The notes below the pieces were generated by a model. It had not been told where the DNA came from. It saw nothing but the letters and a program-made list of their open reading frames with translations, and did not search any database. Both the position numbers and the translations under genes were made by a program. Source: Candidatus Microgenomates bacterium (lineage in GTDB: Bacteria; Patescibacteriota; Microgenomatia; JACQLA01). Taken from it: a stretch of DNA of 64,000 nucleotides. Of this stretch, positions 1 to 64,000 are shown piece after piece (within the stretch, counting starts at the first letter, position 1; each line of letters opens with the position of its first letter). The DNA lies in NCBI GenBank assembly GCA_016204255.1, contig JACQLA010000005.1:4339-68338 (forward strand), written 5' to 3'.

Positions 1-162
1 CATTTTTTTGACCTCTGTCGAGACGAGGCGCTTGTTGGTATTGGTTTTTCTTGCAATTTCATTAACTCGAAACTTATTATCTTCGTTGTCAAGAAGAAGT
101 TTAAGCAACGCAACTCGTGATTGGCTACCAAAAAGCCTTGCAATAGTCTGAATGTCGGCCAT
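1..162 (-). CDS. winged-helix/HTH DNA-binding protein, N-terminal fragment (gene runs off the left edge)
   Basis: Own minus-strand translation from ATG at 162-160: MADIQTIARLFGSQSRVALLKLLLDNEDNKFRVNEIARKTNTNKRLVSTEVKKM. This resembles an ArsR/MarR-type wHTH. It is truncated by the window edge, so it is absent from the ORF track. Confidence 0.45.
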   Translation of the reverse strand, partial: MADIQTIARLFGSQSRVALLKLLLDNEDNKFRVNEIARKTNTNKRLVSTEVKKM

Positions 163-210
163 AGACACCAATTGTATACAAGTGGGTAATATTTGTCAAC
201 AAACCTAAAG

Positions 211-243
211 TTGATTCCTTATATGGTGTGCTAAAATACTAGT
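211..243 (+). promoter_or_regulatory. sigma70-like promoter with extended -10, placed so that the 244 ORF would be leaderless
   Basis: TTGATT (211-216), then TGc-TAAAAT (229-237), then exactly 6 nt to the ATG at 244. There is no Shine-Dalgarno sequence. Confidence 0.4.
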
Positions 244-774
244 ATGGCACGCGGCGAAGGCGATCCTTCAGGAAAAGGTTATCCCGAAGAAAAAAGAAAG
301 CTTCTTAGATCAGTCTCTTTATCACCCACAGCAGAGATGTGGTTTAATCAACTAAAAGAAAAGACCGATCAAAACGAGCTATTACAAACTGCTGGTGAAC
401 CTGAATCGTTCTATATACATGTAGTTGCAGTGGCTCTTATGGAGACCGTCAGACGTAGTCAACCTCGTGGGATTCCTGGGACTCAGTCGCTTGAATCAAT
501 AATTAAATTCATCGATCAGGATGCTCCAGAGGAAGAACAACTATTTGATGCTGAGTTTCTTCCTTTTTCTTGCACTTGGGTTGCTGAAAAATGGCTGAAG
601 GATCATTTAGATTCGAAGCCGGCTCAAATTATAAAATCAGATGGACTATCAGCGCCTCTTTCCATCCATGCGAAACTTTTCTTAGAAATGTACCAGAAAT
701 TTCTTAAAGAAGAGGGAATATCACAGAGAAAACCAGCTTTTAATGTAGTCGCTATATCGCCTCAACAATTGTAG
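244..774 (+). CDS. hypothetical protein (176 aa)
   Basis: Intact ORF, divergent from the wHTH gene. I recognise no family. Confidence 0.5.
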   Translation: MARGEGDPSGKGYPEEKRKLLRSVSLSPTAEMWFNQLKEKTDQNELLQTAGEPESFYIHVVAVALMETVRRSQPRGIPGTQSLESIIKFIDQDAPEEEQLFDAEFLPFSCTWVAEKWLKDHLDSKPAQIIKSDGLSAPLSIHAKLFLEMYQKFLKEEGISQRKPAFNVVAISPQQL

Positions 775-848
775 GATTTCCTCAGTTCATTATTCCGTCA
801 AGATGTAGTTCCGCAGATCGGATTTAGAATGGTCTACTGTGGTCTAAC

Positions 849-3162
<2,314 letters not shown>

Positions 3163-3278
3163 CAATCTCTCTCAAAAATCAACGATAATTAAATGAGATA
3201 CAAAAGCTAGGAGAAGACACAAATTGAGGTATCTTTCCTAAAAGGAAATCTTTTTCTAAAGATTTGGTTCGTATGAAA

Positions 3279-3380
3279 TTAGGCAATGACTAAAATTGTA
3301 ACTAAAGCTAAAAAAGCGACTATGCTTAAAGTTAAAAGATCATCATGTGGGAAAAGACTTGCCTTCCTCTTTTTGGCCAT
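3279..3380 (-). CDS. small membrane protein (33 aa), not in the ORF track
   Basis: Own translation: MAKKRKASLFPHDDLLTLSIVAFLALVTILVIA. This is a basic N-terminus followed by one hydrophobic helix. A strong SD (AAAGGGGGTGG) lies about 5 nt upstream of the ATG. Confidence 0.4.
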   Translation of the reverse strand: MAKKRKASLFPHDDLLTLSIVAFLALVTILVIA

Positions 3381-3448
3381 TTAGCCACCCCCTTTCTAAC
3401 GTAAAAGTGACCCTATTATATTTAGCTTAACTTTAAGCCTTTAACTTG

Positions 3449-4078
3449 TCAATTCTTTCCTATGGTCACAATGGCATCGTAGGAGGCAGAAGAAGAAAGA
3501 GTGGCCGAGGTCGTCCCCAGTTGATACTTCTTTCCCAAATCTTCTTTCAAAAGCGTTAAGGTTTCCTGACTTTTTGCTTCAATTACTGTTTTTTCGAAAT
3601 CCGGCATTTTTTCGGCATTTCCGGTTGACTCAATAGTATAACCAAGACCCTTTAAATAATCGGCGGCTGATCCGGCAGCTCCTTTAACTCCACCGCCATT
3701 TAATACTCGTACGGAAATTGCTTGCCGCTTAAGTTCGGCGGCGGTTGTAGCCGCTCCCTGGGTTGAACCCATAGTTGGTGTTGGCGAGGGTTTTTTAGTT
3801 GGAGTGGGGGTCGGCTTTTTTGTGGGAGTTGGCGTGGAAGTGATCTCGGGTGTGGGAGTGGGAGTTGGTTCGGGCGTTAAAGTTGGTGTTGGCGATACTT
3901 CTTCAACAACTTCTTCGGTAGACTCTTTACCTAAAGTAAATTTATAAGCAACTACTCCGCCGCCAATAATCAAAACTAAAGCCACAACCGTTATTGCCAA
4001 CCAAAGATGCTTGCGCGAGGAGCCTCCCTGAATATTTTGGAGACTTTCCTGACGGGAAAAAGTTGCTCTCTCTTCCAT
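3449..4078 (-). CDS. LytR_C-domain membrane protein with Thr/Pro-rich linker
   Basis: N-terminal TM helix, a (TP)n linker, and a C-terminal block VRVLNGGGVKGAAGSAADYLKGLGY typical of LytR C-terminal domains. Confidence 0.7.
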   Translation of the reverse strand: MEERATFSRQESLQNIQGGSSRKHLWLAITVVALVLIIGGGVVAYKFTLGKESTEEVVEEVSPTPTLTPEPTPTPTPEITSTPTPTKKPTPTPTKKPSPTPTMGSTQGAATTAAELKRQAISVRVLNGGGVKGAAGSAADYLKGLGYTIESTGNAEKMPDFEKTVIEAKSQETLTLLKEDLGKKYQLGTTSATLSSSASYDAIVTIGKN

Positions 4079-4125
4079 AAGTGGGGCCTATTTTAACCCG
4101 ACATTTATTTTTTTTCAAGCCCCGA

Positions 4126-4518
4126 TTATTTGTTATTCTCTACTTTTCCAATAACTGTTTCGGGGCTACCATCTTCTTTTTCAACGGAAAAAATTTGAAA
4201 ATGCTGAGCATCAGGATAGCGTTCCATCCTTGTTTTAACGGTTTTTTCCAAACTCACCCGCATCTGACCATCCCCAACACCCGGAAAACCACCGCAGTTT
4301 GAACCATGAGCCGCCCAACCCATTTGACGCGCTCCATGAGCGTAAGCATAATCAGCAGTTTTGGTACTATCTATTGCTGGTGCCCCGCCTGCTGTCGCCT
4401 CAATCCAGTAACCCGTCGCGGGTAATCCTGTAGCTTCTTGAAATTTTTCCTCCACCTCAGAGTGGAAACGCCGATCAGCACACATTTGTAAAAATCCCCT
4501 GGGTTGACCTCCTGACAT
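4126..4518 (-). CDS. hypothetical 130-aa protein with beta-carbonic-anhydrase-like CxDxR / H..CGG motifs
   Basis: Motifs CADRR (residues 13-17) and HGSNCGG (71-77). SD is GGAGG. Function is not established. Confidence 0.6.
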   Translation of the reverse strand: MSGGQPRGFLQMCADRRFHSEVEEKFQEATGLPATGYWIEATAGGAPAIDSTKTADYAYAHGARQMGWAAHGSNCGGFPGVGDGQMRVSLEKTVKTRMERYPDAQHFQIFSVEKEDGSPETVIGKVENNK

Positions 4519-4593
4519 TTAGAACCTCCTTAAAGTAATAAATTTAGGCGTATAAGGCTGGAATCTTAGCAGATCCAGAATGTTTTTGCAAGC

Positions 4594-6741
4594 CTAGACC
4601 AATGGTCGTGTATATCTTTCCTGGGAAACTTGTAGGGCTTTGACCCGATTTTGAGTCCGACAATCAGGTAATGGGAGAGTTGTGGCTAAAAAAGGGCGGC
4701 TAATGTGCCCTTCGATCGTCAGCTTAACAATGATTTGATGATTTGCCAAGGAGGTAAAATCCGATTCTTTATAAAGTTGATCAAATTCATAGAAAAAACG
4801 GCGGGCGTCACCCGCTCCAACAGCAAAAGACATTAATGTTCCGGCATTGCCTAGAATAGCCGCCTGAACATCTTCCGAAACTTGAGCTATATACTGGTTA
4901 GCTAAAACTAGATTGAGCCGATATTTCCGGGCCTCCGAAAGAATTTTAATAAAGGAGGTAGTAGCAAAATTTTGAAACTCATCGACATAAAGGAAAAAAT
5001 CGCGTCTCTCATTTTCCGGGATACTAATCCGCGACATGGCCGCCAGTTGAAATTTAGTAATGAACATCGCTCCTAAAAGGGCCGCCGCATCCTCACCCAA
5101 GCGCCCCTGTGAAAGATTAAGAATCAGAATTTTCCCTTTATTCATAATTTCTTCAAGGTCAATAGTTGACTGCGGCCGGCCGACAATGTTACGAATAAGA
5201 GGTGAAGAAAGAAACTGTCCAACCTTATTTAAAATTGGCCCGGTAGCTTCAACCTGGAGATTAATTGGCATCCGTTCAAATTCATTTATCCAGAAATTTT
5301 TAATCACGTTATCGGGAATTTTTTCGACAATTTTCTGACGGTAGTTTTTATCGGAAAGAAACTGCGGGACCTCCAGAAAACTTGCGCCCTTTACGTCCAG
5401 TAGGGCAAAAAGACAATTTCTTAAAATATGTTCAAGCCGGGGACCCCAAGTTTGAGCATAAAGTTTATGAAAAATGGCAATAATACCTGAGACAACCAGT
5501 TCCTTTTGTGCCGGATTCTTAACTTCCAGGGGATTAAGAATAAAAGAACGGGCTTGATTTGAGGGATCAAGATAAACCACGTCATTTATTCGAAACGAAG
5601 GAATATAATCTAAAAGAATCTCCGATAAATCACCATGCGGATCAATAACTGCCAACCCTTCTCCTTTACGAAAATCCGAAATAGCCATATTGGCTAAAAA
5701 CGTAGATTTCCCCGTTCCTGTCTTACCAATACTATAGATATGGCGGCGGCGATCCTCTCGCCTTATCCCAAAAGTAGTCGGTTTATTTTTAAATTCTGTC
5801 CGGGCGAAGAAGTTTATATTTTCCTTGTCGGCGTCTTCGGCCACCGGTAAGTTTTCCGGCGGCTCAGAAGGCATGCTTTTAATCCATGAAAGATTGGAAA
5901 CTTTAAGTCCCGCCGGAGGATGCCAAAGACTGGCCACCTCGTCAAGATTAAATATATGATTTCGGGGTATAAATGCGGCTTTTCTTAAAAGAATACTTTT
6001 TAAAAGTTTACCCTTTTGCCAAAGCATGGGTTTTTTAAATGTCAAAGAATTGGCTTCGGCGGAAAAAATACCAAAAGCGCCAGTTAAAGAGGACAGTAAG
6101 GATTCTGCGCGCTCCTGATCTTTAGCGGAGGTCAAAAGTCTAATTCCGACTTGAAAACCAGCCTGACCAATTTTTTGTTCGATGAGCTTATTTGTAACCT
6201 GTGTTTGAAAGCGAACTGAGTCGGGCGTGTCTTTTACCATCGCCCGCCAACCTTTATTTTGCCAGGAAGAGGCTCCAGTTAAAACCATTTGGAAAATCAT
6301 TTTTTCGCCTGGACCGGCCTTGCTTAAAGCGGCCAAAATCGAAGACAGGGGATCAGAATCTTTAAAACTACGCCAGGTACGCAAGGGATAATAGAAGGGT
6401 GCGCTTTGAACCATTTGTCCAAAAGCCAACCGCTCCCCATTTTTAAAAGCCAAATAATCTTTTACCGGAGTAATAACTGCCAGTGGATATTGGGCAGCAA
6501 TTTGACTTTCAAAGTAGGAAGCATTTTTTTGGGGCAAGATAACAAACAAATGAATTGACTGATCAACGACCGCAATTTCTAAAAATATCGTTGGTTTTTT
6601 TAAAAAAAGCAGGCGATCCCAAAGAGAGTATCCAACTAATGATATTAGATTAGCAAAAAATGAAGAGGCTACCTCAAGTGTTTCCTCTGTATCCCGAGGA
6701 ATTTTAACCTCTAGAATCGTCCTTGATTCAGAATCTGTCAT
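4594..6741 (-). CDS. TraD/VirD4-like (type IV coupling protein / DUF87-like) P-loop ATPase
   Basis: Walker A GKTGTGKST, Walker B-like FFLYVDEFQNF, and a C-terminal TraD-like region. ATG at 6741 is preferred over the track's TTG at 6777. Confidence 0.75.
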   Translation of the reverse strand: MTDSESRTILEVKIPRDTEETLEVASSFFANLISLVGYSLWDRLLFLKKPTIFLEIAVVDQSIHLFVILPQKNASYFESQIAAQYPLAVITPVKDYLAFKNGERLAFGQMVQSAPFYYPLRTWRSFKDSDPLSSILAALSKAGPGEKMIFQMVLTGASSWQNKGWRAMVKDTPDSVRFQTQVTNKLIEQKIGQAGFQVGIRLLTSAKDQERAESLLSSLTGAFGIFSAEANSLTFKKPMLWQKGKLLKSILLRKAAFIPRNHIFNLDEVASLWHPPAGLKVSNLSWIKSMPSEPPENLPVAEDADKENINFFARTEFKNKPTTFGIRREDRRRHIYSIGKTGTGKSTFLANMAISDFRKGEGLAVIDPHGDLSEILLDYIPSFRINDVVYLDPSNQARSFILNPLEVKNPAQKELVVSGIIAIFHKLYAQTWGPRLEHILRNCLFALLDVKGASFLEVPQFLSDKNYRQKIVEKIPDNVIKNFWINEFERMPINLQVEATGPILNKVGQFLSSPLIRNIVGRPQSTIDLEEIMNKGKILILNLSQGRLGEDAAALLGAMFITKFQLAAMSRISIPENERRDFFLYVDEFQNFATTSFIKILSEARKYRLNLVLANQYIAQVSEDVQAAILGNAGTLMSFAVGAGDARRFFYEFDQLYKESDFTSLANHQIIVKLTIEGHISRPFLATTLPLPDCRTQNRVKALQVSQERYTRPLV

Positions 6742-6803
6742 GCCTAAATGATACCACAAACAATAATTTTTTCCCAAAATATTTTTAAACCTAGCCTCAA
6801 TAT

Positions 6804-6811
6804 GCTATAAT
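6804..6811 (+). promoter_or_regulatory. extended -10 promoter element for the RNase P RNA gene
   Basis: TGcTATAAT sits 7-10 nt upstream of the P1 stem. Confidence 0.5.
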
Positions 6812-6818
6812 GTACCTG

Positions 6819-7312
6819 TTTAGGAGGCAGGACGATTGCTCCGCCTTTGGCGGAGAGGAAAGTCCAGACCGCAGGAAGCAGGGTGTCCCCGATTTAATCG
6901 GGGAACGCGAAAGCGCTAGTCCTTAAACTCTTTACCCACATGTAAAGTTTAAGGCGGATCCCGAATTAACGGGATACGAGAGCAACAGAGACGAGTGGGA
7001 GTGAAACGGGCAATCCTCCCCGCGGCAACCTCCGATCGACCCGCTTTCCCCGATTTATCGGGGGATTAAGGACGCTTCCCCGAGGGTCAAAGTTTGAGGG
7101 CACCATAAAAAATCCCGACGGTTATCGGGAAATAAAGTGGTCCCCCGATTTTATCGGGGGGAGATAGATGATCGTCACTCTGAGTCCGCCAGCTGGCGGG
7201 TCGAAGAGGAACAGAATCTGGCTTTAGATAGGTATTACCCCGCCTTTGGCGGGGGAACTATCGCAAGACAGTTCTGTTGAAAACAGAATCTGGCTTACTC
7301 GCCTCCTAAACA
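6819..7312 (+). ncRNA. rnpB: RNase P RNA, bacterial type-A-like, unusually long (about 490 nt)
   Basis: P1 is taggaggc (6821-6828) paired with gcctccta (7301-7308). P2 is gacgat (6831-6836) paired with atcgtc (7171-7176). CR-I is GAGGAAAGTCCAGAC (6855-6869). AGCAACAGAGA is at 6981-6991 and CR-V ACAGAATCTGGCTTA at 7283-7297. The ends are approximate. Confidence 0.85.
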
Positions 7313-7325
7313 ATTCATTCTTTCG

Positions 7326-8309
7326 TCATTCTTTTCGGTTCTGAAAAATATCAAGAAGAATAATTTTGGCCATTACAAAAAAGGGGACTGCTAAAAGAGC
7401 CCCTAGTGTCCCCATTAATTTTGCCCCAATCATTAAGGCCAAAATTGTCACCAACGGATCAATCCCCACCGCTTTTTGCATTAATTTTGGAACAATTAGA
7501 TTATTTTCTAATTGCTGTATTACAAAATATAAAGCGGCGGTAGCCAAAGCCAGAAGGGGTGAGATAGTTAGAGCAACAATCACCGCCGGAATTGCGCCGA
7601 TAATAGGACCTATTAAGGGTACGATTTCCAAAAATCCAGCGAATATTGCCAAAGGTAAAGCATAGGGAATGCGTAGCAAAGACAAACCAATATAAGCTAA
7701 GAGGCCGATGATAATCATCAGTAAAACTTCACCCCTCAACCAGCTTCCCAAACCCTTTTCAATTCGATTTAAAAGTTGTGTAAATCTTTCTTCCTGCCCG
7801 AAATTAGAACTTAAAATCTTGGCTAGGTTACGCCAGCGCAAAAGAAGATAAAAAGTGAAGACAAAAACCGTAAAAATAGTTATGATGTTACCAAAAAATC
7901 CTATTGTATAGCGAAAAACATCTCCCCCGAAAAAGATCGTCCTTGAGTCAAATGATTTTAAAATTTCTTGCGTGGGAAGCTGATAGAAAAAAAGCCGATT
8001 GACGGAATCAAATAGAATCGGCAGGCTCTCGCCCAGTTTTTTAGTCTGATCGATCAAGGGAGGCACAAGAAGCCCTATCCCCCCGCCCAAAATAATAAAA
8101 ATTAAAAAATAAATAAGAAGAATTGAAATGGGTCGAGGCACCCTCTTCTGGGCTAGCCACTCAACCGGCGACTGTAGAGCTGAAACCAAAATTAAAGAAA
8201 CGAATAACAGGAGAATTATTTCCCGAATCTGGATAAGCAACCAAATTGAAATGATCAGGGCGAAGGTAAAAAGAATGGTTTTATGAGAAACCTCAATTTT
8301 GCGCGGCAC
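7326..8309 (-). CDS. AI-2E family (PerM/UPF0118) transporter
   Basis: 327 aa polytopic membrane protein with the typical C-terminal block FLEIVPLIGPIIGAIPAV. Apparent GTG start. Confidence 0.8.
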   Translation of the reverse strand: MPRKIEVSHKTILFTFALIISIWLLIQIREIILLLFVSLILVSALQSPVEWLAQKRVPRPISILLIYFLIFIILGGGIGLLVPPLIDQTKKLGESLPILFDSVNRLFFYQLPTQEILKSFDSRTIFFGGDVFRYTIGFFGNIITIFTVFVFTFYLLLRWRNLAKILSSNFGQEERFTQLLNRIEKGLGSWLRGEVLLMIIIGLLAYIGLSLLRIPYALPLAIFAGFLEIVPLIGPIIGAIPAVIVALTISPLLALATAALYFVIQQLENNLIVPKLMQKAVGIDPLVTILALMIGAKLMGTLGALLAVPFFVMAKIILLDIFQNRKE

Positions 8310-9282
8310 AAAAGGATTCTATCATGATTTCTATTTTTTTGTCAAAATCGGGCTGAGTAATATCAAACCATTTAATCTGTTTGTTTTTTTTAAACCATGT
8401 CATTTGCCGGCGAGCATAACTATGCTCATCATATTTCCAGCGACTAATGGTCTCGCTGAGGTTTTGTCTTCCCTCAAAATAAGGTCGCCATTCAAAATAG
8501 CCGTGTCCAGACATTGATACAAGATTCCAAGAATAACCCTTACCGATTAATTTTCTAACTTCTTCTTCAGCACCCATTTTAATTCTCTCCTCGACCCGCT
8601 CATCAATAAACTGATAAAGAATTTTAAATGGTGCTTTTAAACCGATCATTAAGACCTCGAAATTAGTTTCCTGACTTTTCTCTTTGACTTGTGGTTTTCT
8701 CATTTTTTCCGCTATCTCGATTGCCCGAATCAATCTCCGGGGATTTTTCCGATCCGATTCATTCATTGCCTGCCATCTTGTGGTCCAGGCTTTAGATAAA
8801 ATTTCCCCCAATTCATCGATTCCTAGCTCACTTAATTTTTTCCGTAACTTCCAATCCGGAGGTATACCTAAGCTCTTTATGTCTTCCAGTAATGCTTTTA
8901 TATAAAATCCCGTTCCCCCCAATAGGAATGGCAGTCTCCCCCGACACCAAATATCTCTAATAACTTTCCAGGAAAGATCATAATAATCCGCTGCCGTAAA
9001 TGACTGATCAGGATTTACTACATCCAACAACCAAACCGGAACTTCATTAAACCGGTAGGGCTTTATTGCTTGGCTAGCGCTAATTTTAATTTTTAATTTT
9101 TCTTTTCCAATTTTGGTTTTAGCATCTTGAGGCAAATCTTTGCCAGTGCCAATATCCATTCCACAATAAATCTGGCGCGAATCGCATGAGACAATTTCCC
9201 CACAAAACTTTTGGGCCATTTGAACCCCCAACTTTGTCTTCCCCACGGCGGTCGGGCCGCAAATTACAACAATTTTTTCCAT
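8293..9282 (-). CDS. miaA: tRNA dimethylallyltransferase
   Basis: N-terminal P-loop ICGPTAVGKT, then DSRQIYCGMDIGTGK, and overall MiaA-like sequence. Confidence 0.9.
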   Translation of the reverse strand: MEKIVVICGPTAVGKTKLGVQMAQKFCGEIVSCDSRQIYCGMDIGTGKDLPQDAKTKIGKEKLKIKISASQAIKPYRFNEVPVWLLDVVNPDQSFTAADYYDLSWKVIRDIWCRGRLPFLLGGTGFYIKALLEDIKSLGIPPDWKLRKKLSELGIDELGEILSKAWTTRWQAMNESDRKNPRRLIRAIEIAEKMRKPQVKEKSQETNFEVLMIGLKAPFKILYQFIDERVEERIKMGAEEEVRKLIGKGYSWNLVSMSGHGYFEWRPYFEGRQNLSETISRWKYDEHSYARRQMTWFKKNKQIKWFDITQPDFDKKIEIMIESFCAAQN

Positions 9283-9338
9283 GATTCCTCTCGTTAAAAT
9301 TAACTAATTTTAGCACATAAGCTTAAATTCTCGTTGTC

Positions 9339-9367
9339 TTGACAATTCTTTATTAAAATTCAATAAT
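9339..9367 (+). promoter_or_regulatory. sigma70-type promoter placing the 9374 ORF as leaderless
   Basis: TTGACA (9339-9344), a 17-nt spacer, AATAAT (9362-9367), then 6 nt to the ATG at 9374. No SD. Confidence 0.5.
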
Positions 9368-9373
9368 TAGCTC

Positions 9374-9859
9374 ATGATTAAGGAGCGCCATATTTGGTTT
9401 TTATTGCGTTTGACATTGGGTTGGCTTTTCCTTTGGGCATTTCTGGATAAACTATTAGGATTAGGTCTCTCTACTCCCGCAAATAAATCCTGGTTAGCAG
9501 GTATCTCTCCTACTGCGGGCTTTTTGAAAAACGCCACCACTGGCCCATTCGCTCCGTTTTTCCATAGTCTTGCAAATAATACTTTTGTCGATGGGCTTTT
9601 TATGGCAGGGCTTTTGTTAATTGGCCTTGCCCTGATTTTGGGCATCGGTTCAAAAATCGCGGGCTTCACTGGCGCGCTACTTATGATCTTAATGTGGCTT
9701 GCTCTTTTGCCACCTAAAAATAATCCTTTTTTGGACGAGCATTTAATTTATTTAGTTATTTTTCTTGGCTTTGCCACGCGAAAATCCGATCATTGGTTCG
9801 GCTTGGGAGAATGGTGGTCTAAAACATCATTGGTCAGGCAACATCGTTTTTTAGAGTAG
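9374..9859 (+). CDS. DoxX-like small integral membrane protein
   Basis: 161 aa with about 4 TM helices. The opening RLTLGWLFLWAFLDKL is typical of the DoxX/DoxD-like family. Confidence 0.55.
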   Translation: MIKERHIWFLLRLTLGWLFLWAFLDKLLGLGLSTPANKSWLAGISPTAGFLKNATTGPFAPFFHSLANNTFVDGLFMAGLLLIGLALILGIGSKIAGFTGALLMILMWLALLPPKNNPFLDEHLIYLVIFLGFATRKSDHWFGLGEWWSKTSLVRQHRFLE

Positions 9860-9912
9860 CCTCTCTGTTCTACCTATTTATCGAGCATTAAACCTCGTGG
9901 CTTTCACTTAAG

Positions 9913-11121
9913 ATGAAAAAGAAAATTTTTTGGCTCTATATCACTGTCTTTATTAATATCATCGGTTTTGGGATGATCTTTCCCATCTTGCCGCTTTTTG
10001 CTGAAACTTTTCATGCTTCAAGTTTTGAAATTGCGCTTTTGGCATCAGTTTTTTCATTGGCCCAATTTTTAACCGCCCCCTTTTTTGGAAGACTAGCCGA
10101 TCGTTACGGCAGAAGGCCGCTTTTAATTTTTTCGGTTATCGGATCAATTATTTCTTTTTTACTCGTTGCCATTGCTCCCAATATTGAAATCCTTTTTTTC
10201 TCCCGCCTCCTGCACGGTTTATCATCAGCCGCCAACTTTCCTATCGCCGCAGCTTATATGGCCGACGTTACTTCAAAAAAGGAAAGAGCGGGCTATATGG
10301 GAAAGCTGGCGGCAATGTTTGCCCTAGGATTTGTCGTTGGGCCTCTCTTTGGCGGCATTTTAGGCAACCAAGGATTCCCCTTAGCATTTTCTGTAGCAGC
10401 AGGAGTTGGATTTATTAATTTACTCCTGCTTCTTATTTTTCTACCTGAGTCTTTAACTCAAAAGGCGGAAAAACTGGTTTTACGCGAGGGGATCTTTAAT
10501 TTTAAATCCATCTACCACGGACTGCGAGGCGATTTTGGTTTATTATTTTTTCTTCTTTTCGCCTGGGCTTTTTATGTTTCCAATTTTCAGGTGGCTATTC
10601 CTCTTTTTGCTGAGGAGAGATTTTCTTTTGGGCCCTTGCAAAACGGGTTTTTCTTTTCCGCCACTGGCGTCACCGCCAGCATCAGTCAGTGGTTTTTGCT
10701 TCCCTTTGCAGTTAAAAAAATCGGCGAGATTAAAACAATTTTTATCGGTATCATTTTAATGATTTTTGGACAAATATTAGCCCCCTTCAGCCCGACAGTT
10801 ATTTTTTTCTATCTCTTTTTCATTATTTCCATCACCGGTAGCGGCTTAAAACGCCCGACTATTAATGCGCTTTTATCGGAAAAAACTAAAGAAGGGCAAG
10901 GAACTACCATGGGCTTGGCCTTTTCTTTTGAAAGTCTCGGCCGAACATTCGGACCTTTAGCGGCAGGAATAATAATTGCCCCACTTGGACTTTCCGCGCC
11001 CTTTTGGCTAACGGCGTTTGTACTTTTATTTGGTCTTTTTCTTTTTTGGAAGATTGAAATGAGAAAAGAGATTAGCGAGAACCAAACCGTCCGGAAACAG
11101 TTTGCCAGTCAAGAGCCTTGA
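9913..11121 (+). CDS. MFS transporter (drug:H+ antiporter-like)
   Basis: 402 aa with about 12 TM helices. MFS motif A-like GRLADRYGRRPLL is present. Confidence 0.85.
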   Translation: MKKKIFWLYITVFINIIGFGMIFPILPLFAETFHASSFEIALLASVFSLAQFLTAPFFGRLADRYGRRPLLIFSVIGSIISFLLVAIAPNIEILFFSRLLHGLSSAANFPIAAAYMADVTSKKERAGYMGKLAAMFALGFVVGPLFGGILGNQGFPLAFSVAAGVGFINLLLLLIFLPESLTQKAEKLVLREGIFNFKSIYHGLRGDFGLLFFLLFAWAFYVSNFQVAIPLFAEERFSFGPLQNGFFFSATGVTASISQWFLLPFAVKKIGEIKTIFIGIILMIFGQILAPFSPTVIFFYLFFIISITGSGLKRPTINALLSEKTKEGQGTTMGLAFSFESLGRTFGPLAAGIIIAPLGLSAPFWLTAFVLLFGLFLFWKIEMRKEISENQTVRKQFASQEP

Positions 11122-11662
11122 AAAATGCCGCGATGTAATCCGCACGCTTCAACCCATAATCCAGCATAAAAGCATGCTCAAAAACATCCATAACTAAAAG
11201 AGGTGTCGCACCAGCAAGATGCCCAACGTCATGCTCGTTAATCCAAACATTGAAAAGATGGTTAGTTTTTGCGTCAAAATAAAGAATTACCCAGCCAATT
11301 CCACGTATCGCGCCGATGCCTTTAAAATCTTTCTCCCAGATTTCATAAGAGCCGAATTCCTCGATAATTTTTTTAGCTAAATTTGACGATTGGTCTAAAT
11401 TTGATCCCTTTTTTATGAGGTTTCCGAAGTAATATTCGTGCAACCGCATACCGTTAAATTCCCAGCCGAATCTCCGGTTTAGTTCCGAATATTCCGGAGT
11501 TCCGATCTTACCGTCTTTTTTCATCCCAATAAGAATATCGGTTAACTTATTAGTATTGGTTACGTAACCCTGATAAAGAGTGAAGTGATTTTTTAAAAGT
11601 TGATCGCTAAAACCCGGGGTTCCTAAAAGATTTTCAAAATTTTGAAGTTCAAACGTGGTCAT
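11072..11662 (-). CDS. sodA: Fe/Mn superoxide dismutase family protein
   Basis: C-terminal DVFEHAFMLDY (the D..H metal-ligand motif). His-containing N-terminal helix pair. The 3' end overlaps the convergent MFS gene by 50 nt. Confidence 0.8.
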   Translation of the reverse strand: MTTFELQNFENLLGTPGFSDQLLKNHFTLYQGYVTNTNKLTDILIGMKKDGKIGTPEYSELNRRFGWEFNGMRLHEYYFGNLIKKGSNLDQSSNLAKKIIEEFGSYEIWEKDFKGIGAIRGIGWVILYFDAKTNHLFNVWINEHDVGHLAGATPLLVMDVFEHAFMLDYGLKRADYIAAFFKALDWQTVSGRFGSR

Positions 11663-11698
11663 TTTTCTAACTTTATTTTATCATTTTCACGCTCAAAG

Positions 11699-12808
11699 TC
11701 AATTACTCTTTTCCTTGTTTGACCTGTTAATTAGTTTTTCTAAAATTAACCACCTTCTTCTTTTTTCCCGATGAGGAATATTATCTTTTAATCTTGCCGC
11801 CGCCGTTTGAGGCCGTGGGGAGTACATTGAGATGTACGCTATCTCAAATCCCACCTTTTTACACAAATCGACAGTATTTTGAAATTGTTTTCCTGTCTCG
11901 CCAGGAAATCCAACAATAATATCGGTCCCAATTTTAATATCCGGAATTAATTGTTGAATCTTAGTTATTAAATCTAGATACTGCTTTGCAGTATATTTAC
12001 GATTCATTCTTTTTAAAATCTCGTCATCTCCTGATTGAACCGGCAGATGAAGATAGCGATCGATCTTAGGTAAACTTATCGCCCGGATAATATCATCAGT
12101 CAAATCCCAGGGGTTGGAAGTCATAAATTTAATCTTTTTAAGTCTCGGAATTTCGTGCAAGGCATACAGCAACAAAGCAAAAAAACTATCTTTATCACTA
12201 TAATGATATATATTATTAGAGTGGTTATACCGGTGGTGATTTTGTAAGGTGGTTTTCCCCTGGGGAGAAAAATCATTACCATAGGAGTTAACATTTTGGC
12301 CAAGAAGTGTAATTTCCCGATAGCCCCGTTTTACTAATTCTTCAACTCCGCAAATGATTTCCTCCATTGGTCTTGATCTTTCTCTTCCCCGAGAATACGG
12401 AACCACACAATAGGTACAAAAATTATTACAACCCTCCATAATCGGTACCCAAGCATGAATTGGCGAATAGCGTATAGTATATGGCGTATGGAGAGTAAAT
12501 TCTTCTATTTTTTTAAACTCATCAACTTGGGGCATCTTTTCTTGTAAGAATTTTTGAGGTAAACGCAGCATACATCCGGTAACTATTATTTTGGGTTTTT
12601 TGGCCCCTTTTTCCGATTTAATATTTTTAATAAAGCCTAAGGCTCGATCTTCGGCTGTCTGGCGGACAGAACACGTGTTGATAACTATCTCATCCGCCTC
12701 TTCAATATCTTTAGCTGGTAAAAACCCCCGACTTTGATAAAAACCGGCGATTTGTTCTGAGTCGGATTTATTCATTTGGCAGCCAAAAGTTTGAATATAA
12801 TATTTCAT
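11699..12808 (-). CDS. MiaB-like radical-SAM methylthiotransferase (no obvious TRAM domain)
   Basis: Begins MKYYIQTFGCQMNKSD. Radical-SAM CNNFCTYC motif present. ATG at 12808 is chosen and the 46-codon upstream extension in the track is rejected. Confidence 0.85.
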   Translation of the reverse strand: MKYYIQTFGCQMNKSDSEQIAGFYQSRGFLPAKDIEEADEIVINTCSVRQTAEDRALGFIKNIKSEKGAKKPKIIVTGCMLRLPQKFLQEKMPQVDEFKKIEEFTLHTPYTIRYSPIHAWVPIMEGCNNFCTYCVVPYSRGRERSRPMEEIICGVEELVKRGYREITLLGQNVNSYGNDFSPQGKTTLQNHHRYNHSNNIYHYSDKDSFFALLLYALHEIPRLKKIKFMTSNPWDLTDDIIRAISLPKIDRYLHLPVQSGDDEILKRMNRKYTAKQYLDLITKIQQLIPDIKIGTDIIVGFPGETGKQFQNTVDLCKKVGFEIAYISMYSPRPQTAAARLKDNIPHREKRRRWLILEKLINRSNKEKSN

Positions 12809-13027
12809 CTTTTTATTTCCGAGAAAAGTGTTCCTAATTTTACCACGAATAAAGAAATAGTTAAATTTATTGAGGCCGAAGAGGAAAACTTGATTTTTCC
12901 ACCAAAATATCCTATAATTCGCGTAGCGAACCAGCAGTGAACGCAAGTAAGCGCTCTAATTACGGAATAATTAATAACTTCGGTATAATACCAGAGCGTC
13001 TAATTCGATATTGAATAACCTATAGCT

Positions 13028-13627
13028 ATGAAAATTACTAGTTTGTTTATCGCCTTTCTTTTTGTGTGCATGTTCTTTTTATGGACGGCTCCTCAAGCAC
13101 GAGCTTCTGAGGGAAAGGTAGAACTTCGGAGCAATACGGGTCAAAACGACCGCTGCTTAGTCACGTCTACTTTTATGAAAGAACTAAATTATACTCTTTT
13201 GGTAAATTGCCGCGATCTTACATATCCGCCTGCGCCAGACAAACTTGCTTATGTCCTTTGGTCAATTCCTGTCAGCGGCAACAAACCCGAAAAAATCGGT
13301 GAATTAGGTCTTGGAAAAGCAGAATTTAAAACTAAAAATGCCTTCTCCACCCTTTTTGTGACCAAGGAAGTCAGCCTTAATGTCCAAAATCCATCTGAAC
13401 CTGTTGTATTACAAGGACGAGTTGAGACAATCGATTTTTTGGGCGCGCCAACCAGTCCTACGCCTACTCCAATCATCACTAGCCCGACACCTTCATCTAT
13501 AGCTACAGGGGGCGGACAGTTAATTTCGACTATCCGACGAATTGCCACAATATTTTTAATAAGTCTTTTTGTCATTATTATTTTTGCTGCGGCTATAATC
13601 ATTACTCTTCGAAGATCTCGTAGCTAA
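13028..13627 (+). CDS. hypothetical exported protein with C-terminal membrane anchor
   Basis: Signal peptide (…FFLWTAPQARA/SEG), a PT-rich segment, and a C-terminal TM helix followed by RRSRS. Confidence 0.6.
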   Translation: MKITSLFIAFLFVCMFFLWTAPQARASEGKVELRSNTGQNDRCLVTSTFMKELNYTLLVNCRDLTYPPAPDKLAYVLWSIPVSGNKPEKIGELGLGKAEFKTKNAFSTLFVTKEVSLNVQNPSEPVVLQGRVETIDFLGAPTSPTPTPIITSPTPSSIATGGGQLISTIRRIATIFLISLFVIIIFAAAIIITLRRSRS

Positions 13628-13628
13628 G

Positions 13629-14429
13629 CTAGCTTGAGGCAGAAGAGTAGTGTCTCAAAGAGAATTTCCAAAACCATAGACTTACTCCAAAAAAAGTTAT
13701 TCCCAAAACCAGGGCAACTAAAACAAGGTTAAAAGATAATAGATTCATTATGGCCTTTGCCGGAAAAGTGACCATCACCCCTATAGGAACGACAAATGTT
13801 AAAAAACCACGAATAGGCTCCCGATAGATATCAATTGGCAAACGACCCATATTTGAAAGATCCCGATAAAGCATTATCGTGTTGTCTACCTCGGTGGTCA
13901 AAACCCCAATAGCCGCCACCAACGTATGAAAAGCAATGGATATTAAAAACGCATTAAAAACTAAGAGTAAATAAAGAAAAATATTCTCGAGAGCAAGCGG
14001 CCCTAGTTTCCCGGCGGCGTAGATTAGAAAAATGATTAAAGGCGGCAATGATAAAAGATCAAGAATATCTGCGCCACCGGCTAAAACACGAAACAGAGGA
14101 TTAATTGGTTTAACTAAAACTAAATCAAAATTGCCGCTTACAACCAACAATCGGAATCTATAAACCTCACGCAAAAAAAATTGGGTCAAAGAATCAATAA
14201 GATTGAATGTTAAAAAGAAAAATGCCACTTGCCAAAGATTATAACCGGCAATAATTTTTGTTTGACTGGTTAAAAGTAGAAGAAAAATAAAGAAAAAAAT
14301 AAAGCGTAAAATCTTTCCGGTAAAGAAAAAGGCTGCTCCAAAACGGGAAATTAACGAAACCGATAATGAAGCAGTTGTCATTATCCACCAAATTTTCAGA
14401 TATCGTTTCAAAAAGACCAAAGAAATCAC
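13629..14429 (-). CDS. ABC-2-type transporter permease (COG3694-like)
   Basis: Polytopic membrane protein. A GTG start at 14429 forms a GTGA overlap with the upstream stop and is preceded by GGAGGGG. The track start at 14468 is less likely. Confidence 0.7.
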   Translation of the reverse strand: MISLVFLKRYLKIWWIMTTASLSVSLISRFGAAFFFTGKILRFIFFFIFLLLLTSQTKIIAGYNLWQVAFFFLTFNLIDSLTQFFLREVYRFRLLVVSGNFDLVLVKPINPLFRVLAGGADILDLLSLPPLIIFLIYAAGKLGPLALENIFLYLLLVFNAFLISIAFHTLVAAIGVLTTEVDNTIMLYRDLSNMGRLPIDIYREPIRGFLTFVVPIGVMVTFPAKAIMNLLSFNLVLVALVLGITFFGVSLWFWKFSLRHYSSASS

Positions 14430-15223
14430 TTCCCCTCCGCAGAATAAACTCTTAGACCTTTTTCCCAAACTCTGTTAACGATCTGGCTAAAAATTAGAAT
14501 CCAGATAAAAGAAATAAACAAACTTTGAATAACTTGAAAATTATTCAGCTGCCCTAAATAAATTTTTAACGGAAAAAATTCTAGATAAGAAAGCGGTAAA
14601 AATTTAACTATTCTGTATAAAAATTCCGGTAAAATATCCAAAGGAAATAGTCCTCCCGCAAAAAATTCAACCAAAATGAAGAATATGAAGCGTGGTGCCC
14701 ACACCTCTGGGCTCCAAAAAGCCACCAAACCCAAAAGAAAATTAATGTAAAAGTAAAGAACAATAGCCAAAATAACGCTGGCAATAAAAAATAAGAGATT
14801 AATAATATCAGTTTGTAAAAACAATGGAGGCCTTAAAAGAATGATAATTAAGGTTAACTCAAAAATGGCAAAACTTATATTCATTGATTTATCGGCTAGG
14901 TCGCGGGTAAACCAATATTTAAGATAGCTTATGGGTTTAAGCAAAAAATTGGTTAGATTCCCCTGGTTAATTTCGTCTCCCACACTAATGGTTCTTGAAG
15001 AAAAAACAATAGCGCGTAAAATTGCTGTCCCCAAAATATAGGTTAAAAGCAGCGATTGACTATAACCAAAAATCTCGCCCTTTTGGTTTTGGAAAATTGA
15101 CCACCAAAGAAAGTAAATTGCCAATAGCTGTAAAACCGTCCTCACTCGCCACATTATAAAATTAAGTCGGTAGGTAAAATATTCATCCCAGGTATTTTTA
15201 AAAACTTGCCAATATTTTTTCAT
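14426..15223 (-). CDS. ABC-2-type transporter permease (COG4587-like)
   Basis: 265 aa polytopic membrane protein, contiguous with the ATPase gene. Confidence 0.7.
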   Translation of the reverse strand: MKKYWQVFKNTWDEYFTYRLNFIMWRVRTVLQLLAIYFLWWSIFQNQKGEIFGYSQSLLLTYILGTAILRAIVFSSRTISVGDEINQGNLTNFLLKPISYLKYWFTRDLADKSMNISFAIFELTLIIILLRPPLFLQTDIINLLFFIASVILAIVLYFYINFLLGLVAFWSPEVWAPRFIFFILVEFFAGGLFPLDILPEFLYRIVKFLPLSYLEFFPLKIYLGQLNNFQVIQSLFISFIWILIFSQIVNRVWEKGLRVYSAEGK

Positions 15224-16207
15224 TTAGCCCTGCTTTTCTGTGGAAAAAATTTGCCGAATTACTTCCTCAATTGGTGGCTCTTCGATATTTAAATCGGCAA
15301 TAGGGAAGTTTTGAAGAAGCTCGGCGGCTGCAACGTTAGATGATTCTCTTGGAACCATAAGTGTTGCCTGAGGAAAATCAAGATTTCTTATTTGACCAAT
15401 CTTAGATACTTTTTGAGTATCCACGGGTTGACTGAAGGTCACAGACAGAAGTTTATAATCGGCAAACTTTTTAACGATTTCTCCAAGCAAACCATCATAA
15501 AGAATTCTTCCTTTTTCAATAATGATTACCCGCCGGCAAAGCTTTTCCACATCACCCATATAATGGCTGGTTAAAAGGATTGTGGATTTAAAATGACGAT
15601 TATATTCGCGGATAAAATCTTGGATTCGCTCTTGCATAATTACATCTAAACCAATCGTGGGTTCGTCCAAAAATAAAATTTTTGGGCGATGAAGAAGAGC
15701 CGCGATAAGTTCACAGCGCATTCGCTGTCCTAAAGAAAGTTTGCGACTGGGAACATTAATAAAATCGCTGGCATCTAAAAGATCAACTAAATCATGAAGG
15801 TTATTTTTAAACTCGGCCTCGTTAAGTTCATAAATTTCCTTGTTTAAAAGGAACGTTTCCATTGGCGGAAGATCCCACCAAAGCTGGTTTTTTTGGCCCA
15901 TTACAAAGGCAATTTGCTTCAAAAACTCTTTCTCTCGCTCAAAAGGAGTAAATCCCAGAATATCAATTTCGCCACCGGTGGGATATAAGAGCCCCGCCAG
16001 ACATTTTAAAGTCGTCGTTTTCCCCGCACCATTTGGGCCAATAAAACCGACTAATTCGCCTTCGCCTATTTCAAAAGAAACTTTTTCAACCGCTTTAATC
16101 AGGTTGTAACGACGGTTAATTAAAGAGGCAATCGAGTTCCAGACTCCTGCCTCTCTTTGATAAACTCTGTAATTTTTCTGGAGATTCTTAACAAGAATTA
16201 TTTCCAT
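15224..16207 (-). CDS. ABC transporter ATP-binding protein (COG4586-like)
   Basis: Walker A GPNGAGKTT, signature LSLGQRMR, Walker B ILFLDEPT. The start is ambiguous, at either 16207 or 16237. Confidence 0.9.
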   Translation of the reverse strand: MEIILVKNLQKNYRVYQREAGVWNSIASLINRRYNLIKAVEKVSFEIGEGELVGFIGPNGAGKTTTLKCLAGLLYPTGGEIDILGFTPFEREKEFLKQIAFVMGQKNQLWWDLPPMETFLLNKEIYELNEAEFKNNLHDLVDLLDASDFINVPSRKLSLGQRMRCELIAALLHRPKILFLDEPTIGLDVIMQERIQDFIREYNRHFKSTILLTSHYMGDVEKLCRRVIIIEKGRILYDGLLGEIVKKFADYKLLSVTFSQPVDTQKVSKIGQIRNLDFPQATLMVPRESSNVAAAELLQNFPIADLNIEEPPIEEVIRQIFSTEKQG

Positions 16208-16278
16208 CGATGAAAACACATACAGAGAGAAACCCAAATAGACTTTGGGTTCTCTCTTTAGGGATTTTAAACAAACCT

Positions 16279-16308
16279 CTTCGGACTGAAAGTCCGAAGT
16301 TTTCTTTT
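16279..16308. terminator. intrinsic-terminator-like hairpin (better formed in + orientation)
   Basis: cttcggact-gaa-agtccgaag followed by ttttctttt on the + strand. The minus-strand reading is followed by aggtttgttt. Confidence 0.4.
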
Positions 16309-16393
16309 CAAAGTTTACATGAGTCCTGTAAAAAACTCGAGTCTTCCAGTTTTACTCCTGCTTACCGAAGAAGTATTTAATCTTTGCCTTCAT

Positions 16394-16419
16394 CTCCCCG
16401 ATTAAATCGGGGAGTTTTC
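16394..16419. other. CCCCGA-loop-TCGGGG hairpin, same motif as those inside the RNase P RNA
   Basis: ctccccg-attaaat-cggggag followed by ttttc on the + strand. It lies just downstream of hup. Confidence 0.4.
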
Positions 16420-16436
16420 GGCAAGACGATTATAAC

Positions 16437-16709
16437 TTAACGAATTGCCTTCTTTAAGGCCTTACCGGCAGTGAAACCGGGAGTTTTTCTCGCCGCGATA
16501 GTTATCACTTCACCGCTGCGAGGATTTCTTCCTTTTCGACTGGCACGGGAACGTACCATAAAAGTCCCAAACCCAGTTATTACAACCTTTTCGCTTCTTT
16601 TAAGGCTATCACGAATAGTATCTAAAAATGCTGCTACTGCTTCTCGGGAAGCTTTACTAGTAAGATCAGCTTTTTTTGCCACCGCTTCAATGAGATCCGC
16701 TTTAGTCAT
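16437..16709 (-). CDS. hup: DNA-binding protein HU
   Basis: MTKADLIEAVAKKADLTSK…GFGTF…RNPRSGE. ATG at 16709 is preceded by GGAGGGAGGTG, and the track's GTG at 16718 lies inside that SD. Confidence 0.92.
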   Translation of the reverse strand: MTKADLIEAVAKKADLTSKASREAVAAFLDTIRDSLKRSEKVVITGFGTFMVRSRASRKGRNPRSGEVITIAARKTPGFTAGKALKKAIR

Positions 16710-16943
16710 TTCTCTCACCTCCCTCCAGGCAGATAACTTCTTTCTAAAGTCGATTTTCTTTTTGAAAAATTCGACCTAGGTTAAATCCAAAAAAACGATA
16801 GCATATCTAATTTAAAATGTAAAGGTTTAATGCGCTAAAAATTGATTTTTAGGATCGACTTCAAAAGGGGTTTTTCTACACCACGCTAGAAATGAAGAAA
16901 ACGGGTCTCCTTGATAATATTCTGAGTCCGAGGCCCAAAACGA

Positions 16944-18467
16944 CTATTTTGCGACTTCAGTGGCCCGCAGCTCCCGAATCACAGTAACTTTTATTTGTCC
17001 GGGATAAGTCAGCTGTTTTTCGATTTCATCCTTAATCGTTTTGCTTAATATAATTGCGGTTGCATCATCAACTTTCCCCGGATCAACAATTACCCGCAGT
17101 TCTCTACCTGCCTGGAAGGCATAAGCCCCAACCACTCCCTGCTGTTTTTGAGCAATTGCCTCAAGATCGGTTAAACGTTTAATGTATTCTCCGTAGTCCT
17201 CTAAACGAGCACCAGGCCGCGCGCCGGAAATCGCATCAGCAATGTAAACCAACACTGATTCTAAAGAAGAGAAGGGCTTGTCTTCGTGATGCTCTTCAAC
17301 GCAAGCGATAACCTTAGGAGGCATATTATTTTTTCTCAAAAGATCGACAGCAAGTTGCACATGACTCCCCTCCTCATCAGTAATCACTTTGCCAATATCA
17401 TGCAGAAGACAACCAAGTCTAACTACATTTACTTCTGCCCCCAACTCTCTGGCCAAAGCTATCCCTATCTGTGTCTCCTCAAGGGTATGAGCGATCATAT
17501 TTTGGCCGTAAGAAAAGCGGTATTTAAATCTTCCCAAAAGACTAACCTTGTCTGCGGGTAAATTGTAGACTCCAACCGCATGGCACAGTTTTTCCCCTTC
17601 TTCAAACATAATTTTTTCAATATCCTTTTTAGTTTTAGCAACCATTTCCTCAATTCTGGCCGGCTGGATTCTTCCGTCGGCGATCAAGCGTTCTAAAGAA
17701 ACTTTGGCAATCTCGCGCCTGACGGGATCAAAAGAAGAAAGGCGAATCTCTCCCGGAGTTTCATCGATATCAAAATCAACGCCCGTGGCCTGCTCTAAGG
17801 CTTTGATATTCCTTCCTTCCTTACCAATAATGCGTCCCTTTATTTCCTCATCAGCCAGTTTAATCGTGGAGACTGTATATTCGGCTACATAATCTGTGGC
17901 TCCATGAAGCATGGCATCGGCAAGAATTTCGCGGGCTTTTTTACTAGCCTCTTCTTTGGCTTGAGCTTCGGCCTCCTTAATCCTTTTGGCCTTTTCTTCA
18001 CGGAGATAATTATCGAGGGAATCAAGAATTAGCTTTTTTGCTTCTTCAGAAGTTAGACCGGCTGCTCTTTCAAGTTTAGCTAACTGTTCTTGTTTAACTT
18101 TTTCAATCTCGGAGATCTTATTTTTTAACTCATCTTCCTTAGATCTTAGATGATTTTCTTTTTCCTCCAAAGAGGTGATACGCCGCTCAAGGCTTTCTTC
18201 TTTTTGGGTCAACCGTTGTTGAAGTAGCAAAACTTCATTTCTTACCCTTCGCGCTTCTTCCTCCGCTTCCTTACGAATTTTAAAAGCCTCATTTTGAGCT
18301 TCCAAAAGAATTTCCTGAGCGCGGATTTGAAATTTATCGGATGTCGTTTCCTGGGGAACTCTTTTTTTAACTTCTTCTTTAACTTCTTCTCTTCTGACTT
18401 TTTCTACCTTTGGTCTTTTTTCTTTCTGTCCGACAATAGTCTTTAAACGACTGAAAAACGATGGCAT
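16944..18467 (-). CDS. rny: ribonuclease Y
   Basis: Coiled-coil N-terminus, KH domain (IGKEGRNIKALE) and HD domain (LLHDIGK). No obvious N-terminal TM helix. Confidence 0.9.
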   Translation of the reverse strand: MPSFFSRLKTIVGQKEKRPKVEKVRREEVKEEVKKRVPQETTSDKFQIRAQEILLEAQNEAFKIRKEAEEEARRVRNEVLLLQQRLTQKEESLERRITSLEEKENHLRSKEDELKNKISEIEKVKQEQLAKLERAAGLTSEEAKKLILDSLDNYLREEKAKRIKEAEAQAKEEASKKAREILADAMLHGATDYVAEYTVSTIKLADEEIKGRIIGKEGRNIKALEQATGVDFDIDETPGEIRLSSFDPVRREIAKVSLERLIADGRIQPARIEEMVAKTKKDIEKIMFEEGEKLCHAVGVYNLPADKVSLLGRFKYRFSYGQNMIAHTLEETQIGIALARELGAEVNVVRLGCLLHDIGKVITDEEGSHVQLAVDLLRKNNMPPKVIACVEEHHEDKPFSSLESVLVYIADAISGARPGARLEDYGEYIKRLTDLEAIAQKQQGVVGAYAFQAGRELRVIVDPGKVDDATAIILSKTIKDEIEKQLTYPGQIKVTVIRELRATEVAK

Positions 18468-18632
18468 ACATCCTCCTTAATAAGCTCTGGTAAACTTGTT
18501 AAATGGAAAACAACGAGGAGAACAAGTTAAAGACGTTCGCGGTAAAAATGATTAAAAGATATTTTGCTTAGTGAATTTCTCATGAAATTTTTTAATTTAA
18601 CCTGTTGCCCTCGAAATTTTACCAGTTAAATT

Positions 18633-19262
18633 TTACTCTTTCCCCGAGATTTCGTCAACAGCACTTTTTATGACCTCCCAACTAAAACCCTGTCTCATTA
18701 AATATTTAGTTATTTTTTCTTTCACCGCTTGGGGAGGCAATTTCTGCCAAATGGAAAGCTTCTTTTTTAGTAATTTTTCCGCCGTCTGTTTATCACTATT
18801 TACTAAATTACTCTCTTTAATTTGCGCAATTAATTCTTGGGAAATCCCTTTTTGTCTCAATTCTTGCAATAATGCCCGATAAGACCGGGGTCGCAAAATA
18901 TTTCTCTGCTCAATCCACCAACGGGTAAATTCCCAATCATCCAGGAATTTATCTTTTTCAAGCTCTTCAACAATTTTTTTCGATTCTTCTTCGTCAACTT
19001 TTTTCCGCGAGAGAAAATCAATAACTTCTTTTTTGGTTCGCGGGCGGAAAGATAAAAATTTAAAAACTTTATCAAGGATTTTTTTCCTTCCAGAGATCTC
19101 AAAAAGATTCTCAAGTTGATTTGGAAAAATTTCCTGTCCCACGTCTAGTTTTTCGGCAAGAACAGTTTCTAAATCTAAACCGAGAATAAATTTATCATCA
19201 ATATAAAGATTCATTCTGGCGGAATTTTTCTTTTGAGGTATTAAAGCAGTAATTTTCCCCAC
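18633..19262 (-). CDS. recX: RecX family regulator
   Basis: 209 aa helical-repeat protein immediately downstream of recA, with RecX-like repeats. Confidence 0.75.
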   Translation of the reverse strand: MGKITALIPQKKNSARMNLYIDDKFILGLDLETVLAEKLDVGQEIFPNQLENLFEISGRKKILDKVFKFLSFRPRTKKEVIDFLSRKKVDEEESKKIVEELEKDKFLDDWEFTRWWIEQRNILRPRSYRALLQELRQKGISQELIAQIKESNLVNSDKQTAEKLLKKKLSIWQKLPPQAVKEKITKYLMRQGFSWEVIKSAVDEISGKE

Positions 19263-19269
19263 GGGGAAT

Positions 19270-20325
19270 TTAAGCGGCCAGCGCTTCCTCTTTCAGTTCC
19301 TTACCCATCACCACTGAAACTTGGGTGGTTTTTGCTTTTTTCCAAATTGCGTCTTCAATGTCTTTGGCCAAACTTTTCTTCTCACTCAGAGTCATCTTAG
19401 CGGCTTCTTTTCCTTGACCAAGCATTATATCATTAAATTTAAAGAAGGCTCCGGATTTATTAATGACGCCCATCTCCACTCCGACATCAATCAGACCGCC
19501 CTCTTTGGAAATACCACTGGCCATGATATCAAATTCGGCCATTCTAAAAGGAGGGGCCACTTTATTTTTAACAATTTTAACCCGATGCCGCGAACCGATA
19601 ACCCGATCACCATCTTTAAGAGTTTCTATCTTGCGGGTATCAAGTCTAACTGAGGCATAGAATTTCATAGCCAAACCTCCGGGAGTTGTTTCCGGATTAC
19701 CAAACATCACCCCAATTTTTTGGCGAAGCTGATTAGTAAAAATTACGACCGTTTTTGATTTGGAAATAACCCCGGTTAATTTCCTTAACGCTTGCGACAT
19801 TAAACGAGCTTGGACCCCAACCATTGCATCACCCATCTCCCCTTCAATTTCCGCCCGGGGCACTAAAGCCGCAACCGAGTCAATAACTAAAACATCAACT
19901 CCACCGGAGCGAATTAAGGTTTCAGCAATTTCCAAGGCCTGTTCACCAGTGTCCGGTTGAGAAATTATAAGATCATCAAGTTTAACCCCAATTATTTGAG
20001 CCCAAAGCGGATCTAAAGCATGCTCAGCATCAATAAAAGCCACCACTCCGCCTTCTTTTTGTGCCTGAGCAATAACCTTTAAAGTAAGTGTGGTTTTGCC
20101 GGACGCCTCCGGGCCGAAAATCTCGATAATTCGCCCGCGCGGTAAACCACCAACACCCAAAGCAAGATCTAGGGGAATCACATCGGTGGGGATAACTTCA
20201 ATTTGTATTTTGAAGCCGCTTTCTCCAAGTTTCATAATAGCACCCTTACCGTATTGCTTCTCAATCTGTTCCATTGCCAAGCGGATTGTTTGAAGTTTAG
20301 CGTTCTTATCGTTGTTGCTGGTCAT
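19270..20325 (-). CDS. recA: recombinase RecA
   Basis: [10 protein letters not shown] Walker A, the IDSVAAL and FINQLR-like block ([22 protein letters not shown]), and overall RecA sequence. Confidence 0.97.
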
Positions 20326-20390
20326 ATCAAATTTTACACCTTAAGCGCTCTCATTTTACTATATTTATGGTAAAATACAAGCGGTATAAA

Positions 20391-20467
20391 CGGGGTGTAG
20401 TTCAGTTGGCTAGAATGCACGCATGGGGTGCGTGAGGTCGGCGGTTCGAGTCCGCCCACCCCGACCA
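20391..20467 (+). tRNA. tRNA-Pro (anticodon GGG), CCA encoded
   Basis: Hand-folded cloverleaf. Acceptor is cggggtg/caccccg. Anticodon stem is cacgc/gcgtg with loop atGGGgt. T arm is ggcgg-ttcgagt-ccgcc. The 3' end is ACCA. An extended -10 TGgTAAAAT lies at 20368-20376. Confidence 0.9.
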
Positions 20468-20495
20468 AAAATGATTCTATACTTATTCCCCCTGA

Positions 20496-20523
20496 ATTCA
20501 AGGCCCTAAAAGGGGCCTTGAAT
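20496..20523. terminator. strong 11-bp hairpin between convergent tRNA-Pro and the 20551 gene
   Basis: attcaaggccc-taaaag-gggccttgaat. There is no clean U-run on either strand. Confidence 0.35.
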
Positions 20524-20550
20524 AAAAACTTCAAATTCCCAAATTTACCA

Positions 20551-21240
20551 TTAAGGCTGGAGTTTCTCCGGAAATTGTTTTACTATTCCGTCTGAAAATG
20601 CGTCTGCCATTCGTAGCGCCTGATCATGGATTCTATCATAATCGGCTATTCCAGCATCAAAATTTCCGTTGGCCATATCCATCGCTTCTTGTTTTGTCAA
20701 ATCAACATGTTCCCGCAGCGCACCAGTTACCGTTTCTGCTGGCCAATTTGGATTAACACTGCTCAAAAGAGTCCCTATCTCACCTGCGTTTTGATACGCT
20801 TTATTGGTGATGTCGGTTACAGCCGTTTGATCATTGACCTTGATTGCCCGGGTTAACTCAATAAATCCTACAATATGCGCCTGCAGCAACTGAGTCAACT
20901 TATTTCCCGATTCCTCCCCATAATAAGGTTTAATTGCAGTCCCAATATCCTCCTGATTTTTAAGTAGTCTTGCGGCTACATTACGGGCATCCGGTGAGTT
21001 GTTGATTTCACTTATCAGATAAATCCGAGTCCAAGTAATATGGTCTTCCCAAAGTTTCCGCATGTCCATTCTCAGCATCATTTCTTGAATTGAAATGGTT
21101 GTTTTAACCGGCTGAGTCTGAGTTTGAGGCTGAACAGTGCTCATACTTGGCTGAGCTTGGGACATAGTTTTTTCTCCGCCACCGAAAACTGCCAATACTA
21201 AAAGACTACCCGCTACAACCCCCATCACAATATTTTTCAT
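20551..21240 (-). CDS. hypothetical secreted helical protein
   Basis: Start at MKNIVMGVVAGSLLVLAVFGG (ATG 21240), preceded by GGGGGTG. Has a signal/anchor sequence. I recognise no family. Confidence 0.6.
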   Translation of the reverse strand: MKNIVMGVVAGSLLVLAVFGGGEKTMSQAQPSMSTVQPQTQTQPVKTTISIQEMMLRMDMRKLWEDHITWTRIYLISEINNSPDARNVAARLLKNQEDIGTAIKPYYGEESGNKLTQLLQAHIVGFIELTRAIKVNDQTAVTDITNKAYQNAGEIGTLLSSVNPNWPAETVTGALREHVDLTKQEAMDMANGNFDAGIADYDRIHDQALRMADAFSDGIVKQFPEKLQP

Positions 21241-21353
21241 TCTTCTCACCCCCTTCCAAAGAAACAAAAGCTATTTTTCAGCTTTATTTTAACTTTCTTT
21301 TATAAAAGGGGGAACTATAGAAATGTAAGAAAATTATAAGAACAGTGCTTATT

Positions 21354-21815
21354 TCATATGGAGGAAAAGGGGCCAAAAGCGCGGATTTTTGTTTGTGAGC
21401 TTTTAGCCAAATCCATTAGACACTGTTGAAATCTCAAGGTGAAGTTTAGTCTTAAAGAATCCCACTCTTCTTTTTCTGCTCGCTTACGAATTATTCTTTT
21501 GATTTTTCTTTCTTGCTTTGGTTGAAAAATATCGCCTCCAAAGTAAGATTTAACCATTCCGACTTGTGCATTAATATGCATCCGTTCTAAGACAAGATCC
21601 CAAAGCATTTTTTTTGAACCTTCCTGATCACTTGTAAATTCCAAGCCGTCGATTAAGTCACCAATTACAGTTTTTCTTTGGTTTTCCGTTAATTGGGGAT
21701 AAGAGGAAGCGCGGCCGACAATCGCCTGGATTTCGATGTCAACCTCGGCTAGCTGCACTCTTAGTTGGCCAAGCCAAATATCACCTTCTGCTTTGGGAGA
21801 ATTTTCCTGCCCCAT
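21354..21815 (-). CDS. hypothetical protein (153 aa)
   Basis: Intact ORF in an operon-like position downstream of rpsI. I recognise no family. Confidence 0.5.
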   Translation of the reverse strand: MGQENSPKAEGDIWLGQLRVQLAEVDIEIQAIVGRASSYPQLTENQRKTVIGDLIDGLEFTSDQEGSKKMLWDLVLERMHINAQVGMVKSYFGGDIFQPKQERKIKRIIRKRAEKEEWDSLRLNFTLRFQQCLMDLAKSSQTKIRAFGPFSSI

Positions 21816-21884
21816 TAAAATTACTCCTAGAGGGCTTAATTATATCCTATAGATAAGGTGATAGCAAGAGATGAAGTAACTAAT

Positions 21885-22340
21885 TTATCTCTTTGGACTT
21901 TGTTTCTTTGCTCTCGCTCTACCGGCTTGACCAGCCTTTCTTCGCTCTCTGGCGCGCGGATCGCGAGTCAAAAAACCATGTTTTTTAAGAATAGTGTGAT
22001 ATTGATCTTTATCGGCCGAATTTAGGGCCCGGGAAATTCCATGAACAACAGCCGAAAGCTGTGCAGCCTTTCCTGAACCGACCACTCGAACAAAAATATC
22101 AAATCGATTTAGATTATTGGTAGCTTCTAAAGGAGCCAGATAGGATTTTTTGGCGACTTCTCCCGAAAAATATTGCTCAACCGGAAGTTTATTAACAATA
22201 ATTTTACCCTCTCCACCAACTTGGAGTTTAACACTCGCAATAGCTGTTTTCCGCCGGCCAGTTGCCGCGTAAAAGGACTGGCTTTTTATTTTCGGCTCTT
22301 TTTTTAATTCTTCTGTTTTGGTAGTTTTGGCTCTAGGCAT
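21885..22340 (-). CDS. rpsI: 30S ribosomal protein S9
   Basis: The C-terminal block GFLTRDPRARERRKAGQAGRARAKKQSPKR resembles the basic S9 C-terminal tail. Follows rplM. Confidence 0.95.
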   Translation of the reverse strand: MPRAKTTKTEELKKEPKIKSQSFYAATGRRKTAIASVKLQVGGEGKIIVNKLPVEQYFSGEVAKKSYLAPLEATNNLNRFDIFVRVVGSGKAAQLSAVVHGISRALNSADKDQYHTILKKHGFLTRDPRARERRKAGQAGRARAKKQSPKR

Positions 22341-22357
22341 TTTTAAAAAAATTATTT

Positions 22358-22771
22358 TTAATTTTTAAATTTATCGTTATAAGGATGGTCTGCGCTTGAA
22401 AAAACTCGCAATCTTTTAAGCATCTGGTCTCTTAACTTGTTTTGGGGCAACATTCCCCGCACGGCATGAAAAATAATTCTTTCGGGTTTCTCCGCCCGCC
22501 ATTTGGCCAGCGACTCCTGACGAAAACCGCCTGGGTAACCCGAGTGGCGATAATATTGTTTTCCTTCTTCTTTTCTTCCCGTAACACTTATTTTTTGGGC
22601 GTTTATAACAACAACATAGTCACCGCAATCAAGATTACGAACAAAGTAGGTTTTGCTTTTACCCATTAAAAGTTGAGCAATTTTGGTTGCAAGGCGTCCT
22701 AAAACTTCGTCCTTCGCATCAATCAAATACCATTCTCTTTTAATTTGATTTTCTTTCGTGGATTTAATCAT
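22358..22771 (-). CDS. rplM: 50S ribosomal protein L13
   Basis: WYLIDAKDEVLGRLATKIAQLLMGK is typical of L13. Confidence 0.95.
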   Translation of the reverse strand: MIKSTKENQIKREWYLIDAKDEVLGRLATKIAQLLMGKSKTYFVRNLDCGDYVVVINAQKISVTGRKEEGKQYYRHSGYPGGFRQESLAKWRAEKPERIIFHAVRGMLPQNKLRDQMLKRLRVFSSADHPYNDKFKN

Positions 22772-23229
22772 TTTTTCTTCACTACCCTTTTTTGCTTTTG
22801 AGTTTTTTCCGGCTGAATTTTTTTCTCTTTGGTTTTAGACTTTTTAGCTTTTGGCTTCTCAGCTTCCTTAGGCTGTTCATCAATAATCCATTTCATTAAA
22901 ACTATCGGGGCGTTATCTCCTTTGCGTGGACCGAGCTTAATCATGGTTGTAAACCCACTTGATCTGGCAGCAAAATTCAGAACGGTCTGAGAAAAAAGCT
23001 TATCGGTAGCTGACTTACCTACGCTAGCCATTAACCTTCGTCTCGCCTCCAGTGTCCCCTTTTTGGCCTGACTTACGACTTTATCAACCTCTGCTTTAAT
23101 AGCTTTTGCCTTGGCTTCAGTGGTTTTGATTTGCCCATGCAGGATCAAGGAAGAAATAAGATTTCTAAAAAGAGCTTTCCTTTCCTTCGTAGTCCTACTT
23201 AATTGTCTGCCAAAAATTTTATGTCTCAC
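22768..23229 (-). CDS. rplQ: 50S ribosomal protein L17
   Basis: MRHKIFGRQLSRTTKERKALFRNL is typical of L17. Has a lysine-rich C-terminal extension. Confidence 0.95.
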   Translation of the reverse strand: MRHKIFGRQLSRTTKERKALFRNLISSLILHGQIKTTEAKAKAIKAEVDKVVSQAKKGTLEARRRLMASVGKSATDKLFSQTVLNFAARSSGFTTMIKLGPRKGDNAPIVLMKWIIDEQPKEAEKPKAKKSKTKEKKIQPEKTQKQKRVVKKK

Positions 23230-23244
23230 AAATTACCTCTCTAA

Positions 23245-24165
23245 TTAAATTTTAAGCGCGATTCCTTTTTCACGCAGTTTTTCTTCAATCAAAAGAAGCG
23301 ATTTGCCGCCCAAATTTTTAACCTTGCCTAAGTCCTTGTGTGAAGTACCTAAAAGTTGGCCCACGGTTTCAATTCCACCGTTTTTAAGACTATTTACAAC
23401 TCTTACGGGCAAATCAAGTTCTTCCAAGGTCATTTTAAGTATTTCTTCTGAGACTAAAGGCGAAAAAGCAACAGCTTCCTCGATAACCGCTTTTGGCTGA
23501 TAAATTTGTAAAAAATAATCAACCAGAATTTTGGCTGCCTCCTCTAATGCTCTTTTTGGTTCGATTGTGCCGTCGGTCCAAATCTCTAAAACAAGCCTAT
23601 CTAAGTTGGCCATTCTTCCTAAACGCGCGGTTTCAACCCGATAATTTACCCGGGTGACAGGACTAAAAGCAGCATCAAGAGGAATAACCCCGATTGTTCC
23701 GGTTTTATGTTCCTCTGCTAAAGCATAGCCAAAACCCCGCTCAATGGTAAGTTCGGCATCAAGTGAAGAGCTTTTATCGGCCAAACTACCCAAATAAAGA
23801 TCACCATTCATAACCTCTGCCTCCGAAGGACTTTCAATATCTGCAGCGGTTATTTTTTTAGGTCCGCGGGCGGAAAGAATTAATTTGACCGGCTTATCGG
23901 TATCGTAAATTTTAACTCTGACTTTTTTTAAATTTAAAATAAGTTCTAAGATATCTTCCTTTAAACCCTTCAGAGTTGTAAATTGATGTTTTACCCCGTC
24001 AATTCTAACGGTGGTAATAGCCGCTCCCGGTAAAGAAGACAGCAAAACCCTTCTTAAAGCATTTCCCAGTGTATGACCATAACCCGGATCCAAAGTTTCC
24101 AAACTAAACTTTCCGTAGTTTGGCGTCTCTTCTTTAGCAATAACTTTAAATTTTAACCCAGACAT
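23245..24165 (-). CDS. rpoA: DNA-directed RNA polymerase subunit alpha
   Basis: GYGHTLGNALRRVLLSS in the N-terminal domain and LDLPVRVVNSLK in the C-terminal domain. Confidence 0.95.
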   Translation of the reverse strand: MSGLKFKVIAKEETPNYGKFSLETLDPGYGHTLGNALRRVLLSSLPGAAITTVRIDGVKHQFTTLKGLKEDILELILNLKKVRVKIYDTDKPVKLILSARGPKKITAADIESPSEAEVMNGDLYLGSLADKSSSLDAELTIERGFGYALAEEHKTGTIGVIPLDAAFSPVTRVNYRVETARLGRMANLDRLVLEIWTDGTIEPKRALEEAAKILVDYFLQIYQPKAVIEEAVAFSPLVSEEILKMTLEELDLPVRVVNSLKNGGIETVGQLLGTSHKDLGKVKNLGGKSLLLIEEKLREKGIALKI

Positions 24166-24200
24166 AACATTGCTCCTTTCTTAATAGAGAAATAAAAAAA

Positions 24201-24572
24201 TTAAACTCTTCGACGTTTTTTGGGTCGACAACCATTATGAGGAATCGGAGTTACATCCGCGATCATCATAATATTAAGACCAACTGTTTTCAATGCTTTT
24301 AAAGCCGTATCGCGCCCGGCGCCCGGCCCTTTAACAAAAACTTCCACATCTGCCATACCCATCTCTCTGGCCTTACGGGCAACATTCTCCATCGCCATCA
24401 TAGCCGCATAAGGGGTTGCCTTTCGCGCTCCTTTAAAACCGGATGCGCCCGCACTGCCCCAGGCAACAGCATTCCCGCCAGCATCAGTAATCGTAATTAG
24501 CGTATTATTAAAAGTCGCTGTGATATAGGCTCTGCCGCGACTAACCTGTTTTTGCACCTTCTTACTTGCCAC
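24201..24572 (-). CDS. rpsK: 30S ribosomal protein S11
   Basis: [14 protein letters not shown]… and a C-terminal [18 protein letters not shown]. Confidence 0.95.
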
Positions 24573-24990
24573 CTGTTCCTCCTGTTTGCTTACCTTTATC
24601 TAAAAGGCCCATTTTTTCGGCAACTTTCTTGCGAATCGCCCCAATTGTTACCCTTTTTCCTCTTTTGGTCCGAGCGTTGGAACGAGTCCTTTGGCCGCGA
24701 GCCGGTAAACCTCTAGCATGCCTGAGCCCGCGATAAGCCCCAATTTCCCGCAGTCTTTTAATATGTTCTTGAACCTCTCGTCTTAAGTCTCCTTCGACCT
24801 TGTGGGTCGTAATGATTTTTTGTAAGCGGTTGACCTCTTCTTCTGTCAACTCTTTAACCCGACGCTGAGGTTCAACCTTAGCAGCCTTTAATATCGGGCC
24901 AACATTATTTCTCCCTAGACCATAAATAACGCCAAGAGCAATATCAATTCTTTTTTCTTTTGGAAGGTCTACTCCAGAAATTCTTGCCAT
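24562..24990 (-). CDS. rpsM: 30S ribosomal protein S13
   Basis: [19 protein letters not shown]…[26 protein letters not shown]. Confidence 0.95.
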
Positions 24991-24993
24991 ATT

Positions 24994-25107
24994 TTATCCT
25001 TGTCGCTGCTTGTGCTTTGGGTTTTCGCAAATCACATAGAGCACACCGCGACGCTTCACAATTTTACATTTAATACACTGTTTTTTAATGCTTGCCTGAA
25101 CTTTCAT
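24994..25107 (-). CDS. rpmJ: 50S ribosomal protein L36 (37 aa, missing from the ORF track)
   Basis: Own translation: [37 protein letters not shown]. Confidence 0.93.
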
Positions 25108-25119
25108 TTTTAAAACTAA

Positions 25120-25338
25120 TTATTTATAACGATAAATAATCCTACCCTTTGTCTCATCATAAGGACTCATTTCAATTTTAACTTTGTCTCCGGGAAGAAT
25201 TCGGATATAGTTAATCCGCATCTTACCTGAAAGATGGCAAAGAATCACCCGCTCATCGGCGAGTTTAACTCTAAAAAGAGTATTAGGTAGGGCTTCGGTT
25301 ACGACGCCGTCAAGCTCAATAGTTCCTTGATGTGTCAT
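25120..25338 (-). CDS. infA: translation initiation factor IF-1
   Basis: 72 aa S1-fold protein: …[16 protein letters not shown]…[16 protein letters not shown]. Confidence 0.95.
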
Positions 25339-25372
25339 CTAAATCGACTTTGGTAATTTTAACAGATTTCAT

Positions 25373-26143
25373 TTAAATCGTCAACACTATCGGCCCATTG
25401 GCAGTAATAGCAACTGTTTTTTCAAAAAGACCGCTTAAACTTTTATCTTTTGTTCGAATTGTCCAAAAATCCTTATTACTGGAAACAATCTCAGGCTGTC
25501 CTTCATTATAAATAATCTCAATTGCCAAAGTCATCCCTTCTTTCAATGGCGGAGTTTTTTCGATTTGCCTAGTTAAAACTCCTGGTATTTGCGGGTCCTC
25601 GTGAAGCTTTCGACCAACCCCATGGCCAACAAGGGTTGGAACGACACTAAAACCTGCTCCTTCAACTTTTTCTTGAATTGCAATCGAGATATCTCCAATA
25701 TGATTACCTACTTTTACTTGCTCAATTGCCGTTTTTAAAGCTAATTTACCAATATTAAGAAATTCTATTTTTTTCTTGTTTTCAACTTTTTCTAGCTTTG
25801 AATCACCAACAATAACAGTCCAAGCCGTATCTGTATTAAAACCTTTATAAAGCAACCCTATATCTATTCCTAAAACATCACCTTCTTGAAGCCGATAATC
25901 GCTCGGTAGCCCATGAACAACAACGTCGTTAACACACATGCAGGTCGCAAATTGATAATTTGCCACTTTTTTAAATGAAGGCTCCCCGCCGGTTTTAAGA
26001 AGTAACCTCTCGGCCAATTTATCCAACTCGGAAGTAGCAGCCCCGGGCTCAACCGCATCTATAACTTGTTGCAAAATATCACCTAAAAACTTCCCCCCCT
26101 GGATCATCAACCCAATTTCTTCCTCGCTTTTAAGAATAATCAT
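25373..26143 (-). CDS. map: type I methionine aminopeptidase
   Basis: Metal-ligand context VVHGLP, DIGLLYKGFNTD, GHGVGRKLHE, and a conserved operon position. Confidence 0.92.
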   Translation of the reverse strand: MIILKSEEEIGLMIQGGKFLGDILQQVIDAVEPGAATSELDKLAERLLLKTGGEPSFKKVANYQFATCMCVNDVVVHGLPSDYRLQEGDVLGIDIGLLYKGFNTDTAWTVIVGDSKLEKVENKKKIEFLNIGKLALKTAIEQVKVGNHIGDISIAIQEKVEGAGFSVVPTLVGHGVGRKLHEDPQIPGVLTRQIEKTPPLKEGMTLAIEIIYNEGQPEIVSSNKDFWTIRTKDKSLSGLFEKTVAITANGPIVLTI

Positions 26144-26817
26144 GCCAGCCCCAATTCCTTAATCTTTACCATTACTTTTTCTACGGTATCTTCCACCGTA
26201 TCATAGGTAGTGTCGACTACAAAAGCATCTTTAGCTATGATAAGCGGTGAGGCTGTTCTTTCAGTATCCTGACGATCGCGCTCTTTTGTATCCGCTAAAG
26301 TTTCCTCAAGGGTTTTATTTATCCCCTTTTTTAAATGTTGCTGATGTCTTCTTCTGGCTCTAACTTCCAACTCGGCTGTAAGAAAAATTTTTAAATCCGC
26401 GTGTGGGGCGATATCGGTGGCCACATCCCTGCCTTCGATTACGGCACTTTGATCCTGAATCATCTTTTTTTGCCGGGCAACCATTTTTTTCCTCACCTGA
26501 GGCATAGCGGCAATAATAGGCACAGCACTGGTGACCTCCGGAAGAAAAAGCCTGTCATTAACTAATTCTTTTCCTAAAAAAACTTTCGTCCCTTCAGAAG
26601 AAATACTGAGATTAATATCAATTCTTTTTAACAAATTTAAAACTTCTTTCTCGTCGCGAAAATCTATTTTCTCTTTTAAAGCAGCCAGCGTTAGGGCTCT
26701 GTACATCCCGCCGGTGTAAAGATAAATAGCTTTAAGCTTCCGCGCAAGAGCAATCCCCAGCGTTCCTTTTCCCGATCCAACCGGCCCGTCAATGGCAATA
26801 GTAAATTTATTAGGCAT
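26140..26817 (-). CDS. cmk: cytidylate kinase
   Basis: IAIDGPVGSGKGTLGIALARKL, with the rest of the sequence Cmk-like. Confidence 0.88.
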   Translation of the reverse strand: MPNKFTIAIDGPVGSGKGTLGIALARKLKAIYLYTGGMYRALTLAALKEKIDFRDEKEVLNLLKRIDINLSISSEGTKVFLGKELVNDRLFLPEVTSAVPIIAAMPQVRKKMVARQKKMIQDQSAVIEGRDVATDIAPHADLKIFLTAELEVRARRRHQQHLKKGINKTLEETLADTKERDRQDTERTASPLIIAKDAFVVDTTYDTVEDTVEKVMVKIKELGLA

Positions 26818-27369
26818 TCAGTCATTCCTTTTTTTATTAAGGTACGCCCTAACTAAATGACGCACTTCTTCAATTGGTTTTTCACCATCAATTTCGACTA
26901 GAATCCCTTTTTGCCGATAATAATTCAGAACCGGTTCGGTATACTTGTGATAGGCTTCAATACGCTTTCTCACAGCCTTTACTGTTTCATCATTACGAAG
27001 CTCATCATTACGATAAGAGAGTCGCCAAAGAGCCTCACGATCGGAAACCCGCAAATAGACCACACCATCGATTTCCTCTTTAAATTTTTTGGCCTGAACA
27101 AGAGTTCGGGGAAAACCATCCAAAATGTATCCCTTTTTGTAGGATGGTTTTTTTAGATATTCCTCAACAATTTTAATAGTTTTGGAGTCAGGGATGAGAA
27201 GACCGGCCCCCATTGTTTCTTTAACATATCTTCCCCATTTAGTTTTTTCTTGGGCAATACGACGGAAAATATGGCCCGTTGAAAGATAAGGAACTTTCAA
27301 CTCTTTACTTAAAAAGTTCCCTTGTGTTGATTTTCCTGAACCTTGAATTCCCATTAAAATAATTCTCAT
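26818..27369 (-). CDS. adk: adenylate kinase (short-lid form)
   Basis: MRIILMGIQGSGKSTQG… and GYILDGFPRT. 183 aa with no zinc lid. Confidence 0.92.
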   Translation of the reverse strand: MRIILMGIQGSGKSTQGNFLSKELKVPYLSTGHIFRRIAQEKTKWGRYVKETMGAGLLIPDSKTIKIVEEYLKKPSYKKGYILDGFPRTLVQAKKFKEEIDGVVYLRVSDREALWRLSYRNDELRNDETVKAVRKRIEAYHKYTEPVLNYYRQKGILVEIDGEKPIEEVRHLVRAYLNKKRND

Positions 27370-27410
27370 ATATTTCAGGTAAGATAACCTGCTCCTTTAA
27401 TTCATTTTTT

Positions 27411-27429
27411 GCCCCGAAAATTTCGGGGC
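27411..27429. other. stable GC-clamped hairpin in the secY-adk spacer
   Basis: gccccg-aaaattt-cggggc. The T-run lies on the wrong side for a minus-strand terminator. Confidence 0.4.
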
Positions 27430-27471
27430 AAGATAAGTTATAACCTTTATTTTTAAATTTTATGGAAAGCT

Positions 27472-28761
27472 TTATTCTTTAAGAAAACCTTCATAACTGC
27501 GCATGATAAGCATCGATTCGATTTGTTTGGCAGTTTCCAAAATAACGGAGACGACGATTAAAATCCCTGTTCCACCGAGCATCATGGTAGTAACACTGGT
27601 GAATTGACGAGCCACGGAAGGCAAAATTGCAATTAATCCTAGAAAAATTGCCCCCACTAAAGTGATACGGGTTAAGATGTAATTAAGATAATTGGCGGTC
27701 GGAGCCCCCGGCCTGATGCCTGGTATAAATCCGCCGTGTTTTTGAATTTCCTGGGAAATTTTTTGGGGATTAAAAATTACAGCGGTGTAGAAATAAGTGA
27801 ATCCAATTACTAAAAGAAAATAAAGAAAATTATAAATAAAGCCATCGGGATCAAAAGAACGAGTAATAAAATTTGCCACACCGGCGAGACCAGGGTTGCT
27901 TACCGTAGCCAAATATTGGCCGATTAAAGAGGGCAAAAGAATTAAAGAAACAGCAAAAATGATCGGGATAACCCCCGCTTGATTAAGACGTAAGGGTAGA
28001 TGAGTAGCCTCCCCACCATACATTCTAGTTCCCCTTATTCTTTTTGCATATTGAATAACAACCCGGCGAGTGGCTTCGTTAACCAAAACAACAGAAGAAA
28101 TAACGCCAACGCTCATGATGAGAAAAACGACCATATTAAAAATGTCCTGACCGCCGAAAGTTGTTGCTGTTTGACCCAAAACAACTGGTAGGCGACCAAC
28201 AATTCCAGCAAAGATTAAAAGAGAGATACCATTGCCAACGCCCTTTTCGGAAATTAGTTCTCCAAACCACATTAAAAGAACTGTACCGGCGGTCATGGTA
28301 ACAATTATTGTGGCTAAGGAAATTGGAGACAATACGCCGATAATTTGCTGGTTTTTTAAAAGAGCGTAAATTCCCAAAGCTTGTAGAGCCGCCAGAGGAA
28401 CCGTTAAAAATCTTGTATATTGATTAATTTTTCGCCGGCCATATTCTCCTTCTTTACTTAACGCTTCCAATTTAGGAAATACAAGAGTTAAAAGCTGGAA
28501 AATAATTGAGGAGTTGATATAAGGGTTTAAACCTAATGCCATAACAGAAAAATTGGCCAAGGTACCACCGGAAAAAATGTCTAAAAGTCCTAAAAACTGA
28601 TTTTCGCTAAAAAGTCTTTTTAAAGCTTCCCGCTCAACACCTGGAATAGGAACGTGGGCGAACAGCCGAAAAACGAAAAGCATAAAAAGGGTGAAGAGGA
28701 TTTTACGCCTTAAGTCGGGTACTTTCCAAACATTAACAATCTGCTGCAGTATCGATTGCAT
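27472..28761 (-). CDS. secY: preprotein translocase subunit SecY
   Basis: 429 aa with 10 TM helices, typical SecY sequence and operon position. Confidence 0.96.
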
Positions 28762-28763
28762 AA

Positions 28764-29204
28764 TTAGTCGTTGACGACTTTTCCACCAGCCTCAATAATT
28801 TTTTTGGCTGCTCCCTTTGAGCACGGAAGTTTGACGGTTAAAGGAATTTTTACCTCACCTTCACCTAAAATTTTTACCCCGTATTTTTCTTCACCTTTGG
28901 CAATTATTTTCTGGGCTAATAAGGACTGCACATCCACAATCGCATTTGGTTTTAAAAAATTTAAAAATTTAACGTTTAGCCCAAAAGGATTTTTTCTAAA
29001 AGAAACGTTTCTTCCTCTGCCTCGACGTAAAGGCAAGCGTTTAGTCAAAGCAAGTTGACCGCCTTCAAAGCCGAATTTTACTTTTCCGCGTGCCTTTTGA
29101 CCCTTAGTTCCTCGCCCAGAGGTTTTTCCCCGTCCCGAACCCTCACCAATACCTAAGCGTTTTTTTGATCTGCGGGTAATCTTTGGTAATTTTGCAAGCT
29201 CCAT
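28764..29204 (-). CDS. rplO: 50S ribosomal protein L15
   Basis: Gly/Arg-rich N-terminus [17 protein letters not shown] and conserved position. Confidence 0.95.
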
Positions 29205-29208
29205 TTAT

Positions 29209-29658
29209 TTATTCCTTTCTTAATTGACCCAGGGCCTCCAGTGTTGCGTACACATTCGAGGCCTTATTCTCCGTTCCTAAAACTTTAGAAACCACATCTC
29301 TAATACCGGCGGCTTCCAAAACAGACCTTACCACCCCTCCAGCGATTATCCCGGCCCCAGGAGGAGCTGGTTTTAAAAGAATTTTGGCTGCTCCCCGTTT
29401 AAGATAAACTTCGTGGGGAATAGTTGTCCCCTTCATTGGTACGTCAAGAAGGTGTTTTTTGGCATAACTTGATCCTTTGCGAATTGCGTCTGCAACATCA
29501 GCGGCTTTACCCAGGCCTACACCAACGCGTCCCTTTTTATCACCAACTACCATTAAAACCGAAAAGCTTATTCGATTTCCACCCTTAGTTTTTTTCGAAA
29601 CTCTATTCACCTGAATAACTTCTTCTTTAAATTCTTTATCTTGAAAATTATCTACCAT
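29209..29658 (-). CDS. rpsE: 30S ribosomal protein S5
   Basis: [27 protein letters not shown]. Its stop is only 4 nt from the rplO start, so no rpmD fits between them. Confidence 0.95.
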
Positions 29659-29680
29659 ATAACCTACCTTTAAAAACTAA

Positions 29681-30025
29681 TTATATAATCAGTCCTTTTC
29701 CCCGCGCTCCCTCTGCCAGCGCCTTCACTCGCCCATGGTATCTATACCCCGAACGATCAAATGCGACTTTTTTTAGTTTTTTGGATAAGGCCTTCTCCGC
29801 CACAAGTTCGCCGACAAGTTTTGCCCGCTCTAACTTAGTTTCTTTTTCAGTTTTTTTCAATTCCTTCTCGCTTGCGGCAGCAATGATTTTCCCATCCGTA
29901 TCAATTATTTGCGCGTAAACATATTTATTGGAACGGAAAATAGCCAATCGTGGCCGGTTACTGCGGGCGATAATTTTTTTCCGGGTTCTTTCTTTATGTC
30001 TTACTCGACTTTTAAATAAACTCAT
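29681..30025 (-). CDS. rplR: 50S ribosomal protein L18
   Basis: RPRLAIFRSNKYVYAQIID… and FDRSGYRYHGRVKALAEGAR. Confidence 0.95.
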   Translation of the reverse strand: MSLFKSRVRHKERTRKKIIARSNRPRLAIFRSNKYVYAQIIDTDGKIIAAASEKELKKTEKETKLERAKLVGELVAEKALSKKLKKVAFDRSGYRYHGRVKALAEGARGKGLII

Positions 30026-30573
30026 TTTCCACCTCCTACCGCTTTGGCGGTCTTACCGGCTTTTTGACGAATCTTCTCACCCACATACTTAATCCCTTTT
30101 CCTTTATATGGTTCTGGCGGTTTCAGACGGCGGATTTTTGCCGCGGTCTCACCTACCAATTGCTTATCGCTTCCCTCAATAATTATTTTGTTTTCTAAAA
30201 CTCGGCAGGCTATTCCCTCCGGTGGGGCAAATTTAACTGGATGGGCAAACCCCAGAGTCATGGTTAAAACTCCCTCAGCAACCTGAGCCCGATACCCCAC
30301 GCCTTTAATTTCTAATTCCTTTTTAAAACCCTCTTTTACCCCTTTTACCATATTGGCGACTAAACTTCGTGTTAGACCATGCAATGATTTTGCGTTTTTT
30401 GAGTCGTTTCTTCTCTCAACAGTTAGAACATCATCTTCCTTTTTAATTTTTATTTCCGACGGAATATTAAAGGAAAGTGATCCCTTTGGCCCAGAAACCA
30501 AGATTTGATGCTCTTTAAGAGTAGCTTCTACACCTTCAGTTATTTTAATGGGTAATTTTCCAATTCTAGACAT
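30022..30573 (-). CDS. rplF: 50S ribosomal protein L6
   Basis: MSRIGKLPIKI… and PEPYKGKGIKY. Confidence 0.95.
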   Translation of the reverse strand: MSRIGKLPIKITEGVEATLKEHQILVSGPKGSLSFNIPSEIKIKKEDDVLTVERRNDSKNAKSLHGLTRSLVANMVKGVKEGFKKELEIKGVGYRAQVAEGVLTMTLGFAHPVKFAPPEGIACRVLENKIIIEGSDKQLVGETAAKIRRLKPPEPYKGKGIKYVGEKIRQKAGKTAKAVGGGK

Positions 30574-30577
30574 AGTA

Positions 30578-30967
30578 TCACCAGATTTTACAAATCAATT
30601 CTCCTCCAACACCCCGTTTTTTAGCCTCTTGACCGGTCATTAAACCGCCGGAGGTAGAAAGAACTGTTATCCCTCTTCCCCCCAGTACTTGCGGAATATG
30701 ATTTTTATCGACGTAAATTCTGGTGCTTGGCTTTGAAACGATTTTAAGCTCCTTTAAGGCCGCATTCTTTTTTAAGTATTTAAGATCAATTAAAATCACT
30801 TTTTTATCGTTAGCTTGAGTTGCTACGCCTTCCAAATAACCCTCTTTAGCAAGAAGACTAACTAACCTCTCTCCTACTTTTGAGTAGGGGACTTCAATTC
30901 TTTTCAAATGCGCCAAATACGCATTTTTAATTTGGATCAAAAGATCGGTAACAGTATTTCCTACCAT
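30578..30967 (-). CDS. rpsH: 30S ribosomal protein S8
   Basis: [13 protein letters not shown]… and a C-terminal GGELICKIW. Confidence 0.95.
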
Positions 30968-31146
30968 GATGCTTTTTTCACTCCCGGTAGTTCCCCTTTA
31001 TGAGCTAACTCCCTAAAACAAAGTCGACAAAGACCAAACCGGCGGATAAACCCTCGTGATCTGCCACAGAGCTGACATCGGTTGTGTCCGCGGACGGAAA
31101 ATTTTTGTGCTTTTTTAAATTTGACAATATCTGAAACTTTAGCCAT
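30961..31146 (-). CDS. rpsN: 30S ribosomal protein S14, zinc-binding type Z
   Basis: 61 aa with a CxxC…CxxC arrangement (CQLCGR…CRLCFRE). Confidence 0.95.
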
Positions 31147-31165
31147 ATATTTTATTTTACTTTAA

Positions 31166-31705
31166 TTAACTTTTTTTAAACGGCATCCCTAAAAGTTCTA
31201 AAAGCCGTCTTCCCTGTTCATTATTTTTAGCTGTTGTCACAATAGTAATCTCTAGCCCTCTGATTTTATCAATTTTACTATAATCTATCTCCGGAAAAAT
31301 AATCTGCTCGTTAATCCCCAAATTGTAATTTCCGCGTCCATCAAAAGAATCGCGATCCAAACCTCTAAAGTCTCTTACTCGAGGCAAAACTATATGAATT
31401 AATTTTCCGAAAAAATCAAACATTCTTTTCCCTCTAAGTGTAACCGACAAACCGATAGTATCCCCGACACTCAGCTTAAATCCGGCGATAGCCACTTTAG
31501 CTTTATTAACTTTCGGTTTTTGGCCGGAAATAGTCGTTAGCTGCTCGGCTACGGTTTCTAATAGCTTTTTATCTTTAGCCGCTTCCTTAAGACCGATATT
31601 TAAAACAATTTTAACTAAACCCGGAACTGCCAGAGGATTTTTAATCCCCAGCTCCTGAGCAAGCTTGGTTTTTACTTCTTTTTGGTAAACGTCTTTCAAA
31701 TTCAT
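31166..31705 (-). CDS. rplE: 50S ribosomal protein L5
   Basis: ATG at 31705 forms an ATGA overlap with the rplX stop and is preceded by AGAGGA. Sequence is L5-like. Confidence 0.93.
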   Translation of the reverse strand: MNLKDVYQKEVKTKLAQELGIKNPLAVPGLVKIVLNIGLKEAAKDKKLLETVAEQLTTISGQKPKVNKAKVAIAGFKLSVGDTIGLSVTLRGKRMFDFFGKLIHIVLPRVRDFRGLDRDSFDGRGNYNLGINEQIIFPEIDYSKIDKIRGLEITIVTTAKNNEQGRRLLELLGMPFKKS

Positions 31706-32004
31706 AGTTCCTCTTTGCATTTACGGCAAATGCGTTTTTTTTGATCATCTATCTTATAACCAATTCTCGTTGGCTGACCACAATGTGAGCAAATAAGGGC
31801 GATATTGGCAACAGGCAGTGGTTTTGTAATATCAATAATGCCGCCGGGTTTCCCCTGACCACGAGTTTTCAGATGGCGTTTATACATATTTACACCCGCC
31901 ACCAAAACTTTATCCTCGCGGGGAAAGATTTTTTCGATTTTCCCCTTTTTACTCTTATCTCTTCCGAGAGTAACAATTATTTCATCGCCTTTTTTAAACT
32001 TCAT
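31702..32004 (-). CDS. rplX: 50S ribosomal protein L24 (KOW domain plus CxxC…CxxC tail)
   Basis: MKFKKGDEIIVTLGRDKSKKGKI forms the KOW domain. The C-terminal part contains CSHCG…CRKC. Confidence 0.93.
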   Translation of the reverse strand: MKFKKGDEIIVTLGRDKSKKGKIEKIFPREDKVLVAGVNMYKRHLKTRGQGKPGGIIDITKPLPVANIALICSHCGQPTRIGYKIDDQKKRICRKCKEEL

Positions 32005-32013
32005 AGATTTCCC

Positions 32014-32388
32014 CTATAACACCTCAGGAGCCATACTAATGATTTTTGTAAATCCCGCATCTCTTAACTCTCGCGCTACGGGACCAAAGATTCTTGTTCC
32101 TCGAGGGTTTTTGTCCTTTGGATTATCAATTATTACTACTGCATTATCGTCAAAACGGATATAAGAACCATCCGGGCGCTTAAATTCTTTTTTTGTGCGC
32201 ACAACCACTGCTTTAACCAATTCTCCCTTTTTAACCATTCCGGTTGGCTGAGCACCCTTAACCACACAACCCACAATTTCGCCAAGGTGGGCAAATCGAC
32301 GTTTAGAACCACCATAGATGTGGATTAACATCAATCTTTGGGCTCCCGTATTATCTGCGACTTTAAGAATTGTCCGGTGTTGAACCAT
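32014..32388 (-). CDS. rplN: 50S ribosomal protein L14
   Basis: [16 protein letters not shown]… is typical of L14. Confidence 0.96.
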
Positions 32389-32392
32389 TTTT

Positions 32393-32632
32393 TTAACCTT
32401 TTTTCAAAACTTCTACCAATTTGAAATGTTTAGTGGCCGACATTGGCCGGGTTTCCGCAATTTTCACCCGATCGCCTATTTCAGCCTCCTGGTTTTCCCA
32501 TAAAACTTTATACCTTTTCGTTTTTCTCACCATTTTTTTATATAAAGGATGGGGTCGGCTCGAATCCACCTCGACAATGGCGGTTTTAGGTGTCTTTTTT
32601 GAAACAAGCTTCCCGATTAAAATTTTAGGCAT
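32393..32632 (-). CDS. rpsQ: 30S ribosomal protein S17
   Basis: [16 protein letters not shown]…HPLYKK… is typical of S17. Confidence 0.94.
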
Positions 32633-32831
32633 TAATTATCTCCTTTTCACGAATTGTGGTTAAAATTCGTGCAATATCTTTTCGCAACAAAAAAATCTTA
32701 CGGACATTTTTTAACTTTTTAGTCGAAAGTTCCAGTTTTAAACTAAGCAATTCTTTTTTTCTTTCGCCAAGAAGAGCTTTTAATTCTATCAAATTTTTAC
32801 TTTTTAAATCTTTCAGTTCATTTTTTTTCAT
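32625..32831 (-). CDS. rpmC: 50S ribosomal protein L29
   Basis: 68 aa helical protein in the conserved position between rplP and rpsQ. Confidence 0.9.
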   Translation of the reverse strand: MKKNELKDLKSKNLIELKALLGERKKELLSLKLELSTKKLKNVRKIFLLRKDIARILTTIREKEIINA

Positions 32832-32840
32832 ATAGAATTT

Positions 32841-33248
32841 TTATTCACGACTAACAAAAGTTGTTGCAATTGGCAACTTATGCGAAGCTAACCTCATTGC
32901 TTCCTGAGCCGTTTCTTTGGTTATACCACCCATTTCAAAAATTATTCTTCCCGGACGAACTACCGCTACATAGTCCACTACATCTCCTTTACCTCCGCCC
33001 ATTCCAGTTTCCGCCGGTTTATGCGTTATAGGTTTATCGGGAAAAATTCGGATCCAAATTCTTCCTCCCCTCTTGGTGTAGTGAGTCATGGCGCGACGCG
33101 CGGCCTCAATTTGTCGACTACTAACCCAGCCTGATGTCTTTGCCTTAAGGGCATATTCACCAAAACTGATTTCAATTCCTCTTTGGGCTGAACCACGCAT
33201 CTTACCGCGGAATTGTTTTTTAAATTTTAATTTCTTTGGTGCCAACAT
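32841..33248 (-). CDS. rplP: 50S ribosomal protein L16
   Basis: [19 protein letters not shown]… and RMGGGKGDV-like GMGGGKGDV. Confidence 0.96.
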
Positions 33249-33256
33249 AATTAATT

Positions 33257-33898
33257 TTATGGTTTACAGATCCAGACCTTGACTCCGACATAACCTGATT
33301 TGGTTAAAGACGGGACGGCAGCAAAATCAATTTTTTCCCGAAGGGTCGTTAAGGGAACTCGACCCTCTTGATATTTTTCTCTTCTGGAGATGGTGGCGCC
33401 GGCAATTCTACCTGAGAGCATAATCCTTACGCCACTGGCGCCTGCCGCCATTACTTTTTCGATTGATTGCTTCACCGCTCTTTTATGGGGAATTCTTCTA
33501 ACCAATTGCTCAGCAATGTTACTTGCAACTAGCTGGGCATTCAAATTGGGCTCCTTAACCGGCTCAACTTTTAGATCCAGCTTTTGACCTCCCTTTTTAT
33601 CCTCCGCAACATTTATAATTTTCTTTAAGTAGTTTTTCAGTTCTTCCATTCCACTTCCACCGCGGCCGATAACTACACCCGGGCGGGAAACATGAATAAT
33701 AATTTCCACTTTATTTAAAAGTCTTTCAATTTCAATCTGGGCCACACCCGCCGTTTTTAGTCGCGACATTAAGACTTGGCGGATTTTTTTGTCTTCCAAA
33801 ACTAAATCACGATATTTCCCCTTCTGGGCGAACCAGCGGGAATCCCAATCATTAATAATGCCTAAACGAAAACCTCTTGGGTTTATCTTTTGTCCCAT
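33257..33898 (-). CDS. rpsC: 30S ribosomal protein S3
   Basis: [14 protein letters not shown]… with a KH domain. Confidence 0.96.
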
Positions 33899-34231
33899 TT
33901 AATCCTCCAAAATCACTCTAATATGGGCAGTCCTTTTCTTATACGGATGGGCTCTTCCTCTGGAAACCGGTTGCCAACGCTTAAAAGCGGGCCCAGTCGT
34001 AACTTCAATTGATTTAATTTTAAGATTATTCTCTTTAAGTTTGGCGTTCTCCGTTGCATTGGCAGTTGCTGATTTTATAATTTTAATTAAGGGTGTCGCC
34101 GCACTTTTAGTAATTAAGGCAAGCTTGGATAAAGCCTGACCCGGGGCTAAACCCCGTAATTGGTCCGCCACCAAAGCAAGCTTCCGCGGCGACATTCTAA
34201 CATATTTGCTTTCAGCCAAAACTTGTGTCAT
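33899..34231 (-). CDS. rplV: 50S ribosomal protein L22
   Basis: YVRMSPRKLALVADQLRG… is typical of L22. Confidence 0.94.
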   Translation of the reverse strand: MTQVLAESKYVRMSPRKLALVADQLRGLAPGQALSKLALITKSAATPLIKIIKSATANATENAKLKENNLKIKSIEVTTGPAFKRWQPVSRGRAHPYKKRTAHIRVILED

Positions 34232-34239
34232 AAAAATGC

Positions 34240-34524
34240 TTAAGTCTTTGAAATCTCCCGGGCCACAACTCGACCATGACCTTTAAAGGTTCTTGTTGGT
34301 GCAAATTCGCCTAAACGATGACCAACCATAGCCTCAGTTATTAAAACCGGGACATGAATGCGACCATTATGGATCATTAAGGTAAGGCCAACAAACTCCG
34401 GGGGAATCTGAGAAGATCTAGCCCAAGTTTTAATCGGCTCTTTTTTTCCAGTTTGGCTCATGTTTTGAACCTTTTTTAAAAGTTTGGGGTCAATATATGG
34501 ACCCTTTTTTACACTTCTACTCAT
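34240..34524 (-). CDS. rpsS: 30S ribosomal protein S19
   Basis: Start at [18 protein letters not shown] (ATG 34524). The track's 54-codon upstream extension overlaps rplB and is rejected. Confidence 0.94.
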
Positions 34525-34525
34525 A

Positions 34526-35266
34526 TTATTTTTTTCTTTTAACAATATATTTATTCGAATATTTATTTTTCTTCCGGGTTTTTTTACCCATGGTCGGCTT
34601 GCCCCAAGGCGTTTTCGGCGAAGGCATCCCCACGCCAGAGCGTCCCTCACCGCCACCATGAGGATGGGAGGCGGGATGTTGGGCAACCCCTCGAACAGTC
34701 GGGCGAATTCCCATTAAGCGCTTTCTGCCGGCTTTGCCAATTTTAACATTTTTCCAATCAAGATTACCCACTTGCCCAACGGTTGCCAAACATTTTCCTA
34801 AAACTTTCCTCACCTCGCCTGACGGAAGCTTAAGATGAACAAAATTATCCTCATAGGCTGCCACTGTAGCATAAGTCCCTGCGCTACGGATAATTTGTCC
34901 GCCCTTGCCCGGTGCTAATTCAATGTTGTGTACTAAAGTACCCACCGGAATATTGATAAGTCTTAAGGTGTTCCCGGTCTTAACCTCTGCTTTATCTCCG
35001 CTAACTATCTCATCACCCACCTTAAGACCTTCCGGGCGAAGGATATAGCGTCTTTCACCATCGGCGTATTGAACTAAAGCCACATCAGCCGTACGATTAG
35101 GATCGTATTCAACCGCAATCACCTGAGCCGGTAAATTGAATTTATCCCTCTTCCAATCAATTAGCCGCAAAAATCGTTTTTGGCGGCCTCCCTGATGACG
35201 CATACTGACATGACCCTGTGAATCTCGCCCTGATTTTTTTGGTAGAATTCTTTTTAAGTGTTTCAT
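34526..35266 (-). CDS. rplB: 50S ribosomal protein L2 (short N-terminus)
   Basis: [23 protein letters not shown] and the C-terminal HPHGGGEGR. Only 246 aa. Confidence 0.94.
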
Positions 35267-35274
35267 TTTAAATC

Positions 35275-35568
35275 TTACTGAGTAACTTCAAAAAGGCTAA
35301 TTTTTTGATCGGGTTTTAGGCGGACAATCGCCTTTTTCCATGGGCTTTGCTTCACCTCGGCCCGACGCCGTCCCACTTTTTTGGTTTTACCCTTCATAAT
35401 GACCGTTTTTACGGCCAAAACATTAACTTTAAACTGATCTTCAACTGCTTTTTTAATTTCCTTTTTATTGGCTTCTTTTACCACAACAAATGTGTACCAA
35501 CCTAAAGAAGCGATTTGCAAAGATTTTTCCGTAATGACTGGTTTAGTTAAAATTTGATCTTTTTTCAT
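35275..35568 (-). CDS. rplW: 50S ribosomal protein L23
   Basis: [11 protein letters not shown]… is typical of L23. Confidence 0.93.
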
Positions 35569-36293
35569 TGTTTAGCCGTATTTTTTTTGACTGCCTTTTT
35601 TTCTTCACTATTTCCTTTTTCCGGAAGAAAAGTTTTCTCAATTTCAGGCAAAGCATCTTTTAAAAAAATTATTTTCTTATGACTTAATATCTGGTAGGGA
35701 TTTAAAAGAGCCGCTTGCGTTAAGGTTGCCCCCTCGATATTTCTGGCGGCTTTCATTAGATTCTCGATTTTTTTCGGCAAAACTAGTAAAACTTTTGCCT
35801 TTGGCGTCTCAAGTTTCAAATTTTTGAAAATCTTTACCATTTCCGCGGTCTTTGGCTTAATAGCTTCAAGTCCTTCAATAGCGAAAAGCGCCTTTTCTTC
35901 AAATTTATCTGACAGGGCACTAAAAAGGGCTCTTCGACGCATTTTTTTAGACATCTTCAGTTCAAAATCACGCGGTTGGGGGCCATGGGCAATCCCACCA
36001 CCAACAAAAATTGGGGCGGTGGCTGCTCCATGCCGGGCACGACCCGTACCTTTTTGAGCGTACATTTTTTTAGTTGTGCCACGCACTTGACCACGAGTCT
36101 TTGTTGACTGGGTCCCCTGTCTTTGATTAACTAAATAAACCCTGATTGCCTGAGCGATTAGTTTCGGATTAATCTTGGCACCAAAAATTTCTTTGGCCAA
36201 AGTTACTTTCCCTACAACTTTACCCTCAAGATCTAAAAGGTCCAGTTCCGGCGATTTTATTTTTTCTTCTTTCGGACTAACTTTTCTTGGCAT
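35565..36293 (-). CDS. rplD: 50S ribosomal protein L4
   Basis: QKGTGRARHGA… and FVGGGIAHGP. Has a lysine-rich C-terminal extension. Confidence 0.94.
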   Translation of the reverse strand: MPRKVSPKEEKIKSPELDLLDLEGKVVGKVTLAKEIFGAKINPKLIAQAIRVYLVNQRQGTQSTKTRGQVRGTTKKMYAQKGTGRARHGAATAPIFVGGGIAHGPQPRDFELKMSKKMRRRALFSALSDKFEEKALFAIEGLEAIKPKTAEMVKIFKNLKLETPKAKVLLVLPKKIENLMKAARNIEGATLTQAALLNPYQILSHKKIIFLKDALPEIEKTFLPEKGNSEEKKAVKKNTAKQ

Positions 36294-36297
36294 ATTA

Positions 36298-36927
36298 CTA
36301 ACCCACTTTTCTGATCAAAATCAAGGAATTTTTGGCTCCCGGAACAAGACCGGTTAAAACCAAACTGTTTTTTTCCTCGTCCACTGATAAAACGCTAAGA
36401 TTTTTAATTGTAATCTGATCTCCACCCATTCTTCCCGCCATCTTTTTTCCTTTATAAACTCTGCCCGGAGTGGTTCCGGAGCCAATAGACCCTGGTGCGC
36501 GCTCGCGATCGGATTGACCGTGAGTTCTCGGACCGCCATGAAAACCCCACTTTTTAACTCCACCGGCAAAGCCTTTTCCTTTGGAAATTCCTACAACTTC
36601 AACCACATCACCTGGGTTAAAAACTTCTCCGACCTTAATAGAATCACCAGGCTTTAGCTTGTCAATTGCTGTCTCTTCAATTCTCACTTCCCGCAAAAAA
36701 CGCGGCGCTTCCACACCTGCCTTTTTCGCTCTTTGAGTTTCTGTTTTGTTAAGGTGCTTTTTTTTACCAAAACCAATCTGAATAGCCGTATAATGATCTT
36801 TTTTATCCGTTTTTATTTGCAATATCGGACAAGGACCGGCCTCAATTATTGTTACCGGTAAACGCTTACCTTCCTGGGTAAACTTTTGGCTTTGCCTAAT
36901 TTTTTTTCCCAAAATTGTATTTATCAT
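36298..36927 (-). CDS. rplC: 50S ribosomal protein L3
   Basis: GKGFAGGVKKWGFHGGPRTHGQSDRERAPGSIG. Confidence 0.95.
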   Translation of the reverse strand: MINTILGKKIRQSQKFTQEGKRLPVTIIEAGPCPILQIKTDKKDHYTAIQIGFGKKKHLNKTETQRAKKAGVEAPRFLREVRIEETAIDKLKPGDSIKVGEVFNPGDVVEVVGISKGKGFAGGVKKWGFHGGPRTHGQSDRERAPGSIGSGTTPGRVYKGKKMAGRMGGDQITIKNLSVLSVDEEKNSLVLTGLVPGAKNSLILIRKVG

Positions 36928-36930
36928 CTT

Positions 36931-36958
36931 AAAATCAAAAATGGCCCCGGTTGGGGCC
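36931..36958 (-). terminator. intrinsic-terminator-like hairpin between rpsJ and rplC
   Basis: The minus-strand transcript reads GGCCCC-AACC-GGGGCC followed by AUUUUUGAUUUU, ending 3 nt before the rplC ATG. Confidence 0.5.
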
Positions 36959-37074
36959 TTTTAATCTCCCACCCATCCGTTAAAAACTTTTAAAAAATCG
37001 TTCTCATCTTCAAAAGGATTTTAACAAATCTCACCACCATTTTCAATTCGGCCCACCCTAATATGATTGGGGTT

Positions 37075-37383
37075 TTACATTTTAATTTCGACGTCAACAC
37101 CGGCCGGAAGCTCTAAATGCATTAGCGAGTCAATTGTTTTATCTGTCGGCTCCACGATATCGATCAGTCTTTTATGCGTTCTTATTTCAAAATGTTCTCT
37201 GGAATCCTTGTCGGTAAATGGCGAGCGCTGAACGGCGATTAGACTCCTTTTAGTCGGCAAGGGAATAGGCCCCACGACACGAGCTCCGGTCCGAATGGCC
37301 GTATCAAGTATTTGTTGACAGCACCCATCGATGATGCGTGCGTCATAAGCTTTTAAACGTACGCGAATTCTACCTTTTGGCAT
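37075..37383 (-). CDS. rpsJ: 30S ribosomal protein S10
   Basis: IRVRLKAYD…PLPTKRS…[23 protein letters not shown]. Confidence 0.96.
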
Positions 37384-37452
37384 CTAATAAACCCTATTAC
37401 TCTTCCTCGCTAGGCAGCCAGAATACTCTAATTAGTATTAGACAGTTGACAA

Positions 37453-38667
37453 TTAGCTAATGATCTTTGAGATCGCTCCGGCGCCGACGGTATGCCCTCC
37501 CTCACGGATAGCAAACCGCAAACCTTCTTCCATAGCGACCGGCGCAATCAACTTGATTTTCATTTTGGTATTATCACCCGGCATAACCATCTCAACACCT
37601 TCGGGCAAGGTCACCTCGCCCGTTACGTCCGTTGTACGAACATAAAATTGAGGACGGTAACCAGTGAAGAATGGGGTATGACGACCGCCTTCTTCTTTGG
37701 TCAGAATATAAACCTCTGCCTCAAATTCTTTATGAGGTTTAATCGTTCCGGGCTTGGCCAAAACCTGACCGCGCTCCACTTGTTCTTTTTCAACTCCTCG
37801 AAGAAGGATTCCGACATTATCGCCGGCCTGACCTTCATCAAGTTGCTTATGGAACATTTCCACACCCGTAACAATCGTTTTTTGAGTGTCTTTAATACCA
37901 ACTATTTCTATTTCCTCACCAACCTTAATTTTCCCCCGTTCAATTCTTCCGGTAACCACGGTTCCGCGGCCCTTGATTGAGAAAACATCTTCAACTGACA
38001 TCAAAAAGGGCTTTTCTAGCGGACGCTCGGGTGTTGGAATATATTCATCGACCTTATCCATTAAGGCCATTATCTGACCGCACCATTGACAATCTCTTTT
38101 ACCACATCCACATTCCAAAGCCTTAAGAGCTGATCCCCGAATTAAAGGAATGTCTTTACCGGGAAATTGGTACTTATCCAAAAGTTCCCGAACTTCCATC
38201 TCAACCAAATCCAAAAGCTCTTTATCATCAACCATGTCGACTTTGTTTAAAAAGACTACCATGGCCGGCACGTTGACTTGACGAGCCAAAAGAATGTGCT
38301 CTCGAGTCTGTGGCATTGGGCCGTCAGGAGCCGAAACCACCAAGATGGCTCCATCCATTTGGGCCGCGCCGGTAATCATGTTTTTGATGTAGTCGGCGTG
38401 TCCAGGACAGTCAATATGGGCGTAATGACGCTTTTCCGTCTCATATTCAAGGTGAGAAATAGCGATGGTAACGCCTCTTTCTTTTTCCTCAGGAGCGTTA
38501 TCGATATCAAAAAAGCCCATCGCCTTAGTTGAACTACCAGGCTGTTTTGATAAAACAGTGGTAATGGCTGCGGAAAGAGTAGTTTTTCCGTGGTCAACGT
38601 GACCAATGGTTCCAATATTAACGTGTGGCTTAGTTCGTTCGAACTTTTTTTTGGCTTCTTCTGCCAT
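37453..38667 (-). CDS. tuf: elongation factor Tu
   Basis: [24 protein letters not shown] and overall EF-Tu sequence. Contains an unusual Cys-rich insert. Confidence 0.97.
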
Positions 38668-38697
38668 AATTTACCTCCAAATATTTTTAATTAGTAA

Positions 38698-40803
38698 TTA
38701 ATTTGTTTTTGCTCCAAGTTTATCTTTGTTAATAATTTGTTCTTGAACATTTTTAGGAACTTCCTCATAATGAGAAGGTTCCATATAAAAACTGGCTCTT
38801 CCTTGCGTAATACTTCTCAAAGCTGTGGCGTAGCCCGACATTTCCGCCAGAGGCACCATAGCTGTAATTACTGTTGCATGACCCCTTTTCTCCGTTCCTA
38901 AAATTTGTCCCCTTTTGGCCGAAAGATCGCCGATGATATCTCCCATAAATTCCTCAGGCGTTGTTACCTCAATCTTCATGATCGGTTCAAGAAGGGTCAG
39001 ATCCGCTTTCCGAACCGCGGCCTGCAGAGCCTGGGAACCGGCAATTTTAAAGGCAATATCTGAGGAGTCAACCTCATGATAGCTACCGTCATATAGAGTT
39101 ACCTTCATATCTGTTAATGGGTATCCGGCCAAAACCCCACCATCCATCGCTTCTTTAACTCCTTTTTCGGTTGGCGGAATAAATTCCGCCGGGATTGACG
39201 CACCTTTAATGGCATTGACAAATTCATAACCCTCGCCGCGACCTTTAGGTTCAACCCGAAGAAAACAGTGTCCGTATTGACCGCGACCGCCGGATTGGCG
39301 AATATACTTACCTTCGGCTTCAGCCAATTTTTTAATAGTTTCCTTATAAGCTACTTGCGGGGCACCAACATTAGCCTCAACTTTAAATTCCCGAAACATC
39401 CGGTCAACCAAAATCTCAAGATGCAGTTCGCCCATCCCGGCAATAATTGTTTGCCCGGTCTCATGGTTGGTTTTAATTTTAAAGGTTGGGTCCTCTTCAA
39501 CTAATTTTTGGAGGGCATAACCCATTTTTTCTTGATCAGCTTTAGTTTTGGGCTCAATCGCCAAAGAAATAACCGGATCCGGAAATTTAATCGACTCCAA
39601 GATAATTGGCGCATTTTGGTCACATAGGGTATCGCCGGTGGCGGTTTCTTTCAAACCCACGACGGCAATAATTTCACCTGCTTTAGCTTCAGTAAGCTCT
39701 TCTCTATGATCAGCATGCATCAGAAGCAAACGTCCAACGCGCTCCTGATGTCTTTTTATCGAATTAAAGCAATAAGAACCAGATTTTAAAGTGCCAGAAT
39801 AAACCCGCACGTAGGTTAATTTTCCAACGTGTGGGTCAACTTGAATCTTAAAGGCGAGGGCTGAGAATGGGCCGTCTACTTTGGCCTCACGCTTTTCCTC
39901 CTCACCTGTTTTTGGATTATAGCCAGAAACCGCAGCGATGTCAAGCGGAGAAGGCAAAAAATCAACGATGGCATCAAGCAGGGGTTGAACTCCTTTATTA
40001 CGCAGGGATGAACCGCAGTAGATAGGTACAAGTTTATATTCGACCGTTGCTTTTCTTAAACCCCTTTTAAGTTCTTCTATTTCTAACTCCTCACCGTTTA
40101 AATATTTTTCCAGAAGCTTATCATCGGTTTCACAAATTTGTTCAATTAATTTATGGCGATATTCTTCAACATCCTTTTTCAAATCCTCAGGAATCTCGTC
40201 GCTTACCTCAAATTTAGCACCCAGTTGATCACTACCCCAAATCATAGCTTTTCGGGTTAAAAGATCGACTGCGCCCTTGAATTCCTGTTCCCGGCCGATC
40301 GGCAAGGTCATAATCGCGGGATGGGCACCCAAACGATCGCGAATCATCTGAACGGTGTTTAAAAAGTCCGCCCCGATTTTGTCCATTTTATTAACAAAAC
40401 AGATACGAGGGATATGATAGCGGTCGGCCTGATGCCAGACCGTTTCCGATTGCGACTGAACGCCTTCTTCAGCGTCCAAAACCGTTACGCCGCCGTCCAA
40501 AACGCGCAATGACCTTTCAACTTCAGCGGTAAAATCAACGTGTCCCGGAGTATCGATAATGTTAATGCGGTGATCTTTCCAATAAGTAGTAGTGGCCGCG
40601 GAAACGATGGTGATTCCACGCTCCCGTTCCTGAGCCATCCAGTCCATAACGGTTGTCCCCTCGTCAATGTCACCGATTTTGTAAGTTTTACCGGTGTAAA
40701 AAAGGATGCGCTCGGTAGTTGTCGTTTTACCTGCGTCAATATGGGCTATAATGCCGATGTTTCTGATTTTTTCTAATGGATATTCTTTTTTAATGTCTGC
40801 CAT
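38698..40803 (-). CDS. fusA: elongation factor G
   Basis: Start at [28 protein letters not shown] (ATG 40803, SD AAGGGG). The track's 19-codon extension is rejected. Confidence 0.96.
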
Positions 40804-40812
40804 TTTCCCCTT

Positions 40813-40836
40813 AAAAAAACTTCCCTTTATGGGAAG
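40813..40836 (-). terminator. terminator-like hairpin plus U7 directly upstream of the fusA SD
   Basis: The minus-strand transcript reads CUUCCC-AUAAA-GGGAAG-UUUUUUU-AAGGGGAAA-AUG. Confidence 0.45.
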
Positions 40837-41023
40837 CAATTTTAAACAAAATTTAACCAAGCTTCCCGGTTAAGTTTTTTCCTGCCCCCTCAATATTAAC
40901 AACAAACCTTTTGTCGTTAACATAAATTTATAATATTATAACATACTCTCATGCTAGCCTTTTACCATCTGAAATGAACAAACGCCTTTAGGCAGGAACT
41001 ACCGTAATCTTTTACTCTAAAAA

Positions 41024-41500
41024 CTACCATCTAAAGTGTGCGAAAGCCTTATTTGCTTCGGCCATACGAAGAGTATTGTCGCGTCTTTTAACGGCTTCGC
41101 CTTGATTTTGGACAGCGTCTAAAATTTCGGCGGATAATTTTTGATCAAAAGTTCGATATTGAGATGACGGTCTTTTTTTAGCCGCCTCTAAAATCCAACG
41201 AATCGCCAGAGCCTGTCTTCGATCACCACGCACCTCAACCGGAACTTGATAGGAAGCGCCGCCTACGCGTCTTGAGCGTACTTCAACCCGCGGCCCAACG
41301 TTATTAATGGCAGACTCAAAAACTTTAATCGGATCGTCGCCCTTTTTACCAATTTCCTTAATCATCCGATAAACTAGCCTCTGAGCGACAGTTTTTTTCC
41401 CATCGCGCATTAAGCGGTTAGTCAATCGGGCGATCAATCGATTTTGGTAAATTGGGTCAGGAACCAAGATTTTTTTTCTAATTTTTCCGGATCTGGACAT
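41024..41500 (-). CDS. rpsG: 30S ribosomal protein S7
   Basis: Start at MSRSGKIRKKILVPDPIY (ATG 41500). The C-terminal end is AFAHFRW. The track's 40-codon extension overlaps rpsL and is rejected. Confidence 0.95.
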   Translation of the reverse strand: MSRSGKIRKKILVPDPIYQNRLIARLTNRLMRDGKKTVAQRLVYRMIKEIGKKGDDPIKVFESAINNVGPRVEVRSRRVGGASYQVPVEVRGDRRQALAIRWILEAAKKRPSSQYRTFDQKLSAEILDAVQNQGEAVKRRDNTLRMAEANKAFAHFRW

Positions 41501-41504
41501 AGGT

Positions 41505-41948
41505 TTAAGCGGTGGTAGCAGCTTTCTGCGGACCTTTACCTCCTTCTCGTTTAACTCCATATTTTGAGCGGGCTTTCTTTCGGCTTTCAACGCCCAAAAG
41601 ATCAAATTTCCCTCGGACAATATGATACTTTACGCCCGGCAAATCTTTTACTCTTCCTCCTCGAACCAAAACAATGGAGTGCTCGCTAAGGGTGTGACCA
41701 ATACCACCGATATAGGCTGTAACCTCCTGTTTATTAGAAAGACGGACACGGGCTACCTTTCGCAGGGCCGAGTTCGGTTTTTTCGGCGTCATGGTTTTAA
41801 CCACGGTGCAAACTCCCCGTTTTTGAGGAGAGGTATAAGTCTTCATTTTGCGCTCGCGGGAGTTATAAAATTTTCTCAACGCCGTTGCGCGAGCCTTTTT
41901 CTTTAATTTTTTTCGACCTCGTCTTACGAGTTGTGAAATAGTTGGCAT
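41505..41948 (-). CDS. rpsL: 30S ribosomal protein S12
   Basis: [12 protein letters not shown]…[17 protein letters not shown]…[17 protein letters not shown]. Confidence 0.96.
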
Positions 41949-41983
41949 AGACGTCTAATTTTACCAAATTTTGGCCTTAAATT

Positions 41984-44900
41984 CTACTCCTCAATCACTG
42001 CTCGATCAGGAGAGGTGGGAATTAAACGGCCGATAATAACATTTTCTTTTAGACCCAACAGATGATCTTCTTTGCCTAAAATAGCGGCTTCGGTTAAAAC
42101 ATTAATTGTCTCTTGGAAAGAAGCGGCTGAAAGCCAAGAATAAGTACACAAAGAGGCTCGACTAATTCCCAAAATTACCAGTTTGGCCGCCGCCGGCTCT
42201 CCGCCTTCGGCTAAAATTTTAGCATTTTCTCCCTCAAAAAAGACCTTGTCAACAAGTTCACCCGGTAAGAAAAGAGTATCACCCGGGCTGTCAATTTTAA
42301 CTTTATCGCTCATACGGCGGACAATAACTTCAAAATGTTTGTCATTAATAGGAATTCCCTGAGTTTCATAAACGTTTTGAAGTTCGGCAATTAAATATTC
42401 TTGAGCCCGGCGAAGACCAGAAACGTGTAGAATTTCATTAATATCTAAAAATCCGCGTGCCAGCTGTGTTCCTGGCGAAACTAAATCGCCGTCTTTTACC
42501 ACCAATTCAGAGGTTAAAGGTACTAAATATTCTCGCTCCTCCGGTGGCTTAATGCCGACGCTTTTAACCCTGACTTTGTAACCCTCCGCCGTGTTTATAA
42601 CTTCCACTTTGCCGGCAATTTCCGCCAAAGGTGATAGGGTCTTGGGTGATCTTGCTTCAAATAACTCCTCTACTCTTGGTAGTCCTTGAGTAACGTCTAA
42701 ACCCACAACGCCGCCGGTATGGCGAACTCGAAGAGTAAGTTGAGTTCCTGGTTCACCAATCGACTGGGCGGCAATTACTCCTACCGGTGTACCGATTTCT
42801 ACTGATTTTCTTGTTCCTAAGTCGCGACCGTAACAAAGAACGCAAATACCGTATTTGGCTTGGCAGGTTAAAGGCGAACGGGCATTAATTTTGTCAATTT
42901 TTGCCTTTTCCAGAAGGCTGACCATTTCTTCGGTAATTTCCTCGCCTTTTTTAACTAAAACTTTTTTAGTCTTTGGATCAACAACTCTTTGTAAAGATAT
43001 TCTTCCTAAAATTCTTTCCCCGAAAGTTGTCCTTCTTGTTTCCTGACGAACTATTTCCAAACCTTCACTTGTTTGACAATCTTGCAGGCGTACAATCACA
43101 TCATGAGAAACATCAACTAGCCGCCGGGTTAGATATCCGGCATCGGCTGTTTTTAAAGCGGAGTCGGTTAAACCCTTCCTTGAACCCCGGGCCGAAGTTA
43201 CATATTCAAAAATTGACAAACCCTCTTTAAAGGAAGATTTTGTGGGTAAGGGCACGATATTCCCCAATGGGTCAACCACCAACCCTCTCATGGCTGACAA
43301 TTGTTTTAACTGATCCCGGCTGGCCCTGGTTCCTCCAGATTCAATAATCAAACGGGTGCTGTTTTCAGCCTCATATGAGTCCCAAGTTAAATCGGTTACT
43401 TTTTCCGTGGTATTAATCCAGATCTCATTTACCAATCGCCTTTTTTCTTCCGAAGTAATCAGCCCTTCATGAAAGGTTTTTTCCACACCTGAAATCTCAT
43501 CTTCGGCTTCCTGGATGAGTTTTTCTTTTTCCGGAACAGTCTTACAATCAGCAATACCCACCGAAACTCCCGATAGGGTGGCGGTGATAAATCCTAGCTC
43601 CTTAATCTTATCGATAATTAATACGACCTCTTCAAAGGAATAACTTGCCAAAGCTCTGGTAACCAGATTTTTAATTGTCGCGGCCTTGACATTTTCATTG
43701 ATAAATCTTAAATTCTCAGGCAAAACCTCATTAAAAAGAACTCTTCCGATCGTAGTTGTTATCTGTTTCCCGTCGATATTGACCGTAATTAATTGCCTTA
43801 GCCCAATTTTCTTACTTTGATAAGCAAAAAGCGCTTCTTCTGTTGAGGTAAAAATAGTTTCTGCCTCGGCTTCGTCGGGATTAATAGTTGTAAGATAATA
43901 ACAACCGACTGCCATCTCTTTATTAGGAATAGTTATAGGGGAACCATCACCGGGCTTAATAAGGTTGGTTTTGGCAAACATCTTGCTTACCGCTTCCTCT
44001 TGAGCCCGTGAAGACAAAGGCACATGAACGGCCATTTGATCGCCGTCAAAATCAGCGTTATACCCAGAACATACACAAGGATGGATAGCAATTGCGTTTC
44101 CTTCAATTAGGACTGGATAAAAAGCTTGTATGCCTAATCTATGAAGAGTTGGAGCGCGGTTAAGTAAAACCGGGTGATTTTTAGTGATTTCCTCCAAAAT
44201 ATCAAAAACTTCCGGTGGTCTTTTTTCCAAAAATCGCTTGGCCGCTTTAACGTTTGGCGAAAGGCCACGAACAATAATTTCTCGCAAAACAAAGGGCTTA
44301 AACATCTCCAGGGCCATCTCCTTGGGCAAACCGCATTGGTTAAGGGTTAAATCCGGATTAACGACAATAACTGACCGACCAGAATAGTCCACTCTTTTTC
44401 CTAATAAATTCTGGCGAAATCTGCCCTGTTTTCCCCGCAACATATCGGATAAAGACCTGAGTGGAGCAATAGTTGTCCGACGAGCCGGTCTTTGAGTGGC
44501 ATCAATTAGGGAATCCACCGCTTCCTGTAACATCCTTTTTTCATTCCTTAAAATAATTTCTGGTGCTCCTAAATCAATCAGATACTTGAGCCGATTATTG
44601 CGGTTAATAACGCGTCTATAAAGATCATTAAGATCGGAGGTCGCAAATCGGCCGCCGGTTAGTTGAACCATCGGTCTTAAATCAGGAGGTAAAACCGGTA
44701 GAATCGTAAGAATCATCCAAACCGGAGAGATACCTGCTCTTTTTAAACCCTCAACCACTCTTAATCGCTTAGCAGCTTTAATATAGCGTTGACCACCGCT
44801 TTTATGAATTTCTGTCCGAAGTTCCTGAGCTAACTTGGCCAAATCGACTTCTTTTACTGCCTCCAAAATGGCCTCCGCTCCCATACCGGCTTTAAAGAAT

Positions 44901-45691
44901 CCATCGATCCCGTAATCTTGCATTTTCAAGTACTCATCTTCGCTCAAAAGGGTGAAGCGTTTAAGACCATCCACTCTTTCCCGAAGATTACGGAAAATTT
45001 CCTCAACACTTTTTTCGTCCTGGCTGATTTTACTTTCAAGATTTTTAATTTTTTGTTTAAACTTCAGCTCAATTTCGGTTTTGGCTAATTCCAATTGCTC
45101 TTTATTCTTAACTTTTGCTTTAAGATTTTTAAGCTCTTCGTCCTTCTCCTGATCAAGTTGTTTTTGTAACTCTTTAACTTCCGATTTAAGTTCCCGCAGT
45201 TTTTGTTCCATTTTTTCCGGTAAACCGTCGATGATTTTCTTTTTTTCATCTTTATCTATTTCGGTTACCAGATATTGAGCAAAATAAACAATTGACTCAA
45301 GATTGCGAGGAGTGATATCTAAAAGTAAAGAAATTTTTGAAGGAACACCCTTGAAAAACCATGTGTGAACAACGGGGGCTGCCAGAGTGATATGCCCCAT
45401 TCTTTCACGTCTGACTTTAGATTGTGTTACTTCAACACCGCATTTGTCGCAAATAATTCCCCGGTAACGAATTCGCTTATATTTGCCGCAGTAACACTCC
45501 CAGTCTTTTGTCGGACCAAAAATAGCTTCGGAAAATAATCCGTCTTTTTCCGGTTTAAGAGTTCGGTAGTTGATGGTTTCGGGTTTAGTAACTTCGCCAT
45601 AGGACCAGTTTTTAATGTCCTCTGAGGAAGCTAAAGTAATTTTTAAACCCTTGAAATCAGCGATATTTCCAAAGGCGTTTTTATGATCCAT
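41984..45691 (-). CDS. rpoC: DNA-directed RNA polymerase subunit beta'
   Basis: Zinc motif CYCGKYKRIRYRGIICDKCGVEV and catalytic NADFDGDQMAVH. 1235 aa. Confidence 0.97.
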   Translation of the reverse strand: MDHKNAFGNIADFKGLKITLASSEDIKNWSYGEVTKPETINYRTLKPEKDGLFSEAIFGPTKDWECYCGKYKRIRYRGIICDKCGVEVTQSKVRRERMGHITLAAPVVHTWFFKGVPSKISLLLDITPRNLESIVYFAQYLVTEIDKDEKKKIIDGLPEKMEQKLRELKSEVKELQKQLDQEKDEELKNLKAKVKNKEQLELAKTEIELKFKQKIKNLESKISQDEKSVEEIFRNLRERVDGLKRFTLLSEDEYLKMQDYGIDGFFKAGMGAEAILEAVKEVDLAKLAQELRTEIHKSGGQRYIKAAKRLRVVEGLKRAGISPVWMILTILPVLPPDLRPMVQLTGGRFATSDLNDLYRRVINRNNRLKYLIDLGAPEIILRNEKRMLQEAVDSLIDATQRPARRTTIAPLRSLSDMLRGKQGRFRQNLLGKRVDYSGRSVIVVNPDLTLNQCGLPKEMALEMFKPFVLREIIVRGLSPNVKAAKRFLEKRPPEVFDILEEITKNHPVLLNRAPTLHRLGIQAFYPVLIEGNAIAIHPCVCSGYNADFDGDQMAVHVPLSSRAQEEAVSKMFAKTNLIKPGDGSPITIPNKEMAVGCYYLTTINPDEAEAETIFTSTEEALFAYQSKKIGLRQLITVNIDGKQITTTIGRVLFNEVLPENLRFINENVKAATIKNLVTRALASYSFEEVVLIIDKIKELGFITATLSGVSVGIADCKTVPEKEKLIQEAEDEISGVEKTFHEGLITSEEKRRLVNEIWINTTEKVTDLTWDSYEAENSTRLIIESGGTRASRDQLKQLSAMRGLVVDPLGNIVPLPTKSSFKEGLSIFEYVTSARGSRKGLTDSALKTADAGYLTRRLVDVSHDVIVRLQDCQTSEGLEIVRQETRRTTFGERILGRISLQRVVDPKTKKVLVKKGEEITEEMVSLLEKAKIDKINARSPLTCQAKYGICVLCYGRDLGTRKSVEIGTPVGVIAAQSIGEPGTQLTLRVRHTGGVVGLDVTQGLPRVEELFEARSPKTLSPLAEIAGKVEVINTAEGYKVRVKSVGIKPPEEREYLVPLTSELVVKDGDLVSPGTQLARGFLDINEILHVSGLRRAQEYLIAELQNVYETQGIPINDKHFEVIVRRMSDKVKIDSPGDTLFLPGELVDKVFFEGENAKILAEGGEPAAAKLVILGISRASLCTYSWLSAASFQETINVLTEAAILGKEDHLLGLKENVIIGRLIPTSPDRAVIEE

Positions 45692-45694
45692 TTT

Positions 45695-48600
45695 TTATTC
45701 CTCCTTGCTTTCTTGATCGGGAGTCGCGCCATTTTCTGCTTCCTGTTTTTCTTCTACCGATGCTGACGCAACATTTGAATCATTTTCTGCAATAACCTCT
45801 TCGCCCGAAGCCAAAGCCAATTCCTCTGCAATCTTTTGAGTCTCTTCTTCGGTTTTAATCTCTTTTTCGCTAAGAATTTTTGTGGCGGCAGCGATAACTT
45901 CGGTGGGAGTAACCGAAAGCCCCAAACTTTGAAGTTCTTTTACTAAAACTTTAAATGATTCCGGGATCATCGACTCGGGGATATCAACGCCCTTAACAAT
46001 GGCCTCAAAGGCTTTAGTACGGCCGACCACATCATCAGATTTAATGGTTAGCATTTCCTGCAAAACATAAGCTGCCCGATGTGCTTCCAGGGCCCAAACT
46101 TCCATTTCCCCCAATCTTTGTCCACCCATTTGGGCCTTACCGCCTAACGGTTGCTGGGTTACTAAGGAGTATGGACCGGTCGAACGGGCATGAGTTTTAT
46201 CCTCGACCATATGAATAAGCTTCATAACATATTCTTCGCCAACCACAACCGGCTGTTCAAAATATTCACCGGTTTTTCCATTAATTAACCGCGCTTTCCC
46301 AGAAACCGGCAGGCCGGCACTCTTCATAATTTGAATTAAAGTAGTCTCTGACATTTCTTCAAAAGCTGGAGCCACTATTTTTGAATCCAGTTTCTCCGCC
46401 GCCCAACCAAGGTGAGTTTCCAGAAGCTGCCCTAAATTCATACGAGCCAAAACTGAAAGTGAAGAAATAATAATATCAACCGGTGTACCATCCTCTAGAT
46501 AAGGCATATCAGCCTGGGGAACGATTTTTGAAATTACTCCTTTATTACCGTGGCGTCCGGCCAGCTTATCACCTACAACTACCTTGCGAATCTGGGCCAC
46601 TCGAACAATAATCTTCTGATTGGTACCGGGCTCCAGCTCATCTCCCTTTTCCCGATCTAAAATAGATATACCGACAACAATCCCGTGTTCACCATGAGGC
46701 ATTCGTAAAGATGTATCTCTTACCTCTCTGGCTTTTTCGCCAAAAATCGCCCGCAGAAGTCGCTCTTCAGCACTCAACTCCGTCTCGCCTTTAGGCGCGA
46801 TTTTGCCGACCAAAATATCGTCCGGCCCAACCTCCGAACCAACCACGACAATTCCCTTTTCATCGAGATTTTTCAAATCCTCTTCCCCAACGTTAGGAAT
46901 GTCACGAGTGGTTTCTTCCGGTCCAAGTTTAGTCTCAACCACGCTGGTTTCATACTCTTCAATATGAATTGAGGTTAAAAGATCTTCGTGAACAAGCCGG
47001 TCAGAAACCACAATAGCATCTTCGTGGCCCAGTCCTTCAAAAGACATATAGGCGATTTTCAAATTTTGACCCAGGGCCAAACGTCCATTTTCACATGTTG
47101 GGCCATCGATTAAAATTTGACCTGCCTTAACTTCATCTCCCACTGAAACCAATGAACGTTGATTGTAACAGGTATTTTGAGTGGTGCGTTTAAATTTTTC
47201 GATCAGGTAAGTATCCTTCTCGCCATCGCGCGTCTCAACGATTAAAGTACTTCCATCAATATAGGTTATTTTACCGTTTCTTTCGGCCTTAATCACCCGC
47301 TGCATGGATTCCGCAACAATCTTTTCCATTCCAGTACCGACAACGGGCGCTTTAGGAGCGAGTAAAGGTACTGCCTGACATTGCATATGGCTTCCCATCA
47401 AGGCCCGAGTCGCCTCATCATGAGCAATAAAGGGAATTAAAGATGCCGAAGTCCCCAAAACTTGGCGCGGGGTTAAATCAATAAAATTGATTAAATCTAT
47501 GGGTACTTCCAAAAAGTCTCCTTGATAACGGGCGGGAACCCTTTCCTCTTCAAGATTACCGTTTTTATCAATTCCAATACCAGCATGGGTGATGTAATAA
47601 TTTTCCTCGTCATCAGCCGTCAGATAGACAATTTCATCTGTTATTTTCATCTTAAGTTTTCCGCCCGACTTTACCGGAACTACCTTCCGATAAGGAGTCT
47701 CTAAAAATCCGTACTCATTAACTCGCGTGTACAAAGTCATGTAGGTTACTAATCCGATGTTTGGCCCTTCAGGCGAACGAACCGGGCAAATACGACCATA
47801 TTGAGATGAGTGAACATCGCGAATGGAGAAGGAAGCTCTCTCGCGAGAAATACCGCCCGCACCCATAACGGATAAACGTCTTAAATTGTCGATTTCAGAA
47901 AGGGGATTAGTCTGATCCAAAATGGTTGAAAGCTGCGAAGTACGGAAAAAGTCGTTAATAGCAGCAATCACCGGTCGGGCGTTAACAATTTGAGCCGGGG
48001 CCAAAAGTTCGGTCGGACTTACCAAGCTCATTTTTTCCTTAATTGCTCTCTCCAATCTCAAAATTCCCGGGCGAAAAGCTTGGAGCCCAACCAACTCACC
48101 CACACAGCGCACTCGCCGATTACCCAAATGATCAATATCATCAATTCGGCCTTCTCCATTTTGCAAAGCAATTAAATATCTAATGATAGCAATCACATCC
48201 CCCTTACTCAAAATCCAATTCTCGGGGGTGTTAGGACGATCGGTAACATCAAGTCTTTTGTTAAGTTTGTAACGTCCGGCTTTTCCTAAAGAATACCGTC
48301 GCGGATTTAAAAATAGATTAGTGAAAAAGTCCTGGGCATTACTTAGGACAATCGGCTCACCCACGCGCATTTTTTTATAAATTTCAAGCATCGCTTCGGG
48401 GGTTGATTTAGTGGTATCTTTTTCGATTGTGGTTAAAAGATATTGATGATCCTTATTATTATCGACGTCGGAAAAAAGATTAAGAATCTCCTCGTCTAAA
48501 CTAATACCAAAGGCCCGCAATAAAATAGTTAACGGAAATTTTCGGCGGCGATCAATACGGGCAATCAATAAATTATTACGAGAAACGGTAAATTCCAGCC

Positions 48601-49099
48601 AACAACCGCGTAAAGGCCGAATTTCGGCGGTATGAAGCATTCTTCCGGTAGTCGCGTCCGGAATACCCGTAAAATAAGCGCCGGGAGAACGAACCAACTG
48701 GTTTACCACACAACGCTCAATGCCGTTGACGATAAAGGTTCCATTATCAGTCATTTTGGGTAAATCGCCCAAAAAAACCGATTGCTTGGTTTTCTCACCG
48801 GTTTGTTTATTTGTTAAAACAACATCAACCTTCAGGGGAATATCATAAGTAAGACCTTTTGCCATCGCCTGTTGAGGGGTGAGACGGGGTTTTCCCAATG
48901 AATGTTTTTCAAAACTCAGGTTCCAGTTTTTTCCGGTAAAGTCTTCTATAGGGGAAATTTCCTCTAAAACCTCAGGGATCCCTGTCTCTAAAAAATCCTT
49001 ATATGATTCTCTCTGGATCAGAGTTAAATCCGGCGTGGGCAAAAGACTATCCTCTTTACCCAAAACGAGGTAATTGTTAGAATTATTATTCTTTGGCAT
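45695..49099 (-). CDS. rpoB: DNA-directed RNA polymerase subunit beta
   Basis: Conserved blocks GRHGNKGVISKI and GGQRLGEMEVWALEAH. 1134 aa with an acidic C-terminal tail. Confidence 0.97.
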   Translation of the reverse strand: MPKNNNSNNYLVLGKEDSLLPTPDLTLIQRESYKDFLETGIPEVLEEISPIEDFTGKNWNLSFEKHSLGKPRLTPQQAMAKGLTYDIPLKVDVVLTNKQTGEKTKQSVFLGDLPKMTDNGTFIVNGIERCVVNQLVRSPGAYFTGIPDATTGRMLHTAEIRPLRGCWLEFTVSRNNLLIARIDRRRKFPLTILLRAFGISLDEEILNLFSDVDNNKDHQYLLTTIEKDTTKSTPEAMLEIYKKMRVGEPIVLSNAQDFFTNLFLNPRRYSLGKAGRYKLNKRLDVTDRPNTPENWILSKGDVIAIIRYLIALQNGEGRIDDIDHLGNRRVRCVGELVGLQAFRPGILRLERAIKEKMSLVSPTELLAPAQIVNARPVIAAINDFFRTSQLSTILDQTNPLSEIDNLRRLSVMGAGGISRERASFSIRDVHSSQYGRICPVRSPEGPNIGLVTYMTLYTRVNEYGFLETPYRKVVPVKSGGKLKMKITDEIVYLTADDEENYYITHAGIGIDKNGNLEEERVPARYQGDFLEVPIDLINFIDLTPRQVLGTSASLIPFIAHDEATRALMGSHMQCQAVPLLAPKAPVVGTGMEKIVAESMQRVIKAERNGKITYIDGSTLIVETRDGEKDTYLIEKFKRTTQNTCYNQRSLVSVGDEVKAGQILIDGPTCENGRLALGQNLKIAYMSFEGLGHEDAIVVSDRLVHEDLLTSIHIEEYETSVVETKLGPEETTRDIPNVGEEDLKNLDEKGIVVVGSEVGPDDILVGKIAPKGETELSAEERLLRAIFGEKAREVRDTSLRMPHGEHGIVVGISILDREKGDELEPGTNQKIIVRVAQIRKVVVGDKLAGRHGNKGVISKIVPQADMPYLEDGTPVDIIISSLSVLARMNLGQLLETHLGWAAEKLDSKIVAPAFEEMSETTLIQIMKSAGLPVSGKARLINGKTGEYFEQPVVVGEEYVMKLIHMVEDKTHARSTGPYSLVTQQPLGGKAQMGGQRLGEMEVWALEAHRAAYVLQEMLTIKSDDVVGRTKAFEAIVKGVDIPESMIPESFKVLVKELQSLGLSVTPTEVIAAATKILSEKEIKTEEETQKIAEELALASGEEVIAENDSNVASASVEEKQEAENGATPDQESKEE

Positions 49100-49218
49100 C
49101 GGGAATATTTATTGAGTAAATTTAAAATTGAGTAACCTAAAAAAGGAGACTCGCGCAAAAACGACAAAAGAAAGCGTACCCCACGTACGCCATCGCATAT
49201 TAAATTGAAACTATTGTT

Positions 49219-49247
49219 CTTATAGCACAAGAAAATTATTTTGTCAA
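49219..49247 (-). promoter_or_regulatory. sigma70-type promoter for rpoB
   Basis: On the minus strand: TTGACA (49247-49242), a 17-nt spacer ending in TGc, then TATAAG (49224-49219). This would give a leader of about 110 nt. Confidence 0.5.
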
Positions 49248-49287
49248 TGGCCAAGTCCACCAAAAACTGATAAGCTGTTATTCGAAT

Positions 49288-50391
49288 ATGTTTAGATCAT
49301 GGGTAATGAAATTTTTAATCGTCTCTGCACTGGTAGGTATTCTCATTTTTATCGGCTTTTTATATTTATTCAAAAATTTGAGTTTTGATCCCGAGCCTCC
49401 CAAAATCTCCTTTAAACCTTTTAAATCTTCCGTGGGAGAGGTTTTTAATCCCGAATCTCCCTCGCTTAAAAAGATTTTCTCCCAGGATCACCAGTGGATT
49501 GCTACTTTATCTGCTGGAAAAATACGCACCCTAAAAGCCACCGGAGACGTGATTTTGGCTCGTTCCGTCAATTATAAAACGGTCCAAAATCGCAATTTCG
49601 GTTGGCCGTTTGAAAAAACAGACGAATTTTTAAAAAATGCGGATATAGCCTTCATTAATTTAGAGTCTCCTCTTGTTAAAAATTGTCCCGTGACCAATAC
49701 AGGGATGATTTTTTGCGGCGATGAACGCAACATAGAGGGACTACTTGCAGCCGGCGTAGACGTGGCAAGCTTGGCTAATAATCACGCCGGTAATTACGGC
49801 TTTGATGGAATTAAAAACACAATTAACCTGCTAAATTCTTCGGAGATTTTAACCACCGGAGTTAATGGTCCGATTTTTAAAAAAATTCGTGGTTTGCGTT
49901 TTGCCTTTTTAGGCTACAACGACATTGGGCATGAAGAAAAGGGAATTTCGTGGGCGGCAAATAACAAAGTGGCCGAAGGAATTAAGACGACTCGCTCCCA
50001 AGCGGATATTATAATCATCGCTTTTCATTGGGGAACCGAATATACTGGCCAACCGAACACCCGACAAAAAGAACTTGCTCATCTGGCCATCAATTCGGGC
50101 GCGGATTTGGTAATCGGCAATCACCCTCACTGGATCCAGCCAGTTGAGATTTACAAAGGAAAATTAATTACTTACGCCCATGGGAATTTTGTTTTTGACC
50201 AGGAATGGAGCCAGAAAACTAAAGAAGGGGTGGTTGGAATCTATACTTTTTATGATAAGCAGTTAATTGATGTTGAATTCTTGCCCGTGGAAATAGCTGA
50301 TTACGGACAACCTTATTTTTTGGAGAACGAAAAAAAGAATTTAATCTTGAAAGAAATGAAAAACGAAAGTCTTAAGCTATCCGAACAGTAA
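49288..50391 (+). CDS. CapA/PGA_cap-family metallophosphoesterase-like protein
   Basis: N-terminal TM helix. Motifs GDVILAR, NLESP, ANNHAGNYG and HWGTEY are typical of the CapA family. The start could instead be ATG at 49306. Confidence 0.75.
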   Translation: MFRSWVMKFLIVSALVGILIFIGFLYLFKNLSFDPEPPKISFKPFKSSVGEVFNPESPSLKKIFSQDHQWIATLSAGKIRTLKATGDVILARSVNYKTVQNRNFGWPFEKTDEFLKNADIAFINLESPLVKNCPVTNTGMIFCGDERNIEGLLAAGVDVASLANNHAGNYGFDGIKNTINLLNSSEILTTGVNGPIFKKIRGLRFAFLGYNDIGHEEKGISWAANNKVAEGIKTTRSQADIIIIAFHWGTEYTGQPNTRQKELAHLAINSGADLVIGNHPHWIQPVEIYKGKLITYAHGNFVFDQEWSQKTKEGVVGIYTFYDKQLIDVEFLPVEIADYGQPYFLENEKKNLILKEMKNESLKLSEQ

Positions 50392-50552
50392 ATAGCTTCA
50401 GGCTTCTTCGCCAGAAGCGTCCAGGGGAAAATTTTCTCTTTTTCTTGCGGTGGAATTCCCATAATTAAAGTTATTAATAACATAAGATGGCCGCTGCGTC
50501 AAGATGCTAATCATAGCAATTTAGCCTCGAATTTGGTAAAATATGGCAACCT

Positions 50553-50585
50553 GGAGGAGATTTTTTGATCTCAGTTAAAAGATGA
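50553..50585 (+). promoter_or_regulatory. SD plus 6-codon upstream mini-ORF whose stop overlaps the mnmA start
   Basis: GGAGGAG (50553-50559), then 5 nt, then TTG ATC TCA GTT AAA AGA TGA (50565-50585). The TGA overlaps the mnmA ATG (50582-50584), and mnmA has no SD of its own. Confidence 0.3.
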
Positions 50586-51661
50586 GGAAGAAAATTGCAG
50601 TCGGTATTTCCGGTGGCGTAGATTCGGCAGTCTCCGCCGCTTTACTTAAAAGAAGCGGCGATTTTGACGTGGTCGGCGTTTACCTGCATTGCTTTCCCGA
50701 ATCCTTCCAAAAAACTCTTAGCTGTACTGATAAAGAAGACTTCAAGACGGCCCAAGAAGTTGCCAAATCCCTAGATATCCCCTTTACTTTTTTCGATTTT
50801 GAAAAAGAGTATCAGGAAAAAGTGATTGATTATTTTTTTCATGAGTATCAGGCGGGAAGAACTCCTAACCCCGACGCAGTTTGCAATAGGGAAATAAAGT
50901 TTGGTCTTTTTTTAGAAAAAGCTCGAAAGGATTTAGAAGCAGATTTTATTGCTACTGGTCACTATGCACAAGTTAAGAGCAATCATTCCTATCATCTTCT
51001 TTCCGGCAAGGATGAAACAAAAGATCAATCTTACTTTCTTTACAACCTTAGCCAAGAACAATTAGGCCGAGCTGTCTTTCCAATCGGAAATTATCTTAAA
51101 AAAGAGGTGCGCCAAATGGCCAAAGGTTTTGGCCTGCCAAATTGGGCCAGAAAAGACAGTCAGGGTATTTGTTTTTTAGGCAAAGTCAGTGTCAAAAAAT
51201 TTTTGGAGCAGAGAATCGAACCGAAAAAAGGCGAAGTTGTTGATAAAAACGGCCAAGCTATCGGTGAGCACGAAGGGATTTGGTTTCATACTATTGGTCA
51301 AAGACATGGCTTTAAAATCACCAAGAATATTAAGGAAAGGGTTGAAAACCATATTATTCTCCCCCTTTATGTCATTGATAAAGATATTGAGAATAACCGC
51401 CTGATAGTCGGCTGGGGTAAGGAATGCGAAAAAGATCGTTTTGAAGTTGAAAAAATTAACTGGATAAACAAACCATCAGAGCAAGCTATTTCCTGTCTGG
51501 TCCGTATTAGGCACCTAGGTCAACTTTATCCTTGCGAGATAAAAATTAATAATGGTAAGACGGAAGTGATTTTAGATGAATCTGCCTGGGGTATTGCCCC
51601 CGGCCAGGTAGCGGTATTTTACAAAGAAACAGAAGTTTTGGGCGGCGGAATTATTGTTTAA
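50582..51661 (+). CDS. mnmA: tRNA 2-thiouridine(34) synthase
   Basis: PP-loop VGISGGVDSAVSA, NPDAVCNREIKF and DQSYFL. Confidence 0.93.
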   Translation: MRKKIAVGISGGVDSAVSAALLKRSGDFDVVGVYLHCFPESFQKTLSCTDKEDFKTAQEVAKSLDIPFTFFDFEKEYQEKVIDYFFHEYQAGRTPNPDAVCNREIKFGLFLEKARKDLEADFIATGHYAQVKSNHSYHLLSGKDETKDQSYFLYNLSQEQLGRAVFPIGNYLKKEVRQMAKGFGLPNWARKDSQGICFLGKVSVKKFLEQRIEPKKGEVVDKNGQAIGEHEGIWFHTIGQRHGFKITKNIKERVENHIILPLYVIDKDIENNRLIVGWGKECEKDRFEVEKINWINKPSEQAISCLVRIRHLGQLYPCEIKINNGKTEVILDESAWGIAPGQVAVFYKETEVLGGGIIV

Positions 51662-52623
51662 TTTCTCAGATACTTTCTGACATTTTCATTATGCTCATCG
51701 AGGGTTTTAGCGTAGTGAGTTTGACCGTTAAGATCGGAAATGTAGTAAAGATAATCTGATTTGGCAGGATAAGCCACAGCTTGAATTGCAGCCAGGCCAG
51801 GATTGGAAATTGGCGCCGGCGGTAAACCAGCATTAAGATATGTATTATAAGGCGAGCTCACTTTCAGGTCATCCAGCGTTAAAGATTTTTTCCACCAGGT
51901 TTTTTCTTCTGACTGATAACCTAGCGCGTATTGGACTGTTGCATCAGTTTGAAGTGGCATTCCTTGTTTTAACCGGTTAAGTAAAATTCCTGCAACAATA
52001 GGCCGATCCGTATCGTCCCACACCTCTCTTTCTACAATCGAAGCTAAAACTATTGCTTGTTCTTCTGTCAACCCCTCTTGTCGCACGGCATCCTTCAGGT
52101 TCTGATCAAATTTTTTATTAAAATTATCAAGCATTATTTTTGTCACGGCTCCAGAAGATGCTTCTTTGGGAACAGCATAGGTATCGGGAAACATGTAGCC
52201 ACTTTTTGCTTCTTTTAAAAAGTTTGCAGAAGGTATATCAAGCTCTTTTTCCACTAAAGAGGCTATTTCTTCATTTCTCCACCCTTCAATCGTGGTTATC
52301 CAAATATCTAAAGTTCCGTGAGATAATTTCTCTAAAATTGTGGGCAAGCTCATTGAGGGTGAAAGGCGAAAAGTTCCGGCTTGAATATTTTTCTCAGCTC
52401 CTTCCTTTTTAACAAAAAGAAAAAAGGCCACTTTAGAACGAATCAGATCTTCATCTTCAAGATTGCGAGCAACTTCATTAACATTTTCCCCTTTTTTAAC
52501 AACAAAGATCTTCGCCTTTTTATCACTTGAGTTGGCGGGCTGAAGAACCTGTTGCCACCAATAAAAAACCGCCGCCAGGAGAATTATTAGTAAGAGGGGA
52601 GTTAATAAGATTCTTCTTTTCAC
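51658..52623 (-). CDS. mltG: endolytic murein transglycosylase MltG (YceG family)
   Basis: N-terminal TM helix. YceG-like blocks ASIVEREV, LQTDATVQY and SPYNTY. Confidence 0.88.
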   Translation of the reverse strand: MKRRILLTPLLLIILLAAVFYWWQQVLQPANSSDKKAKIFVVKKGENVNEVARNLEDEDLIRSKVAFFLFVKKEGAEKNIQAGTFRLSPSMSLPTILEKLSHGTLDIWITTIEGWRNEEIASLVEKELDIPSANFLKEAKSGYMFPDTYAVPKEASSGAVTKIMLDNFNKKFDQNLKDAVRQEGLTEEQAIVLASIVEREVWDDTDRPIVAGILLNRLKQGMPLQTDATVQYALGYQSEEKTWWKKSLTLDDLKVSSPYNTYLNAGLPPAPISNPGLAAIQAVAYPAKSDYLYYISDLNGQTHYAKTLDEHNENVRKYLRN

Positions 52624-52823
52624 GCTTCAACCTCGGCGATCAAAGCCCGACGGTATTTTTTTGTACTTAGATCGAGTACATAAATTCTTCCGCACTTACA
52701 AGTAATTTGGTCGTCGGCAGATGACTTTTTAGTTCCACCTCTTAAAGGAGCTCCACAACCCACACAGCGACCATTTGCCAAAAGCCATACTTGTATTGGA
52801 CTGACAACTTTTTTAAATTTCAT
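52620..52823 (-). CDS. small zinc-ribbon protein (67 aa)
   Basis: CVGCG…CKCG cysteine pairs. ATGA overlap with mltG. Confidence 0.55.
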   Translation of the reverse strand: MKFKKVVSPIQVWLLANGRCVGCGAPLRGGTKKSSADDQITCKCGRIYVLDLSTKKYRRALIAEVEA

Positions 52824-52836
52824 TCTCCTCCTTTAA

Positions 52837-54090
52837 TTATTCAACTTTATAAATTGGAAGATTTTTTAAGGTTTCTCTCGCTTCCTTAATCTTCCACTTA
52901 TCAGACGAATAAATTACGAATAGTATATCACCTTTGTCTATTTTTTCTCCAATTCTCCGGGCTAAAAAAATTCCTGCTTTTTTGTCTTCAGGGGAACCCA
53001 AAATTCTTCCGATGACGCTCAATTGCTTATTATCAACGCCCGTAACCTTGCCATGACGTGTTGCCTCCACCTCAAACTTATTTTCGGCCATTTTCAATTT
53101 TTCACTATAAAAATTTGGGTCGCCTCCCTGTTCATGGACAATCTCACGCATTTTTTCTAAAGCCTTTCCGCTTTCAAGTATTTTTAAGGCTGTTTCTTCT
53201 CCGCCCAACTCTTTGTCTTTAGATGAACCGAGACAAAGATCCAAAAGGGAACCCGCCAACTTTAAAGCCTTTTTCTCTAAGGCTTGGGGACGATCCGCCC
53301 GTTGTTCTAGAATTTTTAAAACATCTAAAGTTTCTAAAACCGGGCCGATTCCCTGACCGGCTGGTTCGCAAGTTTCGACAATCTCAACCCCAATTTTCAT
53401 TTTGAATTTTCGAGCTAAGTAGTAGAATTTCTGAGCGATGAGTTCGGCATCCTTTAAGTGGGTAGTTTTCATATTGGGGCCCACGGGAACATCAAAGATA
53501 ATATGATTGGAGCCGGAAGCGAGTTTTTTGGCCATGATGGAAATGATAATTTTATCAAAAGACTCAAATGCTAACGGTTCCTCAACCTGAATAATTACAT
53601 CATCAGCCGGCGCAATTCCTAAATGTCCACCCCAAACAATGCAACCGCCAATCTTATTGACTATTTTTTCTATCTGACGAGGAGTAAAGTTCACGGGCGC
53701 TAAAACTTCCATTGTGTCTGCGGTTCCTGAGGGAGTCGTGATTGCTCTAGAGGAAGTTTTGGGGATTTTAAAACCGGCGGCGGCGATAATCGGCACCAAA
53801 ATCATCGTTACTCGTGTTCCAACCACCCCCCCAATCGAATGTTTATCCGCCACAATTCCTCTAAAATGAAGCCTTTCTCCTGTTTCGGCCATAGCCCGGG
53901 TTAGGAAATAAAGTTCCTCATTCGAAAAACCTTTCTGGAAACCGGCGGCGGCAAAATAAGTGGTTAGAATCGGCCCAAGCTTTTGATTTGCAATTTCATC
54001 CATCAGAGCAAAAACTTCCCGATAATTTAAGCGTTTGCCGACTAGTTTCTTTTTAATGGCTTCAATCGCCAATGATCTTAATTCTTCCAT
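52837..54090 (-). CDS. pyrimidine-nucleoside / AMP phosphorylase family protein (archaeal DeoA-like)
   Basis: DKHSIGGVVGTRVTMILVPIIAAAG…KTSSRAITTPSGTADTMEVLA…GGCIVWGG…APADD. This looks closer to archaeal-type AMP phosphorylase than to bacterial thymidine phosphorylase, by eye only. Confidence 0.8.
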   Translation of the reverse strand: MEELRSLAIEAIKKKLVGKRLNYREVFALMDEIANQKLGPILTTYFAAAGFQKGFSNEELYFLTRAMAETGERLHFRGIVADKHSIGGVVGTRVTMILVPIIAAAGFKIPKTSSRAITTPSGTADTMEVLAPVNFTPRQIEKIVNKIGGCIVWGGHLGIAPADDVIIQVEEPLAFESFDKIIISIMAKKLASGSNHIIFDVPVGPNMKTTHLKDAELIAQKFYYLARKFKMKIGVEIVETCEPAGQGIGPVLETLDVLKILEQRADRPQALEKKALKLAGSLLDLCLGSSKDKELGGEETALKILESGKALEKMREIVHEQGGDPNFYSEKLKMAENKFEVEATRHGKVTGVDNKQLSVIGRILGSPEDKKAGIFLARRIGEKIDKGDILFVIYSSDKWKIKEARETLKNLPIYKVE

Positions 54091-54097
54091 AAATTTA

Positions 54098-54472
54098 CTA
54101 TTGGGCGTCTAAGAAGCTTTGAAGAATAAGGGCGGCGGCGGCGGCATCTTCCCGACGACGTTTTTTTTGCCTGACCCCGGCCTCAATCATTTTTCGCAAC
54201 GCCTCTTTAGATGTTAATGTTTCGTCCCAAAATTCAACCGGTATTTCACAAGCTTTGGTAAGTTTTTGCCCGAACTCTTTTTGTCTAATGGCCATCTTAC
54301 CTTCACTCAGACCAATAACAATTTTTCCAATTTGTTCTCTTTGGCAAATAATTTTTATTTTTTCTCCAATATTTTTTGTATTTTCTTCAATTCCTAATGG
54401 GGTGGCTAAAAATCCTGATGAGATTGCCAACCCTATTTTTCTTTCGCCATAATCAACACCTAAAATATTCAT
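54098..54472 (-). CDS. ruvX: Holliday-junction resolvase-like nuclease RuvX/YqgF
   Basis: MNILGVDYGERKIGLA… and the C-terminal DAAAAALILQSFL. Confidence 0.88.
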   Translation of the reverse strand: MNILGVDYGERKIGLAISSGFLATPLGIEENTKNIGEKIKIICQREQIGKIVIGLSEGKMAIRQKEFGQKLTKACEIPVEFWDETLTSKEALRKMIEAGVRQKKRRREDAAAAALILQSFLDAQ

Positions 54473-55164
54473 AGCTTCTTAAGTCTTGCTTTAATAATTA
54501 ATCTTTTCCAGTAAGTTCCAGGAGGAGTACAGGTTACAAGATATAAATAACTGTCATCACCCCGTTGTTGTAGGGTTGAAAATTCGTCTGGATTGATAAT
54601 TTCCTGACCGAAGATTTTATAACGATATTCTACACCATCTCGATTGACCGAAATTTCATCATTTTCTTTTAAAGTATGGATGGTGGAAAAAATAGTTTTG
54701 TAGCTTTCGGGGTCAAAAAATTGCGGAAGGACTGAATGTCCAAAAACAACCGCCGTACCATATTCTCCGGGAAGAGCCGTACCACCGTAATGGATAAGGC
54801 TCTTATCCAAATCCAAACCCCCAATTAATACTTTTGCGTTTTTGATTTTTAGTTTGGGTATCGAAAGCGTATAGGCTTCACCGGAATTAGTCGCCTCATG
54901 TAAGGGAACATCTGTAAACCAATTATTGGCGTATCTTAAATTTTTACTACTGACCAATGGTTTTGAATCCGGGGCCTTACTAACTGGCAAGGGTCGAATA
55001 ATTTCAAAATTATCAAATCTTGGAGCATAAATTAAACGCCATTCCAGAAAAGGCCAAGCCAGCCATGAAAGTAAACCCAAACCAAAAAATAGGCAAGTTA
55101 GAGCAATTATTTGAAAGATAGGAGAGTGCGTCTTCCTCTTTTTAATATAAAGATATCGCTTCAT
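54469..55164 (-). CDS. sortase family transpeptidase
   Basis: N-terminal TM helix, catalytic-type His (AVVFGHS), Cys in YLVTCTP, and a downstream conserved Arg (KRLIIKARL). Confidence 0.72.
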   Translation of the reverse strand: MKRYLYIKKRKTHSPIFQIIALTCLFFGLGLLSWLAWPFLEWRLIYAPRFDNFEIIRPLPVSKAPDSKPLVSSKNLRYANNWFTDVPLHEATNSGEAYTLSIPKLKIKNAKVLIGGLDLDKSLIHYGGTALPGEYGTAVVFGHSVLPQFFDPESYKTIFSTIHTLKENDEISVNRDGVEYRYKIFGQEIINPDEFSTLQQRGDDSYLYLVTCTPPGTYWKRLIIKARLKKL

Positions 55165-55166
55165 AA

Positions 55167-57422
55167 TTAATTGGAAGAAACTTCGATGGCGATATTTTGA
55201 GGACGGTATGGAAGAATAATGAGCCCCGCAGGTATTATTCCGGGGGTTATTTTAATATCAACATCTTTCACACCATTAATATTTTTAAGATAGTCCTTAA
55301 CGGGGGCAATTTTTTTCCCGGTAATATCCCTTTTAATTTTTTCCTGATCAACCTTTGGTGAAAGATTGGCCTCAATGATTACTTTAATTACCGCTTGCTG
55401 ATCATCCACCTTCTTAACCTCCAATATCTCCATTTTAATTTCTTCATTCCTGATCTCGTAATTTTCATTTGCCGCTTCTTGTGTATTTTTCAAAAGAATT
55501 TTCTTAAGATCATCCTTACTGTAGGCCAAACTTTTAAAATTCAGTGTTAAATCAAGATCAACATCGTTTGCCTCGTCTCCCGCTTCTTTATTAAATTTTT
55601 TCTTCACAACTTCGGAATTAACTGACGGTTCAACAATTTCTTTGTCAGAACTAATTTTTCCCCGCAAATCAGCTTTTGCTTTTTCCTCAAGTTCTTTGGT
55701 AAGCTCGCTTAAAAGTTTTTCCTGATCGCCTTTAGCAACGGTTGAAACTTTTTGGCTTGTTCCCCCGGAAAAATCATTTTCATTTTTAGCAAAATAAGAA
55801 GAAGTGGGATAATCTTTAAAAGCAAAGTTTACTCCGCCCGGCAAATTACCATCGGACCCAATATCTTTGGCGGTAACTTTGGCTTTGCTGCTGGAAAAGC
55901 TTGTTGAAAAAGCGGCGGTCGAAGCAATTGATACTTCCTCATCAAGACTAAAGGCTAAATTGCCTGAGGTCAAAACTGTTCCTTTAGAAAACTTTTTCTC
56001 GTTCTCGGTTTTATTATAGATAATCACTTCGCCTTTGGCTGGATCCCCAATTGTTTTTTGCCCCGTTGTTTGAGCCTTTTTATTACCGCTTACTTCGGCC
56101 TCAACTGTTTCCCCGGCAATTTGTCCCGAATCTTCTTTAGCACCACCTGTAGCAACGATTATTTCTGTTTCCTTTTTTAAAGATTTTTGCTCAAAAGAAA
56201 TTACTACTTTTGCCTTGACAAAATACCAATAAAAACTGCCTAAGATTCCGCCACCAATCAAACCTAAAATGGCCAGCGATAAGAAAATCAACCTGATCTC
56301 TGTAAAAAAGCCAAAATGTAAAGTGGGTAAGGAAAACTTAGGCAGAGGAATTGCGGGTATTCGAAATGAAGGTATAAAGTTAAAAGATCTTCGGGGAGCC
56401 AAACCCTCATCTTCCTCCACCAAATCCTCCTTTCTGTCCACCTTTGCCGGAAACGTCTCTTTTTCAATTAGCACTTCCTCTCCCTCTTCCTGCTGCTCAT
56501 CCATTTCCAAAACGTCTTTATCTTTGATAAAGCCCACGTTTTCTTCAACGGGCCTATCAGATTCATCTGCCAATTCTGCCTCCTCATGTTTTTGCTCTTC
56601 TTTCACCAACTGGCTTCTGGTAATCGGTCTAGCGGTGGGCTGTGACAGAAAATCGGGGCTAAAATTTGTTATCCCCATTTGGGCTCCAGAGGCGATTACT
56701 AAAGATTTAATATCTGTGTTTTTTTCCAAAATTTCGATTTTTGGCAGATGTAAAAAGGGAAGTTCTTTTGGCCAGTGGTGGGCAAGAAGATCATCTTTAA
56801 TTGTCTCTAGGTTCTTTTGGCTGTTATAGAGGATAATCCGCGAAGGCAAAACCTCAACATTGGGAATTTCCTTCAAAGCCGCTTCTATACTTTCAGCTAG
56901 GTCTTTTTCGCCATCTGGCTCAATCGATTTAATACCTTCTATCCTTCCCGCTCGCGTTAAAATCATCCGAGATTTTTTTTCGCCAAGCTCCAAAAATATA
57001 GCAGTTGGCGGAACGCCCTCAATTTGCTTAAGATAGTTAATAATCGCTTCAAAAAAGACGATAAAGCCAAGGGGTTTTAAAGAAAGTTGCTCACACAGTC
57101 TTTTTAAGTTAGGGAGATGGGGTTCGCCAATTTTATTATTACCGGCCGTCCAATCCGAAGGAATACCGAAGATAACTCTTTCAATATATTCTTGAGGAAC
57201 ATCGGCCGAGGCTCTAACTATTGCTTCATCGGCCGCCTGAATTACCTCATCCCATCCGCCGGAAACGTCTATGCTTGAAATATCAACAAGATCAATCTTC
57301 TCTTCTTTTTTTTGCCAGACAACGGCTTTTACTTCTTTCTCTTTTATCCCTAAAGCCAAGAAATAATCCGGTTTTTTATTCTGATGAGGAAAAATATTTT
57401 TAAAGAGGAAGGGCAACTTCAT
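55167..57422 (-). CDS. large membrane protein with a degenerate FtsA/PilM-like cytoplasmic N-domain, acidic linker, one TM helix and a large extracellular domain
   Basis: 751 aa. The N-terminal ~250 aa resemble an actin/PilM fold, but the phosphate motifs are degenerate (LALGIKEKEV, FLELGEKKS). The TM helix lies at about residues 385-410. The domain calls are by eye only. Confidence 0.6.
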   Translation of the reverse strand: MKLPFLFKNIFPHQNKKPDYFLALGIKEKEVKAVVWQKKEEKIDLVDISSIDVSGGWDEVIQAADEAIVRASADVPQEYIERVIFGIPSDWTAGNNKIGEPHLPNLKRLCEQLSLKPLGFIVFFEAIINYLKQIEGVPPTAIFLELGEKKSRMILTRAGRIEGIKSIEPDGEKDLAESIEAALKEIPNVEVLPSRIILYNSQKNLETIKDDLLAHHWPKELPFLHLPKIEILEKNTDIKSLVIASGAQMGITNFSPDFLSQPTARPITRSQLVKEEQKHEEAELADESDRPVEENVGFIKDKDVLEMDEQQEEGEEVLIEKETFPAKVDRKEDLVEEDEGLAPRRSFNFIPSFRIPAIPLPKFSLPTLHFGFFTEIRLIFLSLAILGLIGGGILGSFYWYFVKAKVVISFEQKSLKKETEIIVATGGAKEDSGQIAGETVEAEVSGNKKAQTTGQKTIGDPAKGEVIIYNKTENEKKFSKGTVLTSGNLAFSLDEEVSIASTAAFSTSFSSSKAKVTAKDIGSDGNLPGGVNFAFKDYPTSSYFAKNENDFSGGTSQKVSTVAKGDQEKLLSELTKELEEKAKADLRGKISSDKEIVEPSVNSEVVKKKFNKEAGDEANDVDLDLTLNFKSLAYSKDDLKKILLKNTQEAANENYEIRNEEIKMEILEVKKVDDQQAVIKVIIEANLSPKVDQEKIKRDITGKKIAPVKDYLKNINGVKDVDIKITPGIIPAGLIILPYRPQNIAIEVSSN

Positions 57423-57424
57423 TT

Positions 57425-59308
57425 TTAAGTTAAACCGGCATAGATTCTTCTTACACCGCTACCGACTGATTGCTCTCGAGTTATTTTAAATCTTCCCAAA
57501 CTTCCTGTAAAGTCAACGTGGGGACCACCGCAAACTTCCCTGGAAAAAGAACCGATAGAATAAACTTTTACCTTCTCACCATACTTCTCTCCAAAAAAAG
57601 CCAAGGCCCCAGATTCAATCGCTTCATCATAGTTCATAATTTCCATTATAACGGGAAGGTTTTCTTTAATTTCCTTGTTCACCAGTTCCTCAACTTTTTT
57701 AATCTCTTCCTCGCTTAAGGCCTGGGGGTGAGAAAAATCGAAGCGTAACCGCTCGGAAGTAATATTACTCCCTTTTTGCTGGACATGCTCTCCCAGTATT
57801 TGCCGCAATGCGGTATGCAGAAGATGGGTAGCAGTATGATATTTTGTTACGGTTTCCGATTGGTCCGCCAAACCACCTTTGAACATTCCTTTTTCAATTT
57901 TTGACGCTTCTCTATGTTTATTCAAAGCTATTTTATATCCTTCATTAAATTTAACTATGTTAATTCCCATCTCTTGGGCCGTACCAAAAATCACGGGCTC
58001 AGGCAGCCCTTTACTTTGATGGAAATAATATGAGGCTGTCCCACTTAAGGTAGGACCTGATATCGGTGCGGACGGAAAACCTAGAGAATCTTTAAGTTCA
58101 GGATATTCAACAATTAAGTCATTTTTTGTCGCTCCGCTATCAATCTCTTTAAAAATATCTTTTAGAATTTGGATGTCTTCACTTTCGCTAACACCATAGA
58201 TTTGGATTATTACATCCTGAATCTTATTATAAGCAGTATTACCTTTAAGCTCTGGGTATTGTCCCTGGTAGATTAGATTAATTTGGCTAATAATTTCATT
58301 TACTAATTTCTGTTCTAATTGTTTGTTCTCTTGTGTAATTGCATTGGTAATTAATCGCTTAGCGACAGATCCTCTACTGTCTCGCGAAATTGGTTCAACG
58401 TTTTCCGCCAATACAAATACAGCAGCTTTTAAGTGATCTGCAATTATTCTTTGTGATCTTTCAGAATAATTATTTTTAGATTTTTTTATTTCAGTAATTA
58501 TCGGTTTAAATAAATCAGTTTCATAATCACTTTTCTTTCCATTTAAAACAGCCAGTGTCCTCTCTAAACCCATTCCTGTATCAACGTTTCTTTGAGGTAA
58601 ATCCTCTAAAGTACCATCTTCTTTTCTATTAAACTGCATAAAAACATCATTCCAAATTTCCACCCATCTGGAATCTTCATTTGGTTTACCTTCCGGTTTA
58701 CCTTCACCTGTCCAATAAAACATTTCCGTATCCGGGCCACAGGGGCCACTAGGATTTTTATATTCTCCGCTATCCTGTTCTCCCCTGGCTGTTGGCCACC
58801 AGTTATGGCTTTTGCCAAAATAAAATATTCTATCTTCCGCAATCCCTAAACTTTTCCAGACTTCAGCTGACTCTTCATCTTTTGATGCAATTTCGTCTCC
58901 GGCAAAAACGGTAACAGCCAGTTTTTCTATCGGTATTTCCAGCTCCTTTGTTAAAAACTCAAAAGATAATCTGATTGCCTCTTTTTTCCAATAATCACCA
59001 ATTGACCAGTTACCCAGCATTTCAAAAAATGTGTGATGGACTTCATCCCCGACTTCTTCGATATCATCTGTCCTTAAACATTTTTGGACATCAACTAATC
59101 TTTTACTAGGCGGTTCCTTTTGTCCGGTAAGATAGGGGATTAAAGGCTGCATTCCGGCGCTGGTAAATAAAACTTTTTCCTTACCGACTAATTGCTCTTC
59201 CCCTGAAGGAACTAAAGATGCAGAAGGAATTTCCTGATGTGGTAAATCGGGATGATTTTTAAAAAAATTAATAAATTTTTGTCTTAGTTCTTGAGCTTGA
59301 ACATTCAT
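57425..59308 (-). CDS. alaS: alanine--tRNA ligase, short form lacking the C-Ala domain
   Basis: Class II catalytic core (FTSAGMQPLIPY…), editing-domain HTATHLLH motif and CGGPHV. 627 aa. Confidence 0.9.
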   Translation of the reverse strand: MNVQAQELRQKFINFFKNHPDLPHQEIPSASLVPSGEEQLVGKEKVLFTSAGMQPLIPYLTGQKEPPSKRLVDVQKCLRTDDIEEVGDEVHHTFFEMLGNWSIGDYWKKEAIRLSFEFLTKELEIPIEKLAVTVFAGDEIASKDEESAEVWKSLGIAEDRIFYFGKSHNWWPTARGEQDSGEYKNPSGPCGPDTEMFYWTGEGKPEGKPNEDSRWVEIWNDVFMQFNRKEDGTLEDLPQRNVDTGMGLERTLAVLNGKKSDYETDLFKPIITEIKKSKNNYSERSQRIIADHLKAAVFVLAENVEPISRDSRGSVAKRLITNAITQENKQLEQKLVNEIISQINLIYQGQYPELKGNTAYNKIQDVIIQIYGVSESEDIQILKDIFKEIDSGATKNDLIVEYPELKDSLGFPSAPISGPTLSGTASYYFHQSKGLPEPVIFGTAQEMGINIVKFNEGYKIALNKHREASKIEKGMFKGGLADQSETVTKYHTATHLLHTALRQILGEHVQQKGSNITSERLRFDFSHPQALSEEEIKKVEELVNKEIKENLPVIMEIMNYDEAIESGALAFFGEKYGEKVKVYSIGSFSREVCGGPHVDFTGSLGRFKITREQSVGSGVRRIYAGLT

Positions 59309-59365
59309 TTTTAATTAAATGTTTAGTGTTTTAGCCATCAATTATTGCTTTGCACGAAATTAGGC

Positions 59366-59383
59366 GCCCCGAAACTTCGGGGC
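59366..59383 (-). terminator. GC-clamped hairpin downstream of the IS ORFs and upstream of alaS
   Basis: gccccg-aaactt-cggggc. On the minus strand it is followed by a moderately U-rich stretch. Confidence 0.35.
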
Positions 59384-59435
59384 TTCACTCAAATTATACT
59401 TTAAAATCAGGGTGGTGTAAATTTAATGAAGCTAA

Positions 59436-59633
59436 TTAAGAAAGCCTGGGGATTCCGCGGCGGGGAATGTTTTTAAAAAGATGGCGTTTTATCTCGCGGC
59501 CATGTTCTTGAATTACTTTGATATGATCCAAAGAGGCTGCTTCTAGATCAAGCAGTTTCATTAACTTTTGGATCCTCTGCCGTTGATTCATAATATTGCT
59601 TAGTTTATAGCTGTTAGGTCTTCGTTTACTCAT
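59436..59633 (-). CDS. 65-aa ORF in the istB position (possibly an IstB N-terminal stub)
   Basis: ATGA overlap with the istA stop. Helical sequence IQKLMKLLDLEAASLDHIK. No AAA+ ATPase domain. Confidence 0.45.
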   Translation of the reverse strand: MSKRRPNSYKLSNIMNQRQRIQKLMKLLDLEAASLDHIKVIQEHGREIKRHLFKNIPRRGIPRLS

Positions 59634-60919
59634 ACCGCCCTCTCCCGTAAAAAACGGTCGTAGTAACTTAATGGCTTGGCGGACACCCCGTGAATAATTT
59701 TTTCATTTTCTTTCTGCTTCTTACTACTTCTTTTTACTTTAAGAGATTTTTTGTTATTTATCTTGAAATGCTCTTCTTTTTGAATCCATTTATTTCGTCC
59801 GGAAACAAGTTCATGCGTAGCAATAATTTTATTTTGAAAATAAATATCGATCTTTCCTAACCCATGATCGCTTCGTTCTTCAACGATCACTTTTTTTCTT
59901 GCAAAGTCCTCCGGTACGGAATAAGAATTACATTTATATTGAACCATCGCATATTTAGTAACGTATCGCACTGATGAAAACGAGGTTTTGTAGTGTTTAC
60001 TTGTATCTGGAAATCGCAGATGCTTTTTCTCCAGCTCGAATCGGAGGAAAGGCATCTCTCCGGTTGACCTATGAATGCGTCTGTGAACCTCTGCATCAAG
60101 CCAGTAAGATACCTTTTTATTCAGTTCTTCTAGCGAGAAGAAGTCCCTACCAAACTTCATTCCCTCCATAAAATCATTCCGGATGTTTTTTATAACAGCT
60201 TCTACTTTTCCCTTACCTCTTGGCCAATAGGGGTACGCTAACATTATCTGAAAAGCATAGTGTTTAGCAAAATCTTGAAATTCTGTATTATATATAGGCT
60301 TTAGATTGTTATTTCTGTCTCTTTTTAAAACGACAGTTTTCATATTATCGTATAAAATAACTTTCGGCGTTCCTAATTGTTCAAGTGCATGAATATGGCA
60401 ATTTAGAAAAGTTTGGAGGTTTTGTCTAACCGTGAATTCGATGTACTTCATTCTACTGTAGCCGAGGGTGTATGCAAAAGCATATAATCTTTCTGTTTTA
60501 TCCTTTATCTTAATTTTGCCAAATGATCCCCAGTCAACTTGCGCTTGTTCTCCAGGTTGTGTCTCATAACGCTTAACGAATTTTTTCTCTTTCCCTCTTT
60601 TTACGTTGGCAATCAACTTCATATATCGATATACTTCCATGTAATTCCCCTTATATCCTTCTTTTTGTAGCTCGCGATATATTTTTTTCACACGCATAAC
60701 GCCTTGACTCTTTCTTTTCTGGATAAATTGTGTGAACTCATGAAGTCTCCGAGGAATTGTAGTTAACTCTTTAACTCGATCATTGTTTTTAGAAGTTTGA
60801 GAATCCCTAATTCTGTAAATTGTCGTAAGGCTTCTATCCATATATCTTGCTATGTAAGAGATAGAATACCCATTTTTTATAAGCTCTTTTATTTTAAGAT
60901 TTTCTTGACTAGTTATCAT
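59630..60919 (-). CDS. istA: IS21-family transposase IstA
   Basis: N-terminal HTH. ETQPGEQAQVDWG, ILYDNMKT and YPYWPRGKGKVE are the DDE blocks characteristic of IstA. Confidence 0.88.
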   Translation of the reverse strand: MITSQENLKIKELIKNGYSISYIARYMDRSLTTIYRIRDSQTSKNNDRVKELTTIPRRLHEFTQFIQKRKSQGVMRVKKIYRELQKEGYKGNYMEVYRYMKLIANVKRGKEKKFVKRYETQPGEQAQVDWGSFGKIKIKDKTERLYAFAYTLGYSRMKYIEFTVRQNLQTFLNCHIHALEQLGTPKVILYDNMKTVVLKRDRNNNLKPIYNTEFQDFAKHYAFQIMLAYPYWPRGKGKVEAVIKNIRNDFMEGMKFGRDFFSLEELNKKVSYWLDAEVHRRIHRSTGEMPFLRFELEKKHLRFPDTSKHYKTSFSSVRYVTKYAMVQYKCNSYSVPEDFARKKVIVEERSDHGLGKIDIYFQNKIIATHELVSGRNKWIQKEEHFKINNKKSLKVKRSSKKQKENEKIIHGVSAKPLSYYDRFLRERAV

Positions 60920-60994
60920 AAACTAGAGGATTATATATCTCTAGCCTATAGCTGTCAATATTCGTCTCCGTGCAACAGAAAAGGATATCTATGG

Positions 60995-61095
60995 TGTAAG
61001 TTTTCAAAAAAAAGTTAAACTTTTTAGCCTCAACAAAAATGTAAAATTTGTAAAATTGAGGCTAATTTTGTTTACCAAAATTTTGAAAACTTACA
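60995..61095. repeat. nested inverted repeats plus a tandem 9-mer at the IS end
   Basis: A perfect 15-bp inverted repeat: tgtaagttttcaaaa (60995-61009) with ttttgaaaacttaca (61081-61095). An inner perfect 10-bp inverted repeat: ttagcctcaa (61024-61033) with ttgaggctaa (61056-61065). A tandem tgtaaaatt x2 at 61040-61057. Confidence 0.8.
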
Positions 61096-61206
61096 AGCAT
61101 TGCCTTCAACAAAAACCTTATGAGCATAGTCGGCTAATAATCTTACTTGCTTTCTCAAGGCAGCAATCATTTCATCGCGTGAGCGGGGAATTGTCGATGA
61201 CCTCAT
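61072..61206 (-). pseudogene. 5' gene fragment (44 codons) running into the IS terminus
   Basis: Own translation: MRSSTIPRSRDEMIAALRKQVRLLADYAHKVFVEGNA|CKFSKFW*. The last 7 codons and the stop are encoded by the IS terminal repeat. SD is GAAGG. No continuation exists on the other side of the IS. Confidence 0.45.
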
Positions 61207-61447
61207 TTGTTGCCTTCTGTCTCCAGTTTCTTAGGAGCACGCGTAACAGTTAATCTATAGACTTTTGCTATTAAGAGGCCTGGGCGGAACGGTCCTCTTC
61301 TTCCTTCAGCTCTTTAAGGTGCTCGAGGATCCACATTCGCGTCAGCGTGTCGGATGGCTAGCTCCGCATTATACGTTCCCATTGGCAGCAGCCCAACGCT
61401 ATGTGGTTGAGCGGGCGCAATCTTCAGCGGTCCGCTCCAACCGCTTA

Positions 61448-62170
61448 TTAGCCAGCCTCGTGCGCATCTTTTATGAGAGATGCGATTTGATTTCTGGCAT
61501 CCAGCAACGAAGCCAATACACTGAAAGCCACAGCCTGAGCCTCCGTCGACGGCGCCTTCAAATCTGGAACCATCATAGCAATCATCCCGGCCGCATTCGC
61601 CGCGAGCACACCGGCGTCTGAATCTTCCAGGGCGACGCAACGCTGAGGCAGTACACCGAGGCGACGCGCTGCTTCGAGATAAATATCGGGGGCGGGCTTT
61701 CCATTGATTACCTGATCCCCCGTAACAACCTGCCTGAATCTGCCTTCCAACCCGGCTGCTCGCAAACTAAGGGTTGCATATTCCAAATCACTTGATGTAG
61801 CGACCGCCGTAGGAGTCGTATTTTCGTCCAGAAATGATAAGAGTTCATTCAGTCCGGGTTTCGTCGGGATACCGGAGGCTTCGACATCGGCTCGCCATAA
61901 TTCAGGCCAGCGAGCACGAAATCGGGGTAATGGGAAGTCAGCGCCATAACGCTCCAAGATCACGGTCTCGCATGCAGGAATGGGCTGGCCAAGAAGAGTA
62001 AAATAGAAATCGTCCTCGAAGGTGTAGCCACACTGGGCCGCCGCGTTCTGCCACGCCCGTTTGTAGATTGACTCGGTGTCAAGCATCAGTCCGTCCATGT
62101 CGAGGACAACTGCAGACACTCTGCGTCTTGGTATCAGCACTCGTCTCTGTTTCGCTAGCAATTGCTTCAC
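61448..62170 (-). CDS. HAD-IA family hydrolase (beta-phosphoglucomutase / phosphatase-like)
   Basis: Motif I VVLDMDGLMLDTE, motif II ATSS, and motif IV LEDSDAGVLAANAAGM. Apparent GTG start. GC-rich codon usage, unlike the rest of the window. Confidence 0.8.
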   Translation of the reverse strand: MKQLLAKQRRVLIPRRRVSAVVLDMDGLMLDTESIYKRAWQNAAAQCGYTFEDDFYFTLLGQPIPACETVILERYGADFPLPRFRARWPELWRADVEASGIPTKPGLNELLSFLDENTTPTAVATSSDLEYATLSLRAAGLEGRFRQVVTGDQVINGKPAPDIYLEAARRLGVLPQRCVALEDSDAGVLAANAAGMIAMMVPDLKAPSTEAQAVAFSVLASLLDARNQIASLIKDAHEAG

Positions 62171-62337
62171 TGGTGCAAATTATTTAGCCATATCCTACCC
62201 CTTCAGGCACTCTAGCGCAACCACAAGATGCCTGGAGACCAAGGTGTTGGAGGCCGGACACGCAGAAAGGGCCCATAATGCGGATTCTAGGAACGTCCGA
62301 ACGAAAGGAAGGCTAGGAAAGGCCCGGGTCACCTTAC

Positions 62338-62736
62338 TTACTTGCGGAAGTGCCTTATCAACGACACCCCGAACCAAACTGCGTTGAGAAGAACGCCGTA
62401 AGCGCCCGGATATATCAGGTCACTCAGGTCACCGAATTTCTGGACCTTTAGACCGAAAACTATGAAGGGGACAAACATCAGGATGGTGGCCATGGCCCTG
62501 GCGTCATCCATGGAGTCGGCGATGAGGTCAGCCACAGTACGCCCAGTGGCTCTCGGAAGAGCGGCACCCGGCTTCGGTGAGATAGTTTCCTCTACATCTT
62601 GCTCCGAAGGAATGCTCGTCAGATCTCGCTGTTTTAGTTCACCTGCTTCCTTTAGGCGTAGCCCTTCCGGGACCGTGGTGGGCTGCCGGCGGTCAGGAGA
62701 ATCATCAAACTCAAGAGTTAAGCGCTTGATAGGCAT
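62338..62736 (-). CDS. hypothetical protein with an acidic/charged N-region and two C-terminal TM helices
   Basis: ATG at 62736 lies 4 nt after the upstream stop and is preceded by AGGTG. TM segments are MATILMFVPFIVFGL and GAYGVLLNAVWFGVSLI. Confidence 0.6.
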   Translation of the reverse strand: MPIKRLTLEFDDSPDRRQPTTVPEGLRLKEAGELKQRDLTSIPSEQDVEETISPKPGAALPRATGRTVADLIADSMDDARAMATILMFVPFIVFGLKVQKFGDLSDLIYPGAYGVLLNAVWFGVSLIRHFRK

Positions 62737-62740
62737 GGCG

Positions 62741-63448
62741 TTACACACCTACCATAGCGGCCATGTTTTCAACTTTGATCCATGTTGATTGGACGGCGGC
62801 CTGTAAGAGCCGAGGGACTTCATCATGCTTTAAATCATCCGTTCGATAGAAATCTAGGTCAACGAAGAAGCCAGCCCTCTCAAACTCCTTAGAGTCGAAG
62901 CTGAAGTACCGCCGAGCTTCGTCTTTGTGAATAGGTCCTCCGGCGACACGCACGTCGAAGCCTTGGTCTTTCAACTCGATGACAAATTGCATATCAATCT
63001 GTGCCGCTCCGATGACTTCCCGCACCCTATCTGTGTAGAAGGTTTGAAAAACACTGCGGTTGATGTCTTCGAATCTCTTATCGCTGGGGACAAAAACCTT
63101 AGTGCGTGCCCCGAAACGTTCAAGAGGCGGCAGTCTGTAATGTTTATTCTTTTGGAGAGTGCGCCAAAAAGAACCGGCTCGATCAATGAAGAAGTTCCGT
63201 GTCTGAGGGTCGTAAACGAGGTAGCCAGCGCTTCTGTAACCAGCGAAGGCCCCTTCTTTCTCAACCTTGCCTGGCTTGTCGCGGAAGCTCACGACGTTCG
63301 GCTCGATATTCCAATGAGGTAGAAAGCTGCTCTCCCGAATGTAGTCGGCAACGTAACCGCGGACATCAAGGAAGCTGCCAGAAGGCGTGTATCGAACCTC
63401 CAGAATCTGCTCGGCAAGCATCAGCTTCTCGGCCTGTTTCTTCGGCAT
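62741..63448 (-). CDS. hypothetical 235-aa soluble protein (weak resemblance to TIGR04255-type uncharacterised proteins)
   Basis: SD AGGGGG and an extended -10 TGTGCTATAAT upstream. I recognise no catalytic motif, and the family guess is weak. Confidence 0.6.
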   Translation of the reverse strand: MPKKQAEKLMLAEQILEVRYTPSGSFLDVRGYVADYIRESSFLPHWNIEPNVVSFRDKPGKVEKEGAFAGYRSAGYLVYDPQTRNFFIDRAGSFWRTLQKNKHYRLPPLERFGARTKVFVPSDKRFEDINRSVFQTFYTDRVREVIGAAQIDMQFVIELKDQGFDVRVAGGPIHKDEARRYFSFDSKEFERAGFFVDLDFYRTDDLKHDEVPRLLQAAVQSTWIKVENMAAMVGV

Positions 63449-63709
63449 TGCTACCCCCTATTGACTAATGGACACCTCAACTACTTGAAGTGCTGGGGTA
63501 TTATAGCACATTTGAGTTAGCCGACCGCTAGGTATCTTGATAGGCAGCGAACTATGGGGACTTAAACGAATCTTGGCAAGAAGAATAGCGGTCAAGGGCC
63601 GATAAGGGGCGTTCCCGGAACTACGTGGGCCTATGAACTGAGGTTAGCGGTGCGAGCCCCGAGAACGACAGATGCTGAGAGGACTAGTGCTCGCAATCGT
63701 GAGAATCAG

Positions 63710-64000
63710 TTATTGCAGATGGGCCATTATGCGTGCAACAACGTTCTTTATCCCGTCTCCTGCAACTTCGTGTTCCCATACTCTAATGACGCGCCATCCG
63801 TTAGCTTCTAACAGAGTTGTCTGACGACGGTCGCGGTTGACTGTAGCCCGAATTTTCTCATCCCACCAAGCTGCGTTAGTCTTAGGGAGGAAAAAGTGAG
63901 TGTCACACCGATGCCAGAAGCAGCCGTCAATGAAGACACACAGCTTTTGGCGTGGGAAGACGAAGTCAGCCTCGCAACGTATAGCTGGCTCAGGACGACA
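63710..64000 (-). CDS. vsr: very-short-patch repair endonuclease Vsr, C-terminal part (gene runs off the right edge)
   Basis: Own translation: …ADFVFPRQKLCVFIDGCFWHRCDTHFFLPKTNAAWWDEKIRATVNRDRRQTTLLEANGWRVIRVWEHE…. This matches the classic Vsr blocks (FVDGCFWH, PKTN..FW..K, RD, GW.V.R.WEHE). Confidence 0.85.
   Translation of the reverse strand, partial: CRPEPAIRCEADFVFPRQKLCVFIDGCFWHRCDTHFFLPKTNAAWWDEKIRATVNRDRRQTTLLEANGWRVIRVWEHEVAGDGIKNVVARIMAHLQ

Follow-up and report, generated by a model that had tools for sequence, protein, structure and literature searches.

Across all domains of life, no element of RNase P is more conserved than helix P4, which positions the catalytic metal ions. To our knowledge, no RNase P RNA occurring in nature has been described in which the P4 3' strand is present in a second exact copy alongside a competitor encoded in cis. 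P19, present in class B and some class A RNAs, is an optional hairpin between the P2 and P4 3' strands; its canonical form is a simple hairpin, with neither a CR-V copy nor a CR-V-complementary strand. In heterocyst-forming cyanobacteria, P12 of rnpB carries short repeats (STRR), and Rickettsia palindromic elements occur in RNA genes. According to the accessible portion of Lui, Nielsen and Arkin (2021; PMC8172020), RNase P RNAs of CPR bacteria score below Rfam thresholds and display extended or missing helices, with P12 absent from two Microgenomatia genomes. The same portion makes no mention of a duplicated CR-V, a P12-replacing pseudoknot or hairpin reuse in CPR RNAs (PMC8172020). Full-text literature searches returned no earlier description of an RNase P RNA with duplicated CR-V.

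The locus described here, positions 6817-7312 of a 64 kb stretch of DNA (the window) from an uncultured Microgenomates (CPR) bacterium, is on sequence criteria a diverged class A bacterial RNase P RNA, and we read it as a candidate variant not described before. It shares with class A (RF00010; E. coli M1 type) the order and sequence of CR-I, CR-II, CR-III and CR-V, along with the P1-P2-P3-P4 core, P5/P7, the P6 pseudoknot, P15/P16 and J18/2. It departs from class A by a score below the gathering threshold, by a predicted pseudoknot between the H3 loop and a P12 stump in place of P12-P14, by two extra helices (H3 and H4) between P9 and CR-II, by a P18 apparently without a GNRA loop, by one more hairpin in the interval from P15 to P18, and by a 72-nt module that duplicates CR-V. 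A hairpin at 7185-7200 occupies the P19 site, where the module would constitute a second arm if its second CR-V copy forms P4. As with STRR and Rickettsia elements, a repeated sequence at the periphery is tolerated by an essential structured RNA; STRR and Rickettsia elements are plentiful throughout their genomes, whereas the hairpin of the window is almost confined to rnpB. Like rRNA expansion segments and intervening sequences, the insertions are patchy, lineage-specific and self-folding, and protrude from a conserved core, but the module differs in duplicating a universally conserved core strand and in having a conserved interior sequence. The oversize of rnpB is due mainly to this conserved 72-nt CR-V insert and partly to a reused hairpin. 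The explanation we favor, and consider probable, is a functional RNase P RNA with a class A core, a periphery remodeled within the clade, and three origins of extra length; RNase P function of 6817-7312 is suggested by conservation.

The RNase P RNA gene and its core

The gene, its predicted promoter and its core elements are as follows.

6784-6811, + strand: predicted sigma-70-like promoter (TTTAAA, 16-nt spacer, TG-extended TATAAT)
6817-7312, + strand: rnpB, the RNase P RNA gene, of diverged class A architecture, ~496 nt
6817-6828, + strand: P1 5' strand, a perfect 12-bp inverted repeat with 7301-7312
6831-6837, + strand: P2 5' strand, pairing with 7170-7176 as read from the sequence
6840-6854, + strand: P3 hairpin, UCCGCC-UUU-GGCGGA, from the cmscan alignment
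6855-6869, + strand: CR-I, the P4 5' strand, GAGGAAAGUCCAGAC
6874-6879, + strand: 5' strand of the P6 pseudoknot, GGAAGC, pairing with GCUUCC at 7074-7079
6906-6915, + strand: H2, a P9-like GNRA hairpin, CGC-GAAA-GCG
6981-6991, + strand: CR-II, AGCAACAGAGA
7001-7016, + strand: CR-III-like segment, GUGAAACGGGCAAUCC
within 7162-7176, + strand: J18/2, AGAUAGAU
7170-7176, + strand: P2 3' strand, GAUCGUC
7301-7312, + strand: P1 3' strand, pairing with 6817-6828

All sequence features listed in the original prediction were found in place. Relatives and a full-length match to RF00010 support its reading of the locus as an RNase P RNA whose periphery has expanded in a lineage-specific manner. In an E-value scan with Rfam, RF00010 aligned with 6820-7313 over model positions 1-367 (60.7 bits, E 8.2e-18). 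The gathering score of RF00010 is 100 bits, of which rnpB of the window falls short; thus, a default Rfam scan at the gathering threshold missed the gene and returned a tRNA as its sole match. The rnpB genes of syntenic relatives scored 54-98 bits. Other Rfam families gave only weak chance matches to 6500-7600 at E values up to 10, among them anti-hemB antisense and hairpin ribozyme (E 1.9), and these were dropped. With scores below threshold and a cmscan choice of CR-V copy that varies, annotation pipelines will miss or truncate the gene.

Approximately 20 relatives, labeled with L-numbers, were compared, having been found by DNA-pattern scans and by MiaA/AI-2E/rnpB synteny, a gene order conserved across Microgenomates. 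L130 is the closest, with 76% identity in the neighboring AI-2E protein. The rnpB promoter matches the consensus at 10 of 12 positions and predicts transcription to start at ~6817-6818, the first base of P1; TATAAT, TAAAAT or TAGAAT boxes lie directly upstream of P1 in relatives as well. AGCAACAGAGA and GUGAAACGGGCAAUCC, which hold the CR-II and CR-III motifs ACAGARA and GURAAC...CAAUCC, were invariant in 19 relatives. CR-V, ACAGAAUCUGGCUUA, lies at 7283-7297 and is repeated at 7211-7224; it is complementary to CR-I and can form P4, whose CCAGA/UCUGG variant is common to many Microgenomates.

Matched changes in P6 were seen by eye in the alignment of relatives, with GAAAGC/GCUUUC in L126 and GAAGGC/GCCUUC in L127 and L132; the P6 assignment rests on positional homology in this alignment. 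An automated pair table also offered a second possible P6 partner, GCUUUC at ~7043-7048. The hairpin adjoining J18/2 has the loop UUUUA, not GNRA. In class A RNA, a GGU motif in L15 binds the CCA end of tRNA, and no clear GGU was seen in the P15/16 internal loop of the cmscan alignment. The single tRNA gene of the window encodes CCA.

Clade-wide helices and the site of P12

Three elements set the region around CR-II apart.

6921-6954, + strand: H3, a 14-bp hairpin, ancestral clade helix
6956-6977, + strand: H4, ancestral helix with a conserved GRAnnRAC loop
within 6981-7016, + strand: P12 stump, GAGUGGGA, without a P12 hairpin

The original prediction had regarded the 14-bp hairpin as an extra. 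The hairpin is present, but strong covariation identifies it as an ancestral helix of the clade and not a recent addition. In H3, 10 of 11 stem pairs were changed on both sides among relatives, as were seven of eight pairs in H4. The H3 loop CCCAC (6935-6939) is complementary to GUGGG (6995-6999) in the P12 stump, and three of the five pairs in this pseudoknot were changed on both sides, with 98.9% of cells paired. Taken together, H3, H4 and the pseudoknot were 95.8% paired over 19 sequences and had 20 of 24 pairs changed on both sides, a level of covariation matched by none of 500 shuffles. The 80-nt P12-P14 block of RF00010 is shrunk to 13 nt in rnpB of the window, and P12 is still present in relatives L129, L131, L134 and L135. 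H3 and H4 represent a clade-wide source of extra length between P9 and CR-II, and the H3 loop is predicted to form a pseudoknot with the short stump that replaces P12. In structural terms, such a pseudoknot could account for the absence of P12 that has been reported in Microgenomatia.

A 72-nt module with a second CR-V

The module and the CR-V copies that border it comprise the following elements.

7210-7224, + strand: CR-V copy 1, AACAGAAUCUGGCUU, conserved in L130, L133, L134 and L135/L136
7225-7264, + strand: module hairpin, UA followed by GAUAG (7227-7231), which pairs with CUAUC (7258-7262)
within 7225-7264, + strand: module internal loop, GUAUUAC/GGAA
7238-7254, + strand: variable tip of the module, CCCCGCC-UUU-GGCGGGG; the tip covaries and the rest of the module hairpin is invariant
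7265-7278, + strand: internal anti-CR-V strand, AAGACAGUUCUGUU, complementary to either CR-V copy
7279-7281, + strand: linker GAA, a hairpin loop if the anti-CR-V strand pairs with copy 2
7282-7297, + strand: CR-V copy 2, AACAGAAUCUGGCUUA, in the canonical setting ahead of the P1 3' strand

The duplicated CR-V segment reported earlier as 14 nt is exact over 15 nt (AACAGAATCTGGCTT at 7210-7224 and 7282-7296). By our own arithmetic, an exact repeat of a 15-mer would arise by chance within 500 nt with a probability of the order of 1e-6. The 72-nt insert is ordered as CR-V copy, UAGAUAG, variable-tip hairpin, AAGACAGNUCUGUU and second CR-V copy. As predicted, each copy is preceded by AGATAG (7162-7167 and 7226-7231) and by a CCGCC...GGCGG hairpin (7186-7199 and 7240-7252), and two equivalent candidates for the P4 3' strand are present. 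The proposed pairing of ACAGAA with TTCTGT extends to ~13 bp, joining 7210-7224 with 7265-7278. The anti-CR-V strand resembles the CR-I strand of P4 (AAG-U-CCAGA). The ends of the linker are U..A in L133, U..A in L134 and C..G in L135, which adds one base pair.

The module occurs in five independent lineages, namely the window's organism, L130, L133, L134 and L135/L136, the last three being metagenomic. L130 was found by synteny and is therefore unbiased, and its two CR-V copies are identical at 15 of 15 positions; the other three of the four additional lineages came from a pattern search that demanded exactness of both copies, so that this property is partly built into their selection. Between lineages, the module interior is 72-91% identical as opposed to 47-59% for the rest of the RNA. 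The tip hairpin differs in all five lineages with pairing kept, and the remaining module stems are invariant; covariation thus neither proves nor disproves these stems. At fine scale the distribution is patchy: the module is present in the window's organism and L130 and absent from L125-L132 apart from L130, and is present in L135 and absent from L138 and other Curtissbacteria. Repeated loss or transfer is needed to account for this pattern. A scan of the genome collection with GAGGAAAGTCCAGAC gave 120 loci, including many from outside CPR or with chance matches in coding sequence, and also yielded P12-less relatives; a second CR-V copy was found in none of the ~70 loci with recognizable CR-V. 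Most homologues lack the second copy, a finding that the original prediction had taken to weigh against it, but five lineages keep it exactly and with its flanking module, which indicates neither an assembly duplication nor a one-off event. The accompanying idea of a tandem duplication did not hold in the sense of a simple, recent event, the module being old, conserved in sequence and equipped with its own complementary strand.

In computed folds, copy 1 and the anti-CR-V strand together make an arm with a free energy of -32.6 kcal/mol (z -5.25). Whole-RNA folds in which P4 was forced onto copy 1 or copy 2 were isoenergetic (-208.9 and -209.4 kcal/mol, respectively), and thus either copy could supply the P4 3' strand. 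In our favored reading, one CR-V copy would pair with CR-I to form P4, the other would be sequestered by the internal strand in a P4-like decoy helix, and the 72-nt segment would stand out from the core, forming a self-contained arm. We infer that the module arose by local direct-plus-inverted duplication of CR-V, and it may act as a structural or protein-binding arm. If only one register is used, a large insertion at the P4/P1 or J19/4 boundary is evidently compatible with the core; if both are populated, the RNA offers a natural case in which to study the choice that a large ribozyme makes among competing pairings of its core.

Several other accounts of the module were weighed. That the duplication is an assembly or chimera artifact has practically no probability: Logan contigs of SRR12113384 do break within the gene at ~6867 and ~7278, but a Logan contig of run SRR4343430 (L003), an independent assembly, is 100% identical over 6988-7313 with the duplication included, and the same layout recurs in four other lineages from different samples, which together had already refuted an artifact. 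An unlikely but more substantial alternative is a neutral or selfish insertion scar without function, left by direct-plus-inverted duplication or by an element with a 15-nt target duplication, tolerated because it folds on itself and easily lost by recombination between its direct repeats. The patchy distribution in two separate clades, the 15-nt direct repeats flanking the module, the direct/inverted/direct layout typical of template-switch duplications and the self-contained fold of the arm are all consistent with a scar. However, across lineages whose module tips have fully diverged, the interior has been conserved much more strongly than the remainder of the RNA, which argues for purifying selection. 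Moreover, the module was not found outside rnpB in any locus examined, and the single match of its interior in a scan of a viral collection was a chance match in a coding region without rnpB. Conservation of interior sequence is also unexpected for a spacer that is excised, and makes it highly improbable that RNase III removes the module as an intervening sequence and leaves a two-piece RNA joined by P1 and P4; this despite an arm that is a nearly continuous duplex of ~25 bp, a patchy distribution resembling that of rRNA intervening sequences, and the insertions for which CPR rRNAs are known.

Another, rather improbable proposal is a bistable core, in which the two identical CR-V copies are contested by CR-I and the inner strand and the RNA switches between conformers. 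Such a core could serve a folding checkpoint, autoregulation or a response to protein binding, with selection maintaining copy identity. Isoenergetic registers, copies identical at 15 of 15 positions in the window's organism and unbiased L130, the likeness of the inner strand to CR-I (AAG-N-CAG), the extra base pair that the linker closes in the anti/copy-2 hairpin of three lineages (U-A, U-A and C-G), and the choice by cmscan of either copy 1 or copy 2, depending on the lineage, would all fit. Yet either register yields one P4 and one decoy helix, so activity need not change; RNase P is a housekeeping enzyme, the data suggest no ligand or condition, and only five lineages carry the module while most close relatives do without. 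Likewise a long shot is a broader reading, in which the doubled CR-V and a mimic of its partner strand let a subset of CPR bacteria form the active-site helix from either copy, giving a bistable or self-chaperoned core with copy identity under selection, in a clade where a long-range pseudoknot stands in for P12 and peripheral hairpins are swapped as cassettes.

Three further candidates were set aside. Tandem duplication of the whole 3' unit (J18/2, P2 3', P19 and CR-V) is at best possible: the units align poorly beyond UAGAUAG and the CCGCC hairpin; in L133, J18/2 reads GAGACAGAUGG and the module still starts with UAGAUAG. A K-turn or sarcin-ricin motif was considered for the internal loop GUAUUAC/GGAA, whose sequence does not fit a K-turn. 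Duplication of the att site of an integrative element was rejected, with only the 15-nt CR-V doubled, a single P1 3' strand and a 57-nt interval without an open reading frame.

Reuse of hairpins at peripheral positions

The remaining hairpins are located at the periphery of the RNA.

6886-6904, + strand: H1, at the P8 position, UCCCCGAUUUAAUCGGGGA
7047-7065, + strand: H5, UCCCCGAUUUAUCGGGGGA, an insertion within the P16/P17 loop, located 5' of the P6 3' strand
7102-7141, + strand: H6 region, with outer stem ACCAU/GUGGU and A-rich internal loops
7113-7130, + strand: H6 tip, UCCCGA-CGGUUA-UCGGGA
7142-7160, + strand: H7, at the P18 position, CCCCCGAUUUUAUCGGGGG, directly 5' of J18/2
7185-7200, + strand: hairpin at the P19 position, UCCGCC-AGCU-GGCGGG

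The window contains seven CCCGA...TCGGG hairpins versus 0.43 expected, four of them within rnpB. H1, H5 and H7 are 84% identical over 19 nt and share the family sequence CCCCGAUUU(A)AUCGGGG; the pattern CCGAUU..AUCGG occurs three times in rnpB and once elsewhere within the window. A motif scan confirmed the predicted copy outside the gene, which is intergenic at 16394-16414. Where five near-identical hairpins had been claimed, three, arguably four, represent recent reuse: the hairpin at 6958-6975 has a CCCG/CGGG stem with a different, conserved loop and is ancestral by strong covariation, and that at 7113-7130 shares the stem alone. Assignment of the hairpins to canonical positions was ambiguous, with cmscan treating most as insertions.

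Comparison with relatives supports reuse of one hairpin sequence within the species, with H1, H5 and H7 either different in L130 or missing from it. Relatives carry a GNRA-tipped hairpin, CGGAGYGYAAGCUCCG, at the H1 position, and H1, known from one assembly, is evidently a species-specific replacement of it. At the H7 position relatives have GYGYGAC-UUAAAAYA-UCGYAC, and a hairpin of varying sequence is found at the H6 position. In L130, other sequences fill the positions of H1 and H7, and the H5 position is empty; H5 is absent from L125-L132 as a whole. The P19 position is filled by UCCGCCAACUGGCGGA in L127 and by CCCCGAUUUAAUCGGGG in L125/L126. The core CCGAUUUAAUCGG recurs elsewhere, in P19 and H6 of L125/L126, P19 of L132, P3 of L134 and the module tip of L130. 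Within the window, CCGCC...GGCGG hairpins are limited to three, at 7186-7199, 7240-7252 and P3.

These data suggest that peripheral hairpins have been replaced or inserted wholesale by the CCCCGAUUU(A)AUCGGGG family at P8, P16/17 and P18, and that a second family, CCGCC-N3-4-GGCGG, has come to occupy P3, P19 and the module tip. P8-, P16/17- and P18-type positions may need only a stable hairpin. Cassette-like turnover is most likely, and would proceed through short-patch recombination or template switching. Recurrence of one hairpin sequence across species is not explained by this account and counts against it. A competing view, raised in the original prediction as colonization by a small palindromic repeat, is that a mobile palindromic element dispersed through the genome (REP/MITE/RPE-like) gave rise to the hairpins by colonizing rnpB. 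We regard this as very unlikely. Three near-identical rnpB copies absent from the closest relative and a further intergenic copy at 16394-16414 are what a mobile repeat would leave, and repeats internal to rnpB are known in heterocystous cyanobacteria. Nonetheless, three of four copies in the window are confined to one 500-nt gene with a single copy outside it, none were found flanking the motif-bearing rnpB of relatives, inverted terminal repeats or target duplications were not found around the hairpins, and at two of three sites the hairpin replaces an older one of similar size instead of being added. Cassette-like turnover is illustrated by L125 and L126, which are identical over 1635 nt apart from the P3 hairpin, where one sequence has been exchanged outright for another. 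Such cassette swaps, among them this one between strains otherwise identical, suggest that RNA genes of CPR bacteria evolve in an unusual way. The antisense strand of the H6 region resembles a terminator.

Gene identity, setting and relatives

Direct reading of the sequence bore out the original prediction of an oversized RNase P RNA gene, rnpB. Scanned with Rfam at default settings, the window yielded a tRNA as its sole match and rnpB was not reported. An E-value scan of 6500-7600 returned a full-length match to RF00010 (bacterial RNase P class A) at 6820-7313 (model positions 1-367, E 8.2e-18), scoring 60.7 bits versus a gathering score of 100. The gene has the class A core, CR-I to CR-V, P1-P4 and P6, but scores below the gathering level and lacks P12-P14; we file it as a variant within class A. 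Lui, Nielsen and Arkin (PMC8172020) showed that RNase P RNAs of CPR bacteria score under Rfam cut-offs and have helices extended or missing. Aligned to RF00010, the P8 slot holds 67 nt of the excess length, P16/17 20 nt and the stretch separating the 3' strands of P2 and P4 ~90 nt; the P18 slot has 58 nt versus the model's 24, and the P12-P14 block is shortened to 13 nt versus 80 in the model. All 12 bp of P1 (6817-6828 with 7301-7312) pair without a mismatch. The last promoter base (TTTAAA, 16 nt, TG-TATAAT) is 6811, which places the transcription start at P1. rnpB is flanked by genes for a DUF8128/TraG-like protein and an AI-2E transporter, both on the opposite strand.

Features of the gene (window coordinates, forward strand)
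6817-7312 (+), rnpB
6886-6904 (+), hairpin H1
6921-6954 (+), hairpin H3
6956-6977 (+), hairpin H4
7047-7065 (+), hairpin H5
7113-7130 (+), hairpin H6
7142-7160 (+), hairpin H7
7210-7224 (+), CR-V copy 1
7238-7254 (+), tip hairpin of the 72-nt module
7265-7278 (+), inner strand complementary to CR-V
7279-7281 (+), linker
7282-7297 (+), CR-V copy 2

A CR-I variant, GAGGAAAGTCCAGAC, was scanned in a genome set holding one genome per species and matched many Microgenomates, i.e. Levy-, Curtiss-, Gottesman-, Woese- and Daviesbacteria. A second CR-V was absent from all of the ~70 matched loci in which CR-V could be recognised, and their CR-I to CR-V spacing was 199-407 nt versus 428 in the window gene. 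Because the order MiaA, AI-2E transporter, then opposite-strand rnpB is conserved in many Microgenomates lineages (window 7326-9282; loci L005-L138), contigs with the closest AI-2E homologues were fetched. In every one of them rnpB occupied the same place, and their alignment supplied positional homology for every element. The conserved order thus lets the AI-2E gene serve as a convenient marker for locating RNase P RNAs missed by Rfam.

The duplicated CR-V module

Two exact copies of AACAGAATCTGGCTT lie 72 nt apart in the window, as the original prediction held. Its proviso that the duplicate might be an assembly artefact was examined and does not apply: a Logan contig assembled from another run (L003, SRR4343430) is 100% identical over 6988-7313, so the duplication is no artefact of one assembly, and the closest relative (L130; neighbouring AI-2E protein 76% identical), located through synteny alone, is arranged likewise. 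Metagenomes scanned for a pair of exact CR-V copies 40-70 nt apart yielded four contigs from three further lineages (L133, L134, L135/L136). Module-bearing lineages thus number five, three of them obtained with a pattern demanding exactness of both copies.

In all five the module begins with AACAGAAUCUGGCUU and UAGAUAG(G/U)UA(U/C)UAC, followed by a variable tip hairpin, then GGAACUAUC(G/A)CAAGACAG(U/A/G)UCUGUU, a linker of 3-6 nt and AACAGAAUCUGGCUUA. No two lineages share a tip sequence, and pairing is kept in each (CCCGCC/GGCGGG; CGCCGA/UCGGCG; CAC-GUAA-GUG; CGC-GUAA-GCG; CACC-GAAA-GGUG), and outside it the module is nearly invariant. Between-lineage identity is 72-91% in the module interior versus 47-59% in the rest of the RNA. 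By these comparisons the CR-V duplication belongs to a module that has been conserved. Because the tips diverged completely while the remainder did not, we read it as being under purifying selection and not recently spread; invariance of its stems means that covariation gives no test of them. Module sequences were found nowhere else in any locus compared. The single match in a viral collection was a chance coding match. A full-text literature search on RNase P RNA (CPR/Patescibacteria, P19, insertion, P4 helix) found no description of a duplicated CR-V.

The inner strand, AAGACAGNUCUGUU, is complementary to the entire 15-nt CR-V repeat (6 bp, a single-base bulge, 3-4 bp, one G.A mismatch, 3 bp). 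At the single position that varies (U, A or G) a pair is retained in each lineage, and the 5' part of the strand resembles the CR-I strand of P4 (AAG-A-CAGG versus AAG-U-CCAGA). Paired with copy 1, it forms a near-continuous arm of CR-V/anti helix, GAUAG/CUAUC and tip (-32.6 kcal/mol, z -5.25); copy 2 would then be available for P4 and the module would form an elaborate second P19. Paired with copy 2, it forms a local hairpin (-10.1 kcal/mol), which would leave copy 1 for P4 and the module as two hairpins at the P4/P1 corner. Folding the whole RNA with P4 forced onto either copy gave -208.9 kcal/mol for copy 1 versus -209.4 for copy 2, in agreement with the predicted existence of two alternative P4 partners. 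Hints point both ways. Earlier transcription would favor copy 1, as would the linker ends of L133 (U..A), L134 (U..A) and L135 (C..G), which add a base pair to the anti/copy-2 hairpin; copy 2 is the sole copy with the canonical GGCUUA(C/U) continuation into P1, which would favor its use. Rfam models chose copy 2 in the window gene, L133 and L135, and copy 1 in L134 and L130.

The module is present in the window genome and L130, absent from the next-closest group (L125-L132, L130 apart; AI-2E 62-69% identical) and present in L133, L134 and L135, whose AI-2E identities to the window's are 57% (112 aa only), 41% (partial) and 48%. L135 groups among Curtissbacteria-like sequences, and the module is absent from L138 (AI-2E 71% identical to L135's) and other Curtissbacteria loci. 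Recombination between the 15-nt direct repeats would excise the module precisely and yield a canonical gene, so that repeated loss would be mechanistically easy; alternatively, the module may have been transferred between rnpB alleles. L133 (575-809, minus strand) also carries its own large insertion, ~70 nt in J5/7. The ~600-nt RNA of L135 (4531-5145, minus strand) contains a pair of additional hairpins ahead of P16, a P12 with tip UCCGCCAGCUGGCGGA and a long P19.

Ancestral hairpins and the P12 site

H3 and H4 occur in all relatives. In a gap-free alignment of 19 sequences and 94 columns, 95.8% of cells were paired, with both-side changes in 10 of the 11 pairs of H3 and 7 of the 8 of H4, and the observed pairing values were reached by none of 500 shuffles. 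Both hairpins are ancestral. A 14-bp hairpin does stand where the original prediction placed an "extra" one (H3), but it is shared and covarying. The H4 loop, GRAnnRAC, is conserved, and the resemblance of H4 to the CCCGA family is superficial.

The H3 loop CCCAC (6935-6939) is complementary to a stump at the P12 site, GUGGG (6995-6999). This complementarity holds in 20 P12-less Microgenomates RNAs (the window's and 19 distinct relatives; alignment A1), and the pairing is supported by four kinds of matched double change (CCUAC/GUAGG; CCGAC/GUCGG; CCCGC/GCGGG; ACCAC/GUGGU). The P12-keeping relatives L129, L131, L134 and L135 have ordinary H3 loops. A loop-stump pseudoknot thus looks to take the structural place of P12, and would give a structural meaning to the absence of P12 that Lui et al. 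(PMC8172020) report in two Microgenomatia genomes.

Recurrent hairpins and cassette-like exchange

Five near-identical hairpins had been described. H1, H5 and H7 do form one family (84% identity over 19 nt), whereas H4 is ancestral and the H6 position holds a hairpin of varying sequence in every relative (CCCCCGAUUAAAUCGGGGG in L125/L126). By positional homology the three are specific to the window species, the H1 sequence being known from one assembly only. Relatives including L130 have a GNRA-tipped hairpin, CGGAGYGYAAGCUCCG, at the H1 position and GYGYGAC-UUAAAAYA-UCGYAC at that of H7, which adjoins J18/2; H5 has no counterpart, with ~10 nt there versus 31 in the window RNA. The P6 5' strand GGAAGC has two candidate partners, GCUUUC at 7042-7047, just 5' of H5, and GCUUCC at 7074-7079, the position homologous to that in relatives; the doubling may be another small duplication tied to the H5 insertion. 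Read on the minus strand, H6 (7113-7130) and the TTTTTT after it receive an intrinsic-terminator score, and the convergent MiaA/AI-2E transcript could end there, within rnpB.

Colonization of rnpB by a small palindromic repeat was one explanation offered for these hairpins. Certain motifs are indeed concentrated in the gene: CCCGA-N3-8-TCGGG occurs seven times in the window versus 0.43 expected, four of them in rnpB, and all three occurrences of CCGCC..GGCGG are in rnpB. The tighter core CCGATT..ATCGG, found three times in rnpB, occurs once elsewhere in the 64-kb window, at 16398, and CCGAUU(U/A)A(A)UCGG is essentially missing from the DNA flanking the L125/L126, L132, L134 and L130 loci, a copy distribution that does not fit a dispersed mobile repeat. 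Within these RNAs the core sits at the P19 position (L125/L126 and L132), in P3 (L134) and at the module tip (L130). L125 and L126, from two different metagenomes, are identical over 1635 nt bar the P3 hairpin, CCCCGCCUUUGGCGGGG in one and CACUGAAAAAUUAAUAAUUUUUUAGUG in the other; within rnpB the hairpin is swapped as a whole (L125:3994-4394, minus strand, CCCCGCCTTTGGCGGGG; L126:1234-1634, minus strand, CACTGAAAAATTAATAATTTTTTAGTG). This is direct evidence of cassette-like hairpin replacement between strains, and peripheral hairpins of the clade are therefore exchanged whole within very brief spans of time, with a small number of hairpin sequences recurring. Short-patch recombination or template switching, at positions needing no more than a stable hairpin, is the mechanism we infer.

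In the Logan assembly of SRR12113384 (L002, L141), contigs end inside rnpB at ~7278 and ~6867 with the middle unassembled, possibly because of strain variation in the hairpins. The sole extra-genic copy of the rnpB hairpin in the window, TCTCCCCGATTAAATCGGGGAG followed by TTTT, is one of three strong hairpins in an intergenic stretch (16226-16420) adjoining a small HU-like ORF (16437-16718, minus strand). A second is CTTCGGACTGAAAGTCCGAAG followed by a T-run. The three may act as terminators or represent a small RNA; the sole Rfam match was weak and due to chance. Just downstream of rnpB in L132 (~1841-1990) and L131 (~1955-2060), both minus strand, a second P1 3' strand, TTAYTYRCTTCCCRGACA with a T-run after it, is found ~50 nt past the real 3' end with conserved GAAAAAGGTTCCYGAACGAAGTGAGGGGTTC in between, and could be an integration-site remnant or an alternative 3' end.
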